DNA of 64,000 nt, taken from the IMG/VR virus record IMGVR_UViG_3300032213_003587, positions 52,442 through 116,441 of that record. The stretch is one strand, 5' to 3'. Of this stretch, positions 1 to 64,000 are shown in pieces. Position numbers and translations under genes: made by a program. The notes beneath the pieces are model-generated. The model searched no databases and was not told where the DNA came from. It was given only the letters and a program-made list of their open reading frames with translations. Origin of the DNA: a virus. Positions within the stretch are counted from its first letter, which is position 1; every line of letters starts with the position of its first letter.

Positions 1-1
1 A

Positions 2-1024
2 AATAAGCGCACGGAAAAGACTCAGAATTTTCTAGACAATTTCCGTTCCACTGAAACACGGGCTCGACCAAATATTCTGCAGGGACAGCAGGATCAGCTC
101 ATGGGGAGTGGACCTAAAGTTAAAGTTGAAGCGCGAGCCAAGGGTGGTCCTATTGTCAAAGGTCGACCCTATCTTGTCGGAGAAAAAGGTCCGGAATTAA
201 TTGTACCTAAAAGCGATGGTCAGGTAAATCCCTTACCTAAAGCTGAGGTCAAGGAAAATACCATGTTCAGCGATGCCGGTTCATACCGAGCTGACGATGC
301 CGCTGGCCCATTTGCCAAAGGCTCGGAAAAAATTGTCAAGGCCATCAAAGAACTTACTGATGTAGTAAAAAATCAACAGAACAACGGCCCGGGCGTTCCG
401 CCTATCATTCCCACAGGCATGGGTGGTAAACCAACTGGTGGTGGCCGCCCAAATGCCGGCAATGCTGCCAAGGCCGCCAAGAACGTCAAACCCGGTAGTC
501 CCGTAGTCATGGGTCTGTCGTTAATTGCCGGCTATTTTGGCATGAACATGATCGACGACATGGAAGAAAAGGCGCGGGCAGAACGTACGGCCAAATATGA
601 TGCCATGATTGCCAGCGGAGATCCTGAACAAGTAGCCAAGGGTCAGTTCATGAAAGAACAGGAAATGTCGACCTTTGAAAAATTAGGCAACATTAAAAAT
701 CAATTCAATGAATTGAACAGTCCGGAAAGACAGGAACGCTTAAAAGATGCGCCCTGGTATACTAGATATCTGGGCATTGGCGACGACTCCGCAGTGGCTC
801 CGAGTCTGCGTCCCGCACAAGGACCGGAAATAGCGGCTCGCACTACTGCCATAGCAGATCAACGCTCCGCTGCTGCGGCTCCGGTTATTATCAACGCACC
901 TACTGTGAATGCTCCAACTACCAAGGGCGGTGATAACACAGTAACCACGGTGATGCGAGCTCCGGTGCGACCCGAAGACAATGCGTTCAATAATTACATG
1001 AACCGACTATACAACGCTTTCTAA
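2..1024 (+). CDS. 5'-truncated tail tape-measure/baseplate-hub-like protein (C-terminal part)
   Basis: Frame is open from window start through the track ORF at 101; ARAKGGP...YLVGEKGPEL motif typical of phage tape-measure proteins; Pro/Ala/Asn-rich tail; convergent with gp32. Confidence 0.55.
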   Translation, partial: NKRTEKTQNFLDNFRSTETRARPNILQGQQDQLMGSGPKVKVEARAKGGPIVKGRPYLVGEKGPELIVPKSDGQVNPLPKAEVKENTMFSDAGSYRADDAAGPFAKGSEKIVKAIKELTDVVKNQQNNGPGVPPIIPTGMGGKPTGGGRPNAGNAAKAAKNVKPGSPVVMGLSLIAGYFGMNMIDDMEEKARAERTAKYDAMIASGDPEQVAKGQFMKEQEMSTFEKLGNIKNQFNELNSPERQERLKDAPWYTRYLGIGDDSAVAPSLRPAQGPEIAARTTAIADQRSAAAAPVIINAPTVNAPTTKGGDNTVTTVMRAPVRPEDNAFNNYMNRLYNAF

Positions 1025-1030
1025 TAGTAG

Positions 1031-1055
1031 AAACCCCGCCGAAGCGGGGTTTTTT
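1031..1055. terminator. Bidirectional intrinsic terminator with cUUCGg tetraloop (minus strand)
   Basis: aaaccccgc-cgaa-gcggggttt inverted repeat plus T tract between convergent genes; UUCG loops are typical of T4-like phages. Confidence 0.9.
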
Positions 1056-1066
1056 GTTGCTTGCGA

Positions 1067-1969
1067 TTAATCGTCGGCAGCTAGCTTGGCAAAGTAGCTA
1101 AGACTTTCATCATCCTCTTCTTCAACCGCGGCCTTGGGTGCGGCTTTAGCCACAGCCTTAACAGCCGGTGTGTCTTCGTCGAGGTCCATCTTTTCAGCTC
1201 GCGCCACAGCGGCATTGGCACCACTTAGCACACCATCCAATTTCTTCTTGAGCTCTTCGTAGCTCTTGAAGTTGCTTGGATCCAGGAATGCCTGCAGACT
1301 GTGCTGGTTGTTCCAAACCTTTTCAATTTCCGCATCATCTTCACTCAATGCCGCTGTGGCATCAAATTCCGACTTGTCGTAGTTACGATAACCTTCGACA
1401 TTGCGAATCTTGAGTTTAAAGTTTGCACCCTTCCAGAAGTCAAAAGGATTGACTGGTGCTTCGTCTTCGAACTGCGGCTGCATCACATCCTTGATCTTGT
1501 CGAAGATTTTCTTGCCAAACTTAAACAGCTTGACCTTGCCTTCGTTTTCCGGATGCTTGCTATCGCTGATGATTAAGACATTACAAATATAGCTCAGCTT
1601 GCGCTTCTGCTTTCGTGCCACTTCTTTGCTGGCTTCGCTACCGCTGTTCCAGAGCTCGTTGTTGAGTTCGGATACTGGATCAGGTTTGCCGATGGTGGTC
1701 AGTGAATTCTCAATATACCACTTCCCGGTTGGACCCTGAAAACCATGATTCCAAATACGCACCCAGGGCAGCTCTTCACCTTTGGGCGGGGGCAAGAAAC
1801 GAATTACTGCATAGCCATTGCCGGACTTATCTACTTCCGGTTGCCAAAAACGATCGTCATCCCGACTGTTACTACCACCTTCGGGTTTGCCAATCTTTTC
1901 AACTTCCTTCATGAGGTTGTCAAAATTACCGCGGCTGCTGCGTAGTTCGCTTAGACTATTGAATGCCAT
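1067..1969 (-). CDS. gp32: Single-stranded DNA-binding protein gp32
   Basis: DDRFWQPEVDKSGNGYAVIRFLP, GKWYIENSLTT, NPFDFWKGANFKLKIR, YRNYDKSEF, acidic C-terminus SYFAKLAADD. Confidence 0.97.
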   Translation of the reverse strand: MAFNSLSELRSSRGNFDNLMKEVEKIGKPEGGSNSRDDDRFWQPEVDKSGNGYAVIRFLPPPKGEELPWVRIWNHGFQGPTGKWYIENSLTTIGKPDPVSELNNELWNSGSEASKEVARKQKRKLSYICNVLIISDSKHPENEGKVKLFKFGKKIFDKIKDVMQPQFEDEAPVNPFDFWKGANFKLKIRNVEGYRNYDKSEFDATAALSEDDAEIEKVWNNQHSLQAFLDPSNFKSYEELKKKLDGVLSGANAAVARAEKMDLDEDTPAVKAVAKAAPKAAVEEEDDESLSYFAKLAADD

Positions 1970-2011
1970 ATTAGTATCTCCTTGTATTTACGTTGTATAG
2001 GCGTTGTATGT

Positions 2012-2206
2012 TTACTGCTGTTCTTCATCTAGTTCCTGCTCATCAAAATCCAATTCTTCATCGGACATCATAGTATATATGGTCTGAGGATATTTGTCAA
2101 TACGTTTTTCCGACCGATATTCTCTTTTACTTCGAACTTCGTCATCATAATCCGATGTACGATACTTCTTTACCGACATTTCAATCTCCGTATTTTCCCG
2201 AATCAC
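2012..2206 (-). CDS. Hypothetical acidic protein
   Basis: Fits the tight minus-strand gene packing; true start may be MSVKKY. Confidence 0.55.
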   Translation of the reverse strand: MIRENTEIEMSVKKYRTSDYDDEVRSKREYRSEKRIDKYPQTIYTMMSDEELDFDEQELDEEQQ

Positions 2207-2409
2207 ACCTTAATAAATGGCCAACGACTTACTCGCTCAGCCAAATAAGCCTGATTCTTTCCAAGTTGAATAATAAATTTATGCGTTTCGCGGATCATGT
2301 CATGCAGTTGGTTGATTTCAAAAACCATGTCCTGCACTCGATGTTCGAGATTTTCAAGGCGTGCTTCAGTTAAATCAGGTAAATCTTCCGAGGATAGTTC
2401 TGTAGTCAT
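2203..2409 (-). CDS. Hypothetical coiled-coil protein
   Basis: ATGA overlap with the next gene; AAGGA SD. Confidence 0.6.
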   Translation of the reverse strand: MTTELSSEDLPDLTEARLENLEHRVQDMVFEINQLHDMIRETHKFIIQLGKNQAYLAERVSRWPFIKV

Positions 2410-2977
2410 CTTCCTTGATCCGTAAAAATGGATTATACTTGCGAATAAGTCTGCTAAGATCCGGCCATATCAAAGTATCCTTGCAATTGTCATTGACGTT
2501 GGCTGCCCAATTCATCAATTTGTTTAAAATCACCAGAGTTTCGATTTGAATGGTCTTTCTCAAATAACAGCGCACAATCAGCGGATGTTGACCTTCGATG
2601 CTGTTTAATGCATCAGCCAGGTTATTTATTCCGGCCTCGTCACATTCTGTCTGTAAAATATGCAGATCCTGTTCAAATCGATAACGCAGACTTTCTCGAC
2701 GAGCCAACCATTGACGATAACATTCGGTGGCTTCACTATCATACACTCCACCATAGCGATTACCATCCACAAAGTTGGCTAGAAAGAAGTCACAGATTTC
2801 GGCATCCTTGTACTGCTTGACCAGACGACGAAACTGCGGTTCCTTGCCGGTGTCGAAAAAGCTCTTGCGACTTGCTCGAATACGACCCCGCATTTTTATA
2901 ACGTCGTAGTCTTCGGTTTGAAAGTGATTGCGCATTGCCAGGTACATCTTATAGGCTTCAAACTCAGTCATAATCAT
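2375..2977 (-). CDS. gp59: Helicase loader gp59
   Basis: FEAYKMYLAMRNHF...YD, IETLVILN, IRKYNPF; T4 synteny gp33-gp59-gp32. Confidence 0.9.
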   Translation of the reverse strand: MIMTEFEAYKMYLAMRNHFQTEDYDVIKMRGRIRASRKSFFDTGKEPQFRRLVKQYKDAEICDFFLANFVDGNRYGGVYDSEATECYRQWLARRESLRYRFEQDLHILQTECDEAGINNLADALNSIEGQHPLIVRCYLRKTIQIETLVILNKLMNWAANVNDNCKDTLIWPDLSRLIRKYNPFLRIKEDDYRTILGRFT

Positions 2978-3324
2978 AGAGGTAGTCTACCACTTTTCTT
3001 CATCATATTAGACTCTTCGGCTTCTAACCGAATCTTTTCTCGGAGGCTTTTATTGATCAGTGGAGCCACTACTTCAATATCAATGTCTTTTTCCGCACAG
3101 TAATTGATTACAATTTCCATGTGCGGTACACCGCTTTCAACATGCTGTCGTTCCACAAACAAACTAAACTCGTTAGCTGAACTAAACTCACGACTAATGA
3201 CAAATTGAGTAGTAATCTCCGGTCCATTTTCCGGTACTATGCGTTGATCTACAATCTCACCTTTTTTATTGGTGAGCTGCAGACCAACTATTTCCCTGGC
3301 ACCAATCTTTTCGTTGATTGCCAT
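2974..3324 (-). CDS. gp33: Late transcription co-activator gp33
   Basis: INYCAEKDIDIEVVAPLINKSLREKIRLEAEESN...RLPL; position directly upstream of gp59. Confidence 0.88.
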   Translation of the reverse strand: MAINEKIGAREIVGLQLTNKKGEIVDQRIVPENGPEITTQFVISREFSSANEFSLFVERQHVESGVPHMEIVINYCAEKDIDIEVVAPLINKSLREKIRLEAEESNMMKKSGRLPL

Positions 3325-3325
3325 A

Positions 3326-4237
3326 TTACACTTCTACGGGAGTTACACCAGCATGAGCCTGTTGATTCTGTGCCTGCAGATGCTGCTGTGTAAATGTGGC
3401 CACTGCTGCCAGATCACAGACATACTCATAGGTTCCTACATGCACGGTACGAGTCCAAGGTGCCAACCAAATTTTGCCGCCGAGTTGACGCCAGCGTTTG
3501 CAGAAGGTAAAGTCTTCGGAGGTATAGGCACGAGTTTCTGGATCAATGCTAACATCGAAGTAAGCATGAGCTTCACGATGTGGATCTGTAACACGAGTCA
3601 TGGTCTTTGGATCCATGGTTTCGGAACCGCCGCTGATGATCTTGATCTCCGGCAATTCAGCTGCCATCTTGGTAAATACATCGCGGTTAACCAACATCAG
3701 GCCAGTGGCAATGCTTTCTACTTCTACTGGCTCGGCAATATTAAATGTCAGGCTGTCACCTACGGGCTTGAAGGTTGATTCCGCAACCACGGCATTGATG
3801 GCATGACCAGGAATGTCGGGATTGCCTTTGACCACATTCTTAACTACTTCCCAGTTAATTTTCTTCTTGGCATATTGACCGCCAATAATGTCTTTGTCGC
3901 ACTGAATCATGCGCATCACATCGTCGGCATCAAAGCCCAGGTCGGCATCCAGGAACAGCAGATGTGTGGCCTGTGATTTAAGGAATCCTTCCACCAGAAT
4001 ATTACGAGCCTTGGTAATCAGGCTTTCATTGGCGGCAATTTCAAACATCGCTGGAATACCGGCCTGACCAAGGCGGTTCAAGAGATTGATCAAACTGATC
4101 ATGTACATGTAATTGCATTGGCCGCCGAACATCGGAGTAGCGATGAATACGCTCTTCTGCTTAGGTGGTTGGGGTTTATTAATGAACAGCGGATTAATCT
4201 GTTTGTTAGGATTACGCTGCGGCGGCTTTAGTTTCAT
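3326..4237 (-). CDS. GT-A-like glycosyltransferase (conserved phage family)
   Basis: FIATPMFGG, ESLITKARN, LFLDAD (DxD), SEDFTFCKRW, HVG. Confidence 0.7.
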   Translation of the reverse strand: MKLKPPQRNPNKQINPLFINKPQPPKQKSVFIATPMFGGQCNYMYMISLINLLNRLGQAGIPAMFEIAANESLITKARNILVEGFLKSQATHLLFLDADLGFDADDVMRMIQCDKDIIGGQYAKKKINWEVVKNVVKGNPDIPGHAINAVVAESTFKPVGDSLTFNIAEPVEVESIATGLMLVNRDVFTKMAAELPEIKIISGGSETMDPKTMTRVTDPHREAHAYFDVSIDPETRAYTSEDFTFCKRWRQLGGKIWLAPWTRTVHVGTYEYVCDLAAVATFTQQHLQAQNQQAHAGVTPVEV

Positions 4238-4240
4238 GAT

Positions 4241-4435
4241 CTACCAATCTCCATTGTCGAAACAAAAATAAAATTTAAAAAATAAGCACTTCAGATTGAT
4301 GGTAGGGTAGTCTTTGCGACATCCCCAACCATCTTCATAGTATATATCTAACTTCCACCAACTCCAATTTACTGGGTTTAAAATAATTGTAAACTCTAGA
4401 GTGCTGAAAGTCAATAACTTCTTCCAGGTTTTCAT
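4241..4435 (-). CDS. Hypothetical aromatic-rich protein
   Basis: Packed between neighbours in the same orientation. Confidence 0.55.
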   Translation of the reverse strand: MKTWKKLLTFSTLEFTIILNPVNWSWWKLDIYYEDGWGCRKDYPTINLKCLFFKFYFCFDNGDW

Positions 4436-4437
4436 GA

Positions 4438-4974
4438 TTAGTAAAAGATGTGATTGCCAATTCTAGCCTTGGGTTTGCGTTTCCAGCCCGGGTTTACATA
4501 GGTGGCATGAAAGAATTTTGCGCCTCGAAGTTCCGGTAGACGCACACCGTCAAGCATTACACGTCGCGCTACTCGCAGACTTTCTGCATACAATTCCGGT
4601 GCACGAATTTTTAAATTGCCTTCACATACCCAGCTGAACTGACATACAGTGATTCCCTGGTTGTGAGACTTTTGATGTACAACACCACAGACGGTACCGG
4701 GATAGTCTCCGCTCTGCACTCGATTCATGGTAACCTGGGCCACGGCAATTTTACCGCGATAGGGTTCGCTGCCGCTTTCAAAGTAAATATTGCGAGCCAT
4801 GCAGACAATTTCTTTCTGCAATCTCTGCTCTTCCTTCTTTCTAAATTCTGCATATTTCTGCTGCATAGCAGCATCGGCAGCCTGTGCCGGTGTGATGGGA
4901 TTACTGACTGTACCTAAACCAAACGATAAAAACATTACTGCAAAGAAAATTTTTGTGATGTGCTTGTTTAGCAT
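4438..4974 (-). CDS. Cell wall hydrolase, SleB (Hydrolase_2) family
   Basis: CMARNIYFES, AVAQVTMNRV, CQFSW, FFHATYVNPGW, IGNHIFY; N-terminal signal/TM segment. Confidence 0.92.
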   Translation of the reverse strand: MLNKHITKIFFAVMFLSFGLGTVSNPITPAQAADAAMQQKYAEFRKKEEQRLQKEIVCMARNIYFESGSEPYRGKIAVAQVTMNRVQSGDYPGTVCGVVHQKSHNQGITVCQFSWVCEGNLKIRAPELYAESLRVARRVMLDGVRLPELRGAKFFHATYVNPGWKRKPKARIGNHIFY

Positions 4975-4994
4975 TACTTCTCCTTTAAGTTGCA

Positions 4995-5010
4995 GGGCGG
5001 CGAACCGCCC
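4995..5010 (-). other. UUCG-capped RNA hairpin without a U-tract (mRNA stabiliser or processing site?)
   Basis: GGGCGG-TTCG-CCGCCC in the intergenic gap upstream of the SleB SD. Confidence 0.6.
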
Positions 5011-5017
5011 CTTCCCG

Positions 5018-5287
5018 TTAGGCAGATTTTTTGCTTACTTTATCTGTGGGTGTATTGGAAACGAAGCCGTTGAGCTCTTTGGCTTTATTGATGACATCGG
5101 TTTCACTGGGATATGCTGGCACTGCTGGATGGTCTGGAATAGCGCCGCCGTTTAATTTGGCAACCTCGACCCTAATGCGCCAGTCTTCTTGAAGTTGATC
5201 ACGCTTGCCAAAGTATTCTTCGACCAGCATGTCTTTCGCCATTTTTAGAAGTTCAAGGCGAATCTCGAACGGAGTTAGATTACTCAT
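5018..5287 (-). CDS. Conserved phage hypothetical protein (MSNLTPFEIRLELLKMAKDML family)
   Basis: AAAGG SD; N-terminus recurrent in T4-like environmental phages; late-promoter-like GATAAATA upstream. Confidence 0.75.
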   Translation of the reverse strand: MSNLTPFEIRLELLKMAKDMLVEEYFGKRDQLQEDWRIRVEVAKLNGGAIPDHPAVPAYPSETDVINKAKELNGFVSNTPTDKVSKKSA

Positions 5288-5350
5288 GATGTTACCTTTC
5301 TGTGTTGTGAGTGTGTAGTGGAAGTTTTAGGGATCTTCCAACCCTAAGAT

Positions 5351-5358
5351 TATTTATC
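5351..5358 (-). promoter_or_regulatory. T4-type late promoter variant (GATAAATA)
   Basis: One mismatch to TATAAATA; intergenic, upstream of 5287. Confidence 0.55.
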
Positions 5359-5360
5359 TA

Positions 5361-5435
5361 TCAACGATTTGCGATGTACATGGTGATTTCAAAACCAAAA
5401 CGCAGATCCTGTGCTGAGGGGGTGGTCCATTTCAT
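5361..5435 (-). CDS. pqqA: Pyrroloquinoline quinone precursor peptide PqqA (24 aa, MKWTTPSAQDLRFGFEITMYIANR)
   Basis: Hand translation; W-x-x-P...DLRFGFE-x3-Y...NR signature with the Glu/Tyr pair (EITMY); AGGAGA SD at 5441-5446; absent from the ORF track. Confidence 0.95.
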   Translation of the reverse strand: MKWTTPSAQDLRFGFEITMYIANR

Positions 5436-5504
5436 ATCAATCTCCTGGTTGTGCAGAAAAATTTCTGCTATTATATCTATGCAAATCACCGCTACAGGAA
5501 ATCA

Positions 5505-6161
5505 TTAATCTGCCATAATAGTATCGCGCCATAACTTGGCTTGATTTAAATCATTATTTCTCAATGTATTTATGATGTCTTTATCAACGAGATTGGGATC
5601 AACCCACCAATCTTCAAAAGCACCATAACCTTCCACACTAACATTACTAATCACCAATTCATATCCATGATTGGTCAAATATTCTCTGCTTTGATCTCGA
5701 ATGTCGTTGCCAGCCAAATAGCTATCATGTTCGAATGTAATTACTCGATAACGACGTTGGCTGGTATTAAAAATCTGCTGCAGAGCTTGAAATGTAATGT
5801 TCGGTGGATCGCAGTCCATGCTCAGATAATCGATGATCTGATCGGTGATGTCTGCTTGATTGAGCAGATCATTGTAGTCCACATAACAGGCATCGGCCAG
5901 GACTGCGGGATTGGCTCGTTCAGCATTGAACTGATTCACTGCATGCGGTAAAATATCCAGGCTCACCCCTCGCCAGGTAAAGGCATTTTCCAGCAACCAG
6001 GTGTTGTTGGTGTATTCCGGAACATTGCAGCCAATCTCCAGATAGGAGCCGTGTTCTTTGCCATCCAGCATCTGTATGACAAACAAATCCTGACCGGCCT
6101 GACTGCCGTTGCGATCTATGTCTTCACTGCCGGGAAATTTATGCTTTAAATTCAAATTCAA
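5505..6161 (-). CDS. FkbM-like SAM methyltransferase-fold protein
   Basis: SQAGQDLFV, YLEIG, IDYLSMDCDP, ITFEHD, FEDWWV. Confidence 0.7.
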   Translation of the reverse strand: MNLNLKHKFPGSEDIDRNGSQAGQDLFVIQMLDGKEHGSYLEIGCNVPEYTNNTWLLENAFTWRGVSLDILPHAVNQFNAERANPAVLADACYVDYNDLLNQADITDQIIDYLSMDCDPPNITFQALQQIFNTSQRRYRVITFEHDSYLAGNDIRDQSREYLTNHGYELVISNVSVEGYGAFEDWWVDPNLVDKDIINTLRNNDLNQAKLWRDTIMAD

Positions 6162-6164
6162 CTC

Positions 6165-6725
6165 CTAGGGATTGGTTGCGTGATGCGGTACATCAAATAT
6201 AAATGACACTCGTGGAACATCCGCAACATTCTCACTCCAATGATGATACTTGTTATTGAACCACATCAGGGTACCGGGTTCGATGACCACCGCTTCGACG
6301 GTGCCATCGGGATCTTCCACACTATACTTATAGCGTCCCTGCAGACTCAGATGATATCGATCCTTGTCCAGATAATAGCTTCCATGATCAATGTGACGTC
6401 CAACCTTCATGCCTACGGGCAGACTGAAGAACGCACAGCGTCGCACTGCATGAAAATTTTCCTTTAGGAAATCCACCATGGCGCGATGATGCTTCAGCGC
6501 CGGTGTTTGATGACAAATTTCGGTATCACCGACATATTGACCTAATCGCTCAATACCACCCATGACTAACTGTAGAATATCTACAGTGGTTTCGTATTTA
6601 GCCGGATCCTGCAGAGCCGTGCCCGGAAGCTTTTTCTGCGCACCCCAATCGTCTTTGAATTCTTCTAACTGTGCAAGAATTTCATCAACATTGATGCCGG
6701 TTCTAATTATGCGAATATTCTTCAT
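6165..6725 (-). CDS. Aspartyl/asparaginyl beta-hydroxylase-like 2OG-Fe(II) dioxygenase
   Basis: HID (HxD), RYHLSLQG, WFNNKYHH, RVSFIFD. Confidence 0.8.
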   Translation of the reverse strand: MKNIRIIRTGINVDEILAQLEEFKDDWGAQKKLPGTALQDPAKYETTVDILQLVMGGIERLGQYVGDTEICHQTPALKHHRAMVDFLKENFHAVRRCAFFSLPVGMKVGRHIDHGSYYLDKDRYHLSLQGRYKYSVEDPDGTVEAVVIEPGTLMWFNNKYHHWSENVADVPRVSFIFDVPHHATNP

Positions 6726-6734
6726 TGAAATACT

Positions 6735-6763
6735 ATTATGTATTAAATCAGCAATAAAGTCAA
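6735..6763 (-). promoter_or_regulatory. Sigma70-type promoter TTGACT-N17-CATAAT
   Basis: Near-consensus boxes with 17-nt spacer, 9 nt before the ATG at 6725. Confidence 0.7.
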
Positions 6764-6764
6764 T

Positions 6765-7028
6765 TTATTCGTCAAATACTCCGGCCACATCGTCTTCGCT
6801 GAGGAAGTAGGTTGGAATACCATCGATTGTAGTTGGATTGACCTTGTTCCAATCCACCAACAAGGTGTCGCCTACTCGAAGCAAGGTTACGTCTGGTCCA
6901 ATGGCAATGGCCTGGGCTTTGTCGATGCTGGCACCGACATTGCCTTTGATGATCAATCCAGACTCGGAAGTTTCTTTGTTTTTGAGACGCACGACTGCCA
7001 CGGTTTTTTTCAATGGTTTAATGTTCAT
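6765..7028 (-). CDS. groES: Co-chaperonin GroES (Cpn10; gp31 analogue)
   Basis: MNIKPL, TSESGLII mobile loop, AIGPDV...VGD, SEDDVAGV. Confidence 0.85.
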   Translation of the reverse strand: MNIKPLKKTVAVVRLKNKETSESGLIIKGNVGASIDKAQAIAIGPDVTLLRVGDTLLVDWNKVNPTTIDGIPTYFLSEDDVAGVFDE

Positions 7029-7047
7029 ATCATCCTTAGTATATAAT

Positions 7048-7761
7048 TTAATTCCAATATTTTGAATAATCTATTTCATTCCAATACTTTGCGTTGTTGC
7101 GATTCCAAAAATTTTTAATCAGATACCGGGCCATGCCAAAGTATCCCATCTTCTGAAATCTGCGACTATCCTGACCTAGATAGTGATTCATCAATTTGAA
7201 CTTGTTGACTGCATACATCTTGGACAGGAAGAAATCTTCACTGGTACCATACTTTTCAGCAAATCCACCAAATTCTTCAAACTTCGATCTGCGGGTCAAC
7301 ATATATGCACCAACAGCAAATGGTACCCAGTGTTTCATTATGTTGTTGATAGCATTGAACAACATAAATCCAACGTTGGCTCTGAAGTCGTTGTCATAGC
7401 ATTTTAAATAAAGACCAATTAAATCCAAATCTCTGTCTTCTAATTCACGCACAGTATCTGCTATAACGGTGTCGGAGAAAAATCTAACATCGCTGTCAAT
7501 GAATAGTATATATGGAGTTGTTACAAGTCTGGCGCCATTGTTCTTGGCAATGGAAACTGGGCCCCCGTCAATAATTTCAACATTTTGATCTTGATGAGTG
7601 TGATAACGTATAACCTGTCTAGTATTATCTGTAGAACAATCAGCAATTATAATTCTGGTGTTACCAATATCTTGTTTACGCAAAGACTCCAACAAGTGAG
7701 GAATATAGTCCGCCTCATTCTTGCAGGGAACAACAATGGTGATTTTGTCACTGAGTTTCAT
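7048..7761 (-). CDS. Glycosyltransferase family 2
   Basis: IVVPCKNE, IAD..STDNT, AKNNGA, LFIDSD, SED. Confidence 0.9.
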   Translation of the reverse strand: MKLSDKITIVVPCKNEADYIPHLLESLRKQDIGNTRIIIADCSTDNTRQVIRYHTHQDQNVEIIDGGPVSIAKNNGARLVTTPYILFIDSDVRFFSDTVIADTVRELEDRDLDLIGLYLKCYDNDFRANVGFMLFNAINNIMKHWVPFAVGAYMLTRRSKFEEFGGFAEKYGTSEDFFLSKMYAVNKFKLMNHYLGQDSRRFQKMGYFGMARYLIKNFWNRNNAKYWNEIDYSKYWN

Positions 7762-8518
7762 TAATTTTATCCTTTTCCTGGGTCCAGGTTACAATCTCCC
7801 ATGCTCCATCATGATGTTCCACCAATGCTGTGCAACTCTCAACCCAATCACCATCGTTCATATAAACTATGCCATCTATCTCTTTGATCTCTGCGTGGTG
7901 GATGTGTCCGCATATCACTCCATCAAAACCACGCTTGCGGCAATAGCCAACAAGATTACGCTCAAACTGAAACATAAAGTCCATGGCCTTCTTGACCTTA
8001 TGCTTGAGATACTTAGATAGACTCCAATAACCAAAGCCCATGCGATGGCGTATCCAATTATACTTGCTGTTAAGACTGAGTACAAAGTCATAGGCCTTAT
8101 CTCCTAGAAAACTTATCCAGGGGGCTAGTCTGGTTATGCCGTCAAAGAGATCGCCATGTACCACCAGATAATGTTTACCGTCGGCACCTATGTGCTCAAT
8201 CTGATTTGTTACTTCAATTAATCCAAAACCTATGCCATAGGGCATCAGTGGTCTTAAAAATTCATCGTGGTTGCCGGCTACATAGACTACACGAGTTCCA
8301 CGTTTAGCGTGACCCATGATTCGGCGCACTACATTGGTATGACTCTGCTTCCATCGCCATTTATTCTGCTGTATACGCCAGGCGTCGATGATATCACCCA
8401 CCAGGTACAGAGTGTCACAGGTATTGTGTTTAAGAAAATTGTTTAACTGTTCAGCCTTGCAATCTCGGGTGCCAAGATGCACATCGCTGATAAAAATACT
8501 GCGATAGGTTTTTTGCAT
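7748..8518 (-). CDS. LpxH-like (UDP-2,3-diacylglucosamine hydrolase family) metallophosphoesterase
   Basis: SDVHLG, GDIID, GNHD, HGD, CGHIH, NDGDWVESC. Confidence 0.88.
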   Translation of the reverse strand: MQKTYRSIFISDVHLGTRDCKAEQLNNFLKHNTCDTLYLVGDIIDAWRIQQNKWRWKQSHTNVVRRIMGHAKRGTRVVYVAGNHDEFLRPLMPYGIGFGLIEVTNQIEHIGADGKHYLVVHGDLFDGITRLAPWISFLGDKAYDFVLSLNSKYNWIRHRMGFGYWSLSKYLKHKVKKAMDFMFQFERNLVGYCRKRGFDGVICGHIHHAEIKEIDGIVYMNDGDWVESCTALVEHHDGAWEIVTWTQEKDKINETQ

Positions 8519-8535
8519 GTTATTTTTATTAGAAT

Positions 8536-8838
8536 TGCCGGCTGATTGGATAATAAGGACAGCCGGCGAAACCTCATCTAGTGCTTAAGCAGCTAGAGCG
8601 TATAACTCGTCGTTTGCAGTTATAGGTTTTGCTTCTTTTACGGAGATCGCCTACCGTGTTGTCCATGTCAGTACTTGTTACCCTGTCGAAACCAGGTCAG
8701 CCCCATCAGAAACATACTTCGTCCTGCAGTACAGTCCTTTTCACAAGGTGTGGCACGGTCTGCAAATATGCTTCTGGTGGAGCTGGGCGGAATCGAACCG
8801 CCGTCCAGAATACTTTTCCATCTACTTCATACAACAAT
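8536..8838 (-). ncRNA. ssrA: Circularly permuted (two-piece) tmRNA gene, tag peptide ANDELYALAA
   Basis: T-arm and acceptor 3' end GGCGGTTCGATTCCGCCCAGCTCCACCA (ends 8775) comes BEFORE the 5' end GGGGCTGACCTGGTTTCGAC (starts 8704); G-U alanine identity pair; resume context ATAACT-GCA; tag codons 8617-8585; outer ends approximate. Confidence 0.93.
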
Positions 8839-8842
8839 ATCT

Positions 8843-9238
8843 TTATTTAGTGGAGTTGGCTAGCTGCCGATAACCTCGACCCGTAGGATGCACCCCATCC
8901 TTGCTAAGTTCCGGTATGGGCAATACGGTATCGCCATAGACTTCGGCAATTTTGCGAATCATTTCTTGCCGATCCGGTTTAATAGCCGGAAGAATCCAGA
9001 ACACTCGCTCAGCCTTAACCTGTTCACGCAGAGCCTTTAAATTGCCCATGGTGTTGATGCTGCGCCAATCGTTGCTGCCCAGACTGATGATCACAGCACG
9101 CGCCTGCAGAGATCCACTTAAATAGATGCGATTCCAGTCCGCAGTATTGATGCCACCGTTGGCCAAGGCCACACATTCAGGTCGGTGATGATGCGTACCA
9201 ACCGCAATGCTGTCGCCGAGTATCATGCAGTCAATCAT
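8843..9238 (-). CDS. SGNH/GDSL hydrolase
   Basis: GDS, LGSND, DGVHP blocks. Confidence 0.85.
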   Translation of the reverse strand: MIDCMILGDSIAVGTHHHRPECVALANGGINTADWNRIYLSGSLQARAVIISLGSNDWRSINTMGNLKALREQVKAERVFWILPAIKPDRQEMIRKIAEVYGDTVLPIPELSKDGVHPTGRGYRQLANSTK

Positions 9239-9369
9239 AGAACCTCGTAGTCTTCTTTATAGGCACCGCACTCTGGACAGGTAAAATGGTCTGGCAATGT
9301 ATTCCAGGCACCTTCCAATTCTTCGTCGTGTTCATGACCACAGACTACGCATACATGTACTTCGCTCAT
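9235..9369 (-). CDS. Rubredoxin (44 aa)
   Basis: Hand translation MSEVHVCVVCGHEHD...WNTLPDHFTCPECGAYKEDYEVL; two CxxC motifs; ATGA overlaps on both sides; absent from the ORF track. Confidence 0.9.
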   Translation of the reverse strand: MSEVHVCVVCGHEHDEELEGAWNTLPDHFTCPECGAYKEDYEVL

Positions 9370-9815
9370 AGTGTCTCCTTGATTTGTTGATATGCTTCGG
9401 CATGACGTTTCTCAATCTTGGCCAGTGCCGCAAATCTACGTTCTGCTTTTTTCAATACATCGGCAAATGCTTCAGCGTGTTCACGACTTTCATCGATCTG
9501 ATGGGCGGCTTCTTTGGCTGCTTCAACATTGCCTTCGGCTTCTGCAATGACCTTGAACTGCGGATACATCTGCGTGTATTCGTAGGTCTCACCTTCGATG
9601 GCCTTCTCCAAACATTCTTTGGTATTAGGACGGCCAATCAGCAGTTCTAGATGACCCCAGGCATGCACAATCTCCTGATCCGCGGTATGCTCGAAATGAC
9701 GAGCAATTTCTTCATGACCTTCTTCGCGCGCAATTTTGGCAAAGTAGCGGTACTTAATATGTGCCATGCTTTCGCCAGCCAGGGCACTTTCAAGATTTTT
9801 TAATGTAACACTCAT
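9366..9815 (-). CDS. Rubrerythrin (ferritin-like di-iron domain)
   Basis: NLESALAGESMA..KY, EIVHA, GETYEY..MYP, E..H ligand pairs. Confidence 0.92.
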   Translation of the reverse strand: MSVTLKNLESALAGESMAHIKYRYFAKIAREEGHEEIARHFEHTADQEIVHAWGHLELLIGRPNTKECLEKAIEGETYEYTQMYPQFKVIAEAEGNVEAAKEAAHQIDESREHAEAFADVLKKAERRFAALAKIEKRHAEAYQQIKETL

Positions 9816-9823
9816 TGTTTCTC

Positions 9824-10369
9824 CTAACTGTAGTGTAGGTAACCACCTACGATATATTTTGGTCCCGACCGCGGCATCAATCCTGCGTGCAGATATTGAA
9901 AGCCGGTGGGGAACATGATCAGTCTGGATCGACGAGGCTGCACTCTAATGGGCCGGTCCAGGCCATAGATTTCAGTTTCACCGCCATCTTCGACGTCGTT
10001 TAAATACCAGAAATAGACTAGAAAGCGTTTCATGCTCGCTCCATTCCAGGTATCACAATGAGGGCGAAATTCATCGATGTGCGGCAGATACCGCTTCATG
10101 CGAATTTCTTCCCAGCTGTGATCGGGTTGCACGTTGCGATCATCTAGACCGCATTCCGACCAATAACGTGCCTTGTACTGCTGTATGGTTCCAAGCAAGG
10201 GCCGGTAATCCCAGGCGGCCTGCATTAGATTGATTTCTGTGAACTTCTTGATACCATCATCCTGATAATGTTTCCGATCATAGGCTTCAAAGTCCTTGAT
10301 TAATCGGTCGCAATATTGTGGCGGTAATGTATTGTCATATACTTTTACGTAATCACTTAAATTCATCAT
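9824..10369 (-). CDS. 2OG-Fe(II) oxygenase (prolyl 4-hydroxylase-like)
   Basis: HCD, YLNDVEDGGET, FP...HAG...KY. Confidence 0.88.
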   Translation of the reverse strand: MMNLSDYVKVYDNTLPPQYCDRLIKDFEAYDRKHYQDDGIKKFTEINLMQAAWDYRPLLGTIQQYKARYWSECGLDDRNVQPDHSWEEIRMKRYLPHIDEFRPHCDTWNGASMKRFLVYFWYLNDVEDGGETEIYGLDRPIRVQPRRSRLIMFPTGFQYLHAGLMPRSGPKYIVGGYLHYS

Positions 10370-10404
10370 CGATCCTTATTATCAGTCTACACCGCTATTA
10401 TAGG

Positions 10405-11097
10405 CTACCTGTCAATAGCTGTCGATAGATTTTCATAATTATCTCGCCACATCAATAATTCACTGACCCATTTATCTCTGAACTCAGTAAACACCTGCGG
10501 TTCGCCTTCTTCCACGGCAATCAATACTGCCAATCTATTAATGGGTATTTTAGTGAGCTCTTCATACATTATGGCATAAGCAGCGGCCTGCATAAAATAA
10601 CTAGAAATCCATTCTTTTTTCTTGGGTTTTGTGCTAGATTTGAAGTCGATAATTGATAATTTACCGTCAAATTCGCCAATACAATCCACAGTTCCGGCCA
10701 GTCTGAGGTGATGAGAATACAGAGCTGTCTCCTGGCAATGTATATTATCAACGCGATCCAACAAGGGCATCAACTTTTTAAACATTTCGAAATGCAGGGG
10801 ATTGATGGTCTTAGATGTATCGAACGGAGATTGATTGTCCAGATAGCGCTCTGCGGCCTTGTGCATGCCCGTACCTCGACCTGCGGCTACTCGACTTATG
10901 GTGTTGGCCTGTTCGGCTCCTACGCGTTTTCTCCAATCTAAAATTACGTCTCGATTTTTTTCGGAGAGAACGGTGGTAACGCTGGGATAGCGAAGACCGG
11001 TCGGAGTATTATAGACTCGGCGACCGGTGCTTTCAGTTATTTGTTCAAGTCTGGGAACGGGCTGTCCCAGCCCGAATCCCACATGATTAAAGGTCAT
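10405..11097 (-). CDS. PD-(D/E)xK (Cas4-like) exonuclease of T4-like phages
   Basis: YPSVTTVL, RGTGMH, AGTVDCI, IIDFKSS, YFMQAAAY. Confidence 0.88.
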   Translation of the reverse strand: MTFNHVGFGLGQPVPRLEQITESTGRRVYNTPTGLRYPSVTTVLSEKNRDVILDWRKRVGAEQANTISRVAAGRGTGMHKAAERYLDNQSPFDTSKTINPLHFEMFKKLMPLLDRVDNIHCQETALYSHHLRLAGTVDCIGEFDGKLSIIDFKSSTKPKKKEWISSYFMQAAAYAIMYEELTKIPINRLAVLIAVEEGEPQVFTEFRDKWVSELLMWRDNYENLSTAIDR

Positions 11098-11098
11098 A

Positions 11099-11716
11099 TT
11101 ATGATAGGTGTTTTATATTTTCTTCAAAGTGTTTCTTACGCTCAGCCAGACCGAGATTACCGCCGTTGATTACTTTAGTAGCTTTGGTCATGTCCTTGGC
11201 ATCGGCAATGGCATTCAGGCCATTCTTTTTCCAGAACCAGCAGGCACTTTCAATGGCGCCTTCCAGAGTGTCTAGATACGCCACAGTCTCATCCATGGTT
11301 TTACCAACAGCCTTGCTGAATGCTGTATAGTTATCTTTGCCGGTGAGCTGAATAGCACCACGACCACGATACTTCCAACCATCGCCGCTGGCTTCTGGAC
11401 CATTGCCCATGCGATCCGAATATACCTTGTTGGCAATCTTTTCTGGATTACGCTCATAGGGCTTGGCCGCTTCTTCGGAAACGAAACGCTTGGGCCAGGT
11501 GCCGTGCAGTCCCTTAGCTGAATAGTTTAGATTCTCTTTGAGTTTGGTGAAGTCCACACTCTCATGGCCGCATTGAGCCATGAAGGCTGCCACACGCTCT
11601 TTGGTGTTGATTTCATACTTAGGTAAAACTGCGGCAAGAGCTGCATGCAGTTTTTCCGGTTCTTTGTTATTATGAGCGCACTTGGCGATCTGGTCTTTAG
11701 TGAAGTTGAAAGTCAT
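11099..11716 (-). CDS. GH19 chitinase-like endolysin
   Basis: FMAQCGHES, ENLNYS, GDGWKYRGRGAIQLTGKDNY, INGG. Confidence 0.92.
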   Translation of the reverse strand: MTFNFTKDQIAKCAHNNKEPEKLHAALAAVLPKYEINTKERVAAFMAQCGHESVDFTKLKENLNYSAKGLHGTWPKRFVSEEAAKPYERNPEKIANKVYSDRMGNGPEASGDGWKYRGRGAIQLTGKDNYTAFSKAVGKTMDETVAYLDTLEGAIESACWFWKKNGLNAIADAKDMTKATKVINGGNLGLAERKKHFEENIKHLS

Positions 11717-12528
11717 GCTAGATCCTTTACATAGAGTTTATTGTAATGTTCTACTAGATTTGGATGACGGTCCCACTGATGTACTACCGCAGGTCGTTGT
11801 CCGTATATTATAAGTTCATCACCATCAAACTTAATCTTATTAGGGTGAGTTAGACATATTGTAGCTACACCATCACCATTTTTATGCTGCACATGATCTA
11901 AGAGATTTTTATGGAAGATCCAGTTATGGCAGGCCTGCTCATCGGGAATGCCGCCGGCCTTCTGCATGGCATCTAAACTACGTTCGTTGATCAGGGCCAG
12001 GATATAGCGCATGATGCTTTCGGCATCGCCGAGCGTGGTACCTGAGCAGATGATGGGCTTGTCTTCGAAGAATTCAATTTCTTTCTCACCGTAGTTATTG
12101 ATGAGAATGGCGCGATTGAATCTTTCGGTGCCAGCTGTAAATTCCAGATCTTCCTGGAAGGCATGCAGGCCAGCGTCGGGAATTTGTGCAAATACATCGC
12201 CTTGGAATACTAGATCGCGCACGTCGCAGAGGAATACCTTGTCGTAGTAACCGCGACCTTCCAGCAGTATGTCCAGATATTTGAAATAGCGAGTGTTATG
12301 AATGGCACTGGGAATCCAGTATGCCGCGGTAAAGAAACGCACATCCACGCCCTGGTCAAGCAACCAGTTAATTTTTTCCTGAGTGCAGTCAGGCTCGATG
12401 AGCAGCACCAGCGGATGCTGACTGCAGTAGCGTTTCCAACTTAATACAAAAGGTGCAATGGCATCAATTTTATAACCAAATGCCGTACCCAAAATTAAAT
12501 TAGTCTGTTCCATATCATCCTCAATCAT
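11713..12528 (-). CDS. Putative GT-A glycosyltransferase
   Basis: FLCDVRDLVFQGD, ICSGT, DEQACHN, VHQWDR. Confidence 0.65.
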   Translation of the reverse strand: MIEDDMEQTNLILGTAFGYKIDAIAPFVLSWKRYCSQHPLVLLIEPDCTQEKINWLLDQGVDVRFFTAAYWIPSAIHNTRYFKYLDILLEGRGYYDKVFLCDVRDLVFQGDVFAQIPDAGLHAFQEDLEFTAGTERFNRAILINNYGEKEIEFFEDKPIICSGTTLGDAESIMRYILALINERSLDAMQKAGGIPDEQACHNWIFHKNLLDHVQHKNGDGVATICLTHPNKIKFDGDELIIYGQRPAVVHQWDRHPNLVEHYNKLYVKDLA

Positions 12529-13279
12529 AAATCATTGTGCCATTGGGTCCGATGGTGCCCATGAAATGAACATAGTCAAATTCAATGGCGTTATCCGGAC
12601 CGATGTGTTTGTAAAGCAGATGTTCAATGTCGATGTATTTATTTTCATCGGCCAAGGCCTGCAGGTCTTCCATCATCCTATCATACTTATCTATGACTTC
12701 GTTGAGCAGCGCAGCATCAAAACTCCAGCAGCGACTCTGGAAGCAGTGATCGGTGCCTACTGTTTCTAGGGGATTGTGAATCCAGCTCGGGGTGCGTTCC
12801 TTGAAGGCATACTTGCCAGTGGTTACTCGATATACATCGGGATTGAACAACGGACTAAGCTGATAGCGGCCAGTTACTTTAAAAATACGATCTACTTCTT
12901 TCAGCGGAGCAATTTGTTCATAGTCACGCAGAGTTAGCAGAGCCTGTTGAAAGATGGTCATCTCGGCCATGCTCTTTACCAGACCAGCCACACCACCCAT
13001 CTCTCGTTTATGATTGGTTGGAATGGTATGCAGATGTTGAATCTGCTCATCGTCGGTTAGATCTAGAAATGCACCCACTCTATCCTTGAGATTTTCCAGC
13101 AAGGGATGCTGCGTAGTTTTTAATTCGGTTTTACCGCCGTCAACAAACAGTACATTGGCGTCGGGAAACTTGGCATAGATGCTGTCCAGAGTCTGGTGTG
13201 TTTGTTGAAGACGAGTAGTTAGATCAAATACTCCGATATCGGTGACTAGAGCCGATGTTACAATAAATGTAGTTTTCAT
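12521..13279 (-). CDS. Hypothetical protein, probable glycosyltransferase-fold
   Basis: FKVTGRY and DIEH motifs; inside the glycan cluster. Confidence 0.5.
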   Translation of the reverse strand: MKTTFIVTSALVTDIGVFDLTTRLQQTHQTLDSIYAKFPDANVLFVDGGKTELKTTQHPLLENLKDRVGAFLDLTDDEQIQHLHTIPTNHKREMGGVAGLVKSMAEMTIFQQALLTLRDYEQIAPLKEVDRIFKVTGRYQLSPLFNPDVYRVTTGKYAFKERTPSWIHNPLETVGTDHCFQSRCWSFDAALLNEVIDKYDRMMEDLQALADENKYIDIEHLLYKHIGPDNAIEFDYVHFMGTIGPNGTMIYD

Positions 13280-14196
13280 AGTGCCTGTGGTTTAGTAAGA
13301 ACTTGGTCAATGGTGTATCTCAGCACCGACAAAGCGTCGGGATGACTGACTTTATCGGTAAATAAAAATTTAGCCGGCCATCGTTGTTCGGCATTTAGAC
13401 AGGATGTGGCCTGCGTACTGAAACAAAGAAAGGTTTTATTGCCATCAAACATATTAACACGATGATGAGCAAAGCTATAGGGTCCGCTGTTTTTACCAAC
13501 AATCAAATCGCAGTGACGACTCAATAGAGCAATTTCATTTAAGTCGCATTTACCTTCCACATCAAAGGCAAAAATGTCGTGGGTATGACTGACATTTAGT
13601 CGACGAATTTTTGTGCGCTCCGTAGCAATAAACTGAATGTCCGGATACTCCTGACTCAGCACATCTATCTCCGCAATAAAGTTACCCATCTGGCTCTGTC
13701 CGCTGTTGGCTGGTCCGTTGCAGATCAGTATCTTGCGTTTCTTGGCATAGCCCTGCATGTAGTTGCGAATTAGATCGGTGCGATAAAAGCTATCATCAAT
13801 ATATGGAACATAGATCTGCGGATCATCGCCAAAGGGCAGATCCAGGCCCAATATTTTACCGATGGCAGCATAGTAACGACGCCAGATATCGTGCAGTCGT
13901 TTAAAATTAATATGCTCACCAAAACCAAAAATCTCACCCTGCCAGCAGCCTACCCAGGTATTGACTACAATGTCCTCACCCATGCGACCGATGCGCAGCA
14001 TGCGATCTACGGGCAGACCATTTACTGGTCGATAGGTGGCTGGAACATCCAACAGGAGCTGTGGATGATTGTTGTGAGCATATTCAAACTCAACATCTGG
14101 TTTGCTGGTCCGTATGGTTTGAATTAAATCCCTAACATAGCTTTTGCTAACAAAGCAATCGCCGTTGTGGAACTGATTATAAAAAATAATTTTCAC
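13276..14196 (-). CDS. Putative GT9-like (GT-B) glycosyltransferase
   Basis: HNGD near the N-terminus; DLNEIALLSRHCDLIVGKNSGP resembles the heptosyltransferase C-terminal motif. Confidence 0.55.
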   Translation of the reverse strand: MKIIFYNQFHNGDCFVSKSYVRDLIQTIRTSKPDVEFEYAHNNHPQLLLDVPATYRPVNGLPVDRMLRIGRMGEDIVVNTWVGCWQGEIFGFGEHINFKRLHDIWRRYYAAIGKILGLDLPFGDDPQIYVPYIDDSFYRTDLIRNYMQGYAKKRKILICNGPANSGQSQMGNFIAEIDVLSQEYPDIQFIATERTKIRRLNVSHTHDIFAFDVEGKCDLNEIALLSRHCDLIVGKNSGPYSFAHHRVNMFDGNKTFLCFSTQATSCLNAEQRWPAKFLFTDKVSHPDALSVLRYTIDQVLTKPQAL

Positions 14197-15046
14197 CGTC
14201 TTTTTCCTGTACTTTTTCTGCTGTTAAATTCAATGTTTTAAGTTTAACTCCTTCAGGAGCTATCAGATAATTGTGCTGATATATTTCAACCACAGTATAA
14301 CCGATGTCGGCTACAAAGTTAAGATAGTCGCTGGCTTTTTCTTGGAACCATTTTTCAGTGATGTAACTTTCCAATTCAAAAACAATGATGGGCCGACAGC
14401 GTTTTATGGTTTCCCTGGCACCTCGCATGGCTGCTAGATCCGAACCCTGTACATCGATCTTTATGGCATCTACTCGTGGCAGATTCAACTCATCCACTGT
14501 CATGGAATGCACAACGTGGCCATGCGGCGATATTGCTGCCAGCGGTTCAATACCAAAACTCGAACGATTGCGCCAACGCGAATAATCTTCGCGAGGATAA
14601 AACAGTTCTTTATCTGAGGTATCCCAGATTGCTCGATGATAGGCCGTAATATTTTTGACGTTGTTTTCTGCAAAGTTCATGGCCATGACTTCATAGATCA
14701 GGGGATGCGCTTCCACGGCATGTACCCAACCGCGTGCTGCATGTTTGGCAAATGCCTGCGACATCTGGCCAAGATGTGCTCCAAGATCGATGATTACTGC
14801 GTCATCGGGAACATTGATGGCTATCATGTCAAAGACTTCTTTGTCATATAATTTGCCCAGCGCCGTACAGGCCGCTACTTCATCGTGCGGCTCCAAGGGA
14901 ACCCAATTAACTCCGAGCTCCGAAGGAAACCGCATGATTTGTTCGCCCATGAGTTCTTTGTATTCATAGCCCTGGCCATGTCGACTAGCAGTCCAATGGC
15001 TCAGGATCTGACCATTGTTCCACTCCTGCATGGGTGTGTCGCTCAT
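14177..15046 (-). CDS. FkbM-family methyltransferase
   Basis: IDLGAHLG, AVEAHP, IKIDVQG, RPIIVFE. Confidence 0.88.
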   Translation of the reverse strand: MSDTPMQEWNNGQILSHWTASRHGQGYEYKELMGEQIMRFPSELGVNWVPLEPHDEVAACTALGKLYDKEVFDMIAINVPDDAVIIDLGAHLGQMSQAFAKHAARGWVHAVEAHPLIYEVMAMNFAENNVKNITAYHRAIWDTSDKELFYPREDYSRWRNRSSFGIEPLAAISPHGHVVHSMTVDELNLPRVDAIKIDVQGSDLAAMRGARETIKRCRPIIVFELESYITEKWFQEKASDYLNFVADIGYTVVEIYQHNYLIAPEGVKLKTLNLTAEKVQEKDGENYFL

Positions 15047-16266
15047 CGTTTAACAATTCTGAAATTCGGGCAAGGCACCAGCAGGGCGCCGCCTTTGTCC
15101 AGATAGTCGGACTCACGACGTTCAAACTCATCGATAAAATGCCAGGGCAGAACCAGCAGATAGTCCGGTTGTGCGGCTCGCATTTCTTCTTCACTGATAA
15201 TAGGAATGTTGGTGCCAATGGTTCTCAGACCAAACTTATAAGGACTGCGTTCTGCAATCGCCGTAATTTTAGTATGATCCAAATCAAAATATTGCAGCAG
15301 GGTATTGCCTTTGGTTGAAGCACCGTAGCCCATTACTGTCTTGCCTTCGGCCAGGGCCTGGTCAATGAATGTTACTACATCGTGCTTCAACTCGGCTAGT
15401 TTAGCACCAAAGTCCGCCCAGGTTTCTTTTCTAGTGATGTCGTAGCGCGGTTCTTTTTCCAGATTAAAAATGCTTTCTACTCGATAGTTGCAGACATCAC
15501 GCTGTGGTGCGGTGGCAAAGCTATCGATGCGAGCCACCTCCTTCTGCAGGTAAACTCTGAAGCTGCCGCCGTTGGTGTCGTTCAGGGAACAATCCACAAT
15601 GCGGAAACCTGCGGGTACAAAAATGCTTTCAATGCTGTGCAGATTATAGTAATAGGTATGCTCATGACAGATGTTATCAAAGGCCAGCTGTTTGATCATC
15701 AGCGGCGTATAGCTCATCTGCAGCACCAGTGTGCCATTGTCGTCCAGCACTTCGTAGAGATCCCGGACAAAGCCGCGCGGGTTATCGAGATCATAGAACA
15801 TGGCGATGCAGGTAATGACCTTGGCCTTGTGGCTGATGCCGCTGTCCGCATAGGCCTGGGCGCTGAAATAATCCTGCACAATGGTGGCATGCTGTCGGCT
15901 CTCTTTGGCATAGTCATCATTGCAGGGATCGATGCCCAGGCGACGACATTTTTTCGGTGTCATGCTCAGCAGGGTACCGTCGTTGCAGGCAATGTCCAAC
16001 CAGACGTCGCCTTCAGCGAGTTTAACTCGATCCGTAACTTCAGTGACAATGCGCTGCAGTTCATCGCGCATGCTTTGATTGATGCCGCTGCGATACCAGT
16101 ATTGACCCCACATGGTGTCCGGCGGTGCAAGATTGTGCAGACGCACGGCCATCAGGCTTTCGTCAAAATAAAGGTCCAGGGGATATTTTTCGCGAGTGGG
16201 TTGATCTTTGACAAAGTCACTCACATAGTGTGAACCCATATGAAGGGCCAATTCAGGTCTTTCCAT
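15043..16266 (-). CDS. NDP-hexose C-methyltransferase-like protein
   Basis: YWYRSG, LDIACNDGT, FDNICHEH, GYGASTKGNTLL, LVLPWHF. Confidence 0.88.
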   Translation of the reverse strand: MERPELALHMGSHYVSDFVKDQPTREKYPLDLYFDESLMAVRLHNLAPPDTMWGQYWYRSGINQSMRDELQRIVTEVTDRVKLAEGDVWLDIACNDGTLLSMTPKKCRRLGIDPCNDDYAKESRQHATIVQDYFSAQAYADSGISHKAKVITCIAMFYDLDNPRGFVRDLYEVLDDNGTLVLQMSYTPLMIKQLAFDNICHEHTYYYNLHSIESIFVPAGFRIVDCSLNDTNGGSFRVYLQKEVARIDSFATAPQRDVCNYRVESIFNLEKEPRYDITRKETWADFGAKLAELKHDVVTFIDQALAEGKTVMGYGASTKGNTLLQYFDLDHTKITAIAERSPYKFGLRTIGTNIPIISEEEMRAAQPDYLLVLPWHFIDEFERRESDYLDKGGALLVPCPNFRIVKR

Positions 16267-16277
16267 GCTATCTCCAA

Positions 16278-16649
16278 TTAATAGTACAGTTTTTCTTCAA
16301 CAATGGCTGAGCCAGTGATGTTATTTATCTCTCGTTTGATTTTGTTGCGAGTGTCGTTGGTTTGATGCGCTAGCTTAGTAAAGGTGGTAAATCTTGCTCC
16401 ATATTCATTGGTGCGCATCAATACGCGAATTTCGTCTTCGGCATCCCAGAGTACCTGATTGGCGTCTTTAAGCTCAATAATCAACTTACTGAGTAAAGGA
16501 GTAATCGGGGGCCTGAGCCGGCGAAGTTCGGTGAGTTCCAGAACTATGTTCTTTAACTTGTCTTGGTCCTGGGTGTGTTCTCGTTTGAGTTCGAGAATGG
16601 TGATTTTATCGAATAGCTCACCAATGCTAATGGGTGCATGAATTAACAT
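16278..16649 (-). CDS. DUF6165-like protein
   Basis: PISIGELFDKITILELK, LWDAED, ND.R.KIK.EIN, IVEEKLY. Confidence 0.8.
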   Translation of the reverse strand: MLIHAPISIGELFDKITILELKREHTQDQDKLKNIVLELTELRRLRPPITPLLSKLIIELKDANQVLWDAEDEIRVLMRTNEYGARFTTFTKLAHQTNDTRNKIKREINNITGSAIVEEKLYY

Positions 16650-17410
16650 TTTGCTTCAACATAACGATTGTGGTCTTGTATATATCTCTGCATGTCTGCA
16701 GTTAAATCGCGAGTGCGTTTTAGATATGTGTTTTCGTAGGCATCGTTCATCCATTCAATGCCCAGGGTATGATGTCGTCCGGCCTGTATCCAATCCGGTA
16801 CTTTATCGCCGATGCCCAATTTACGACCTACTGCGGTCTCATTCAACGGACACCAGCCATAGTAAAAGATGACCAGCTTATCTGTGGTATAGGAAGTATA
16901 GTGACGACCCTGGCCCGGATATTGCACAGGCGTGCGATGAATGCTGCGAGCCTGACGCCAGCGGAAACAATCGCCGCCGTGATCGGGTTCGGGATCAGTC
17001 CAGGCAAAGCCATCGAACTTCTGTGCATACAAGGGCTGGTCGTGGCTTACTTCATCTAATTGTCGATCCACAAAATACAGAGCCGGCATCAATAGTTGAT
17101 TCTCTTCGGTGGTGTCTAGTATGCTCCAATCACCAACAATCTGTTCAGTGACGTTCAAGCACACTCTCCAGCCTTCGAGACTGCGTTCAATGTCCATGAC
17201 TTCCTGATCTACTGGGCCGGGATCAAACCATTGATTGCGACTATCTATGATGTCCCAGCCTGGGCAGAGCTCTTTGATAATCTCCACACTACGATCTGTG
17301 CTGCCATAGTTAATCATTATGCCATGGTCGAATACCTGCCTGTGGTGTTTTAGGAACCAGGGAAGCAGGTATTCTTCATTATAAAAGTGACTTATCAAAG
17401 TTTTCTTCAT
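16643..17410 (-). CDS. GT2-like glycosyltransferase
   Basis: HFYNEEYLLPWFLKHH, YGSTDRS, GRH. Confidence 0.75.
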   Translation of the reverse strand: MKKTLISHFYNEEYLLPWFLKHHRQVFDHGIMINYGSTDRSVEIIKELCPGWDIIDSRNQWFDPGPVDQEVMDIERSLEGWRVCLNVTEQIVGDWSILDTTEENQLLMPALYFVDRQLDEVSHDQPLYAQKFDGFAWTDPEPDHGGDCFRWRQARSIHRTPVQYPGQGRHYTSYTTDKLVIFYYGWCPLNETAVGRKLGIGDKVPDWIQAGRHHTLGIEWMNDAYENTYLKRTRDLTADMQRYIQDHNRYVEAKC

Positions 17411-17416
17411 ATCATC

Positions 17417-18178
17417 CTATACGTGTTTTGATTCATACTCCATGCGAGCTAGTATATATTCCTTGACAATATCTGAACGCACAATATCATCGACTTCAAA
17501 TTCCACGGTGCGGAAGCTCGGCATGCGTTCAGTAATACCAATGAACTTATGTATGCCGCTGATGTCGCCTTTTTTACAGAGATCGGTCTGTCGGAAGTCA
17601 CCGCAGAAAATGATCTTGCTGTTATCTCCAACTCGGGTCATTATGCTGTTCAATTCCATGTCAGTCATGTTCTGGCATTCATCCACAACAATGATGGCAT
17701 TGTCTAGAGTAATGCCTCTCACAAAGCTGGTAATCATGAACCGGATGGCTTTCTGTTCCTGCAGTCTTTGAAATGCATCATGTCTATTATTAAATAATCT
17801 GCTGCAGATGTCAATATAAGGAGCGGTATAAACCTGAGTTTTTTCGTTCTCGTCTCCGGGTAAATGACCGATGTCACGGCTGGCCACCGCTGATCGGACT
17901 ATGATTACCTGCTCAAAACTATTGGCCTTATCTAACACCTCCTCTAGGGCGCGATATAGTGCAATGAATGTTTTTCCGGTACCAGCCACACCATGCAATA
18001 GGGTGCATTGAGTCTGCTGTTTATACAGTTCAAAAAAGGTTGCTTGATTTTTGGTCAGTGGAGCTATTGTAATCATGTCATTTAAGGTGACACGCAGTTT
18101 CTGCTGTGGTACGGATTTTATTTTAACCTGTGGATCTACGGAGTGAAGTAATGCGGCGTTAGAGGATTTCTTGGCCAT
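17417..18178 (-). CDS. phoH: PhoH-family ATPase
   Basis: GVAGTGKT, IGHLPGD, SFVRGIT, DECQN, GDFRQTD, DIVRS; start placed at MAKKSS. Confidence 0.95.
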   Translation of the reverse strand: MAKKSSNAALLHSVDPQVKIKSVPQQKLRVTLNDMITIAPLTKNQATFFELYKQQTQCTLLHGVAGTGKTFIALYRALEEVLDKANSFEQVIIVRSAVASRDIGHLPGDENEKTQVYTAPYIDICSRLFNNRHDAFQRLQEQKAIRFMITSFVRGITLDNAIIVVDECQNMTDMELNSIMTRVGDNSKIIFCGDFRQTDLCKKGDISGIHKFIGITERMPSFRTVEFEVDDIVRSDIVKEYILARMEYESKHV

Positions 18179-18214
18179 GGGCGCCCTTCGAAGTATGCGT
18201 TGATGGGTCATGTC

Positions 18215-18246
18215 AAAAGAAAAGGAGAACAGTCACCCGTTCTCCT
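18215..18246 (-). terminator. Intrinsic terminator
   Basis: AGGAGAAC-N8-GTTCTCCT followed by TTTCTTTT. Confidence 0.75.
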
Positions 18247-18269
18247 CCGCTATTCATCAATGTTTTTGA

Positions 18270-18527
18270 TTACCATTTACTGTTCAAATTAGATTTAGGA
18301 TTGTTCTGATGGATCTTCTGCAAGACTTCCTTGAAGCCATTGTCAATTTTACGTATCCCCAGTCTAACTGAATCACCAATCGGAGGAGCACCTATGGATA
18401 AACTGACTGTTCCTGTCTTACCGCAGGCGGGGCAGGCTTCTTCTGAAGGTTGGTGTCGGTTTCCGATTGAAAGAATCTTTTCGAATGTTTCGTTGCATGC
18501 TGAACATGCATAATCATAAGTAGGCAT
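18270..18527 (-). CDS. FmdB-like zinc-ribbon protein
   Basis: MPTYDYACSAC...CPACG. Confidence 0.85.
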   Translation of the reverse strand: MPTYDYACSACNETFEKILSIGNRHQPSEEACPACGKTGTVSLSIGAPPIGDSVRLGIRKIDNGFKEVLQKIHQNNPKSNLNSKW

Positions 18528-18539
18528 ATGTTATGTATA

Positions 18540-19553
18540 TCAAAAGAAGTTTTGAACTAGCTGATCACGAGCTAGATTTTTTGCCTTGCTTTCGCATTGA
18601 ATGTCAAAGTTCGGAGTAAAGCTCAGGGCCCAGTCATTCGCAGCTTGGTTCCAATAATAGTCGCTGTGTGCTCGCAGGTTGCCCCGTTTGACCCCGGACT
18701 GAAGCAGACTTTCAAGGTCGGGTCTGGTATTGACATCGTGCCCAACCAGGACATCTTCTCGGCTAATGCTATAGTGCATAGCAGGACGCACACCGCGCCA
18801 GCTATCTTGAATGCGTTTAACGCGGTCATCGTCTGGTTCAATATATTCTCCGGTTCTTACCCAATGGTGGTGGATGTCTAAAACCAATGCGACGTCATCC
18901 TGGAGTTCGAGGCTGGCGTCCAGGCCGTGCTTGGTTTCGTCGTTTTCAATGGTGATGCAGTTGCGTGCTTCGGTGCTGAGACGACCCAGCACGTCTTTGA
19001 TGCCTTGGGGTCCGCGTTTGCCGGCAATGTGGACATTGACTTTGAAGTCCTGGAACTTCTGGCCGTAGCCCATCCATCTAACCATATCTGCATGATATTC
19101 AAACTCCTCTACGGATCTATTAACGATGTCAGGGTGATGACTAGCAAGCACACAAAACTGACCAGGGTGAAAACTGAGGCGTACATCAAGGGCTCGTGCA
19201 ATCTCTCCGACTCTAGAAAAATGTGACTCACAGTAAGCACGAACATCGCTCCGGTGCCAATAATAGCGCCAATAAGGCTCAGTATAGACAGGGAGAAGAT
19301 CGCTGCCGAGACGCACCATCTTTTTATGTTCATCCAATGCTCCTACTCGTTCAATTAAAAGCCGCACACTCTCGATGTTATGCACCATCAAATCCCAGAG
19401 CCGTTGTTCGGCTACGTTCTGTTCCTGTCTATTAAGCCAGGCCACAGTAGTGGTGCGGGTATTGAGACGACGTGCGTCATCATCTTTTTGGAATCCGTCG
19501 ATTTGTTCTGGGTGGTCAATCCATTTACAGCAAAACCCGATGCGAGATGTCAT
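18540..19553 (-). CDS. uvsE: UV-damage endonuclease UvsE/UVDE
   Basis: RIGFCC, RLSFHPGQF, IENDE, LDIHHH, AHSDY, ESKAKNLA; start placed at MTSRIG just after the promoter. Confidence 0.93.
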   Translation of the reverse strand: MTSRIGFCCKWIDHPEQIDGFQKDDDARRLNTRTTTVAWLNRQEQNVAEQRLWDLMVHNIESVRLLIERVGALDEHKKMVRLGSDLLPVYTEPYWRYYWHRSDVRAYCESHFSRVGEIARALDVRLSFHPGQFCVLASHHPDIVNRSVEEFEYHADMVRWMGYGQKFQDFKVNVHIAGKRGPQGIKDVLGRLSTEARNCITIENDETKHGLDASLELQDDVALVLDIHHHWVRTGEYIEPDDDRVKRIQDSWRGVRPAMHYSISREDVLVGHDVNTRPDLESLLQSGVKRGNLRAHSDYYWNQAANDWALSFTPNFDIQCESKAKNLARDQLVQNFF

Positions 19554-19559
19554 GATATA

Positions 19560-19588
19560 ATTATAGTATAAGCGTAGTATAAAGTCAA
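19560..19588 (-). promoter_or_regulatory. Sigma70-type promoter TTGACT-N17-TATAAT (leaderless uvsE)
   Basis: Near-consensus; ATG 6 nt after the -10 box. Confidence 0.8.
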
Positions 19589-19863
19589 GTTTTTCGTACA
19601 CTCTCCGTATTGGCTAGTATGCGTTTGATGACGTTTTTGGTGTTGGTGGAAAATACCGTACTCAATCGACCCAACATCAGGCACTGCCAGACCGTCTGGG
19701 CATCCAGATACTGCAGGTCTTCTTCGTTGAAACGGTATTTTTGTCGGCTATAAACATTGATGGCTGCCAGAGTAACTTCAACTTCTTCCGCTGTGTACAG
19801 GGGAATCATCAGACCGGTTTGAATGCGTGGTCGTTCCGGAAATTGAATTATACTGGCTGTCAT
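19585..19863 (-). CDS. Hypothetical protein
   Basis: IIQFP motif; AATAAATA late-type promoter 5 nt upstream. Confidence 0.65.
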   Translation of the reverse strand: MTASIIQFPERPRIQTGLMIPLYTAEEVEVTLAAINVYSRQKYRFNEEDLQYLDAQTVWQCLMLGRLSTVFSTNTKNVIKRILANTESVRKT

Positions 19864-19871
19864 ACCAGTAT

Positions 19872-20159
19872 TTATTCTTTTTCATCGTTGCCCTGGGCCT
19901 GCATGCTGCCGATGAGATCTACTACGCTGCCATGATCATGTACATCCTGATCGGTGGCATCAATGATGGCCTTGAATTCAGCCACTACTTCTTCTACAGT
20001 GCGGGGCGAATCCCGGTCGTGCAGATCGTTCAAAAACTGCTTGCAGGCCAACAGCAGCAGTTCTAGCTTGTACTGGGCCCAGATCTCATTGCCACTGACA
20101 AAGGTTTCTACTTCTGAATCCGAAGACTGGGTTCGACGGTTGTATATCGATTTCTGCAT
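19872..20159 (-). CDS. Hypothetical protein
   Basis: Minus-strand ORF in the packed array. Confidence 0.55.
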   Translation of the reverse strand: MQKSIYNRRTQSSDSEVETFVSGNEIWAQYKLELLLLACKQFLNDLHDRDSPRTVEEVVAEFKAIIDATDQDVHDHGSVVDLIGSMQAQGNDEKE

Positions 20160-20311
20160 GCTTCTCTCACTGAATTAGGAATATCGGGGTGCCACTCAGC
20201 CATGCCACAATCATAGAATCGTGAATTGGGAGCTGGTAAAAATACTATGATGAAAAACATCATTAACAGCAGGCCAATTACTATTAAATTTATTTTGTTT
20301 GGAGGTCCCAT
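20108..20311 (-). CDS. Small membrane protein (YDC..AEWHPD.P..VREAC)
   Basis: N-terminal TM segment plus a Cys pair. Confidence 0.6.
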   Translation of the reverse strand: MGPPNKINLIVIGLLLMMFFIIVFLPAPNSRFYDCGMAEWHPDIPNSVREACRNRYTTVEPSLRIQK

Positions 20312-20496
20312 GATGTCTCGCTTTCTGGAATACCAAGGTTTAGAGATTCAGCTAAACCAGCCAACAACCGGCGCGGCATAACCAATGTAGTACTGCCATT
20401 TGCCTGATTATATATGGTGAATTTGCAGACAGAACCGCTGTGTTCAACCGTTGCCCACATGCGGTCACCGTCACGTAGTTCAAAGAATTTTTCCAT
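20290..20496 (-). CDS. Hypothetical protein
   Basis: Start overlaps the ligase stop (TAATG). Confidence 0.6.
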   Translation of the reverse strand: MEKFFELRDGDRMWATVEHSGSVCKFTIYNQANGSTTLVMPRRLLAGLAESLNLGIPESETSWDLQTK

Positions 20497-21824
20497 TATT
20501 TTATATCCTTTGCTTCATCGGCCGCTGACTTGTCTGATCTAAACTCAACAAATACTGGGAGGAATAGACTCTCTGTACTTGAAGTCTTGTCCTTGATTCG
20601 GGCGTTGTATTTGACGGAAACGATTCTTCCGACGCTATTTGAAGAATTAATGCTAAGCCGATCAGCATCGCTAAAGCCCGTACCCACATTGACCCGGATA
20701 CCACGACAATTAGACTCAAGCACCAGAGCACCAAGACGACCCACATTTTTTCCTGTCCCTTCTTCCCAGCCAACGACCACTAGGTCGCATTCTAGCTCGC
20801 CCTTGAACTTAATCAAGCTCTTGCTGCGTTTATTTTCCCAGATACCTTCCTGGGTCTTAAGTATGATGCCTTCCTGACCTTCGGCCAAGAAACGTTCAAA
20901 TATCTGCTTGGCTTCATATTCACTGTCAATCTTTTTAGTATATACCAGACTCACATAGTGCGCAAGGTTGCGCTGTTTCTGCAGATCATCCATGCACTCA
21001 TAGAGTCGAGTCAATCGCTGATTATAGGGCGTGTTGTCCACACCGGCCTCAAAACCGGACAATGGTATGGCGTCCCAGACAGTAGCGCGTACTCGCAGGG
21101 CCTCGGCTTCACTCATGGTGCCTTTGACTGCTTTGTTCAAGATGCCATTGCCGGTTTTGCGATCTAAGATTTTTCCGGCAGCGTCAACCACAGTTAGTTC
21201 ACCATCAAACACCATGTCGTCTTTGTAGAAGTTGGCCATGTGTCGGAATGGTTCTTCAAATACTGCATTGGGTACGACAACTTCTTTACCATTGCGGCTG
21301 CGAAATTCTACCTTGCCATTTTTTACTATCGCGTTGAAGCGCATGCCATCCATTTTGAGCTGAGCAAACGCTGGCCATCGTACTCTTTCAACTAACTTGT
21401 GATCATAGGCTGACGCCAGCATGCAGGGATAGCTAGGAATAAGATCCGGCCATATTTTATTGACTGTGGCTTCGCTAACTCCACATTTCAAGTCCTTGGC
21501 AATGATGCGTTCGATAACTCGGGCATCTACCGGAGCCACGCTCTCTAGCACAATCTTCAGGTGTTCAATACCGGCATTGCCGGTCAAGGTACGACTGCTG
21601 AGCAGATTTAGACGCAGCATGGCCTGATCCAGGGTATCCTGCTTCTTGCTAATGAGGTTGAAAGTATAGTCCGGAATCTTACGGATATAAAAATTCACGA
21701 AAGGATTGAGTGCGAGTTTGATCACCGACTTCAAAGTTTCGTTGTTGATGTTATCGCGCAGCACCTGTTCTTTGTAGAGCCGACTATTATTGCTGGCCAA
21801 GTCTTCTAGTATATCCAAGATCAT
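20496..21824 (-). CDS. gp30: ATP-dependent DNA ligase (gp30)
   Basis: LKMDGMR (KxDG), VFDGE, EGIILK, KFK, VGTGFSD, LFLPVF; start placed at MILDIL. Confidence 0.95.
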   Translation of the reverse strand: MILDILEDLASNNSRLYKEQVLRDNINNETLKSVIKLALNPFVNFYIRKIPDYTFNLISKKQDTLDQAMLRLNLLSSRTLTGNAGIEHLKIVLESVAPVDARVIERIIAKDLKCGVSEATVNKIWPDLIPSYPCMLASAYDHKLVERVRWPAFAQLKMDGMRFNAIVKNGKVEFRSRNGKEVVVPNAVFEEPFRHMANFYKDDMVFDGELTVVDAAGKILDRKTGNGILNKAVKGTMSEAEALRVRATVWDAIPLSGFEAGVDNTPYNQRLTRLYECMDDLQKQRNLAHYVSLVYTKKIDSEYEAKQIFERFLAEGQEGIILKTQEGIWENKRSKSLIKFKGELECDLVVVGWEEGTGKNVGRLGALVLESNCRGIRVNVGTGFSDADRLSINSSNSVGRIVSVKYNARIKDKTSSTESLFLPVFVEFRSDKSAADEAKDIK

Positions 21825-21825
21825 A

Positions 21826-21969
21826 TCAATTATCCTTGCGCACTTGACGCTGTAGTTCACGACGAAGCTGTTCCAACACAATCTTCCAATGCTGCTTGGC
21901 CCAGGTACTGCGGGCATCGGCTAGCACTGCTTCAACGCGACTCATTCTTGCCATGGTCTGTTCAATCAT
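21826..21969 (-). CDS. Hypothetical protein (MIEQTM...)
   Basis: GAGGAG SD; downstream of the promoter at 22001. Confidence 0.6.
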   Translation of the reverse strand: MIEQTMARMSRVEAVLADARSTWAKQHWKIVLEQLRRELQRQVRKDN

Positions 21970-22000
21970 ATAATCTCCTCTATCATTTGGATCATACGTC

Positions 22001-22029
22001 ATTATAGCAGAACTCGGATTGAATGTCAA
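22001..22029 (-). promoter_or_regulatory. Early promoter TTGACA-N17-TATAAT with extended -10
   Basis: Perfect consensus with TG motif. Confidence 0.85.
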
Positions 22030-22223
22030 GCCCCGAGATGGGTATAGGGATGCACGTGTATTTCCACACAAGCGTGCTGAGATTCGATCTTATCTCGCAT
22101 GGCTGTAATTTCCGCATCGTTTTTAGCCAGGCCGCCGAAGCACCAATCACGGGTTCGCCCCATGGTGTCACGCGGAGCATATTCTATGATATAAAAGGAC
22201 TGCTGTAGTTGATCAAACATCAT
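22026..22223 (-). CDS. Hypothetical protein
   Basis: ATGA overlap with dsbA. Confidence 0.55.
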   Translation of the reverse strand: MMFDQLQQSFYIIEYAPRDTMGRTRDWCFGGLAKNDAEITAMRDKIESQHACVEIHVHPYTHLGA

Positions 22224-22489
22224 GAGCTCGTGGTCTGGTTGGTGATGGTTTCATACAAGGCTTCAAATTCCGCATGCTCGGCCACCTCTTCGCTGAACGT
22301 ACTCTTGTGATATACTTTGACCATGCGACGGAAAATTTTCTTATCCAATTCAAACTTCTCGCAGGTGTCGGCTATGGCTTCTTTGATTAAGTCACGCTCC
22401 GCAGCAATGCGTGTCATGCTGTTGCTGATTTCCTGCATGGCTCCATTAATAGCCTTGCGGTCCGCTGGATTACTTATCTGCTTGCTCAT
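22220..22489 (-). CDS. dsbA: T4 DsbA-like double-stranded DNA-binding protein
   Basis: EISNSMTRIAAERDLIKE...KKIFRRMVKVYHK...EFEALYE. Confidence 0.8.
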   Translation of the reverse strand: MSKQISNPADRKAINGAMQEISNSMTRIAAERDLIKEAIADTCEKFELDKKIFRRMVKVYHKSTFSEEVAEHAEFEALYETITNQTTSS

Positions 22490-23432
22490 TCACATCTCCA
22501 TTAAAGTAAGGATTCATAATGTCTTCATAAAACTCAATCATGGTGCGCTGATTCCAGCTATCGTAAAATGGCTGCAAGGGTTCAATACCTGCTGCGATTA
22601 TATCACGAATTGGAGTTTTTGTCAAGTCTCGGCTCTCCGCATATACATGACGGAAATGCACACTCTTATTCACCGCAATGGGCTTACGAGCTGCTAAGGC
22701 TAGATCCATGCTAGCACTCACACCTTCGCTGTTACCGATGCCGCCGTAGTCATAGTAAAAGATGTTGATGTCGTTCTGATTCATCCAGGCTACCAATTCT
22801 CGATGTTCGAGAAACGCATGCGTAATCTCAACACGGATATTGGCATTGGCCATGCTTCTAGCCTGATTGCCGATGTTTTCCGCTAGCTGCTGAGCACCGG
22901 GAATATAATCGCCAAGTGATAGATGCAGACGCAGATCAATGGGTTCTTCGGTGAACTCCGCATTTATGATGGCCATGATGTCCGGCAGCTTCTTGCCGTC
23001 GTGACCAAAGCCGCTGGTACCAATTTTTAGTCGTTCACCGGGCGGCGCGTACACGATGTCATCATAAAAGATCACTGGTCGCGGACTATGATGTCTGGGA
23101 TCGGTACCCACCGGAGAGATATGAATCTCGGCCCTGGTGTTATCCAACTCAGTGAAACAATCGTGACCGTCGATGTAGAACTGCGGTACAGCGATTCGTC
23201 GAGTAACGTCGGATGTCAGCCAGGCAGTGGTCATTGGATGCCAATTATAGAGGATGCCATCCACCGCATACTGCTGCAGATAGTCAAACAGTTCCTGCTC
23301 ACTGCCAATCTCTGCCAGATAAAAATTGTAGTTTTCCGAACCACTGAGCAGATTGAATACATTGCTGCTATAAGCATGAATACCGCACTGGCGTCGAGGA
23401 CCAGTGACAAGTATTATGTTGGGCTTACTCAT
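22470..23432 (-). CDS. Putative GT-B glycosyltransferase (paralog of 38266-39231)
   Basis: CGI, IGTSGFG, WMNQNDINIFYYD, DLALAARKPIAV, FRH. Confidence 0.6.
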   Translation of the reverse strand: MSKPNIILVTGPRRQCGIHAYSSNVFNLLSGSENYNFYLAEIGSEQELFDYLQQYAVDGILYNWHPMTTAWLTSDVTRRIAVPQFYIDGHDCFTELDNTRAEIHISPVGTDPRHHSPRPVIFYDDIVYAPPGERLKIGTSGFGHDGKKLPDIMAIINAEFTEEPIDLRLHLSLGDYIPGAQQLAENIGNQARSMANANIRVEITHAFLEHRELVAWMNQNDINIFYYDYGGIGNSEGVSASMDLALAARKPIAVNKSVHFRHVYAESRDLTKTPIRDIIAAGIEPLQPFYDSWNQRTMIEFYEDIMNPYFNGDVNEQADK

Positions 23433-23595
23433 CGCTGCTTTCCTGGGTGCGACGTTCTTTCTTTGGACGGATCATGCTTTGAAGCTGGGCCGTAATCATG
23501 GCACGACGCAGTTCGCCGCGTTCATGCACATCGCTGATCTGCGCCAGCATGCGCTTGGTTTCTTTCTTCATCTTAAATCCGGAATTTGCCTTCAT
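23425..23595 (-). CDS. Small basic hypothetical protein (56 aa, MKANSGFKMKKETKRMLA...)
   Basis: Hand translation; AAGGAG SD, ATGA overlap; absent from the ORF track. Confidence 0.7.
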   Translation of the reverse strand: MKANSGFKMKKETKRMLAQISDVHERGELRRAMITAQLQSMIRPKKERRTQESSDE

Positions 23596-23828
23596 TGCTG
23601 CTCCTTAAAGTGATTTCTAATTGCATCTTCAACCAATACACGGCCGGTGTAATCCAGGCTCATGCCATGGCGTTCTAATATGTGACGTCGGCCAACTAAC
23701 GCACACTCATTGACAATCAAGTCAACAAGTCGGTCAATGGCCCGTCGATCGTATTCATCCATGTCGTCCAGACTGCCCTGAGCAGTTAGACCAGACTCAT
23801 ATAGTAGATTTTCTAATTTATCGTTCAT
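23592..23828 (-). CDS. Hypothetical protein, MNxxI/L...IVxEC family
   Basis: MNDKLENL...LIVNECA...IRNHF. Confidence 0.7.
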   Translation of the reverse strand: MNDKLENLLYESGLTAQGSLDDMDEYDRRAIDRLVDLIVNECALVGRRHILERHGMSLDYTGRVLVEDAIRNHFKEQQ

Positions 23829-24037
23829 TGATCAAGCCCAAAATGTTTAAGAATAGTTTTATCAATTCTGCGCTGATACTGTTCATCGGTAAATGTCAGA
23901 GGAAACAAAGAAGCACATTCCCTGACAATCAACTCGGCAAACTTTTGATTATACTTGCTCATATCGCAAATACCATTGGGACGTGATTGAACAGCATTAA
24001 CTGCTTCTTCAGCAAGTTCTTTAATTCTATCGTTCAT
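23825..24037 (-). CDS. Hypothetical protein, KFAELIVREC family
   Basis: MNDRIKELA...KFAELIVRECA...LKHFG. Confidence 0.75.
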   Translation of the reverse strand: MNDRIKELAEEAVNAVQSRPNGICDMSKYNQKFAELIVRECASLFPLTFTDEQYQRRIDKTILKHFGLDQ

Positions 24038-24040
24038 TCT

Positions 24041-24310
24041 TTAACCCTTAGGCAAGTTATATTCTCTTTCATACTGAGAATTTACGCTTCCATCACGTTC
24101 AGGACTAGGATATTTGATGTTACTTTCTACTTCTAATCCAAATGATTTAAGTATGTTCCTCTGGTCAGCTTGGCTACCGCATCTATCAGTACATTCTCTA
24201 ATAATTAACTCGGCGAACTTTTCAAGTAAATCTCTGCGGCTGCCTTCGGCATAATTATTACCCAGGGCAATGCCGGACTGATAGGCCAGCTCTTCAATTC
24301 GTTCGTTCAT
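24041..24310 (-). CDS. Hypothetical protein, KFAELIIREC family
   Basis: Start placed at MNERIEELA; paralog of the next two genes. Confidence 0.7.
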   Translation of the reverse strand: MNERIEELAYQSGIALGNNYAEGSRRDLLEKFAELIIRECTDRCGSQADQRNILKSFGLEVESNIKYPSPERDGSVNSQYEREYNLPKG

Positions 24311-24448
24311 TGCCAAATGTCCTGATCCAGTCTGCTTTGAAGCCATCGATATCCTGCTGAACTCCGAGCCGAACATCAGCTACAACGTTGTGTACAACTG
24401 CACAACCTGTCATCATCAAAATGCAGCTCAATAATATAAGTTTTTCAT
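24294..24448 (-). pseudogene. Small lipoprotein-like ORF with an apparent 1-nt deletion after the ATG
   Basis: One extra A in the A5 run gives MKKLILLSCILMMTGCAVV...RTN (lipobox MTGC); as sequenced the ATG frame stops after 6 codons. Confidence 0.4.
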
Positions 24449-24822
24449 CCTCGCCTCATAGTAGAAATGTCCTTGGCTTCTTTGTCGCTAAAGATTGGAA
24501 CCATGTTACTCTTGTGCATGGTACCTATACCTATCATCTTATCGCCAGTATACTGCTGCTGCCGAACCGGAGCCGTCGTGCCCAGGCCGGTATCTACGCT
24601 GGGTATGTGGCGAGTATTGCGCTCCATGTTCATATTCTTAGGGCCAGTATATACATTGCGCTGCAATTTTCTAGCTGGCGCCACCGGATATTTTTTCTGC
24701 AACTCTGACCACGACTCGGCAAGCTGCTGCTCCTTCTGCTTGTGTTCAGAGCTGCGATACTTCTTCTTGCCGCGACGTTTGCCGGTGGTGCTCAACCAAG
24801 GGCCTTCCAGATGCATGCTCAT
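24445..24822 (-). CDS. Conserved T4-like hypothetical protein
   Basis: YTG.KMIGIGTMHKSNMVPIF...DISTMRR. Confidence 0.8.
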   Translation of the reverse strand: MSMHLEGPWLSTTGKRRGKKKYRSSEHKQKEQQLAESWSELQKKYPVAPARKLQRNVYTGPKNMNMERNTRHIPSVDTGLGTTAPVRQQQYTGDKMIGIGTMHKSNMVPIFSDKEAKDISTMRRG

Positions 24823-25067
24823 TTTAATTTTACTGCCAGATTGAGAAACATATGAATAATAACCACACTGCTCCAGGTACTCATATTATAGGGAATGCTG
24901 AGAGCAAACAAAGTATTCAATGCCTGAATAACCAACAATGGACCTATAATACCTATGAGCACTAAGAGTGCCAACATTACCCAAAGCATGGCGCTGCTGG
25001 ATTCCGCAGAAGTAAAAGGTCGCAGTAATTTAAGCATAATATAAATCCTTTTTAATAGGGGGTACAA
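24819..25067 (-). CDS. Small membrane protein
   Basis: Two TM segments; GPLLVIQALNTLF.LSIPY...W. Confidence 0.65.
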   Translation of the reverse strand: MYPLLKRIYIMLKLLRPFTSAESSSAMLWVMLALLVLIGIIGPLLVIQALNTLFALSIPYNMSTWSSVVIIHMFLNLAVKLK

Positions 25068-25249
25068 ATTTCTCGGACGCCCACCGGCTGACCACTTTCA
25101 CTGTAATACTTGGGCTGAAGAGTGCAGGTACGTATGGGTTGATTGGTCTGTACACGATCATAGAACACCTGAGTGACAGTACCATACTTGGGCAGCGGCG
25201 TGACGGCAGCCGCTACTGCTACTACTACTGGGGCTAGAGCAAAAGGCAT
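25052..25249 (-). CDS. Hypothetical exported protein
   Basis: Hydrophobic N-terminus; TAATG overlap. Confidence 0.55.
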   Translation of the reverse strand: MPFALAPVVVAVAAAVTPLPKYGTVTQVFYDRVQTNQPIRTCTLQPKYYSESGQPVGVREICTPY

Positions 25250-25473
25250 TATAGCGAATCTATGGGTAGGTTGCTGGAAAACTCTGCACTAAATTCGTCG
25301 GTCATTGCATTATATTGCAGATCAGCAGCCATGTCAAATGCTTCTTCAGCCAATAGCTGAAGTTCAAAATTAATGCGGTCTTCTTCTATTTGAGCCATCC
25401 AACCATTGAACCCACCGAAGGCCGCATCCCATTCTTTAACATCAATCATTTCCATAACAATCTCCTTATCCAT
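25249..25473 (-). CDS. Acidic early hypothetical protein
   Basis: Directly after an early promoter; alternative start at 25455 has an AAGGAG SD. Confidence 0.65.
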   Translation of the reverse strand: MDKEIVMEMIDVKEWDAAFGGFNGWMAQIEEDRINFELQLLAEEAFDMAADLQYNAMTDEFSAEFSSNLPIDSL

Positions 25474-25479
25474 ACCTAT

Positions 25480-25507
25480 ATTATAGCACCTTGCATCAAA
25501 ATGTCAA
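25480..25507 (-). promoter_or_regulatory. Early promoter TTGACA-N16-TATAAT (repeat family)
   Basis: TTGACATTTTGATGCAAGGTGCTATAAT; near-identical to the copies at 33619 and 33970. Confidence 0.88.
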
Positions 25508-25535
25508 GCAGGAAACATCAAGCAGATCAATGGGT

Positions 25536-26015
25536 CTACGCCGGCTCTTTGGCTTTCTTGGCCTTGGGCTCGGGATCTGGACCTAAAATGCCGGGAAATG
25601 CCTGGCGCACTACTGCCTCAGTAACTCCGCGATACCGGCGATGCAGTTCTTTGTCTTTGAGTGCGATAAACATATCGGCTTCAATGCCGTTGATGCCTTC
25701 GAGCATCTGGATGAAGATGTTTTCAATCTGAGTACGCTTCAGTGACTTGGGACGACGTGGATGGTCTTTGATCACCAGATACAGACGTCGCGACTCTGCA
25801 TAGAAATTGGTCTCGGCCATGTTTACTGGATGCGGTGATCGTTTATACGGAGGTTCGCCTTTGGGTAGATCAAATTCCACCTTTGGATCAAAGTTCAAGG
25901 CCAGTACATACTTCAACATCTTGTTGCCTTCGAACTTTTTTAGATGTGCTACTCGTTCGGCTTCGCCCTTGATGGCGCTGACCTGTTCTAGAATTTCCGG
26001 TATCAGATAATGCAT
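25536..26015 (-). CDS. Conserved T4-like hypothetical protein (DUF6433-like)
   Basis: FDP...LPKGEPPYK, E.RRLY, ENIFIQMLEG; typically follows rnh. Confidence 0.75.
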   Translation of the reverse strand: MHYLIPEILEQVSAIKGEAERVAHLKKFEGNKMLKYVLALNFDPKVEFDLPKGEPPYKRSPHPVNMAETNFYAESRRLYLVIKDHPRRPKSLKRTQIENIFIQMLEGINGIEADMFIALKDKELHRRYRGVTEAVVRQAFPGILGPDPEPKAKKAKEPA

Positions 26016-26914
26016 TAAAAATCTCCCAATGATTCGATCATGTTCTTCATCTTATTTTCAATGAAGTAATTGAGCAGTTGACTGCGGTCCTTGCGTGGCT
26101 GAGTAGTCCAGGCCTCCACAATGCCGTTGCGCACTGTATCTGGTATATAGTCAAAGTCAATGAGATAGCGATTGCGATTGAAATTGCGCTGAGTGGCATC
26201 ATCCACCAAGGGTGCAAATTCGTCCGGAGTTACTTTGACCCATTCTGCGAGCTTTTTACTGCTCACCGGTTTCTGTCGTGTCTCAGTAATAAAGCAATCA
26301 TCAGGGCTAAGAATATTAGGAATGCCATCGCCTTTGTCGCCTTTAATAATATGTTCCATCAAATAGGCATTGATGGAACCTTCGGGTTTAATCCATTTTT
26401 TATGTATGGGCGAATATTGACTGACATTCTTATAGCGTTGCAGTTGAATGAAGTCATGGTCACCGCTCAGAATAAGCACGGGCTCGGGCTCGGCTCCACC
26501 AAACATGCCATCCTGTCGCAGATTGTTGGTCTGTGTCCAGGTAGCCAGGGTGGCAATTACGTCGTCAGCCTCGGCTCCATCCACATCAATGACCTGATAG
26601 GGAAAGAACTGATGCAGTTCCGCACGAATTTCTGCCAGCGTGTCAAAGATCAGCTTCCAATCAAAGCCACTGTCTTGACGAGCCTTTTTACGGCTAGCCT
26701 TATAGTGTGGAAACTTATCCTTGCGCCAGTATTTGCGATTGTCGCAGGCAATGACCATTTCGCCAAACTCGTTGCCGAACTTAACTCGGTAACTGCGTAT
26801 GGCATTGACAATCATGTGACGGATAAGATCCTTGCGAATCTCTACGTCGGTACGGCCTGCCAACTCCGCCATCAAGGTACTGATGGCGGTCTGATTAAAA
26901 TCAACTATGATCAT
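26015..26914 (-). CDS. rnh: T4-type RNase H (5'-3' exonuclease)
   Basis: IVDFNQ, YWRK..FPHYKASRK, EADD, SGDHDFIQL, GDKGDGIPN. Confidence 0.95.
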   Translation of the reverse strand: MIIVDFNQTAISTLMAELAGRTDVEIRKDLIRHMIVNAIRSYRVKFGNEFGEMVIACDNRKYWRKDKFPHYKASRKKARQDSGFDWKLIFDTLAEIRAELHQFFPYQVIDVDGAEADDVIATLATWTQTNNLRQDGMFGGAEPEPVLILSGDHDFIQLQRYKNVSQYSPIHKKWIKPEGSINAYLMEHIIKGDKGDGIPNILSPDDCFITETRQKPVSSKKLAEWVKVTPDEFAPLVDDATQRNFNRNRYLIDFDYIPDTVRNGIVEAWTTQPRKDRSQLLNYFIENKMKNMIESLGDF

Positions 26915-26915
26915 T

Positions 26916-27527
26916 TTATTCTTTCGTTGCGTTGATTTGTTCTACTTTTTGTGCTTCAATTCTATTGACTTCTTCTTCGAGTTCACGGAATGCCTTGCTG
27001 GCCTTGAACTTGGTAGCCAAACCGGCATCGCGTTTAATTTCCTGCATCAACAGACGATTGCTTTCGTCCGCACTATACTTCAGTCTTACGAATGCACGAT
27101 AACCGTCTTTTTCATGCACCACTTTGAACTGATCACGATGCACACCAATCAAGTTTACCTTGGCAACCACCATCTTGGTGGTACGTTCGATGTCGGCATG
27201 CGACGCTTTGCTGGTACCACTCTGATAGGCAAAGTCCTTCATCATGGCGCTGGTATATGAACTGAAGTTAGCAGCCAATTCTCTTTTAGCACTCAACATG
27301 GCACGGTCCACAGCAAACTGAAAATTGTCGCTGTCTTCGGTAGCCACGGCATAGAGATTTTTATCTTTGGCATCGGGCTGAGCCGTATACCAGCTCGGAT
27401 AATTTACTTCGTTGCTGAACATGCGCTGTCCTGGACCTTCGATTTCTACTCCGGTGTTATATTTTACGGAACCGCATGCAGTTAATGCCAATACTAAGGG
27501 AGTTAACACGTATAATTTTTTCATCAT
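26916..27527 (-). CDS. Lipoprotein, LPP20-like
   Basis: Lipobox LTAC; PSWY; A.DRAMLSAKRELA. Confidence 0.7.
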   Translation of the reverse strand: MMKKLYVLTPLVLALTACGSVKYNTGVEIEGPGQRMFSNEVNYPSWYTAQPDAKDKNLYAVATEDSDNFQFAVDRAMLSAKRELAANFSSYTSAMMKDFAYQSGTSKASHADIERTTKMVVAKVNLIGVHRDQFKVVHEKDGYRAFVRLKYSADESNRLLMQEIKRDAGLATKFKASKAFRELEEEVNRIEAQKVEQINATKE

Positions 27528-28261
27528 TTCCTCGATATAATTAATGGATAATTAACAATTTTTCTACCGGTGAACGGTATACTATTTACTAGGTGCTCAA
27601 ATTCCATTCTAGTATATTTCGGCCGGATTGTCAAGCTTTTTTCCGCATACAAAACTACAAGCAGTTCGCGGCTTTGATACAGTCCGTTGGGCACGGTCGC
27701 GACTAATTCGCGTTCTCCGGTCAACGAAGTTTCGGAATCAGCCGTAGATAACGCACCGGCATGCACCGTGGTATAGACATCGTCATAGAGATTGAAGATT
27801 ACATAGTGGCCAGGACGATTGGCAATGGCGTTCACAGTAAAGCGTTCTCCGTGATCGAGATCGTGCTTACTGGTTATGGTTAAATGGATTTTATTTTCTA
27901 ATTTGATGACATCGGCTTGGATGTTCACAGTACAGACCGAGGATCGGTTGTCGGGTGCAACTACAGCGGTTTTATTGATGATGCGACGAATTTGACCGGT
28001 GGTTTCGGCGTATAATTCGCGATGAGTAGAACAGGCTGCATTTCTACAGACTTCGTTGGTCTGGTATTCAATGCTTTCGCCGATGGCATTTTCTATGGCA
28101 TTGCGACGAGCTCGATCTAAGGCATATTCACAGGCCACGGATTCCGCAGTATCCGGACCAAAACGATATTCGCCAGTGCCGTGCACTATGGCAGCATTGG
28201 CAGTGGCAGACAATACAAGTAACGCTGCTGCCGATCTAAATCCCACCCGCAAAATATTCAT
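27524..28261 (-). CDS. Exported protein (FlgT/LPP20-like N-terminal domain)
   Basis: Signal peptide; GTGEYRFGPD..ES.AC..A..RA..NA. Confidence 0.6.
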   Translation of the reverse strand: MNILRVGFRSAAALLVLSATANAAIVHGTGEYRFGPDTAESVACEYALDRARRNAIENAIGESIEYQTNEVCRNAACSTHRELYAETTGQIRRIINKTAVVAPDNRSSVCTVNIQADVIKLENKIHLTITSKHDLDHGERFTVNAIANRPGHYVIFNLYDDVYTTVHAGALSTADSETSLTGERELVATVPNGLYQSRELLVVLYAEKSLTIRPKYTRMEFEHLVNSIPFTGRKIVNYPLIISRK

Positions 28262-28439
28262 TGACTCGCTCCCGTGCTTCTTCCAAGCTCACGGCCCATA
28301 CTGTGACAGTGGCAACGCCGCCACTGATTTTCATGTCATAGGGCACTGGTCCATAAAAATCAAATTCTTCAGGTACTGCAGTAACAATCTGCCACTGCTT
28401 CAATTCCTTCATTCTCTGCACCACATCTTCAACTTTCAT
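28236..28439 (-). CDS. Hypothetical protein
   Basis: GGAGG SD; promoter immediately upstream. Confidence 0.65.
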   Translation of the reverse strand: MKVEDVVQRMKELKQWQIVTAVPEEFDFYGPVPYDMKISGGVATVTVWAVSLEEARERVNEYFAGGI

Positions 28440-28448
28440 GATACCTCC

Positions 28449-28477
28449 AGTATATATGAAATGATCCTAGTTGTCAA
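28449..28477 (-). promoter_or_regulatory. Sigma70-type promoter TTGACA-N17-TATACT
   Basis: Near-consensus. Confidence 0.75.
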
Positions 28478-28748
28478 GCTTTTCTTCGTGCAGCCTTCGT
28501 TGATCGAATCGGCGTTCCTGCACAGTGCGTTCTCCATCGGCCCGACGTGGATTCATGCACATATAGCATTTCGGATCTCCGCAGTTCAAAATTGCTTTTT
28601 TATGATTTCGATGTGGCTGATCAATGTATTTCCATTTCCGATCTTTGTGCATATTATAGGCACGAGCAATCTCCATCTGTCGCTGAATTTTAGTTTCTTT
28701 TTGATGCAGTCTTTCACTGTGATGAATTTTATCGTCTTCGTGACTCAT
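28467..28748 (-). CDS. Hypothetical basic protein with C-x4-C-x2-C motif
   Basis: NCGDPKCYMCMNPR. Confidence 0.7.
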   Translation of the reverse strand: MSHEDDKIHHSERLHQKETKIQRQMEIARAYNMHKDRKWKYIDQPHRNHKKAILNCGDPKCYMCMNPRRADGERTVQERRFDQRRLHEEKLDN

Positions 28749-28750
28749 GT

Positions 28751-29536
28751 TTACTCCGCATAATGGTACATCAGATCTTCCACCGTTCGTGTGCGTTGAT
28801 TCACACTATCGGTGCCCAATACAATCACGCTAAACCGTCGACCGTTCTTTTCCACAATCATGGCTAGACAACGACCGGCAGCATTGGTAAATCCGGTTTT
28901 ACTTACTACGGCATTATCAAATTCAAACAGCAGTTGAAAATTGGTGTTGCGAAGATGCACCTCTTGAAAGCGAAACTTACGACGCTGTTGCACCGGTACA
29001 GTCAGAGTTTTTTCTGCCACCGGCGATATTTCCGTAATGGCAGCATACTTCAGGGTGTGCATGAGCATCAGATTGATGTCATATACTGTAGTAACATTCA
29101 AGGCACTGCGTCCGCTGGGATCATCAAAAAAGGTGCGGTGCATGCGCAGCTCTCGGGACTTGATGTTCATTTCTTGAATGAATGCCGAACGACCGCCGGG
29201 ATGATTGCGAGCCAGATATTCTGCGGCTTCGTTGTCACTGCGGATCAGCAGATAGTTAAATACATAACCCCGTGGCATGCTGCGTCCGCGAAATTTTACG
29301 GCTCGCTGTAGATCCGAGTCATGGTCTAAACTGACCATGGCAGTCATGAGCTTGGTTATGCTAGCCAGGGGACGACGTTGATCGGGATTGCGCATTAGCA
29401 CAGCACGATCGTCGGTCAGATTGTAGAGTAGCACACTTGGTGGGATTCTTGCAGCCGCAGGTTTTCTCTGTGGGTGTGCCGGTCGAGCAGCGGCATTTGC
29501 AGCCACAAGCAGAATTAGCAGCAGAATTTTCTTCAT
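28751..29536 (-). CDS. D-alanyl-D-alanine carboxy/endopeptidase (peptidase S11, PBP7-like)
   Basis: Signal peptide; SxxK (SITK), SxN (SDN) and KTG triad. Confidence 0.9.
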   Translation of the reverse strand: MKKILLLILLVAANAAARPAHPQRKPAAARIPPSVLLYNLTDDRAVLMRNPDQRRPLASITKLMTAMVSLDHDSDLQRAVKFRGRSMPRGYVFNYLLIRSDNEAAEYLARNHPGGRSAFIQEMNIKSRELRMHRTFFDDPSGRSALNVTTVYDINLMLMHTLKYAAITEISPVAEKTLTVPVQQRRKFRFQEVHLRNTNFQLLFEFDNAVVSKTGFTNAAGRCLAMIVEKNGRRFSVIVLGTDSVNQRTRTVEDLMYHYAE

Positions 29537-29563
29537 TGAAGCGCATATTAGTTGGTGATCCGG

Positions 29564-29571
29564 TATTTATA
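29564..29571 (-). promoter_or_regulatory. T4 late promoter TATAAATA
   Basis: Perfect consensus upstream of the S11 peptidase. Confidence 0.8.
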
Positions 29572-29686
29572 GTAGGATGATGGCGGCAACCGCAAAAAGC
29601 AGCACCCATTCCATGAATGTGAACTGCAACCAAAGATCCAACAATCGAGGAAAATGTTTATTCAACCATGCCTGAAGTTTCCACAT
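29567..29686 (-). CDS. Small membrane protein (39 aa, MWKLQAWLNKHF...IILL)
   Basis: Hand translation; GGAG SD; absent from the ORF track. Confidence 0.55.
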   Translation of the reverse strand: MWKLQAWLNKHFPRLLDLWLQFTFMEWVLLFAVAAIILL

Positions 29687-29721
29687 TGGCGTCTACTCCG
29701 TGTAAAATAAAGTTAGATTAA

Positions 29722-29913
29722 TTACGGTCCTTGTTGTGGTTCTAGAGCCGCCGGCGGTTCTTCTTTGCGTTCTTCCTTCTTGGGTTGCACTATTACCACC
29801 GGTGTAGCCTCGGGTTTAGGATCCCAGTACTTATCGATTACAAAGTGGTTGGCACTCCACCAGCCTATGCCGGAAAAGAAACCGCCGATCAGAAGCTCTA
29901 TAATAGGGGTCAC
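29722..29913 (-). CDS. Small membrane protein
   Basis: GTGA overlap; hydrophobic N-terminus. Confidence 0.55.
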   Translation of the reverse strand: MTPIIELLIGGFFSGIGWWSANHFVIDKYWDPKPEATPVVIVQPKKEERKEEPPAALEPQQGP

Positions 29914-30992
29914 AAAATCCTTAGTATAAGTATATCGTCATTGAAACGACCATTCAACGGAGTCTCGGTTGTGCTGAGGTCACTCAATATGCGACGCAGC
30001 GGAACCTTGCTGGCCTTCATCATGGCTGCAATCACGTCTGCTGGTTTGCGCAGAGTGCGCTGCACACTAGCTTCTGGATCATAGCTCTGCAGGCTGGATC
30101 CTTTGACGCTAAAACCCGCAGCCCCTGTGGCGTGGTATACGCCAAGTTTTTTATTCTTTGTATTATAAACCCAGACCTGCTGCGCTCCCACCATGTTAGC
30201 CGGATGCAGACTTTCTAAATTCAAAGCTTCCGAGGTTTTCAGATACTTTAATTTGGCTACCTGCTCACCTGCGGGCTTCTGCTTCTTGGCTCGAGGCTTG
30301 CGATTGGCCTTCTTGAAGTTGGCATATTTTTCTGCATCTTCTACCAGACTGTTTAAAAAGTCTACATAGGCTCGCAGATTGCGCTTGCCCAGATGTGCAT
30401 AGGCTTCGGTTATCTGTTCATCAGTACCTATCATAGCGAGTTCGGCTGCACGTCGTATGCAGATGTCTTCCACCGCTGTCATATACTGCTTGGCCACATT
30501 ATGTGATTGACAGTACTTGTACAAACTAAAGCCCGTAGAACGATAGCCGTTGATAATGAAATTATCGATCTCACCTTCGACTTCGCCGAGAAATTCTGCC
30601 TGCTTTTCAGCCATGGCAGCTTGAATGCTTTTCTTGGCTGTGACTGCCGGTACTACTGGTTCAGGGTCCGTATTCTCTACTGCGGTTTTTAAGCAGTCCG
30701 AAATATGAGTCTGTAGACGCTGCAGGGTGCGTTCATCAAAGGTCGAGCCCTGCAGGATCATGCGAGCGATCCAGCCATAGGTTGGTACAAAGTAGTTACC
30801 ATCGATTCGGTCCCAGGTCTGCACACTCTTGGCATCGTGCTTTTTCAAGTAGGCGCGCACAAACGCCAGGGCATCCTTGCGTTCTTTTTCGTAGCTATAC
30901 CAGTTGAGATTGCGCATCAAGATGCCGCGATTGTCTAGCTCGGTATAATCTAAAGCCTTGGGTTCCGGGCCATTGATAACAGCATTAGACAT
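29910..30992 (-). CDS. Conserved T4-like core hypothetical protein
   Basis: LNWYSY, VAKLKY, GAQQVWVYNTKNKKL, TLRKP, NGRFN. Confidence 0.8.
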   Translation of the reverse strand: MSNAVINGPEPKALDYTELDNRGILMRNLNWYSYEKERKDALAFVRAYLKKHDAKSVQTWDRIDGNYFVPTYGWIARMILQGSTFDERTLQRLQTHISDCLKTAVENTDPEPVVPAVTAKKSIQAAMAEKQAEFLGEVEGEIDNFIINGYRSTGFSLYKYCQSHNVAKQYMTAVEDICIRRAAELAMIGTDEQITEAYAHLGKRNLRAYVDFLNSLVEDAEKYANFKKANRKPRAKKQKPAGEQVAKLKYLKTSEALNLESLHPANMVGAQQVWVYNTKNKKLGVYHATGAAGFSVKGSSLQSYDPEASVQRTLRKPADVIAAMMKASKVPLRRILSDLSTTETPLNGRFNDDILILRIL

Positions 30993-31317
30993 GCAGTTCT
31001 CCTAGAGAAAATGAAAATTCCCGAATGCTGTCCCAGCGGAAACTGCGCCAATCCTGTTTATCAATGTCCCACACAGTCTGAGCTTCTTCTGAGCGTTTAC
31101 GAGTGCTGGCTTCTTCTTTCTGCAATTTATCTGCAGGAATAAGATCCGGATGCAGGCTACCATGCAGCCAGCGTTCTGTACCATCGGATTTGATGAAGCA
31201 GATATTGACTCGTTCAGTGCGAAGTACTCCGCGAAACCATTCACGGAAGCCGGCCTGATCGCCTTCGCTGGCCTGAGCATACCAATTTGGTGTCCAACTA
31301 TCTAACAAGGGATTCAT
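30985..31317 (-). CDS. WYL_2/SH3-like beta-barrel protein
   Basis: F.KSDGTER....SL; VWDIDKQDWRSFRWDSI. Confidence 0.8.
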   Translation of the reverse strand: MNPLLDSWTPNWYAQASEGDQAGFREWFRGVLRTERVNICFIKSDGTERWLHGSLHPDLIPADKLQKEEASTRKRSEEAQTVWDIDKQDWRSFRWDSIREFSFSLGELHV

Positions 31318-31547
31318 CGTACATACCTTTCACATATATGGCGCTTGGCATCGCGCACAGATTTAAACTTAACATCGTCGATTATAATTGAGCGTCCGGT
31401 GATTGTCAAGTTAATTTTTGGCGATGAGAATATGTAGGCCTTCTTACCTCGGATGGTGTCTTTACTATACACAGCATCAAAGCCACCGAAGTATAAAGTG
31501 TCAGCCAATTCATCACGCCACTGCAGGGCTATAAATGCATCGTTCAT
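31314..31547 (-). CDS. Hypothetical protein
   Basis: ATGA overlaps at both ends. Confidence 0.65.
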   Translation of the reverse strand: MNDAFIALQWRDELADTLYFGGFDAVYSKDTIRGKKAYIFSSPKINLTITGRSIIIDDVKFKSVRDAKRHICERYVR

Positions 31548-31828
31548 TGCAAGGTAAACCTTCTCAGATATTCGTTGGCCAGGGCGTAGTCTGGTTCTAT
31601 GTCCAGGATGCGGTCAAAATGCTCTAGCAGAATAGTAACAATCAGACTATCCACAATCTGGCTTTTGGCCAGGGGCAGACTTTCTTGCCATTCCTGCAGG
31701 TCTTCTTCGTCTTGAAAACTCCACATGGCATCCAATAGCTCGGCCTGTTCTATATTCAAGCCAACAATTTCGATGCCCTGTCCTTGACGGTCATTGCTCA
31801 TCAATTTCTTGCTGCGGTATCCACTCAT
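31544..31828 (-). CDS. Hypothetical protein
   Basis: Start moved to MSGYRS (GGAG SD) to avoid the overlap. Confidence 0.6.
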   Translation of the reverse strand: MSGYRSKKLMSNDRQGQGIEIVGLNIEQAELLDAMWSFQDEEDLQEWQESLPLAKSQIVDSLIVTILLEHFDRILDIEPDYALANEYLRRFTLQ

Positions 31829-31829
31829 A

Positions 31830-32156
31830 TCATGCTCCAAAAATCTGCTCACGAGCGCAGGCCATGACTTCTTCAACATCAACTTTGATGCTGCGAGTAA
31901 AGCGTACGTCTTGATTGTTGCGTTCCTGTAGACTAAACTTACCAAATTTGGTTGGCTTTAGTGTCTTGGCTTTGCCACCCTTGCCATAGGTAACCAGGCT
32001 GCCGGTGGTTGAACAGAAATAATAACTATTATAGGCCATGTCAATGCCACGACCTTCGACGTTGACTCGTTTGAGTTTATAGCCCAGCAAAGGACCTAGA
32101 CGACCTTCCACAAAAATAGTTTCTGGGTTGGCATTGAATTCAGCATAGCTTTTCAT
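31830..32156 (-). CDS. Hypothetical protein
   Basis: GGAG SD; TAATG overlap. Confidence 0.65.
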   Translation of the reverse strand: MKSYAEFNANPETIFVEGRLGPLLGYKLKRVNVEGRGIDMAYNSYYFCSTTGSLVTYGKGGKAKTLKPTKFGKFSLQERNNQDVRFTRSIKVDVEEVMACAREQIFGA

Positions 32157-32257
32157 TATTTCATCTCCCGACGATCAATCTCAGCATCAACTACAATATA
32201 CACACCCACTACTGCGGCTAAAACCGCAAATACAATCTCAATCATTTCCATCGTCAT
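32156..32257 (-). CDS. Small membrane protein (33 aa)
   Basis: Hand translation MTMEMIEIVFAVLAAVVGVYIVVDAEIDRREMK; GAGGAG SD. Confidence 0.55.
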   Translation of the reverse strand: MTMEMIEIVFAVLAAVVGVYIVVDAEIDRREMK

Positions 32258-32265
32258 CTCCTCAA

Positions 32266-32565
32266 TTACATGCTATAATAGGCTTCGCTGCTTGGGCTGC
32301 AATAGTTCGGTGTATCGTAGCGTTCTTTGAACTCTTTGCCGTTCAAAAAGTTCTTTTGGACGACATAAGTCTCAAACAAATCAACAACGAACCCCTGCTT
32401 GCGTTTAGCGGCGACTACGGTATCAATATAGTCTCGGGTAACGGGTGCAAAGTCTATGACTTCTATGAAACGCAGTCCTGCTTTATTACGACCATAGCGT
32501 TCGTCACGCTTGATACGACGATCTGCTTTATAAATTTCTAGGCTATATTCTGTGAGCTTTGTCAT
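32266..32565 (-). CDS. Early hypothetical protein
   Basis: AAGGAG SD; ERYDTPNYCSPSSEAYYSM C-terminus. Confidence 0.75.
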   Translation of the reverse strand: MTKLTEYSLEIYKADRRIKRDERYGRNKAGLRFIEVIDFAPVTRDYIDTVVAAKRKQGFVVDLFETYVVQKNFLNGKEFKERYDTPNYCSPSSEAYYSM

Positions 32566-32594
32566 TTCGTTCTCTCCTTATTTACTATACCTCT

Positions 32595-32622
32595 ATTCTA
32601 TAGGAACGAACCGAAATGTCAA
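32595..32622 (-). promoter_or_regulatory. Early promoter TTGACA-N16-TAGAAT
   Basis: Shares GCTTGACATTT with the other early promoters. Confidence 0.75.
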
Positions 32623-32810
32623 GCCTTTTCTGCCGTGTCAGAAGCCACGCTGTCTGTGGGTTTTGCAACGGGTTTCTTCGGCGCCCCGTACTTCGAACAC
32701 CAAATACAGCGGGTGCTTGGTGTCCCTGAGAAGTATTCTTGTATGTCGAAGCCCGTGTATCCGCAGCCTCGACATACAAACTTCTTCAAATCAGCGTCAG
32801 TATCAGTCAT
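32619..32810 (-). CDS. Small zinc-finger protein (CxxC...CxxC)
   Basis: Start placed at MTDTD; CRGC and CIWC. Confidence 0.55.
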   Translation of the reverse strand: MTDTDADLKKFVCRGCGYTGFDIQEYFSGTPSTRCIWCSKYGAPKKPVAKPTDSVASDTAEKA

Positions 32811-32964
32811 GGAATGTGGTTGCTTCGGCGACATAGTGCATGTGTGGAATGTCTGCGTACTTGGCACGGATACGTGCTTCGGCGTCGTCGCGACTGTCTG
32901 CAGCAACAACGTAGTGATAGATTTCGGTTGAACTGAGTTCAACTAAAAAGATGTATTGGTTCAT
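32803..32964 (-). CDS. Hypothetical protein (53 aa, MNQYIFLVEL...)
   Basis: Hand translation; AAGGAG SD; absent from the ORF track. Confidence 0.65.
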   Translation of the reverse strand: MNQYIFLVELSSTEIYHYVVAADSRDDAEARIRAKYADIPHMHYVAEATTFHD

Positions 32965-32997
32965 GGTTTCTCCTTGATGCCGACATTGGCTCGATAT

Positions 32998-33225
32998 TTA
33001 TTCATTTAAAAAATCGTAGGTTTTTTCAAAGATAGGACCGTCACAGATATAGAGCTCACCGTCAATGCCTCGCATGAGATAGTCGCCAGGCTTGCCCTGC
33101 TTATAATCGCCTTCCAGGGTATTGACTCGGAATTCCACCTCCATCTTTTTAGCATGAACTACGATAGGTCGTTTCATGCAATGCTTCATCCCAACTACCT
33201 CTTCAAACGTATCAAACGTCTTCAT
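32998..33225 (-). CDS. PGDYG-like protein
   Basis: TLEG...GKPGDYLMRGIDGELY...IFEKTYD. Confidence 0.8.
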   Translation of the reverse strand: MKTFDTFEEVVGMKHCMKRPIVVHAKKMEVEFRVNTLEGDYKQGKPGDYLMRGIDGELYICDGPIFEKTYDFLNE

Positions 33226-33449
33226 TATAATACCGCCTTTTCAATAACAGCGTAGTCGTCCAACTCGTTCAAATCACGCTCGAATTCAGCATAGCGTACC
33301 GCATCTTCAAAGGTAGCAAATACACGCAAGACTACATCGCCCACGCTATCCTCTTCGGTAATACGATTGGTGACAACATAGACCTTGCTAACTCCAACTT
33401 CTGCACTGCGGTCTTCTTCAAAAACTACTCTTTCACTTAAAACTCTCAT
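33225..33449 (-). CDS. Hypothetical acidic protein
   Basis: Start placed at MRVLSE (AAGGA SD). Confidence 0.6.
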   Translation of the reverse strand: MRVLSERVVFEEDRSAEVGVSKVYVVTNRITEEDSVGDVVLRVFATFEDAVRYAEFERDLNELDDYAVIEKAVL

Positions 33450-33612
33450 TTTTATTCCTTTCAATCCAAATTTTAGCATCATATTTTCTACTGAAGCTAT
33501 CAATAATATAACCATCTTCGGCAACAACATGCCAAAGCACATATTCTCTGCCTGTGGCTGTTGCGCCATAACCTTTAACTATTGTCATCGATGTGTCTTT
33601 ATCATTTACCAT
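33433..33612 (-). CDS. Leaderless early hypothetical protein (59 aa, MVNDKDTS...)
   Basis: Hand translation; ATG 6 nt after the -10 box; absent from the ORF track. Confidence 0.6.
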   Translation of the reverse strand: MVNDKDTSMTIVKGYGATATGREYVLWHVVAEDGYIIDSFSRKYDAKIWIERNKNESFK

Positions 33613-33618
33613 ACTACC

Positions 33619-33646
33619 ATTATAGCACCTTGAATCAAAATGTCAA
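33619..33646 (-). promoter_or_regulatory. Early promoter TTGACA-N16-TATAAT (repeat family)
   Basis: TTGACATTTTGATTCAAGGTGCTATAATGGTAGTATG. Confidence 0.88.
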
Positions 33647-33963
33647 GCCCGCTTAATTCCGGTGCTGTTCAATGCTGGCTGATATGTTGCGATCAATTCG
33701 CGTTCTAATGCGTGGGCTGCTGCCTTGCCTCTGACAACCTGGTAAATGCCATAACTATGGGCTATGGTACCGTATGTCACGATGCTGTTGCAGAGAGCCC
33801 AGCCCTTGTTCTCATTCTTAGCACGCCAAACGTGCTTCTGTATTCTAACTAACAATGCTTTTCTGTTGGAACCTGCTGTGATACCCACATATTTCTCACC
33901 TGTGACGTTATTGGTGATAACATATACTATGTGGTTTCTATCGGATCGCTTTTTTCTCATCAT
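33643..33963 (-). CDS. GIY-YIG nuclease-domain protein
   Basis: VYVITNNVTGEKYVGIT, R...H, ERELI...PALN. Confidence 0.8.
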   Translation of the reverse strand: MMRKKRSDRNHIVYVITNNVTGEKYVGITAGSNRKALLVRIQKHVWRAKNENKGWALCNSIVTYGTIAHSYGIYQVVRGKAAAHALERELIATYQPALNSTGIKRA

Positions 33964-33969
33964 ACTACC

Positions 33970-33997
33970 ATTATAGCACCTTGATGCAAAATGTCAA
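33970..33997 (-). promoter_or_regulatory. Early promoter TTGACA-N16-TATAAT (repeat family)
   Basis: TTGACATTTTGCATCAAGGTGCTATAATGGTAGTATG. Confidence 0.88.
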
Positions 33998-34033
33998 GCC
34001 GTAGGAGAACCATTGATATCACTGGCTCTGTGA

Positions 34034-34432
34034 TCAAAGTTTTACGTGACTTCGGTGAATTCGGCACTGAATAATGCCGTTGTACCAGGCTTCGGGCTGC
34101 TCCAGGACCCTGAATGAGAATTGTTCGCGAGCTTCGATGTAGCTTAGAGTGCCCTTGGTTTTGCAGAGATAGAGTATTTCGCGACGGAAGTTTGCTGCGC
34201 CAAGTCGTTCCACATCAGCCTGTAGTTCAGGACTCGAACTCCAGTAGGTTGGCCAGTCGCTGAGGACCTTGGTTCTTTTTTTCCGGCCTTTGACTTGACG
34301 GGTTTTGCTAAAATAAAATAATTTCTTTCCGATGTATCGACGTCCATCGGTGAGATTGGTTATCATGTAGACGTAACCGATATTGTCGGCAATATCGGAT
34401 TCTTGAAACTCTCGACCTTCAAATAACCACAT
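34034..34432 (-). CDS. GIY-YIG-like nuclease (T4 NrdA.1-like family)
   Basis: GYVYMITNLTDGRRYIGKK, SDW..YWSS, F.REIL, YN. Confidence 0.8.
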   Translation of the reverse strand: MWLFEGREFQESDIADNIGYVYMITNLTDGRRYIGKKLFYFSKTRQVKGRKKRTKVLSDWPTYWSSSPELQADVERLGAANFRREILYLCKTKGTLSYIEAREQFSFRVLEQPEAWYNGIIQCRIHRSHVKL

Positions 34433-34459
34433 AATAAATCCCCGATTATAATCGGCTAT

Positions 34460-34609
34460 TTATTCCTCTTCGATGTCGTAGTTATCTTCCTGGTCCAGCT
34501 GTTCACCGCAAAAAGGACAATGGCTGACTCGATAATAGTGGTCATCCATGTCATATTTTATTCTAAAAACCGCATCACAGTTATCACATTCATGGTGCGT
34601 AGTTGGCAT
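34460..34609 (-). CDS. Small zinc-ribbon protein
   Basis: Start placed at MPTTHH; CDNC...CPFCG, acidic tail. Confidence 0.7.
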   Translation of the reverse strand: MPTTHHECDNCDAVFRIKYDMDDHYYRVSHCPFCGEQLDQEDNYDIEEE

Positions 34610-35126
34610 TATTACTTTCTCGATACTCATGACAGGATACACCATGAGCTCGTAAATAGTTGATTCCGTCGTCGCTGCGATATGGCCGAGCATACCAAAC
34701 TGCCTTAATACCACTCTGCAGTATGAGTTTGGCGCATTGTTGACACGGCGCATGGGTAATAAACAGGGTGGCTCCTTCGCCACTTTCGTGACTGCGAGCC
34801 AGCTTGGCTATGGCATTTTCTTCGGCGTGGATTACGTTGTCACGAGTCTTCAACCGATAATGCCATTGACCATATTCCGGATGCTCTCCAACCAGGGGAT
34901 ACATCTGATGAATTTCATCGGGGTTTAACCAGCCGCCGGTGTCACGTGGCATCCACTGAATGTCTTCACAGTTATTGTCATCGCCTGGTGCTGTACCGTT
35001 ATAGCCAATACTTATAATTCTATCGTTTTTGACTACTATGGCTCCGACCTTAAGCCTCCGGGCCTTGCTTAGCTCGGCGTAGCGCTGGGCAACATCCAGG
35101 TGAGCTTTGATCATCTTTAGTTTCAT
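34590..35126 (-). CDS. cd: dCMP deaminase
   Basis: VGAIVVK..RIISIGYNG, HAE, PCQQC. Confidence 0.93.
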   Translation of the reverse strand: MKLKMIKAHLDVAQRYAELSKARRLKVGAIVVKNDRIISIGYNGTAPGDDNNCEDIQWMPRDTGGWLNPDEIHQMYPLVGEHPEYGQWHYRLKTRDNVIHAEENAIAKLARSHESGEGATLFITHAPCQQCAKLILQSGIKAVWYARPYRSDDGINYLRAHGVSCHEYRESNNANYAP

Positions 35127-35283
35127 CTATTTTTCCCCAATGTCCATCTGGACAGCTTTTGCTTTTCATTAAAACTTTGCCGGGCATGAAGCAGCCACAG
35201 CTTTTACAGATGCGGGCTATGCGATTAAACTTCTCGCAGCCCTTGCATATATCCATGCGTTTCTGTGCATACTCAGGTAACAA
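35050..35283 (-). CDS. Cys-rich small protein (DUF6171-like)
   Basis: R..ICKGC...CKSCGCFM..K......CP.GHW. Confidence 0.7.
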   Translation of the reverse strand: MLPEYAQKRMDICKGCEKFNRIARICKSCGCFMPGKVLMKSKSCPDGHWGKIDETKDDQSSPGCCPALRRAKQGPEA

Positions 35284-36490
35284 TTTCTACCTCTGGAAAA
35301 TATCGAATAAAATGATCGGGATTGGCGCGCACTGCCTGAACTCGACGCTGAATCTCATCAAAGAAATTCCAGGCCAGGGGTACAAACACCAGCGGAACAT
35401 TTTCATACTTCTGCAGTTCATCGATGCTAACTATGGGTGTATGACGACCCGGAGTGTAACGACCCTGCTTCAGCGGATTGTCGTCGATGATAAAGTCCAG
35501 ATCCAGTTCGGCAAAATTGGTGACTACCATGCCCTTGGCTGCCGCACCATAGCCCACAACCTTGAATCCCTGACTGCGATAATTGGCTACTGTGGCATTT
35601 AATTCATCCATCAATCGACGTGCATTGGTTCCCCAGCGTTCATAGGTACTGAGATCATACATGCCATCGGCTCGGTCCAGGGCAATTAAATTTTCAATGC
35701 GATACGGATTGCCATAGCTGGTGCTCATGATCACAATATAGCTATTGCCGTGAATAGGTTGCTTTACGATGTCTTGAATAAACAGACCGGCTCGTTCTGC
35801 AATCTTACTCAGGCTCTGAACATTGAAGAAATTGATGTGTTCATGATAACAGGTATCAAATTCATTGTTGCGAATCATATCTACCTGACTGATCTGCATG
35901 AAGAATACTGTGTCTTTGTGCATCACATCTCTGACATTTTCCAGGAACCGCAGAGCATCATAGTTATGAGCCACTACATTCTGAGCCACAATTACGTCGG
36001 GTTTGAAACTGCGCAGAGTCGGCACTACTTCCGCAGTAAAATAACCGCAGGCCACATCATGACCTTTTTCTACTGCGGTAGGTACAATGTTCTCCGCTGG
36101 ATCAATGCCATAGGTTTTCCAACCTTTTTCTTTGAAGAAGTCCAGTTGTGTACCGTCGTTGCATCCGATGTCCAGCACGTTGCCGTAGTTTCTGTTGGTG
36201 TATTCCTGCACAAATTCTGTGAACCACAGCATGTTCTTTTTCAAGGTGTCGGTGGTTCCGCTGACATACAGATAATTTTTAAACATCAAATCCGGATGTA
36301 TGGCATGACTCAACTGCACATGACAGCATTCGGTGCACACCATGGCCGTCAGGGGAAACGCGGTTTCCGGTTCAATGGGCGACTTTAGATAGCTGTTGGC
36401 CAGGGGCTGTTGACCCAGATCCAGAGCCACCCGCAGATCTTCGCTGCCACAGGCGCAGCATTCGGTCAATTGTTTTGCATTTTCAATCAT
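35273..36490 (-). CDS. NDP-hexose C-methyltransferase-like protein with Zn-binding N-terminus
   Basis: CCACG, LGQQPLAN, C.EC.HVQL, DIGCNDG, YHEH, GYGAAAKG, PLAWNF. Confidence 0.9.
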   Translation of the reverse strand: MIENAKQLTECCACGSEDLRVALDLGQQPLANSYLKSPIEPETAFPLTAMVCTECCHVQLSHAIHPDLMFKNYLYVSGTTDTLKKNMLWFTEFVQEYTNRNYGNVLDIGCNDGTQLDFFKEKGWKTYGIDPAENIVPTAVEKGHDVACGYFTAEVVPTLRSFKPDVIVAQNVVAHNYDALRFLENVRDVMHKDTVFFMQISQVDMIRNNEFDTCYHEHINFFNVQSLSKIAERAGLFIQDIVKQPIHGNSYIVIMSTSYGNPYRIENLIALDRADGMYDLSTYERWGTNARRLMDELNATVANYRSQGFKVVGYGAAAKGMVVTNFAELDLDFIIDDNPLKQGRYTPGRHTPIVSIDELQKYENVPLVFVPLAWNFFDEIQRRVQAVRANPDHFIRYFPEVEIVT

Positions 36491-37374
36491 TGATATTCCT
36501 TTGGAGTATTGCGATCACCTTTTCTGCACAGGTTGAGATTGGCAGCTACCTCGCCGATCACCTCTTGACGAGTAGCGGTAAATCGATAATCGAACTCTCG
36601 ACTAAATCGTTCGTTGTTAATAACAAAGTCATACACACCGGCTCGGTCCGGCGTCTCTTGTAATTCTACATCCATATAATGACATACATCTTCCGCAATG
36701 TCAATTACTCTGTCATTGAAACTGCAGAGATCATAGATTCCACTGCGCGGCGCCGGCACATCAATCATGGCTTCCATGGCACCACAGACATCACTCAATG
36801 CCAAAATCGGTCGGCGCACATACTTGTTGTTCACCGTAATCTTGCCTTGACTGACTGCATTGTTGACCATGGCATTGATCATCAGTTCCGATCTTAGATT
36901 GGTGCTAAAACCGTTCACAGTACCAAATCGCAGACCCAGAATTTTATAGCCGTCGTTGATGAAACGCTGGGCTTCTAGATCCAGCACATACTTGGTGATG
37001 TCATAGTTGTTTACTGGTTGGAATACACTGCTGTTGGCATTGCCATACACCGATCCGGAGCTGGCATAGATCAATTGTTGATCACGTCGCATTTTACTGA
37101 CCAGGTCCACGAAGTTGCTGACATTGTTGCGCCAGCTGTGCTGTATTTCGTTGTCACACATCTTGACGCCGCTGTGGCCGGCCAGCAGAATAATTACATC
37201 GGCGGCCTTGACTACATCAGCGGGGAGATTGCGATAATCTTTGACAATGGTTTTGGCACTACCAGCACCAAACCATTCTGTGTCTACACCGGCCACATCG
37301 TGCAGGTCGTCTAGATGTTTTTCCAAACGACTACCAATATAACCGGCATTACCAATGATTAAAATTTTCTTCAT
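36487..37374 (-). CDS. NAD-dependent sugar epimerase/dehydratase
   Basis: GNAGYIG, YASSGSVYG, YxxxK (YDITK), LRFGTV. Confidence 0.9.
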   Translation of the reverse strand: MKKILIIGNAGYIGSRLEKHLDDLHDVAGVDTEWFGAGSAKTIVKDYRNLPADVVKAADVIILLAGHSGVKMCDNEIQHSWRNNVSNFVDLVSKMRRDQQLIYASSGSVYGNANSSVFQPVNNYDITKYVLDLEAQRFINDGYKILGLRFGTVNGFSTNLRSELMINAMVNNAVSQGKITVNNKYVRRPILALSDVCGAMEAMIDVPAPRSGIYDLCSFNDRVIDIAEDVCHYMDVELQETPDRAGVYDFVINNERFSREFDYRFTATRQEVIGEVAANLNLCRKGDRNTPKEYQ

Positions 37375-38276
37375 TTAAGTCTCGAATACATGTTGGGTTC
37401 AATGGTTAATTTGCTCTTCACTTCATCAATCTTACCCAGTAATTTATCACCCCAGTTTGTCCACAGCGTGTCGTCATCTTCTTCGTTGAGGTTCTGTCTC
37501 CACCAACTATCTAATGCTACTTCAGTAAATGTATCTTCGGGCGGACGATCAAATCTATAACCTCTGGGCTGTTTAATACGAGTAAACCATTCATAGCTCT
37601 TGCACCAGTAGTGATTGATACGAATGATATTATGGCTTGGTGTACCACCTTGATTCCAGCCCTGATGAGGAAGAATTGGACGACCTTCTAAATCTGTGGT
37701 ACCAAATTCTGTGGTGTAGACATGCGGATTGGTTGCTTTGACCCAACCACCGCGACCACGGCCGCGTACCACGCTCTTCATGTGATGATGCAAGGGATGA
37801 TTTAAATGACCACGTTTAGTATAGGCCTGAGTTACCAGCGGAGGGCAATCGCCGGGCTCGTTATGACCATTGCTGCCATAGTAGGTCCAGTAAATGCCTA
37901 GAGCGGAAATTGGATCATCCCAATGGTCCCAGAAGATATCCTTCACGGTTTTATCGGCACCCACTGGCATCATAAACTCATCGGTATCATTATAACTGAT
38001 CCAATCACATTCCGGACGATAGGTGTCCAGGTAATGCTGCATCATGGGATAGCTTACATTGTGACCTTCTACATCATGAATAGTAATGTCATAGTGATCG
38101 CTGAGTTGTTCGTAGATTTCACGAGTGTTATCTTCACTCATGTGATTATAGATATAGAACTTGCTAAAGCCCTGCAAGAGATGCCAGCTCACCCATTCAA
38201 CAATCCATTTACTTTCATTCTTTTGAATACTGGCAATACCCAGTACCTGCTCATCTTTGGTCATATCAATCCTCAA
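37371..38276 (-). CDS. GT92/GT2-like glycosyltransferase
   Basis: KNE..WIVEWV.WH, DTDEF, KS, RINHY..KS. Confidence 0.8.
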   Translation of the reverse strand: MRIDMTKDEQVLGIASIQKNESKWIVEWVSWHLLQGFSKFYIYNHMSEDNTREIYEQLSDHYDITIHDVEGHNVSYPMMQHYLDTYRPECDWISYNDTDEFMMPVGADKTVKDIFWDHWDDPISALGIYWTYYGSNGHNEPGDCPPLVTQAYTKRGHLNHPLHHHMKSVVRGRGRGGWVKATNPHVYTTEFGTTDLEGRPILPHQGWNQGGTPSHNIIRINHYWCKSYEWFTRIKQPRGYRFDRPPEDTFTEVALDSWWRQNLNEEDDDTLWTNWGDKLLGKIDEVKSKLTIEPNMYSRLK

Positions 38277-39231
38277 ATAGAATTTCTTTCAATCTGCGTT
38301 GGCAACTTGTCCAGCTCCAGTCCTCCTGCATGCGTCGCACCGCATCGGCGTGCTTTTCTATGGCACCGGTGATGCTGCGATCCGGATAGGCTCGGCAATA
38401 GCTATGTATGTGTCGGAATGTTTCATTGCGACTAACTAACAAGGGACGACCCGATGCAATGGCCTGATCGGTAACCGCGGCCAGGCCGGGCATATGACGA
38501 TCATACATGAACATATTCAGGGTATTGCGACTGCACCATCGAATCAATTCTTCATCGGTAAAAAACTCACGAGTGAATTCTACTTCAATGCCGGGCCGAG
38601 CCTTGGACAAACAGGATTGACGAATCATTTCATACATGGTGTCCTGTGGATCAGCATAGCTGGCCTTGGGAATATTGATCTTAATCTTGGCTTCGTTCAA
38701 TTCCTTGGCCGCGGCTTCCACAATGCGATCAAAGTATTTGTCCTGAGTAGCAAATCCAAAGCTGCCGATTACTGGAACATCCTGATGCTGATATTCATCA
38801 ACAACAGCAGAAGGAATAGGTCTAGGGAAGGCATGAAAGCGAGCATTGTTGCTAACAAAAGTAGGATCCATAACCAGATAGCCATCAAAGTCGTCACTGA
38901 ATAATCGACTATACGGGTTATTGGGCTCCATCTCCAGGATGATGCTATATTTAATTCCAGCCAATCTTGCAAAGTTTTCCGACCGGATATTCTCAGTACC
39001 ACGCATAGTAATATCGTGGTAATTAAAGATGTAAACATCGTAGGGCTCTAGCTCCTGATCATTAACAACAATGCGCCCCTGATAGAGGGCAGCCACATCA
39101 AAGTCCGGAATTTCTACGTAGTCCATGTCCCAGTGCTCGGCATCAGCCAAGGCACTGTAGATTTGGAGACCTGATTTATAGATGCTGCAGTTGGCTTCTC
39201 GTGTATTGAGAAATAGAAATCTTGGTTTCAT
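38266..39231 (-). CDS. Putative GT-B glycosyltransferase (paralog of 22470-23432)
   Basis: CSI, IGSFGF, WCSRNTLNMFMYD, DQAIASGRPL, FRH. Confidence 0.6.
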   Translation of the reverse strand: MKPRFLFLNTREANCSIYKSGLQIYSALADAEHWDMDYVEIPDFDVAALYQGRIVVNDQELEPYDVYIFNYHDITMRGTENIRSENFARLAGIKYSIILEMEPNNPYSRLFSDDFDGYLVMDPTFVSNNARFHAFPRPIPSAVVDEYQHQDVPVIGSFGFATQDKYFDRIVEAAAKELNEAKIKINIPKASYADPQDTMYEMIRQSCLSKARPGIEVEFTREFFTDEELIRWCSRNTLNMFMYDRHMPGLAAVTDQAIASGRPLLVSRNETFRHIHSYCRAYPDRSITGAIEKHADAVRRMQEDWSWTSCQRRLKEILFED

Positions 39232-39243
39232 AATTTACCATGG

Positions 39244-40221
39244 TTAAGCCCACACCTCTTCCCAGTTACCACTCAAGGCACCTTTGGCATAGTCTGTGGC
39301 GCGATTTTCAAAAAAGTTCGTATGAGTTGGAGCATTGATCATTTCTTCAACCCAAGGCAAAGGATTCTTTTTAACTTTGAAGATACCTTTTAGACCAAGA
39401 CTAATCAGACGGCGATCAGCGATATAACGTATATATTGTTTGACTTCGGCAGCAGTTAAATTTTCCATGCTGTTCACACCAAAGGCCAGGTCAATAAATT
39501 TATCTTCGAGCTCCACCATCTTTTCTGCGATTGAATAGATGCGTTCTTTGAGTTCGTCGTTCCAGATTTGCTTGTTCTCTTCCACATAGGTGCGGAACAG
39601 TTTGATCATGCTCTCGCAGTGCTGAGTCTCATCCACGATTGACCAGGTAATAATCTGTCCCATGCCCTTCATTTTACCGTGGCGTGGGAAGTTAAGTAGC
39701 ATGATAAAGGAACTGAATAACTGCATGCCTTCGGTGAAAGCACTGAATACTGCAATGTGAGCAGCAGTACTAGCAACATCGCCATTCTGTGCGCTAATAC
39801 CAAGTACGTAATCATGTTTATCCTTCATCTCCTGATATTCCAGAAATTCCGCATAGGTTGAATCTGGCATACCCAGAGTCTCAATGAGGTGACTATAGGC
39901 AGCTACATGCAAGGCTTCACGCGCAGCAAATCCCAGCAACATCATGCGAACTTCGGGCTGTTTAAAATACGGCAGATAGTTCTTTACATAACCACCGGCC
40001 ACATCAATGTCGCCCTGTGTAAAGAAACGAAAGATGTTGGTCAAGAAGGTCTTTTCAGCTTCGGTTAATTTGTTCTTCCAATCTTTGACATCTTCCAACA
40101 TGGGTACTTCGGTATGCAGCCAATGACTCTGTTCGTGTTTCAACCAGCTGTCATAGGCCCAGGGATAGTTAAAGGGCTTGAAACTATTTCTATCGTCTGT
40201 TAAATTGGTTTTTTTCTTCAT
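39244..40221 (-). CDS. nrdB: Ribonucleotide reductase class Ia beta subunit
   Basis: FFTQGDIDV, EALHVAAY, EGMQLFSSF, DETQH, NFFE.RATDY. Confidence 0.96.
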   Translation of the reverse strand: MKKKTNLTDDRNSFKPFNYPWAYDSWLKHEQSHWLHTEVPMLEDVKDWKNKLTEAEKTFLTNIFRFFTQGDIDVAGGYVKNYLPYFKQPEVRMMLLGFAAREALHVAAYSHLIETLGMPDSTYAEFLEYQEMKDKHDYVLGISAQNGDVASTAAHIAVFSAFTEGMQLFSSFIMLLNFPRHGKMKGMGQIITWSIVDETQHCESMIKLFRTYVEENKQIWNDELKERIYSIAEKMVELEDKFIDLAFGVNSMENLTAAEVKQYIRYIADRRLISLGLKGIFKVKKNPLPWVEEMINAPTHTNFFENRATDYAKGALSGNWEEVWA

Positions 40222-40862
40222 TACTTCTCCATTAGGGTGTCGACAAAATCCAACAATAATTTATGTTGTACGCCACCGTGATACTCGTTTTTCATCCAGC
40301 TGTGATAGGTGTACCAGATAGGTGTGCTTTCTGGATGACAGCCTATGATGCCGATGTTGTTTTGTATAATAGCCATGGGATCGCCATTGGCATATCTTGC
40401 AATCGTCGTAAATTTTGTTTCATCGCCTGCCAGGGCACAACCGTCGAAGAAGAACATTTTATGTGGTTCACCATTCCAGGTTATGGGCATGGCCTTGGCG
40501 TGCGGTCGTTTTGTATCAGTATTTGGTCTTGTAATATATTGCACAGCATCCACATCCTTTAGTATATCAAAATAATGACTGCCGGCCCAATATGCGCCCA
40601 TGCAGATACCCAAATACTTACCACCACGATTTAGAAAATCATATATCTTTGTTCCATTGTTATTGAACAGCTGATGCCAGGATTCGGAATCGCCTTCGCC
40701 ACCGGGAAATGCTACTAGATCTACATCATCAAAAAAATCTCGTTCTACTGTGTGCTTGGTAAAAATTTTAAATGTATAGTTGGGAGATAACGCTTCGATT
40801 ATACCATTGCCGCATTGTATGGAACATCGAGGGTGATGGATAAAAAGTGCTACTTTACGCAT
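40221..40862 (-). CDS. BPL_N-like class I glutamine amidotransferase-fold protein
   Basis: FPGG, YLGICMGAY, HPE triad. Confidence 0.8.
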   Translation of the reverse strand: MRKVALFIHHPRCSIQCGNGIIEALSPNYTFKIFTKHTVERDFFDDVDLVAFPGGEGDSESWHQLFNNNGTKIYDFLNRGGKYLGICMGAYWAGSHYFDILKDVDAVQYITRPNTDTKRPHAKAMPITWNGEPHKMFFFDGCALAGDETKFTTIARYANGDPMAIIQNNIGIIGCHPESTPIWYTYHSWMKNEYHGGVQHKLLLDFVDTLMEK

Positions 40863-40896
40863 TTTAATTTAATCTCCACTATTTGTCAATATATTT

Positions 40897-41661
40897 TTAA
40901 AGGCCAGGCCAGGCTGCAAGATTGGGTTTTTCGGTTTCGATGCGATTATTGGACGGCAGGGCAGGCATGAAATTGATGCCAGTGGCAGCTTCTACATCCG
41001 CAATGCTGACAGCATAGTGAGGAAGATCTTTAACCGGCAAGGCGGCATTTGGCATCAAAAAGGCTATGGCAGTATTGGACTTGGCATCAATCACTACTTT
41101 GAACAGACGGCTGGGTATGCCTACTTGACGACCGATGTTTTTATAACCGGGATCGTACACAGTGCCACTGACAACATAGATGTCGCGACCAGATCGAACC
41201 CAGCCTCGCACCGCTGTTTCCAGCTGTTTCCAGATGCCGCGATTGTTGTTGGGTACCTGTGGCACCATGTTGCTGAGGAAGAAACTTTCGCTCATTATTT
41301 CTGCGGTCTGAGTATTGTCGGCACCGGGACTGAGATGACCGCGGTCAAAGGGCAGGCCAGCATAATCGCCGAGCACCGACTGATGCTGTTTTGGCACATC
41401 TGGATCTGCTCTAAAATCGTCCTTGCGTTTGGCCGGACCGCTGATGCTGGCCAGGGTGAGGTGCTGTACTACATACTCCGCTGTCTTGGTGTCATAGCGA
41501 TAATGAATGGCATAGTTTTTCTTGCAGATGTACTGAGTATTGGCAGCAATGGCAGTAACCGGTGCGCCGTTGAATACAAATTGACCGCACTGGTCATCTA
41601 TGGGATTGGCTGCGGCTGCTGCACCAATCAAGCACAGAATCGCAAACATTATTTTTTTCAT
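40897..41661 (-). CDS. Secreted DNA/RNA non-specific endonuclease (NucA family)
   Basis: Signal peptide MKKIMF..., DRGH, SNMVPQ...NRGIW..LE; AAGGAG SD. Confidence 0.92.
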   Translation of the reverse strand: MKKIMFAILCLIGAAAAANPIDDQCGQFVFNGAPVTAIAANTQYICKKNYAIHYRYDTKTAEYVVQHLTLASISGPAKRKDDFRADPDVPKQHQSVLGDYAGLPFDRGHLSPGADNTQTAEIMSESFFLSNMVPQVPNNNRGIWKQLETAVRGWVRSGRDIYVVSGTVYDPGYKNIGRQVGIPSRLFKVVIDAKSNTAIAFLMPNAALPVKDLPHYAVSIADVEAATGINFMPALPSNNRIETEKPNLAAWPGL

Positions 41662-42314
41662 TGTTTTTTCTCCTTGGTTGTTTCGTACATCACAGTATCG
41701 GTATCTCCCAAAAACCATTTTGGATTTTGTTCCACCACATATTTTTTAGTGCAGACCTTGAAGTCCGGAAATTTAAGTTCCGGCGGGTTGCTGGCTGCAT
41801 CTAAAAATATGCAGCGGTTGTTGGGCTGGGCCGCATACTGTCCATTGTCTAGTTCAATAAAATTAAAACTCTTATGATCCTCCGGCCATTCAGCATAGCC
41901 GGTGTCCAATACATTGAAGTCCGGTGCACTGTGGTCCACGGTAAACATGTAGTTACCGTTGTAGAACTTTTTGTTTTTTGCGTAGAATTTGCAGCTGAGA
42001 TTGCTTAAAAATGCTTTTTTGACTACGGTAAAATCATGACTGAAACAATCCCAGATCTGCAGGGTGTCTAGATCCAAAAAATTCCGTGCGTCAATATTTT
42101 CTCGGCGAGACACAAACGCTGATATTGGTAACTTGTCATACAATGCTCCGTAGTTAGGTAGATAGGCTTCGATGCGAAATGCCTGGCCGCGAATGCTTTT
42201 TATGCTGACCCAGATGCAGGGTTCAAACTCGCCGTGCCCAGATTTAAAATCATATAAAAACTCTCGTCGAACCCAGCAGTGTATGGGTGGTATGTTGGCT
42301 GTTAAATGTGCCAT
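41658..42314 (-). CDS. Conserved phage hypothetical protein
   Basis: LQIWDCFS, YMFTVD, HKS, NGQYAAQPNNR. Confidence 0.75.
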   Translation of the reverse strand: MAHLTANIPPIHCWVRREFLYDFKSGHGEFEPCIWVSIKSIRGQAFRIEAYLPNYGALYDKLPISAFVSRRENIDARNFLDLDTLQIWDCFSHDFTVVKKAFLSNLSCKFYAKNKKFYNGNYMFTVDHSAPDFNVLDTGYAEWPEDHKSFNFIELDNGQYAAQPNNRCIFLDAASNPPELKFPDFKVCTKKYVVEQNPKWFLGDTDTVMYETTKEKKQ

Positions 42315-42316
42315 GA

Positions 42317-44119
42317 TTATCCTTCGCAGGCTATGCAGACATCGTCACTGCTGGCCAGGGCCTTGAGATCAATTTCCTGGATTACCTGACGTTCAATTTT
42401 TTTAGCTACTTTATCGGCTTTGCCAATTTTTTCGCTTCGGCAATAGTATAAAGTCTTGAGACCGCTCTTCCAGGCTTGAAAATGTACTGCATGAATATAC
42501 TTGACATTTGCGTCGGGTCGGAAGAAGAGATTGAGAGACTGAGCTTGGTCGATATGGGTCTGCCGGTCAGCGGCATGCTGTACAAGCCATCGTTGGTCGA
42601 TTTCCATGCTGGTTTTGAACACATCTCGAGTCCAGTCGTCCAATAGGTCGGTAAGGTGTTGCACGCTACCGTCGTTGGCAATGATGCTGGCCCAGATTTC
42701 GTTGTAGTCCAGGTCATGATCTGCGGCGCACTTTTCCTGGATGATTCGGTCCAGCCATTTGTTTTTATTGAGCATGCTTCCTGATAATGTGTCTTGTCGA
42801 TAAGCATTAGCACGTAGTGGCTCAATACTAGGGCTAGTATTACCCATGAGGATGGATGAACTAGCATTGGGAGCAATAGCCATAACATGAGCGAACCGGC
42901 GACCAGTGCCACTACAGTCAGGAGCTTCACCTCGTTCCTTACCCAATTCAATATTTGCATGATCTAATCCTTGACGAATGTGTTTAAAAATTTGTTGATT
43001 ACGACCTACGGCCATGGGACTTTCCCAGGCCAGATTGTTCTTCTGCAGATAAGCATGCCAGCCTAAAGCACCAACGCCGATGCTGCGCTCACGAGTAGCA
43101 GAGTAAATGGCTCGGCTGATTGCACTAGGAGCATTATCAATAAAATACTGCAGCACATTGTCCAGCATTTCAGCAACGTCTCGGAGGAACAAGGCATCAT
43201 GCTTCCACTCATCGTAGTATTCCAGGTTAAGCGAACTCAGGCAGCATACCGCGGTGCGTTCCTTGTTGGTGGGTAGAATAATTTCCGAGCATAGATTGCT
43301 TTGACGAATCTGCAGGCCGAGCTTCTTTTGAAACTCCGGCAAGGCTCGGTTACTGGCATCGATGAAGTGAATATATGGCTCACCGGTCTGCATGCGCATT
43401 TCCAGAATACGCTGCCAGAGTTCACGGGCACTGACTCGATCCTTGACCGTGCCGCTGTTGGGATCACGCAGTTCCCAGGTATCGTCTGCGGTTTTATCTA
43501 GCATGCAGCGTTCAATGATGTGCATGAAGTCATCGGTGATGTTGATGCCGTGATGCAGGTTCAGGGTGCGCATATTGGGATCACCCGTAGGCTTTCTCAT
43601 TTCAAGAAAACTAATAATGTCTGGATGGCTAATATCAAGATAAGCGGCATAACTACCGCGGCGAGTACGACCCTGACGATAGGCGAGACTTGAAGCATCA
43701 TATGTACGTAGATGAGGCATGATGCCCACAGACTTATCATCAGCACTGCGGATTCCCAGTCCAATTCCAACTCCTCCGCCCAGCATGCTGAGCCAGTTTA
43801 CTTCGCTGAGAGTGTCGACAAGACCTTCTGCACTATCATCCAAATAGGGAAGAAAGCAAGAAATAGGCAGACCACGCTTACTGCGGCCAAAAGATAAAAT
43901 AGGAGTGCTATAAGATAGCCAATGCCGACTGCTATAATCGTAAAGACGCTGAGCGTGAGCATCATTGCTTCCGAAACTTTTGCTAACATAGGCGAACCTT
44001 TCCTGTGGTGATTTCTCATCTTCCTTCATATAACTTTCCCGGAGACGCTTGATGCCTAATTCATCAAACAAATCGTCGCGAGAATAGTCTACCGTAATGC
44101 CGTGTATCTTACCTGACAT
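42317..44119 (-). CDS. nrdA: Ribonucleotide reductase class Ia alpha subunit (short, no evident ATP cone)
   Basis: PISCF, QSNLCSEI, VCCLSS, APNASSS, KTLYYCRS, C-terminal CIACEG. Confidence 0.96.
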   Translation of the reverse strand: MSGKIHGITVDYSRDDLFDELGIKRLRESYMKEDEKSPQERFAYVSKSFGSNDAHAQRLYDYSSRHWLSYSTPILSFGRSKRGLPISCFLPYLDDSAEGLVDTLSEVNWLSMLGGGVGIGLGIRSADDKSVGIMPHLRTYDASSLAYRQGRTRRGSYAAYLDISHPDIISFLEMRKPTGDPNMRTLNLHHGINITDDFMHIIERCMLDKTADDTWELRDPNSGTVKDRVSARELWQRILEMRMQTGEPYIHFIDASNRALPEFQKKLGLQIRQSNLCSEIILPTNKERTAVCCLSSLNLEYYDEWKHDALFLRDVAEMLDNVLQYFIDNAPSAISRAIYSATRERSIGVGALGWHAYLQKNNLAWESPMAVGRNQQIFKHIRQGLDHANIELGKERGEAPDCSGTGRRFAHVMAIAPNASSSILMGNTSPSIEPLRANAYRQDTLSGSMLNKNKWLDRIIQEKCAADHDLDYNEIWASIIANDGSVQHLTDLLDDWTRDVFKTSMEIDQRWLVQHAADRQTHIDQAQSLNLFFRPDANVKYIHAVHFQAWKSGLKTLYYCRSEKIGKADKVAKKIERQVIQEIDLKALASSDDVCIACEG

Positions 44120-44141
44120 TGTTACTCCAATTTAATTGTTG

Positions 44142-44402
44142 TTATTTAACTTCTTCGAATATTTTACGTTGACTGTCGTACCATTCTACCCAAGCGTCAT
44201 GCTTGATACGACATTCATGATATGTTGCATAATTTTGTGTTACTGTGCTGAGTATGTCGCTTAATTTTGATTCTACTGCTACCTTCTTTAAATCTGGACA
44301 GGTTACTTTTAATTCATTGGGTACTTCTGGAAATGTGCGTTTCACCGGTACAGCTGTTGAACATCCACCGAGCATTAAAAGTAAAACTAGAAATTTTTTC
44401 AT
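44142..44402 (-). CDS. Outer-membrane spanin (o-spanin) lipoprotein
   Basis: Lipobox LGGC; FPEVP...CP; NY..YHEC; overlaps the upstream TM coiled-coil gene. Confidence 0.8.
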   Translation of the reverse strand: MKKFLVLLLMLGGCSTAVPVKRTFPEVPNELKVTCPDLKKVAVESKLSDILSTVTQNYATYHECRIKHDAWVEWYDSQRKIFEEVK

Positions 44403-44848
44403 TTAGCTTCTCCCGGTGTTTCAGCAGCCCGATTGTGTATATCAATGACTGCAGGATCTATTTCGCATTTTTCGTTGATGACCTTTTCTACTTCTCGTAT
44501 CTTTTCCTGAACTACAATTTGAGTATCGTGCACCACCTTTGTTTTGGTGATGATTTTGTTTTTGATGACGGTGTTGACCTTCTGAGATTTGGCTTCGGCC
44601 GCCTTGATCTTTTCTTCAAGTTCTGCTACTCGGGCGCGCCATACTAATTCGTTTTCTAGACTGCCTTTGAAATACACAGAAATTAAAAGTATGCCAACAC
44701 AGACCAGACGAATAATTTTAGCATATCCGCCGATCATGGGCAATCGACTCAGCAGCCAGGTTGCTGCCAGCCCAATAACGCTGACTGCGATGGCTAGATT
44801 TACGGCTGCGGTAATCCAGGCATCGGGTATGAAGTTAAGCATCCACAT
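44399..44848 (-). CDS. Inner-membrane spanin (i-spanin)
   Basis: N-terminal TM segments, coiled coil, C-terminal Cys; CATAAATA late promoter at 44878-44885. Confidence 0.75.
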   Translation of the reverse strand: MWMLNFIPDAWITAAVNLAIAVSVIGLAATWLLSRLPMIGGYAKIIRLVCVGILLISVYFKGSLENELVWRARVAELEEKIKAAEAKSQKVNTVIKNKIITKTKVVHDTQIVVQEKIREVEKVINEKCEIDPAVIDIHNRAAETPGEAK

Positions 44849-44880
44849 GAACTTTTCCTTGTTATTATTTGGTCTTCTAT

Positions 44881-45597
44881 TTATGCAGATTTATCGGTCG
44901 AGTGATCAAACTCTATAATACTGGGGAATAATCGTGCAATTACTTCGGCGCATTGACGAGCCAGAATCTGATGCTCCAATTGAGTGCCTGGCTCGGTACG
45001 GACATCTATATAGTGCAGCCAGCTGCGCAGAGTTCCGTTGACATAGAGCCGGCTCATGGTCAATCCTTCGGGAAGAATTGCTCGGGCCTGTTCTTTGGCC
45101 ATGCCGTTTTCTATGGCCCATTTATAGGTAGAATCAACCCAATCAATGAGTTCTCGTTGTTTTTTCTCCCATACGTGAGCAAAATACGCCTGTTCCACGT
45201 CGTTTTTATCAATGGCAATGCTATTTTGTCGGTTCTTGGTGTCTTGTAGGCGCGCCTCACGAAAGACATAGTTAAAACCACTGCCCGCAAGTTCACTGAC
45301 ATCGGCATAGCGTTGACTGAATTCCTGAAAACTAAATGAGCGATGTCGCAGCAGTTGACGAGCTATGTCACGAGTTGTATTGACTTCGATGCAGATGTTG
45401 ACCATTTCAAACGGACTCCAGTGCCGATTCTTTACCAGATAGCGAATAAGTTTTTCCGATGTTTCAGTATTGTGTTGATTGCTGGGATTGCTCACTCGAG
45501 CGCAGTATGCCACCAGTTCCTGCAGATCACTGACTTCACCCACGCCAGCAAAATTCAAGGCCTGCTTACTATAACTAACTAACTGTGCATTTGACAT
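44881..45597 (-). CDS. thyX: Flavin-dependent thymidylate synthase
   Basis: HWSPFE, RHRSFSFQEFSQRY, EQARAILP, GTLRSW. Confidence 0.96.
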   Translation of the reverse strand: MSNAQLVSYSKQALNFAGVGEVSDLQELVAYCARVSNPSNQHNTETSEKLIRYLVKNRHWSPFEMVNICIEVNTTRDIARQLLRHRSFSFQEFSQRYADVSELAGSGFNYVFREARLQDTKNRQNSIAIDKNDVEQAYFAHVWEKKQRELIDWVDSTYKWAIENGMAKEQARAILPEGLTMSRLYVNGTLRSWLHYIDVRTEPGTQLEHQILARQCAEVIARLFPSIIEFDHSTDKSA

Positions 45598-46650
45598 TCA
45601 AACCCTCTTCCATACGTTAAATTGTGCCTGGGCCTTCAGACCCGCAAAACTATGCTCATCAATGATGTCCTGCAATCTTCGACTATTAAAGCCCGGATTG
45701 GCCAACACCACGTCGTTGATGTCTTTTTGTTCGGCAAAACGGCCCGGCCAGATAAAGACTCGATAGCCCGCATCAATCACCTTTTTATAAATCGCCACCA
45801 CTTCACGATTGCGCGGTTGATTGTCGATAACCACGGTGATGCGACGCTGCTCAATTCCAAGATCATCAAGCCGGCTAAAGCCAGTACCACCAACAGCAAC
45901 AGAATTTGGAAGAAATAGACTATCAATTGGACCCTCCACAGCGTAAACAGTGGTCAAAGGATTGATGTCTTCTCTACCAAAGATCAACGGAGCGTCCTCA
46001 TCAATGCGCACTACTATATATCGCAGAGCTTCACCGCGCAGGGCTCGGCAGGTTACGCCAACCAATCGTCCGGTGCGGTCTCTGAATGGCATGACCAGTC
46101 TAGGTTCCGCGGTTACTATCTTGTCCTGCATCCGGGGACTGAGCTGCACAATGCGGCGCATGTCATCGATAAAATACAAGCGACTCAGCTGATAGTTTGG
46201 TATGGCTCGAGCTCGGCAAAACTGTCGGACTTCGTGATCTTCGGGCAAGGTATTGACTCGGGGTAAGAGTTCATCCAATAGACTGGCCGGCGGTTCAAAA
46301 GTTTCTTCGGGCAGGGCAAAACTAAACTGACTCATCAAATCATGTTCGGGATTGCTGTGAGCCCGACGGTTCTCACCGTTGCTATATCGTTCCAAAGCAT
46401 ATTGACGATAGAGACCGTTGTCAAAGTTCTTCAAAAAGGTACCAAAATGCTGGCTGGCATCGCAGTTATGGCATTTATAGAATAGATCGTTTTTCTGTTT
46501 AAAGAAGTAGCCGCGAGCCTTGTTCTTCTTTTTACTGCTGTCGCCGCAGATGGTGCAACGACAGTTCCACAGATGATCGCTCTTCTTTTTAAATAACGGA
46601 AGACGACTACCGATCTGATTCAAATATTTGATGTCGATGTAAAGGCTCAT
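45598..46650 (-). CDS. gp61: DNA primase (gp61)
   Basis: CTICGDS...CHNC zinc finger, EGPIDSLF, DNQPRN, KDIND. Confidence 0.95.
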   Translation of the reverse strand: MSLYIDIKYLNQIGSRLPLFKKKSDHLWNCRCTICGDSSKKKNKARGYFFKQKNDLFYKCHNCDASQHFGTFLKNFDNGLYRQYALERYSNGENRRAHSNPEHDLMSQFSFALPEETFEPPASLLDELLPRVNTLPEDHEVRQFCRARAIPNYQLSRLYFIDDMRRIVQLSPRMQDKIVTAEPRLVMPFRDRTGRLVGVTCRALRGEALRYIVVRIDEDAPLIFGREDINPLTTVYAVEGPIDSLFLPNSVAVGGTGFSRLDDLGIEQRRITVVIDNQPRNREVVAIYKKVIDAGYRVFIWPGRFAEQKDINDVVLANPGFNSRRLQDIIDEHSFAGLKAQAQFNVWKRV

Positions 46651-46678
46651 GATTGGAAAAGGCTCCTATTAGAGCCTA

Positions 46679-46707
46679 AGTATATGATACTACTGTGAAA
46701 GAGTCAA
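46679..46707 (-). promoter_or_regulatory. Sigma70-type promoter TTGACT-N17-TATACT for primase
   Basis: Near-consensus; overlaps an SD-sequestering hairpin at 46660-46677. Confidence 0.7.
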
Positions 46708-47193
46708 TTACTTTATTACAAAGTCCACCATTCCAATTACCTTGGTCAAAACATAACCACCAACAATGCCCGCACCTACCAGAGTATAGCGCCAACGCTC
46801 CAAACTAGCGATTCTATCTTCCAGACTTTTTTGCTTTTCGTTGTGATACCGCTGATCTTCTTTGAGTTCTCGTTTGAGATCTTCGATGCCATTGACTACG
46901 CAGTGCTGCACATTGGATATTTCGGTGCTGAGTTCGCGAGTGGTGGTGGTGATTCTGCTATGCAGTTCTTTGATGTCGGCGTCCATTTCGTGTCTGCGTT
47001 TTTCTAGAAGGTCGAAGATGTCGCTGGTTGCCTTCTCACCGCGTTCCAGCCGCTGGTCATGTACCGCCAGTATTTTGCCGATGTCCGCCGTTACGTCGGT
47101 TAGTTTTTCTATAGCATGGTCTACCCGAGTCAGCAGAGTCTGAGTCTGGACTAGCTCTTGTTCAACCACGGCTATTTGTGTTTCGATAGACAT
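46708..47193 (-). CDS. Coiled-coil protein with C-terminal TM segment (conserved; possibly lysis-related)
   Basis: Heptad pattern, LERWRY then a hydrophobic tail; late promoter immediately upstream. Confidence 0.7.
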   Translation of the reverse strand: MSIETQIAVVEQELVQTQTLLTRVDHAIEKLTDVTADIGKILAVHDQRLERGEKATSDIFDLLEKRRHEMDADIKELHSRITTTTRELSTEISNVQHCVVNGIEDLKRELKEDQRYHNEKQKSLEDRIASLERWRYTLVGAGIVGGYVLTKVIGMVDFVIK

Positions 47194-47197
47194 CGGT

Positions 47198-47205
47198 TAT
47201 TTATA
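47198..47205 (-). promoter_or_regulatory. T4 late promoter TATAAATA
   Basis: Perfect consensus, 4 nt before the ATG. Confidence 0.8.
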
Positions 47206-47207
47206 TG

Positions 47208-48299
47208 TTAACTGTTGTCAATGGTTATTTCATTGACCGTAAGGATGATGCTAGGAATGCTGGGCAAAAATGGTGTGGTTGCTGTTGCTGCCTGACTGGT
47301 TGTGGCTGCTATAAATGTATGTGTTTGATCGGCGACAAACCACATGAGCTCAATGTATTCATTGACATTGGTTGTTCTTATAAAGAAATTCCAACCAGCA
47401 ATAATTGCTCCATCGACATTTCCCTGCTTGCCTGGCACGGTTATCTGACTATTAGTTTGTTGTATATCCATGCCGTTTTGCCGATACCAGATAAACACTG
47501 GATCAATGGCATTGCCACTGTTGACAAGTTGTGCACTAAACTGCAGATTATAGGTACCAGGATGAGCAATGACAATGCGACTAATACTGCTAGTAATGCC
47601 GTTGCTGGTCATGCTTACGCCACGACTATAATCCATGATTTCACATGCAATGGCCGTGGCACTGGTAGCCGAGCTGGTCTGTGTTACATTGCTTTGAAAG
47701 GCACCATAGTAGATGTTTTTAGTGCCATGATCAAATACAAACTTTTTAGTGGGAGCATTGTATCTTAAATACTGACCGTCGTCGATGGTAGACCGATCAA
47801 CATCGTCCAGATATCGCAGGTTTACTTCTCCACCGCCGGGTCCGGTGGCAGCTATTTTGCCCACCCATTCTTTGAGATATTTTACTTCGCGTTCTAGATC
47901 TCGCTGAGGCTGAGCCAACACCGGTTCGGGATTGACCACCGTACTTTCTCGGACATTGCGTTTGATATAATCCGCTACCGCATCCTGAAGTCTAGGCGTG
48001 GGTACGGTTATTTCTAATACCTGATCCGCCGGGGTCTCGGTGAGGGTAACGGGCAAGGCTGCGGGGGTCGCCGCAGCGGGCTCGGGCGATGGTTGAACCA
48101 ACTCATTGATTTCTGCCTTTCTAAACATGGTGTTTAGGTCAGTTGCAATGCGTTCACGAAGATCGGATTCTCGTTTTAATCGTTGTTCTTCATCTCTTTC
48201 TAATATTGCCAATTCTTCAAGTAGACGAGGTGCAGGTTCCTGGCCAAATCTTCGAGCCAGTTCCACCAGTGTTCGTTTTTCTTGAAGTGCACGATTCAT
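47208..48299 (-). CDS. Probable virion fibre/decoration protein with C-terminal beta-sandwich
   Basis: GGGEVNLRYLDDVD linker; YGAF...YNLQFSAQL C1q/BclA-like domain. Confidence 0.6.
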   Translation of the reverse strand: MNRALQEKRTLVELARRFGQEPAPRLLEELAILERDEEQRLKRESDLRERIATDLNTMFRKAEINELVQPSPEPAAATPAALPVTLTETPADQVLEITVPTPRLQDAVADYIKRNVRESTVVNPEPVLAQPQRDLEREVKYLKEWVGKIAATGPGGGEVNLRYLDDVDRSTIDDGQYLRYNAPTKKFVFDHGTKNIYYGAFQSNVTQTSSATSATAIACEIMDYSRGVSMTSNGITSSISRIVIAHPGTYNLQFSAQLVNSGNAIDPVFIWYRQNGMDIQQTNSQITVPGKQGNVDGAIIAGWNFFIRTTNVNEYIELMWFVADQTHTFIAATTSQAATATTPFLPSIPSIILTVNEITIDNS

Positions 48300-48547
48300 T
48301 TACTTGGCTTTTTGCTTTTCTTTTTCTCTGCCGCTGTTTTTGGTACCACCGGTTTATTGGAGGGTTTGGCATTTTTTGCCACAGCTTTTTTAATTTGTTC
48401 GGCCTGCGAACTTTGCACCGTAACTTCAACTTTAGATTGAGTTTGAACCTGGCTCTGTACTGGTGTAGCATCTACACGAGCGGCCAGACGGCTTTGATCG
48501 ATGGGTGGTGTGGCGGGCCAGATAGCGTTGATTAATTTTTTAAACAT
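48296..48547 (-). CDS. Small Lys-rich protein
   Basis: Overlaps both neighbours; basic C-terminus. Confidence 0.6.
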   Translation of the reverse strand: MFKKLINAIWPATPPIDQSRLAARVDATPVQSQVQTQSKVEVTVQSSQAEQIKKAVAKNAKPSNKPVVPKTAAEKKKSKKPSK

Positions 48548-49112
48548 TGGGTTTCTTTCTTCTAAGTATTTTGTTGCGCGTCAATAATCCCATGTCACGA
48601 CCAGCCAAATTAGGATTGGCTACTGGTGTGGCCTGGCTGCTGAATCCAAGCCCCACGGCATTGGATATGCTTACATCCTCCAGGTATTGGCGAAAACCGG
48701 GTACTGCGGATCCGTCAATACCGCGACCTGCGAGAAAGTTTTCTACTACAAACAGTTCTTCTTCCAGATCCAGGGATTCAGTAATAGTTAAAAGACGCGA
48801 TTCAAATTCCGACGGCAAGGGCTCGGCGGTGGCGTCAATGTGTTCTTTGATTAGACTCAGGGCAGCAGCAAAGCTGACTATGCGCTTGTTTTCAATGGGC
48901 ACCTTTTCAATGATGCGTTTGAGGCGATAGATCATGCGATGCAGCAGAGTATAGCTGTCGCGTTCTTCCACGCTGTTTAATTCGGTTTGTTTTTTTAATA
49001 CTCGGCCTTTGGCATCAATGATTCCCAATCTATAGGCATCGGTTTGATCAAAAGGCGTAGTAAGTATCTTTAAAATTCTGTAGGTTATGACAGCATCAAC
49101 AAAGCGAGACAT
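48540..49112 (-). CDS. Conserved T4-like hypothetical protein
   Basis: YRILKILTTPF..TDAY.LGIID.KG, LKRII. Confidence 0.8.
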   Translation of the reverse strand: MSRFVDAVITYRILKILTTPFDQTDAYRLGIIDAKGRVLKKQTELNSVEERDSYTLLHRMIYRLKRIIEKVPIENKRIVSFAAALSLIKEHIDATAEPLPSEFESRLLTITESLDLEEELFVVENFLAGRGIDGSAVPGFRQYLEDVSISNAVGLGFSSQATPVANPNLAGRDMGLLTRNKILRRKKPNV

Positions 49113-49501
49113 TAAATTTTCCTTAGTTTTTCAACAATGGTTTGATCCAAGGGTATCTGGCTTTCTGGTATGCGAATGCCGGTACTAACTATAACGTGCT
49201 GAGGCATGAAGTTTAAAAACACCAGAAAAGTTTTTAAGTAGGTCCAGAGTTCTTGGGGCATGCGAAAAAACAATAAACTGGTGGCAGCTTCCACACCAAA
49301 TACATTGTACAATATCATCAAGTGATTTATAATCAAACGCTCTTTGAGCTCGCCACCGACATGGTAGCGGCCCAGCAGTCGTTTTACGTAGCGCAGACGT
49401 TTTACGTCGTCATGAAATTCCGACAATCCCGAACATCCGGGATTATCGTAATTCTTTATTGCATACATTAAAAAGTTTTCGTCAGTCAATTCAGGCTTCA
49501 T
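49112..49501 (-). CDS. Conserved T4-like hypothetical protein
   Basis: LTDENF.MYAIKNYDNP.C, YVKRL, LKERLIINH, LKTFL.FL. Confidence 0.8.
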   Translation of the reverse strand: MKPELTDENFLMYAIKNYDNPGCSGLSEFHDDVKRLRYVKRLLGRYHVGGELKERLIINHLMILYNVFGVEAATSLLFFRMPQELWTYLKTFLVFLNFMPQHVIVSTGIRIPESQIPLDQTIVEKLRKI

Positions 49502-49505
49502 TGTT

Positions 49506-51158
49506 TTACCAGGTTGTTAACGCTGCACGTCTCCAGGTATCAGTTGCTACACATATGTACACATGGCTTGAACTGTAAGCTAGTTGTCCAGCCGTGCCGG
49601 TGCTGGTTACTGTTACTGGAACACTGGAGGTTGGGCAGGGTATGTTACATATAACTGAATTACCAGAACTATTAAGAATATCACCACCCGCTGATAAAAT
49701 TAATCTATCAGCATTGATGTACTGACTGTAGGAATTTGCGTTTAATGACACCCCTGTAAATGTAGAGTTTGGTTTATCATAAACAGAATGAAGAATAGAA
49801 TAATATCCTCCAAAACTATTTCTTGCTACATTTGATAAATCGGGTATTAGTGTCTGACTATTATTTAATGTTAATACCGATCCAGCACTTTGAGTTATGG
49901 CGTTAGACGTATTAGTAGCAGAGTAGATCAGTGTGTCAGCAAGCTGTAGCGTTCCTGCGGTCAGCGTCACTGGACCCATGCTGATAACTGCTTTGGCCAG
50001 AACTGCAGCAGCGGAATTATTCACAGCAACTGTAAAATAATTACCACCATCCATTACAACTGTGCCATTACCAGTAACACTTAATGTAGCTGTAGATAAA
50101 TCACATCCTCTGAATACTGTGTATGCACTGGATGTCTTTGATACAGCTGTTGATACTGTACTACCTATGATATCAACTGTTCCATTTGCAGAACTAGCTG
50201 TGATAACTAGATTGTTCATTTTTAGACCATCAATGGTACAGCCTTTGGTAATGGTCAGTGTACCAGATAGTGTGGTGTTTTTACCCACCAACTCATGCGT
50301 GGTTAGTACAGTATACTGAGTATCTATGGTTACATTTTCAGTATAATTACCTGGATGCAGAACAATTGTTTTTCTTTCACCAACCCCAGTGGTTTCAAAC
50401 GCTGCTGCAGCCAGTACTTGCGCTCGAGCAATGGTTTTAACTGGATCACCAATAGTTCCATTACCAGAATCATCAAGAGCAACTGGGCTAACATGAACTT
50501 CTGAACTATAACCTGTGATGTATGGACTTACAGCATCTAATTTATTGCTATAGGTTATTTCTTTTGTAGTCTCATTGTACTGCAATACTCTGTTGGTTGC
50601 ATACGCACTAATACTGCTAAATTGTCTGATTGGTGCAACATAAAAACTACTTGTTTGTCCACTAACGCCATTGACCGTACTATCGCTGGCATTAAATATA
50701 ATTGTGTTAGCAGCCTGATTAGTAACACCAGCTCTGTAGCCAAATGATACAGAAGTGTTTGCATTATCTTTTATTTGAGCATTGTTTGGTAATGTTACGC
50801 TTCCAGATGAATTCAGTTGAACAGTAAGACTGGAATACTGTAATTTACTAACTGTAAACGCTGCCAGTGTACTGGTCAAGTTAGCATTTGTGGTGTAACT
50901 AGCCAATGTTGATGTCAAATTAGCATTGGTAGTGTAACTAACCAAAGTACTGGTCAAATTAGCGTTAGTTGTATAGTTAACCAATGTCGCAGTAACATAG
51001 GCCATGGTAGCATACGATGAATTAACCAATGTTGCCAAGCTGGTGACGAAAACATTAACTGCAATTCGTTTGCTTACTCCACCTTGAACCAAGTACAGCA
51101 GGTCGGAATAACCTGCTGTACTTGCTGTGGCTAAGTCGCTGAGTTTAGTATCAGCCAT
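49506..51158 (-). CDS. Tail-fibre/spike-like protein with beta-helix region
   Basis: MADTKLSDL start, Thr/Ser/Asn-rich, GNGTIGDPVKTI..A, YICVATDTWRR C-terminus. Confidence 0.7.
   Translation of the reverse strand: MADTKLSDLATASTAGYSDLLYLVQGGVSKRIAVNVFVTSLATLVNSSYATMAYVTATLVNYTTNANLTSTLVSYTTNANLTSTLASYTTNANLTSTLAAFTVSKLQYSSLTVQLNSSGSVTLPNNAQIKDNANTSVSFGYRAGVTNQAANTIIFNASDSTVNGVSGQTSSFYVAPIRQFSSISAYATNRVLQYNETTKEITYSNKLDAVSPYITGYSSEVHVSPVALDDSGNGTIGDPVKTIARAQVLAAAAFETTGVGERKTIVLHPGNYTENVTIDTQYTVLTTHELVGKNTTLSGTLTITKGCTIDGLKMNNLVITASSANGTVDIIGSTVSTAVSKTSSAYTVFRGCDLSTATLSVTGNGTVVMDGGNYFTVAVNNSAAAVLAKAVISMGPVTLTAGTLQLADTLIYSATNTSNAITQSAGSVLTLNNSQTLIPDLSNVARNSFGGYYSILHSVYDKPNSTFTGVSLNANSYSQYINADRLILSAGGDILNSSGNSVICNIPCPTSSVPVTVTSTGTAGQLAYSSSHVYICVATDTWRRAALTTW
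50863..50985 (-). repeat. Three tandem 39-nt (13-aa) repeats, (Y)TTNANLTSTL
   Basis: VNYTTNANLTSTL / VSYTTNANLTSTL / ASYTTNANLTSTL; boundaries approximate. Confidence 0.85.
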
Positions 51159-51167
51159 TTAACTTCC

Positions 51168-52094
51168 TTAGATAGTTGTTACAACACTTGTGCTACCACC
51201 GTCATTGGCTGCACCAAGAACATCAACAAGTGCAATGCTCAGATCCGATGTAACGGCCAGGGTTCCGTAATTCACCAGACCAATGCTGAGTGTCTGACTT
51301 GTAATGCTCAGAGTCTGGCCAGTGGTATTTGGAGAGGTAAACGCAAAGCGAGCAATGCTTGTACCATCCAATGCACCAGTGCGTGTAGCAGTAATGGTGT
51401 AGCCGCTGGTGTTGGTAGCAGTAACAGTCATTGTACCAGTGGTCGTAGCAGTTACTAGATCATTCCACACCACTACTACGCGTCCAGTGCTACCGGTGCT
51501 GTAGCTATTGGCATCAAAGTATACGCTGGTAATAGTTGCTTGGTTATATGATGTAACCAAGGTGCTGGTACCGTTGGAAACCAAGCCTGCGCTAACTACA
51601 TCGCCGCTGGCAATAGTAAGGTCCGAAGTAACATCGGTTAAACCATAGTCATTTACACCCAGAGTAATGGTCTGAGCCTGCACTGCCAAGGCCGCACTAG
51701 ATACCGGAGCACGGAATTGGAAGTCCAGATAGTTCGGACCCGGTGTACCGTAACGAGTAGCAGTAATATTCGCGCTGTTGGTGAGATCACGCACAACCAA
51801 TGTACCAGTGGTTGTTGGTGTAATGCGTTCGTTCCACACTACACGTACGGTGCTTAACGTACCGACGTTTACATTAGCGTTGGTAAAGTACACCTGGCTG
51901 ATGGTTGCTGCGCCAAGTTTAGTACTGGTTGTTGCACCACCGCTGAGATTGCGAATAGCAACAATAACTTCGTCCAGGCCGTCTGGGCGACGAATCTCCC
52001 AGCCGCGGGTTGTCGCGAAAGTGCGACTTTTTTCTTCAGCGGTCAAGTTTTTAGGCTTGCTCTCATCGCTGGTTGTTGCGCCCCATAATGGCAT
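51168..52094 (-). CDS. Virion structural protein (MPLWG N-terminus, two Ig-like repeats)
   Basis: Internal duplication ATI..VYF...RVVWN...TTTGT...TITATR; AAGGAG SD; GATAAATA late promoter at 52126-52133. Confidence 0.7.
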   Translation of the reverse strand: MPLWGATTSDESKPKNLTAEEKSRTFATTRGWEIRRPDGLDEVIVAIRNLSGGATTSTKLGAATISQVYFTNANVNVGTLSTVRVVWNERITPTTTGTLVVRDLTNSANITATRYGTPGPNYLDFQFRAPVSSAALAVQAQTITLGVNDYGLTDVTSDLTIASGDVVSAGLVSNGTSTLVTSYNQATITSVYFDANSYSTGSTGRVVVVWNDLVTATTTGTMTVTATNTSGYTITATRTGALDGTSIARFAFTSPNTTGQTLSITSQTLSIGLVNYGTLAVTSDLSIALVDVLGAANDGGSTSVVTTI

Positions 52095-52124
52095 GTTACT
52101 TCTCCTTAAAAATGGATTACTGTT

Positions 52125-53120
52125 TTATTTATCGTCGTCGTCTTCACCGGTTTCTTTGGCTTCTTTGCTGCGTGGAGCCGCCGACATGGTTTCCACCTTC
52201 TTGGTGCTGCCATGATAGATGTGACGAGTGCGTTTACCTGCTGGTGTTGTTACTACAAAACTATGATGAGCTTGACCACCTTTGCTGCTAGTGGTTTCAT
52301 TGCTGATCTTATTGCCGGCTTTCCTATGAGCGTCTTTAACTGCCATAAGATCGCTGGCCATGTAGGCTTCTAGAAATACATCTTCGTTCTTGGCTTTGAA
52401 GCCCGCATCCACTTTATTGAAGAACGCCTTCTTTTCTTCGTCGCTCATATCGCCAATGGATTTGCCAGCGGACTTTAATTTAGCACGGAAGTATGCATCG
52501 TAGTTCTTATCGGCTTCGTCGATGCTGTATTCGCGATCTTTGTAGATAATGGTTTCATCTACTGGATCGAAATCTTCCTTCATACGCTGCGGCATCTTGC
52601 TCAGGGTCTCATACTTCTCTTTGGTCTTTTTATGACCAGCGGCCTGCACTTCATCGGCTTCAAATTTTTCTTCTTTTTCTTCTTTGGTCACACCCTGGTG
52701 TACAATCTTATCGATCTCACCGGTGGTGCCCTGCTTGTTGGCTGCATCTAAAGCGTCGTCCATGGCCTTTTTCTTGATGGCCTGTTTAGGATCGATGCTG
52801 ACCGGAGCATTGGTGTTCAGGGCTTCAGCAACCTTTTTGGCCTTTTTCATGCTGTGCATGTGACTTTCAGCCCGCAGGATATTGAGTTCCGCGGTTGGTA
52901 CACCGCGCTCCAGACCGTGTTCGAACATTACATCATACCAGGCAATGTTACCATAGCGGTCTGGATCGGCATGTTCTTCGCTGATGCAGTTGCCCTGACC
53001 CCATTCAGCGTGTTCGACGTGTTTAGCACAGTTATGCACAACCTTGCCGTCGTCCTGCATCATGGTAGCTTCGGCCTGCGCAGCATACATGTTGCGAATC
53101 GATTCTAACAGATTTTTCAT
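52125..53120 (-). CDS. Probable internal head/prohead-core polyprotein
   Basis: Start MKNLLESIR; modules separated by xxE-A/E/D sites; HNCAKHV.H..WG.G domain. Confidence 0.6.
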   Translation of the reverse strand: MKNLLESIRNMYAAQAEATMMQDDGKVVHNCAKHVEHAEWGQGNCISEEHADPDRYGNIAWYDVMFEHGLERGVPTAELNILRAESHMHSMKKAKKVAEALNTNAPVSIDPKQAIKKKAMDDALDAANKQGTTGEIDKIVHQGVTKEEKEEKFEADEVQAAGHKKTKEKYETLSKMPQRMKEDFDPVDETIIYKDREYSIDEADKNYDAYFRAKLKSAGKSIGDMSDEEKKAFFNKVDAGFKAKNEDVFLEAYMASDLMAVKDAHRKAGNKISNETTSSKGGQAHHSFVVTTPAGKRTRHIYHGSTKKVETMSAAPRSKEAKETGEDDDDK

Positions 53121-53195
53121 TTTATTTCCTTTTTTACTATTGACAGTTATTGACAAACCCTATACCATCACGGTGTGGCTATTTAATGATACTAT

Positions 53196-54464
53196 TTAAT
53201 CTTTACTATGCATATTGACGTACCAATGTGCTAACTGCTTCTTTCGTGGACTGGCTGATGCCGATGATCGGATCTTTCTAAGCGCACTTAGACTCTTGCC
53301 TTTTAATCCATGTCTGGCCATGTCGCCACGGTCCTGTGGACGACGTCCGTCTTGAAAGTTTTCTCCGAGCTGATGTCCCAGATGCTGCTTAAACTCATGT
53401 GCGTGTTGCTCATTGGTCAAATCACGATGCTTTTCAGGATTGGTATGACTCATATTGGCAAATTCTTTCATCACTCCTTGTTTAGGGCGATGTGCTGCCT
53501 GAGTACTACCGGTTGTTGTTTTTTCAATGCTCAGCGTACCATTCAATCGTTCCAGGTCATTGTCGCTTAAATGGCCGAGCTTGGTCTTGCCTTTGAGCGA
53601 ATTTTTATTGCCGATGGTGAAGGTGGTGCCGCGCTTTTCTTTTTTATTGTGAATGTGCAGGGTATTGACATTGCTGGAGCGCAAGTAATGCTGTGCCATG
53701 CCCGCAGGTGCTGGTATGGAATACGGACGATCAATTACGCCGTTGGGATGATGTTCGTTGAGATGCTGAAGAATGGGCTTGCCATCGATCTGGGCTTTTT
53801 CCATGTGCGGCGCCAGAGCCTCGTTGGTAAAATGCCAGCCCCGTTCTTTGGTATGCTTTAGGGTACTCTGTCCCATCTTGCCTTTGTCTAACTTGCTCTC
53901 TCCGCGCACCACCGGAGTAGCACCGCCGGTTTTCTTATCTACTTCTGGTACGTGTTTAACCTTGCCACGAACTTCGTTATCGCCGGCGCCATAGTGGAAA
54001 TCATAGCCGTGTTTAGTTGATCCCGCTGCTGTGGTGCCCAAGTGTCGGGCAATGGTGCCTTCCACATCAAAGCCTTCGCGAGTAATTGCCGGCTTCTTCA
54101 AACCTTCGGGCTTGTTCAAAGCAGCCATGCTGATCTGACCGTGCTGTTGGGTATGAGCAATCAAACTATTGTTGGCGCCTTGACTGACATGAGTTACTCG
54201 CACTGGTGTACCTGCGGCGTGTTCGCCCTGCTTGGTTGCCAGAGTAAAGTTGTGTGTAACTCTGGGATCATAGTGAGTGCCATGACCTTCATGATCCATG
54301 CTACCGTGTTGCGCAAATTCATCGGCAGTCTTTTTACGTCCTTCGGCACTCAAGTAAGGCATGACATAGTTTTTAAGATGCCGTAGGCCTTTCTTGTCTG
54401 ATCCAATGGTTCCCACCATTTTATCAGCGGCTTCGTGTAAACGGATGTCTGTAAATAATTTCAT
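53196..54464 (-). CDS. His-rich probable internal head protein
   Basis: Start MKLFTDIRLHEA (capsid-targeting-like); D...ESK possible nuclease motif; C-terminal module KQLAHWYVNM. Confidence 0.6.
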   Translation of the reverse strand: MKLFTDIRLHEAADKMVGTIGSDKKGLRHLKNYVMPYLSAEGRKKTADEFAQHGSMDHEGHGTHYDPRVTHNFTLATKQGEHAAGTPVRVTHVSQGANNSLIAHTQQHGQISMAALNKPEGLKKPAITREGFDVEGTIARHLGTTAAGSTKHGYDFHYGAGDNEVRGKVKHVPEVDKKTGGATPVVRGESKLDKGKMGQSTLKHTKERGWHFTNEALAPHMEKAQIDGKPILQHLNEHHPNGVIDRPYSIPAPAGMAQHYLRSSNVNTLHIHNKKEKRGTTFTIGNKNSLKGKTKLGHLSDNDLERLNGTLSIEKTTTGSTQAAHRPKQGVMKEFANMSHTNPEKHRDLTNEQHAHEFKQHLGHQLGENFQDGRRPQDRGDMARHGLKGKSLSALRKIRSSASASPRKKQLAHWYVNMHSKD

Positions 54465-54466
54465 TG

Positions 54467-55324
54467 TTAGCAGTTCCATTTCCTTAGAGCCAGAGCCTTG
54501 CGTGTTGGACGACCCTTTTCATCTTTCATCGGACCTTTGCTGCCGCCCATTCTAGCGCAGAAACTACGACGTCGACCTGCGGCTTTGCCGTCGGGATCTA
54601 ATTTGCTCGGCGGAGTAGTTACTGCCATGCTCAACTTTGATCCAGGATTGGCTCGGCGATAGCTGGCTATGCCCTTGGCATTCAAACCGCCGCTGGGACT
54701 CTTGCCTTCTTTGCGAGTCCAGGCTGGAGCGGCTTCGCTAAAAGAATTGTAGTGCGCCTGTGCTTCTTTTTTACTTTTAAATCTATGAATTTCTCCGGTT
54801 GGACCGGTAACCTTCCATTCAACATGATCTGAGGTACGGCCTGCGGGTTCGGTAGAACGTTCAATCTTCGGAGTAGTCTTGACTACTGGTCTAATATACT
54901 TTTTAAATCTATCTGCGCTGGTGTTTTCTTTGACCTCGCCCTTTTCGCTCTGCATGTAGTCTGCAGCTGTGCTGATATAATCGGCAGCCAGGGTAATTTT
55001 GCTCTGCACCCATTCAGCCATGTTGGTGTCAGGCTTGAGCATGTCATGTACAGCCTGTGCATTGGCTATGATGCTGCGCAGTTGACTACGGGCCATGTCA
55101 CCTTCGTAATCATATTCCTGCCGTTCCTTGGCTTCACCAATTTCAGTTTCTTCTTTGCGAGCTGCCCAGATATTGTCCACCATGTTGGGATAGGGACGGC
55201 CCGCACTTCGAGCGCGATTACGAGCCCGAGCCTTATCGCTGGGACTTAGTTTGCTGTGATTTTTCACAGGATTGGGTTTATCCCATACTGCTTTTTCTTC
55301 GCGTATTTTTCTTAGATTTTTCAT
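54467..55324 (-). CDS. Modular probable head protein with C-terminal DUF6321-like domain
   Basis: MKNLRKIREE; EGDMARSQL...EWVQSKIT module; WTRKEGK...GGLN.KG...RRSFCARM...ALRKWNC. Confidence 0.7.
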   Translation of the reverse strand: MKNLRKIREEKAVWDKPNPVKNHSKLSPSDKARARNRARSAGRPYPNMVDNIWAARKEETEIGEAKERQEYDYEGDMARSQLRSIIANAQAVHDMLKPDTNMAEWVQSKITLAADYISTAADYMQSEKGEVKENTSADRFKKYIRPVVKTTPKIERSTEPAGRTSDHVEWKVTGPTGEIHRFKSKKEAQAHYNSFSEAAPAWTRKEGKSPSGGLNAKGIASYRRANPGSKLSMAVTTPPSKLDPDGKAAGRRRSFCARMGGSKGPMKDEKGRPTRKALALRKWNC

Positions 55325-55551
55325 GCTCCGTCTCCGTTACCACCGCCGCCGTTTCCGCCGCCACCGGTGCCTCCTCCGCTACCTGATCCGCTGCCTTCGC
55401 CGCTGGGGCTGCTGGCCGTACTTGTTCCACCGCTTTTACTGCTGGCACTTTTGCCGGCCTTGCGACGAGCAAAATGAAAATGCTGGCCTTTGTAGTAGCC
55501 TTTTTCTACTCTCGGTGGTGACTCTTCACGAATCTGTTTAAAAGATTTCAT
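55321..55551 (-). CDS. Small Gly/Ser-rich protein with capsid-targeting-like leader
   Basis: MKSFKQIREE; poly-Gly tail. Confidence 0.6.
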   Translation of the reverse strand: MKSFKQIREESPPRVEKGYYKGQHFHFARRKAGKSASSKSGGTSTASSPSGEGSGSGSGGGTGGGGNGGGGNGDGA

Positions 55552-57065
55552 TATTTGTTTCTTAAACCAGTAAATGTTCTCTGACCGCCAGGATGTGGTT
55601 CTGGAGCTACGGTATGTAGCCGCTCGGTGCTGCCCTGATCTGCTTTCATGGCATCAATCTCTGCCTGCTTTTGTTTGGCCAATTTTAAATAATGGCTGGG
55701 GTCCGGCAAGCCGCTTTTCTTGCGGAGCTCTTGATGACGATCGTACAGACTCTTGGCCTCGGTCTTCATCTTCTTTTCTTTGTGTTTCAAACTACGAGCC
55801 CGGGCCTGAGCATCCTTTTCCGGCTTGATTAGATGCACGGGTTTAACCAAACCGCTGTGACTCATGCTGCCTGCGCTAACACCCACACTCTGTCCGGTGT
55901 TATCGAAAGTAATATTGCTCATTTCGTTCTGCTGTTTTTTATCCTGATATTCTTGTTTCTGTTGAGCTTGTTTTTCTGGTGACATAACAGCCGTCTGTTT
56001 CTGCTTTCTCATCATAGCCTTTACCAGAGCCGCACTTTTCATACCGCCGGCTTCGTCAAGCTTCACATCTTCGTTTTGCTTGATCTTGTTCATCTGATTT
56101 TTAACCATGTTCATTTTACTCATATGAACTTTTACTGCTTCATGATCGCCGGCTTTATTGGCCGCTATGGCCTTCTCTGAATGACGAGCATGTGCTGCCT
56201 GAAGATTGGCCAGCTTGTCTTTACCCCAGGCTGCTTCGTCAATGCCAACTTCTTCAGCATGCATTTTGATGTTCTTTTTGTCTAGCTGAATAGAACCACC
56301 GTCATGGTCCACTGTATATGTCTTGGGTGCGCCTTTGAAGGCACCGTTGCGAATTTCGCCGACATGACCGGTTTTACCATGATAGCTCTTGCCGGGTGCA
56401 TGAATCATTACCTTGGAGCCGAGCTTGATGGCTTCGTCTAAATCGATTTCTTCGTTGACAGTACCAATGTAGTGATGATCATGTACTTTGTAGCCTTTGC
56501 GTTTATAATGTGCAATGGCGCCCTTGATGGCTGTTTCACGGTCATCGCCTTTTATACGTATTGTTTTCTGAATGGTTTCCTTGCGCTTGCTAACCATGGG
56601 ATGGTTAGGATCAGTTACAGTCAATCCAATGCGATGCATGTTTTCCTGTTCGGCCATGGCATAGGGACGAGTCTTAGTACCGCCGTGCCATACCGCAGCA
56701 TTGCTAGCCGCAGAATTGGTAACCGAAACCTGATGGTTGGGATTGCGTTTTTTATGTTCTTTGGCATGACGTTCCGCACCTTCACGAGTGGGAAACTTCA
56801 TGACATGCGCTCCGCTGGGAGTAGTCTTCAAGGCATTGTTGACCTTGACATAGTATTCTTCTTCGATTTCAGTTTCTTCGTTTTGTCGTTTAGCACCATA
56901 GGCTGCACCTAACGCCATGCGGATGCGTTCTTTTTTACTCTTGCCGGCAAACTTGGGATTGTCACTGTGCACAAAATCCGATATCCATTTACCCGTAGGA
57001 TCTGCGGCTCGCAGTTTTTCCATGAGCTCGGCTTCTTCGCGAATATCAAACAATGTCTTTGCCAT
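55551..57065 (-). CDS. Modular probable internal head polyprotein
   Basis: WISDFVHSDNPKFAGKSKKERI module; repeated NEE and (L/I)DEA junctions. Confidence 0.7.
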   Translation of the reverse strand: MAKTLFDIREEAELMEKLRAADPTGKWISDFVHSDNPKFAGKSKKERIRMALGAAYGAKRQNEETEIEEEYYVKVNNALKTTPSGAHVMKFPTREGAERHAKEHKKRNPNHQVSVTNSAASNAAVWHGGTKTRPYAMAEQENMHRIGLTVTDPNHPMVSKRKETIQKTIRIKGDDRETAIKGAIAHYKRKGYKVHDHHYIGTVNEEIDLDEAIKLGSKVMIHAPGKSYHGKTGHVGEIRNGAFKGAPKTYTVDHDGGSIQLDKKNIKMHAEEVGIDEAAWGKDKLANLQAAHARHSEKAIAANKAGDHEAVKVHMSKMNMVKNQMNKIKQNEDVKLDEAGGMKSAALVKAMMRKQKQTAVMSPEKQAQQKQEYQDKKQQNEMSNITFDNTGQSVGVSAGSMSHSGLVKPVHLIKPEKDAQARARSLKHKEKKMKTEAKSLYDRHQELRKKSGLPDPSHYLKLAKQKQAEIDAMKADQGSTERLHTVAPEPHPGGQRTFTGLRNK

Positions 57066-57073
57066 ATCTTTCC

Positions 57074-57283
57074 TTATTGCACGCCGATAGCGGCCTGCGT
57101 AATTTCGTTGACCCAGGCCGCAATTTCTGGTCGGTTTTTATAACGATCAGCGGCCGCTGTAATCTTTGCATCCTTCTGTGCTTTATCGATCTTTTGACTG
57201 ATAAACTCTACAAGTATGCTGCGAATTTCTTCGTGTAGTTTTTCATCCTGTGCTGCAATTGCCTGCTGTTTTTCTGGACCCAT
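57074..57283 (-). CDS. Hypothetical late protein
   Basis: AGGAG SD; AATAAATA at 57308-57315. Confidence 0.65.
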   Translation of the reverse strand: MGPEKQQAIAAQDEKLHEEIRSILVEFISQKIDKAQKDAKITAAADRYKNRPEIAAWVNEITQAAIGVQ

Positions 57284-57313
57284 AGTTAATCTCCTAGCTC
57301 ATCGCAGTATTTA

Positions 57314-57742
57314 TTATTTAATTAGGCTGCGCAGCATCCAGGCCAGCTTCTTGTGCGCATCATAGCGGTCCTGCAGGAAGTTACTCAAACCAACTTCGCC
57401 CGCAGCATCTGCGCTCATATACGCAGTAAGCAGACCTTCCATTACAGTTTCGTTGTCAGCCAACAGTCTTTTGAACATATCCAGAGCCGCAGGTATGGTA
57501 TTGTCGTCCTGAATTTTAGTAAGTTCCATGAGCATGCGATGAGCGGCTGGAGCATAGCTCTGTAGGGCTCGGACCTGCTCGGCAATGACATCAACGGCCG
57601 CAAAAAGCTCTTCGTAGATCTTGCCCAAAAATTCATGGTACTGTACAAAGTCCGGACCTTCTACATTCCAATGATAATAGTGAGACTTGGCATATAGGGC
57701 GAATGTATCGGCCTGCACTCTTTTTAAATCATCTACCAACAT
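57314..57742 (-). CDS. dps: Dps (mini-ferritin, DNA protection protein)
   Basis: HYYHWNVEGPDF.QYH, D.IAE..R, H.K.AWMLRS. Confidence 0.93.
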   Translation of the reverse strand: MLVDDLKRVQADTFALYAKSHYYHWNVEGPDFVQYHEFLGKIYEELFAAVDVIAEQVRALQSYAPAAHRMLMELTKIQDDNTIPAALDMFKRLLADNETVMEGLLTAYMSADAAGEVGLSNFLQDRYDAHKKLAWMLRSLIK

Positions 57743-59584
57743 TTAAACCTCCATCTTGCGAAATTGTTTGAGGCGTCGCACACCTTTGTGTTGTTCGGGT
57801 TTAGGTAAAGATCTCAATCCGTCTTGAGTTGTTACACCGGCAAGTGCGGTTGCGATGTTTGCTACCTTAATCTCTATGGGTGCAGCATCATTCTGTTCGT
57901 GCTGATGTTGCAGGCGTTCCTGTTCAAGTTTACGCAGTTTAGGTAAAAGACGATTGCTGATTCTTGTTACCGCGGCTCGGCTTTTGCTGACTATGTTTTC
58001 AATGCGATTCTTTTCGGCTGCACTTAGATCGGCTTTATTACGACCTCGCAACAAGCGCGACATAATCATGGTGCGGGCACCGACAATGGCTCGCTTCTTT
58101 AATTTGGCTGGTGTGCTGGCACGATGACGAGCCACACGCGCAGCTATTTCACGACGTGACCGAGACTTTAAGAAGTCCAGCTTCTTTTTCATGCGTTGAG
58201 CCGCTGTTAGATCTTCGGATAGTGCATCACCATCCAACTCAAATTCTTCTTCGGCTTCCTGGTGTTCCTGATCGGCATATAGATGTCTGATGTCGGCCCA
58301 GCGCAGTTGATTGATGTGACGTTCAATTTCTTCCAAATCTTTTTCATCCACACCATCTTTATCCTGGTGTTTATTGGGATCAAAGGCTTCGCTGTGCAGC
58401 TTGATATGCGATGCAATCCTCATCATTCTATGAGCCGCATCCTGCATGTAATTGTGATGATGATCCAGGGCCTGTGCACCGGCCAGCAGGCCGGCTGCCT
58501 TGGCCATGTTGCGTTCAAATTCTGCGACTGCGTGATCATCTAACTTACCTTCTTGTTCGGCCCAATCCAAGATATTCAAATAATGAGCAGTGCTATCCAA
58601 GGCACCGGCCAGCATGGTTGGATCAACATCTCCGCGCTGCGCATCAGTGTGAAATGCGGAGTGTGCCTGAGCATGACCGCGAATTCGATCTAGACTGCGT
58701 TCTGTGTTGATGTGCTGCGGATCTGCCTTGGCAGTCTGACTAGGGTTGTTCATATATGCAGCAAAACTACGACGTGCTGCCGGAGCGTCTTCTTCCATCA
58801 AACTATCAACCGCATCCAACCAGCGTTTTACTGCTAGTTCTTCGTCAATCTGTACAGTGACATAGGTTGGACCACGATATACAATGCGGCCATTTAGACC
58901 GGTATAGGTGTCGTTGACCATTTCGCCAAGACGCAGAACCTCGCCGGCTACATAGGCTTCTCTCTGATTCTCTTCGTGCATGCCCATGCCGTGACGCACG
59001 TCGCTGTAGATAGCATGACTGTGCTTTTCTGAAGCGCGAATCTTGGATGGTAGATTGGCTTTGAACTTTTCGTAGTTGCCGCTGGCAGCGTGCTTGCGCA
59101 TGTCGGTGCCACTGATGCCTTCTTTTCTTTCGCCGGTGTTTTCCGTAGTGATGCGATCAAACTTGTAGTAGCCGTGACTCTTGCCATGCACACCGTTGTA
59201 GTCATGCAGCAACTTGTGATATCCTGCGGCTCTATCGCCACCACCGGCAAGGATCAGATGTTTGACACCGGCAGCATGTGCTTTGCTGGCCTGATGCAGA
59301 ATGCTGGGCTCGTCCGGTGAACTGGTGCTGATATGCGTATTTTCCAGATGACCAAAAGCTCGTTTCAGATGTGTGGCCTTTTGTTCGCGAGTCAGGGGAT
59401 TCTTTTTCTTGTCATGGGTATGACTGGCCACCACATGCAGTTCCGCACCATGAGCCTGCGCAATCTTATGCGCTGCCTTGACATTTTCTTCGTGTCCACT
59501 GGTGACCGGATTCATGCGACCAAACAACACAACCCGGGATTTGGGTTTGGTTGCTTCGGCAATTACGCTGCGAAAGCTTTTCAT
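57743..59584 (-). CDS. HxGH nucleotidyltransferase (cytidylyltransferase-like) fused to further modules
   Basis: FGRMNPVTSGH, KNPL, GGDR, ISGTDMR; leader MKSFRSVIAEA. Confidence 0.85.
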   Translation of the reverse strand: MKSFRSVIAEATKPKSRVVLFGRMNPVTSGHEENVKAAHKIAQAHGAELHVVASHTHDKKKNPLTREQKATHLKRAFGHLENTHISTSSPDEPSILHQASKAHAAGVKHLILAGGGDRAAGYHKLLHDYNGVHGKSHGYYKFDRITTENTGERKEGISGTDMRKHAASGNYEKFKANLPSKIRASEKHSHAIYSDVRHGMGMHEENQREAYVAGEVLRLGEMVNDTYTGLNGRIVYRGPTYVTVQIDEELAVKRWLDAVDSLMEEDAPAARRSFAAYMNNPSQTAKADPQHINTERSLDRIRGHAQAHSAFHTDAQRGDVDPTMLAGALDSTAHYLNILDWAEQEGKLDDHAVAEFERNMAKAAGLLAGAQALDHHHNYMQDAAHRMMRIASHIKLHSEAFDPNKHQDKDGVDEKDLEEIERHINQLRWADIRHLYADQEHQEAEEEFELDGDALSEDLTAAQRMKKKLDFLKSRSRREIAARVARHRASTPAKLKKRAIVGARTMIMSRLLRGRNKADLSAAEKNRIENIVSKSRAAVTRISNRLLPKLRKLEQERLQHQHEQNDAAPIEIKVANIATALAGVTTQDGLRSLPKPEQHKGVRRLKQFRKMEV

Positions 59585-60234
59585 TTTGATTCCTCGGAAT
59601 GGAACTTCTGTAAACTACCGTCGGGCTGAGCATGCCAGGCATGGAAGTTGGTCGAAGGATATTCGTGTTTTAGTTTTAAAAAGTGATGCAAATTGGTTTT
59701 ACTGTCATCGTACATATGCACACTACCATAGGGATGCTTGTCCAGATAGCGGCGCAGCACAGCGTTCTTTTTAACGGCCGGCAGATCGTTGCCGGGCTCG
59801 TTGCCGGCGCGATGTGCATGTATGGGCTTTTCAGCATGATCCACAGCCACACCATGTCGGCGAAATGTATCCAAGAACTTATTCTTATCATCAAAGTCGG
59901 CTCGAGCAGTATTCATGATAACACGACTATGCGGAACATTGACTACGTGATGATGTATGGCCTTGATCTTTCGCAGCATTTTTGGTATAGGCTGACTTGT
60001 TGTAGCAAACTTACGAGCACTTCTAAACTCATGAAAGTCGTAGCTATGACCTTTTTCCAGCTTGTGATCATTGAATTCGGAATTGCTCAGAGTCTGTACG
60101 GTCTTGCCTGTGCGATCCTTTACATGGATCTTGGCATGCGTATGGAACAGGGTATCGTCGATGTCAAAGACATGCAGGCTGCTCTTCTTGGCAGCCTCAT
60201 CCAGCGTTTCTATGTGTTCTAATAGACTTTTCAT
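59581..60234 (-). CDS. HAD-superfamily phosphatase (PNKP-3'-phosphatase-like)
   Basis: FDIDDTL, TAR, K, YDDS..NL; leader MKSLLEHIETLDEA. Confidence 0.85.
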   Translation of the reverse strand: MKSLLEHIETLDEAAKKSSLHVFDIDDTLFHTHAKIHVKDRTGKTVQTLSNSEFNDHKLEKGHSYDFHEFRSARKFATTSQPIPKMLRKIKAIHHHVVNVPHSRVIMNTARADFDDKNKFLDTFRRHGVAVDHAEKPIHAHRAGNEPGNDLPAVKKNAVLRRYLDKHPYGSVHMYDDSKTNLHHFLKLKHEYPSTNFHAWHAQPDGSLQKFHSEESK

Positions 60235-60590
60235 TGCTTGTAATGCGCGTGTACTTCGCGTCCTTGGAATTCCACGTAATGAGCATGAGTTACCGGAGTA
60301 TTATCGTCTTTGTGAACGAACGGATGCTCAATGTTACCGGGATTAAATTTAATAGCTCTTTTAACATGACCCTTAGGTATTGCTTTGGCCGGTGTTCCGT
60401 GCATATATGCATAAACTCGTTTGCCGGCTTCCTGTGCATCATAATCGATGTGCGGACGAGCATTCTTCAATATTACATGTGGATGCTCGCCTTTGAGTCC
60501 GTGACCTTCGCTGTCATGACGCATCTGCCAATGTTGATTGGTATGATTGTAGTTCACCATGTCTTCGCGAATCTGTCGCAGAGTCTTCAT
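60231..60590 (-). CDS. His-rich small protein with capsid-targeting-like leader
   Basis: MKTLRQIRED; 15 His in 119 aa. Confidence 0.65.
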   Translation of the reverse strand: MKTLRQIREDMVNYNHTNQHWQMRHDSEGHGLKGEHPHVILKNARPHIDYDAQEAGKRVYAYMHGTPAKAIPKGHVKRAIKFNPGNIEHPFVHKDDNTPVTHAHYVEFQGREVHAHYKQ

Positions 60591-61792
60591 TTAAATCCGC
60601 CTTTGCTTAGATTAGCCTGAGCAAATCCGCCGCTGCCTCGATTAATGTATTTGGTGGGGCGATTCTCTCGGGTAACTGCCACGGTACCTTCGGCGGTGCT
60701 GGGCTGTCCGTTGATTGAATATTTATAACCGGTTGTATCGCCACGAGTTAGAGCCGGCAAGAGAGCGTTCTTGGCATTGGCGATGTGCTGATGCATCTTC
60801 AATACTGCATCCAGATGTTTTTTGTGCTTTTTAATATGAGCCAAATCGGATTCCATGGCCATCTGCTTCTGTGCCTTGGCCTTGTCGGTTTTCACGCTGT
60901 CTATGGCCTTCTGATGCTTGGCAGCAACGTGCTTGGCCAGTCCTTCCACGCTCGGAGTTTCGCCGTGCACCACACTCTTGTTGATGTAGGTGGTTACATG
61001 ATCCTGCGGTAAAGCATTCAAAGAACTGAACAGCTGATGTCGATCCGCACCGGTGAGTATTTTACCGGCAGCGTTCATTTCCCGTTTGAACGTGCCATGC
61101 TCTTCGTCGGTGTATTTGGCCTTCTTGGAATCAAAGCCCTGATTCCAGAGATGCATATGCACATCTTTGTGCTGCTTAAATCCCGATACGTCAGGCGTAT
61201 AATCGGCCTTGAGATTCTCTAGATTAGTACCTCGGTAGCCGGTATGCACATAGAAGCCCATTTTAGCCTGAGCAATACGAGCAGCCTGATCGCTGCCCTT
61301 CTTGGCTTCGTAGTTTACTAGCTGAGGCTTAAAGTGGTAGTTACCTTTTTCGTCCTGATGCACATCACCGTCTTCTTTGTTGTATAGGAAATCGCCCTGA
61401 TATACTCCGTGCTTTGGAGCAACCTTGGGTAGATGTTTGAGTGCGGCTTTTAATTTGCTGACCAGACCCGGAGCGTGACCGTGATGTTTCAGGATATCGG
61501 CTTCGGTATAATTGATCTTGGGATCTTTGTTGAAGGCTGACTTGCTGGCCACAAAGAAGCGTCCGGTTTCCGGATGATGACCAAAGACCACGCTGGGTGC
61601 GCCATCGTATTTGGTCATTAATCGGGTGCCAGTGTCATGACCCTGCAGCGTTTCAGCCGTGGTTTTCAGGGTATTGAAGGCGTGATGAAAGCCAGGCTCG
61701 CCGGCTTTGATTAGATGATCTTCGGGATGCTCAAGATGCTTGAGTTTATCTTCGGTGGTTTCTTCCACCAGAAAGCTGGTAAAACCTCTCAT
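60587..61792 (-). CDS. DUF6267-like protein with RNA-ligase-type nucleotidyltransferase motifs
   Basis: HLEHPED; TKYDGAP (KxDG), GVYQGD, EGTV, TKY; leader MRGFTSFLVEE. Confidence 0.7.
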   Translation of the reverse strand: MRGFTSFLVEETTEDKLKHLEHPEDHLIKAGEPGFHHAFNTLKTTAETLQGHDTGTRLMTKYDGAPSVVFGHHPETGRFFVASKSAFNKDPKINYTEADILKHHGHAPGLVSKLKAALKHLPKVAPKHGVYQGDFLYNKEDGDVHQDEKGNYHFKPQLVNYEAKKGSDQAARIAQAKMGFYVHTGYRGTNLENLKADYTPDVSGFKQHKDVHMHLWNQGFDSKKAKYTDEEHGTFKREMNAAGKILTGADRHQLFSSLNALPQDHVTTYINKSVVHGETPSVEGLAKHVAAKHQKAIDSVKTDKAKAQKQMAMESDLAHIKKHKKHLDAVLKMHQHIANAKNALLPALTRGDTTGYKYSINGQPSTAEGTVAVTRENRPTKYINRGSGGFAQANLSKGGFK

Positions 61793-61823
61793 GATCGCCC
61801 ATTGGAATAAATTATCAACCTAG

Positions 61824-61831
61824 TATTTATA
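61824..61831 (-). promoter_or_regulatory. T4 late promoter TATAAATA heading the His-rich cluster
   Basis: Perfect consensus, intergenic. Confidence 0.82.
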
Positions 61832-61842
61832 CCAAAACATCT

Positions 61843-62628
61843 TTAGGCAAAGGCATTGATCAGCGGATTTTTTTCTAGTTTTGCTTTGTCGATGCCCGCC
61901 GATCCCAGCAAGGGAGCGATGTTATAGGGCGACGGTGCCACTCGACCAAACTGCAGGGTCATTACGAACTGATAGTCTCCGCCACTCTTATTTTGACAGC
62001 GCACTCGGATTTTAGCTGATGTGGCTGTGGCAAAATTGGGTATGTTTCCGTAGCCCTTTTGAGCTAATACTGTGTTCAAGCCCAGCTCATCTTTGCCATT
62101 TAGAGTATAGAATCCCGTGGTTCCAACATTGATGTAGCTGCAGTGCTTCTTAACATAGTAATCGCAGATAGCCTTGGCTGGTATGGGGATATGAACTTCG
62201 TTCTGTGCGCCGTACTGAGCCAGATCCTTTTTATAGGCTTCTTCCTTGGACTTGGCTAGCACAATGATCTTGCGACCCTGGGCATCGTTCTGCAGCCGCG
62301 GCGTACCCTTGCGCCAACGAGCGCCGTACTGACCGCTGGTGTTCATTTCTGTGAGCAGCTTGTACTGCTTGGCCAGGGCTACTAGAAACTCTTTTTCCGG
62401 ATCACCCTTGGTGTCGCCGAACATCCATTTGCCGTTGTAGTATTTTAGCACTAGACTTCCGGCTGCGGTAGGGCTGAGTTTTAACTCTACCCCGCTGGTA
62501 ATCTTGCCCTTTTTCACGGTTAGGTCGGGCTTGTCATGACTGGCTCCGGCCACTCCGCCGGTGCTGATCTTGTATTTCTGCAGTGCTTCGTACGCATTGG
62601 CTTCGTACACAAAACCTTGTTGGGCCAT
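61843..62628 (-). CDS. Putative PD-(D/E)xK endonuclease
   Basis: GFVYE helix, PDL-x10-ELK, YINVG..GFY. Confidence 0.65.
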   Translation of the reverse strand: MAQQGFVYEANAYEALQKYKISTGGVAGASHDKPDLTVKKGKITSGVELKLSPTAAGSLVLKYYNGKWMFGDTKGDPEKEFLVALAKQYKLLTEMNTSGQYGARWRKGTPRLQNDAQGRKIIVLAKSKEEAYKKDLAQYGAQNEVHIPIPAKAICDYYVKKHCSYINVGTTGFYTLNGKDELGLNTVLAQKGYGNIPNFATATSAKIRVRCQNKSGGDYQFVMTLQFGRVAPSPYNIAPLLGSAGIDKAKLEKNPLINAFA

Positions 62629-62633
62629 GAAAA

Positions 62634-62663
62634 ACTCCGGTGGATTAGACCGGAGTATTTATC
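62634..62663 (-). promoter_or_regulatory. Late promoter GATAAATA overlapping an RBS-sequestering hairpin
   Basis: ACTCCGGT-CTAATCC-ACCGGAGT; SD GGAG lies in the 3' arm. Confidence 0.7.
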
Positions 62664-62678
62664 TTTTCTAGCCTTCGA

Positions 62679-63080
62679 TTACTCGTCGTAATTGATGCTG
62701 TGAATCATTTTAAACTTCTTTTCCAGCGGCCAGCTGCGCAGATAGTCGTTGTCTTCGTCGAACATGCGGAGATATTCTGCGCGATCGATTTCACGAGTGC
62801 TGAGTATGACTTCGCCGAGATGCTGCTGGCTCAATTCGTCGCCCACTCGCTCCATCACCACTTCATCGGCAGCGTGTGATACTTCGTCGCATTCAACAAC
62901 ATAGCGCATGCGATACTGACTCACAGTCTCTACCAACACCAATTTTTTGCCATTGGCTGGTTCTGTGAGAGTAGGTATTGGTGCTTCCTGTACGTACTGA
63001 AATACGCCCTGCTGACCTTTGTAGTTAATTACCGGTAAAAATACTTGTTTAGTCATGATATCCATCATCCTCATATTCAA
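62679..63080 (-). CDS. Conserved phage hypothetical protein
   Basis: LVETVSQYRMRYVVE, SQQHLGE.I.STRE, FDEDNDYL. Confidence 0.75.
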   Translation of the reverse strand: MNMRMMDIMTKQVFLPVINYKGQQGVFQYVQEAPIPTLTEPANGKKLVLVETVSQYRMRYVVECDEVSHAADEVVMERVGDELSQQHLGEVILSTREIDRAEYLRMFDEDNDYLRSWPLEKKFKMIHSINYDE

Positions 63081-63915
63081 TGGTTACTTCGGGATTGAGT
63101 TCTACATACTTCATTTTAAAGGTGTCGGCCTTGTCTTCGTAGCCGTCATAGCCTCGGGGATTGCAGACGATACGACATGTGCCGATTCTATAATCAAAAT
63201 CTTCGTGGGTGTGGCCATGAGTCCACATTTTAATCTGTCGACGATCTAATATCCATTCATCGAGATTGCTGCTATAGGCGCCGTTGAGATAGTATTCGGT
63301 CTTATATCGAGGATGCGTGCTGAACTTGCTGGGGGCATGATGCCCCACAACCACTGCTGGATGATTGGGATACTTGGCCAGCACATCATCCAAGGCTCGG
63401 CGAAACGCATAATGATCTTCCACAGAATCCTGCGGCAAGAACTTACCGCCGGCCAGAGGTCCGGTGTTTTTAATTTGCCGATAATCATTCATAACACCCA
63501 GTACACGACTCATGGTTACTGGATCTTCGCCATTCATGTCGGTCCACAGCGAACCACCGAAGAACAGCACACCGTTGATGATGCGCCATTCCTTGTCCAG
63601 GAGATGGAAATTTTTTAAATCTCCGAAGGTACCGCGCAGGATGGTGGCAGTCTCCGCAAAGTCGCCGTGATAATGTTCGTGATTGCCCATGATCATGAGT
63701 ACGTGTTTAAACTTAGCACAACAATTGACTATGAATGCGTGATAGCGATCTGCGCGTTCATGCACACTCTTAGTAACCGGCAACACCGATCCCGCAACCA
63801 GATCCGAGGCAATGAGAATATCACCGCCCAGTATCAGCACATCAGCATCTTCTTCGTTGTTGATTTTAAGATCACCGAACTCAAGATGTAGATCTGAACA
63901 CACTGCAATTTTCAT
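63049..63915 (-). CDS. Calcineurin-like metallophosphoesterase
   Basis: SDLHLE, GD, GNHEHY, HHAP, HGHTH, CNPRGY; start placed at MKIAV. Confidence 0.92.
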   Translation of the reverse strand: MKIAVCSDLHLEFGDLKINNEEDADVLILGGDILIASDLVAGSVLPVTKSVHERADRYHAFIVNCCAKFKHVLMIMGNHEHYHGDFAETATILRGTFGDLKNFHLLDKEWRIINGVLFFGGSLWTDMNGEDPVTMSRVLGVMNDYRQIKNTGPLAGGKFLPQDSVEDHYAFRRALDDVLAKYPNHPAVVVGHHAPSKFSTHPRYKTEYYLNGAYSSNLDEWILDRRQIKMWTHGHTHEDFDYRIGTCRIVCNPRGYDGYEDKADTFKMKYVELNPEVTIEYEDDGYHD

Positions 63916-63917
63916 TT

Positions 63918-64000
63918 TTATGTCCAAAGTGAACCACGAATTTTAATTAGACGAATCATCATGGCCTCGTCTTCGGCCTCATACTCCGCTTCAATTTTAT
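63918..64000 (-). CDS. 3' end of a hypothetical protein running off the window
   Basis: Hand translation ...EAEDEAMMIRLIKIRGSLWT*. Confidence 0.6.
   Translation of the reverse strand, partial: KIEAEYEAEDEAMMIRLIKIRGSLWT

Follow-up and report, generated by a model that had tools for sequence, protein, structure and literature searches.

PqqA is the sacrificial substrate of the PQQ pathway, in which one peptide is spent per PQQ. After PqqD has bound the PqqA leader, the Glu and Tyr of the Glu-x3-Tyr pair, the residues that become PQQ, are cross-linked by the radical-SAM enzyme PqqE; the cofactor is then completed by a protease together with PqqB and PqqC. Lone pqqA genes in phages are, as a kind, already published and common. 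T4-like phages from Lake Baikal (population VP_266, assigned to Methylophilaceae) carry PqqA together with a viral methanol dehydrogenase, and a PQQ-boosting role as an auxiliary metabolic gene (AMG) is proposed in the available part of that report (Coutinho et al. 2020, Microbiome 8:163; PMC7678222). A 2026 reservoir study counts viral pqqA, pqqD, and pqqE among AMGs, according to the part of it available (PMC13188868). Beyond these two, a literature search found nothing further on phage copies of pqqA, PMC11118758 being about bacterial PqqA; the available portions of the main texts on Melnitz, MEP401/402, and Venkman (PMC9004378, PMC10580990, and PMC8163748), supplements aside, leave a phage pqq gene unmentioned. 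In bacteria, Methylophilaceae carry 3 to 12 pqqA copies per single pqqBCDEFG, as stated in the available text of Beck et al. (2014, PMC4109929).

We analyzed a stretch of 64,000 nucleotides (the window), which forms the final 64 kb of a linear, 116,441-base IMG/VR virus record estimated to be ~72% complete. Like the phage in the window, the Baikal phages are uncultured T4-like freshwater phages with PqqA and, in the available text, no described pqqBCDE operon; they differ in having genomes of ~35% GC, a Methylophilaceae assignment, and a methanol dehydrogenase (PMC7678222), whereas our record has a GC content of 46.9%, no PQQ_2 match, and a peptide of the ...DLRFGFEITMYIANR type. A sequence-only reading of the window had implied that a phage pqqA was new; this is unsupported, since T4-like phage PqqA has been in print since 2020, as the same portion of that report attests (PMC7678222).

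The cultured methylophages Melnitz, Venkman, P19250A, MEP301, and MEP401/402 likewise have a lone, intact PqqA open reading frame (ORF), theirs of 23 to 24 amino acids (aa), with 59 to 71% identity to the window peptide and belonging to type ...EMRFGFEVTMYVMNK or type ...IMTR. The pqqA of Venkman and that of MEP301 are antisense to their neighbors, whereas the window pqqA lies on the same strand as its own. Melnitz, like our phage, is a T4-like myophage with a two-piece tmRNA; the Melnitz tmRNA is reported as alphaproteobacterial in the available part of PMC9004378, whereas that of the window phage is of beta type, and from this pair the tmRNA type seems to follow host class. Orphan pqqA genes of bacteria share with the phage gene the multiplication of the substrate gene away from the enzyme genes; they are chromosomal and host controlled, whereas the phage copy travels with a lytic-type phage genome.

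The pqqA gene and its genome context

The source of the record is an uncultured T4-like phage. Around pqqA, and on its strand, are genes for a gp32 single-strand-binding protein (phrog_224; E value, 1e-117), the gp59 helicase loader, a gp33-type coactivator of late transcription, a cell-wall hydrolase (Hydrolase_2), Cpn10, a protein resembling Asp/Arg hydroxylases, a metallophosphoesterase, and a GT2 glycosyltransferase, with ribonucleotide reductase and DNA ligase farther along the record. The best tblastn matches of gp32 were to OM43 phage Melnitz (56%), cyanomyophages, and a pelagimyophage; megablast of window positions 1 to 12000 against GenBank phages gave no match. A two-piece circularly permuted tmRNA (8531-8886, minus strand; tag ANDELYALAA, called with ARAGORN) scored 129.7 bits against Rfam beta_tmRNA (RF01850), which it matched over the full length, and 148.3 bits against tmRNA_permuted. 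The glycosyltransferase and the calcineurin-like metallophosphoesterase form an overlapping pair (7048-8518, minus strand) with 70 to 84% identity in the IMG/VR contigs L026, L108, and L116. In the Asp/Arg-hydroxylase-like gene (186 aa, 6165-6725), a contig of run X3 (record 15) fuses position 6169 to 6719 via 11 different letters, and a related strain appears to be without this gene.

The pqqA coding sequence (5361..5435, minus strand) runs from an ATG at 5435-5433 to a TGA at 5363-5361 and comprises 24 codons plus the stop; its translation, MKWTTPSAQDLRFGFEITMYIANR (24 aa), contains a Glu16-x3-Tyr20 cross-link pair and a W-T-x-P leader motif. The gene stands alone in a 217-nt gap between the stop of the upstream gene at 5505 and the start of the next gene at 5287. 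An earlier range of 5361-5446 arose because the coding sequence and the Shine-Dalgarno (SD) site were counted together. The frame is also open from an upstream GTG in the ORF listing (5361..5489, 42 aa); the 24-aa reading is the sensible start because all homologues start at a Met adjoining Trp.

The two PqqA profiles named as a check in the sequence-only reading both matched the peptide above cut-off: Pfam PF08042 at 38.9 bits (cut-off, 21.1; E value, 7.9e-10), covering the whole 19-position model, and the NCBIfam equivalog TIGR02107 at 36.7 bits (cut-off, 20). Together with the sequence and its translation, these matches confirm the 24-codon minus-strand PqqA ORF proposed there, whose claimed E-x3-Y pair is present as E16/Y20. 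When all six frames of the 116,441-base record were searched with the PqqA profile, exactly 1 match was found (E value, 8.4e-10). Among the matches listed, E16 and Y20 (...FGFEITMY...) are the same as in 120 bacterial PqqA peptides, and the leader Trp and Pro also occur in all 120. The length of 24 aa falls within the usual ~20 to 40 aa, and the W-T-x-P leader is N-terminal, as in PqqA; an exact-sequence look-up found no entry for the 24-aa peptide in the protein collection. The usual adjacency to pqqBCDE is lacking (0 matches in the record), which is no bar to PqqA membership because orphan pqqA copies are normal in bacteria. The phage peptide is predicted to be convertible to PQQ by PqqD binding and PqqE cross-linking.

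Next after pqqA lies an 89-aa gene without known family (5018-5287, minus strand), which matched no Pfam or PHROG family and had one weak phage match only. A candidate role for its product as a PqqD-like chaperone was dropped, PF05402 having no match in the record and the protein no Pfam or PHROG family.

The sequence-only reading had noted that no pqqBCDE genes lie in the window, and this holds throughout the rest of the 116-kb record by both profile searches and tblastn. Profiles of PqqE, PqqC, PqqD, PqqB, Radical_SAM, and PQQ_2 had 0 matches at E<=1 in the ~72%-complete record, and the PQQ_2 propeller search found no PQQ-dependent dehydrogenase there. The PqqC result says little, since the control for that profile matched nowhere; in its place, tblastn was run with Acinetobacter PqqB-E (operon of L006), which gave nothing at E<=1 against the record, while the positive control matched 96/120 bacterial pqqA loci. 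As the record is ~72% complete, pqqB-E could lie in the missing ~28%, and fuller relatives were examined for this reason. Neither the complete Melnitz genome nor a 356-kb phage estimated to be 96% complete, both with pqqA, contained a PqqE above cut-off or a PQQ_2 protein.

Distribution among phages and likely host

A peptide tblastn search of 50,697 GenBank phage records matched 12, of which 10 are phage records: Melnitz (4 records), P19250A, Venkman, MEP301, MEP401, MEP402, and an uncultured podovirus. The other two, both named "Acinetobacter phage MD-2021a," were set aside as bacterial: their contigs carry a full pqqABCDE operon, and such records inflate the phage match count for pqqA. One of them (L006, 144 kb) also carries fur and ppk and looks like a bacterial chromosome filed as a phage. 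The GenBank phage pqqA ORFs that were opened are intact, with ATG and SD, and 6/6 tested passed Pfam PqqA at 37 to 43 bits. The matched ORF was annotated as PqqA in 0/12 GenBank records, and in the two examined, Melnitz and the podovirus, an opposite-strand "hypothetical protein" coding sequence is called where pqqA matches, which upholds the claim that gene callers miss the gene.

In IMG/VR, at least 120 contigs matched a degenerate pattern for RFGFE[VI]TMY, and all 120 of the matches listed have an intact ORF of 22 to 29 aa; none of these 120 loci (1.02 Mb in all) contained a pqqB-E homologue at E<=1e-3. Since the core motif was itself part of the search pattern, its conservation in this set is partly circular. 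Outside the pattern, the leader Trp and Pro are invariant in 111/111 distinct DNA versions among the matches listed, the Pro using 4 codons, and pN/pS over 11 non-pattern codons in the same versions is 0.39. In an alignment of 13 relatives, the ORF and its SD alone are conserved, and the flanks are wholly divergent. Two contigs (L073 and L079) retain the order pqqA, 89-aa gene (65 to 68% identity), hydrolase, gp33-like gene, and gp59, and three (L108, L116, and L026) carry an upstream phosphoesterase or glycosyltransferase with 70 to 84% identity. Lone pqqA recurs in myo-, sipho-, and podophage genomes. The 10 GenBank phage records, the at least 120 IMG/VR contigs, and the order shared with L073 and L079 bear out conservation in related phages. 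Viral flanks, 92% identity to a bacterial PqqA, and bridging contigs mark pqqA as a host-derived gene within a viral genome, and the intact ORFs, shared order, pN/pS, and conservation limited to ORF and SD mark it as kept by selection in related phages.

The C-terminal half of the phage peptide, RFGFEITMYIANR, occurs exactly in at least 120 bacterial contigs. The best 80 titles of these are nearly all Burkholderiales (Burkholderia, Paraburkholderia, Polaromonas, Rhodoferax, Comamonas, Hydrogenophaga, Limnobacter, and Oxalobacteraceae), with a few from Methyloversatilis, Thauera, or oddly labelled metagenome-assembled genomes (MAGs), and none is from Methylophilaceae. The closest peptide among the matches listed, from a Burkholderiaceae MAG (L170; GC content, 52%), is identical at 22/24 residues (92%). 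By sequence, the phage peptide is of Burkholderiales type, ending ...DLRFGFEITMYIANR. With the betaproteobacterial-type tmRNA, the peptide type makes a Burkholderiales host likely, and the host is probably a Burkholderiales betaproteobacterium outside Methylophilaceae with its own pqqBCDE. Against order-level genomes, the tmRNA matched 26/401 at ~70 to 75% over ~130 nt or in short conserved pieces, which does not discriminate among them.

PqqE was above cut-off in 5/5 tested bacterial genomes with the closest PqqA, and in 4/5, PQQ dehydrogenases of the methanol/ethanol family gave 3 to 8 matches, 2 or more of them over cut-off; the closest bacterial genome (G005) had no dehydrogenase of that family at E<=1e-20. 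A PqqA match was present in 109/401 Burkholderiales-order genomes, many with 2 to 7 matches. No pqqB-E lay within 8 kb or less at 24/120 listed bacterial pqqA loci (including L137, L138, L162, L173, L189, L196, and L204), and pqqE was on another contig in 4/4 checked genomes with an orphan bacterial pqqA; orphan pqqA is common in Burkholderiales-type genomes too. The ORFs of the phage record (G000) had no match to the 120 bacterial loci at E<=1e-8; the orphan pqqA copies of bacteria thus do not stem from mis-binned contigs related to this phage. Three MAG contigs titled "uncultured Bifidobacterium sp." (L137, L198, and L210; GC content, 48 to 59%) carry a Burkholderiales-type orphan pqqA (MNWTTPAATDL... 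or MAWTTPAATDL...) and are probably mis-binned or mislabelled.

Putative expression signals around pqqA

An SD site, AGGAGA (5441..5446, minus strand), lies 5 nt before the ATG, as the sequence-only reading had described. That reading had also placed a TATAAT box at 5470-5475; the hexamer is there (minus strand, 40 nt before the ATG) and resembles a -10 element, and its standing as a promoter is weaker, since a sigma-70 consensus scan called no promoter at this site for lack of an acceptable -35. The same scan found 2 promoter-like sites in 4900-6300 versus 3.5 +/- 2.0 in shuffles. Between the -10-like box and the SD site is a perfect 7-bp inverted repeat, GCAGAAA-TT-TTTCTGC (5453..5468, minus strand), which we interpret as an operator or a 5' hairpin; it starts 2 nt past the TATAAT, so a transcript begun at the usual distance would start within the repeat. 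A terminator scan and folding found no terminator 3' of pqqA, and minimum-free-energy folding, which is blind to pseudoknots, gave 5288-5365 no advantage over shuffled sequence (z, 0.29). With no called promoter and no terminator, pqqA may simply be read through from upstream. Directly past the pqqA stop and ahead of the 89-aa gene (within 5288-5360), the sequence GATAAATAAT resembles the T4 late-promoter box, whose consensus we take to be TATAAATA.

Among the IMG/VR matches listed, an SD-like site was found no more than 18 nt from the start at 110/116 viral pqqA loci with enough flank. An exact TATAAT lay no more than 80 nt upstream at 44 of these 116 loci versus 22/600 random positions, and a terminator-like hairpin no more than 70 nt downstream at 41 of 116 versus 5/600. 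Of 111 distinct listed viral upstream regions, 54 contained a perfect inverted repeat (6 bp or longer) between -55 and -9, versus 64/600 random positions in the same loci. The loci behind all these counts are not independent of each other. Across phages, pqqA tends to form a self-contained mini-unit of -10 box, inverted repeat, SD, and often a terminator; the window gene has the TATAAT, the SD, and the inverted repeat of this unit but not the terminator.

A separate palindrome, CATAC...GTATG, absent from this window, lies 38 to 88 nt upstream of pqqA in seven IMG/VR contigs (L011, L016, L036, L039, L062, L108, and L116). It was counted in 7/112 distinct listed viral regions, 1/600 control positions, and 0/118 Burkholderiales-type bacterial regions and is a candidate operator in one phage subgroup, apart from the gene described here.

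Proposed role and wider meaning

The best reading, which we hold to be probable, is that this is a genuine, selected, phage-borne pqqA acting as an AMG that would supply the consumed substrate to host PqqD, PqqE, PqqB, and PqqC and so sustain PQQ-dependent dehydrogenases. During infection, a small unit of its own (-10-like box, inverted repeat, and strong SD) would drive production of the peptide, which would be bound by host PqqD and cross-linked between Glu and Tyr by PqqE; the cross-linked peptide would then be turned into PQQ by a host protease, PqqB, and PqqC. More cofactor for periplasmic PQQ dehydrogenases of the methanol/ethanol type could then yield more energy from the infected cell. 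Since one peptide is spent per PQQ, an extra substrate template would raise or sustain cofactor supply, and the phage copy would fit the dosage logic of bacteria that multiply pqqA alone. The case resembles cyanophage psbA in that the phage resupplies a fast-consumed part of the host energy machine and not the whole machine; psbA differs in encoding a structural, catalytic protein subunit, whereas the product of pqqA is a peptide sacrificed as substrate when the cofactor is made. Given the stability of PQQ, new synthesis is not evidently limiting in a short infection, and a benefit "after host shut-off," as put forward in the sequence-only reading, is an assumption.

PQQ made through host enzymes might instead serve something other than dehydrogenase respiration, as a redox scavenger or as a cofactor for a phage quinoprotein in the unsequenced part of the genome. 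Consistent with this are the lack of a PQQ-dependent dehydrogenase in the record, the lack of such an enzyme in the closest bacterial genome at the threshold given above, the 28% of the genome that is missing, and, in the available part of PMC7678222, the pairing of PqqA with a viral methanol dehydrogenase in the Lake Baikal phages. We regard it as unlikely, given the several methanol/ethanol-family quinoproteins in 4/5 candidate host genomes; the complete Melnitz genome, with pqqA and no PQQ_2 protein, indicates that a phage quinoprotein is not required.

It is still less likely that the peptide is a decoy that occupies host PqqD and PqqE, lowering PQQ or tying up the radical-SAM enzyme for takeover or superinfection exclusion. 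The occurrence of pqqA alone, its probable high expression judged from the strong SD, and the 2/24 residues, at leader positions, that differ from the closest host peptide would suit such a role. Yet Glu16, Tyr20, and all of RFGFEITMYIANR match the functional bacterial PqqA of 120 genomes among the matches listed, and bacteria multiply pqqA themselves. Loss of a cross-link residue would be expected of a decoy; all 120 listed viral copies keep both, though by design of the search pattern.

That pqqA is a host fragment recently captured and of no use to the phage is about as improbable as the decoy. The gene is very short and host-like (the 92% identity noted above) and lies in an accessory-gene region, as such a passenger might; against this, the 75-nt ORF and its SD alone are conserved where the flanks of relatives are wholly divergent, synonymous changes predominate, and the same lone gene is found in genomes of all three phage morphologies.

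The integrity of the assembly was examined with contigs from public runs aligned to 4400-6800. Of these, X6 record 25, which comes from another study, bridges 4699-5525 (aligned at 4699-5065 and 5232-5525), and X3 record 12, from another sample, spans 5232-5704, so the junctions on both sides of pqqA exist beyond this assembly. The X6 alignment shows a gap of 1 base within the ORF, at 5418, as well as a base inserted behind 5446, and the reading frame of that variant may be affected. The sequence-only reading had allowed that read mapping might expose the segment as a host chimera, and contigs from other runs instead join pqqA to phage genes. That the viral contig is chimeric or contaminated with host sequence is hardly credible: the same runs do hold pqqA-only pieces from other organisms (loose ends at 5363-5408), but contigs of another sample and another study bridge pqqA to both neighbors, phage genes flank it on both sides for tens of kilobases, L073 and L079 share the gene order, and a GC anomaly is absent (0.44 around pqqA, within a local range of 0.36 to 0.50).

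With substrate supply to host enzymes as the preferred reading, what is added here is modest: another example, with a likely non-Methylophilaceae Burkholderiales host, and the description of a mini expression unit. At 75 bases and invisible to most callers, pqqA is nonetheless among the more widespread phage AMGs in waters where PQQ-dependent oxidation matters. The gene is missing from the annotation of cultured methylophage genomes, and these cultured systems (Melnitz or Venkman on OM43) make peptide-only cofactor boosting testable. We suggest, tentatively and as a possibility to which we give a minority chance, that lone pqqA is a general "cofactor-precursor moron," packaged as a mini-unit and not confined to phages of obligate methylotrophs; if so, the peptide type could mark the host. 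If the repeat is a 5' stabilizing hairpin or an operator, phages would tune the output of a sacrificial RiPP substrate independently of their own gene-expression program.
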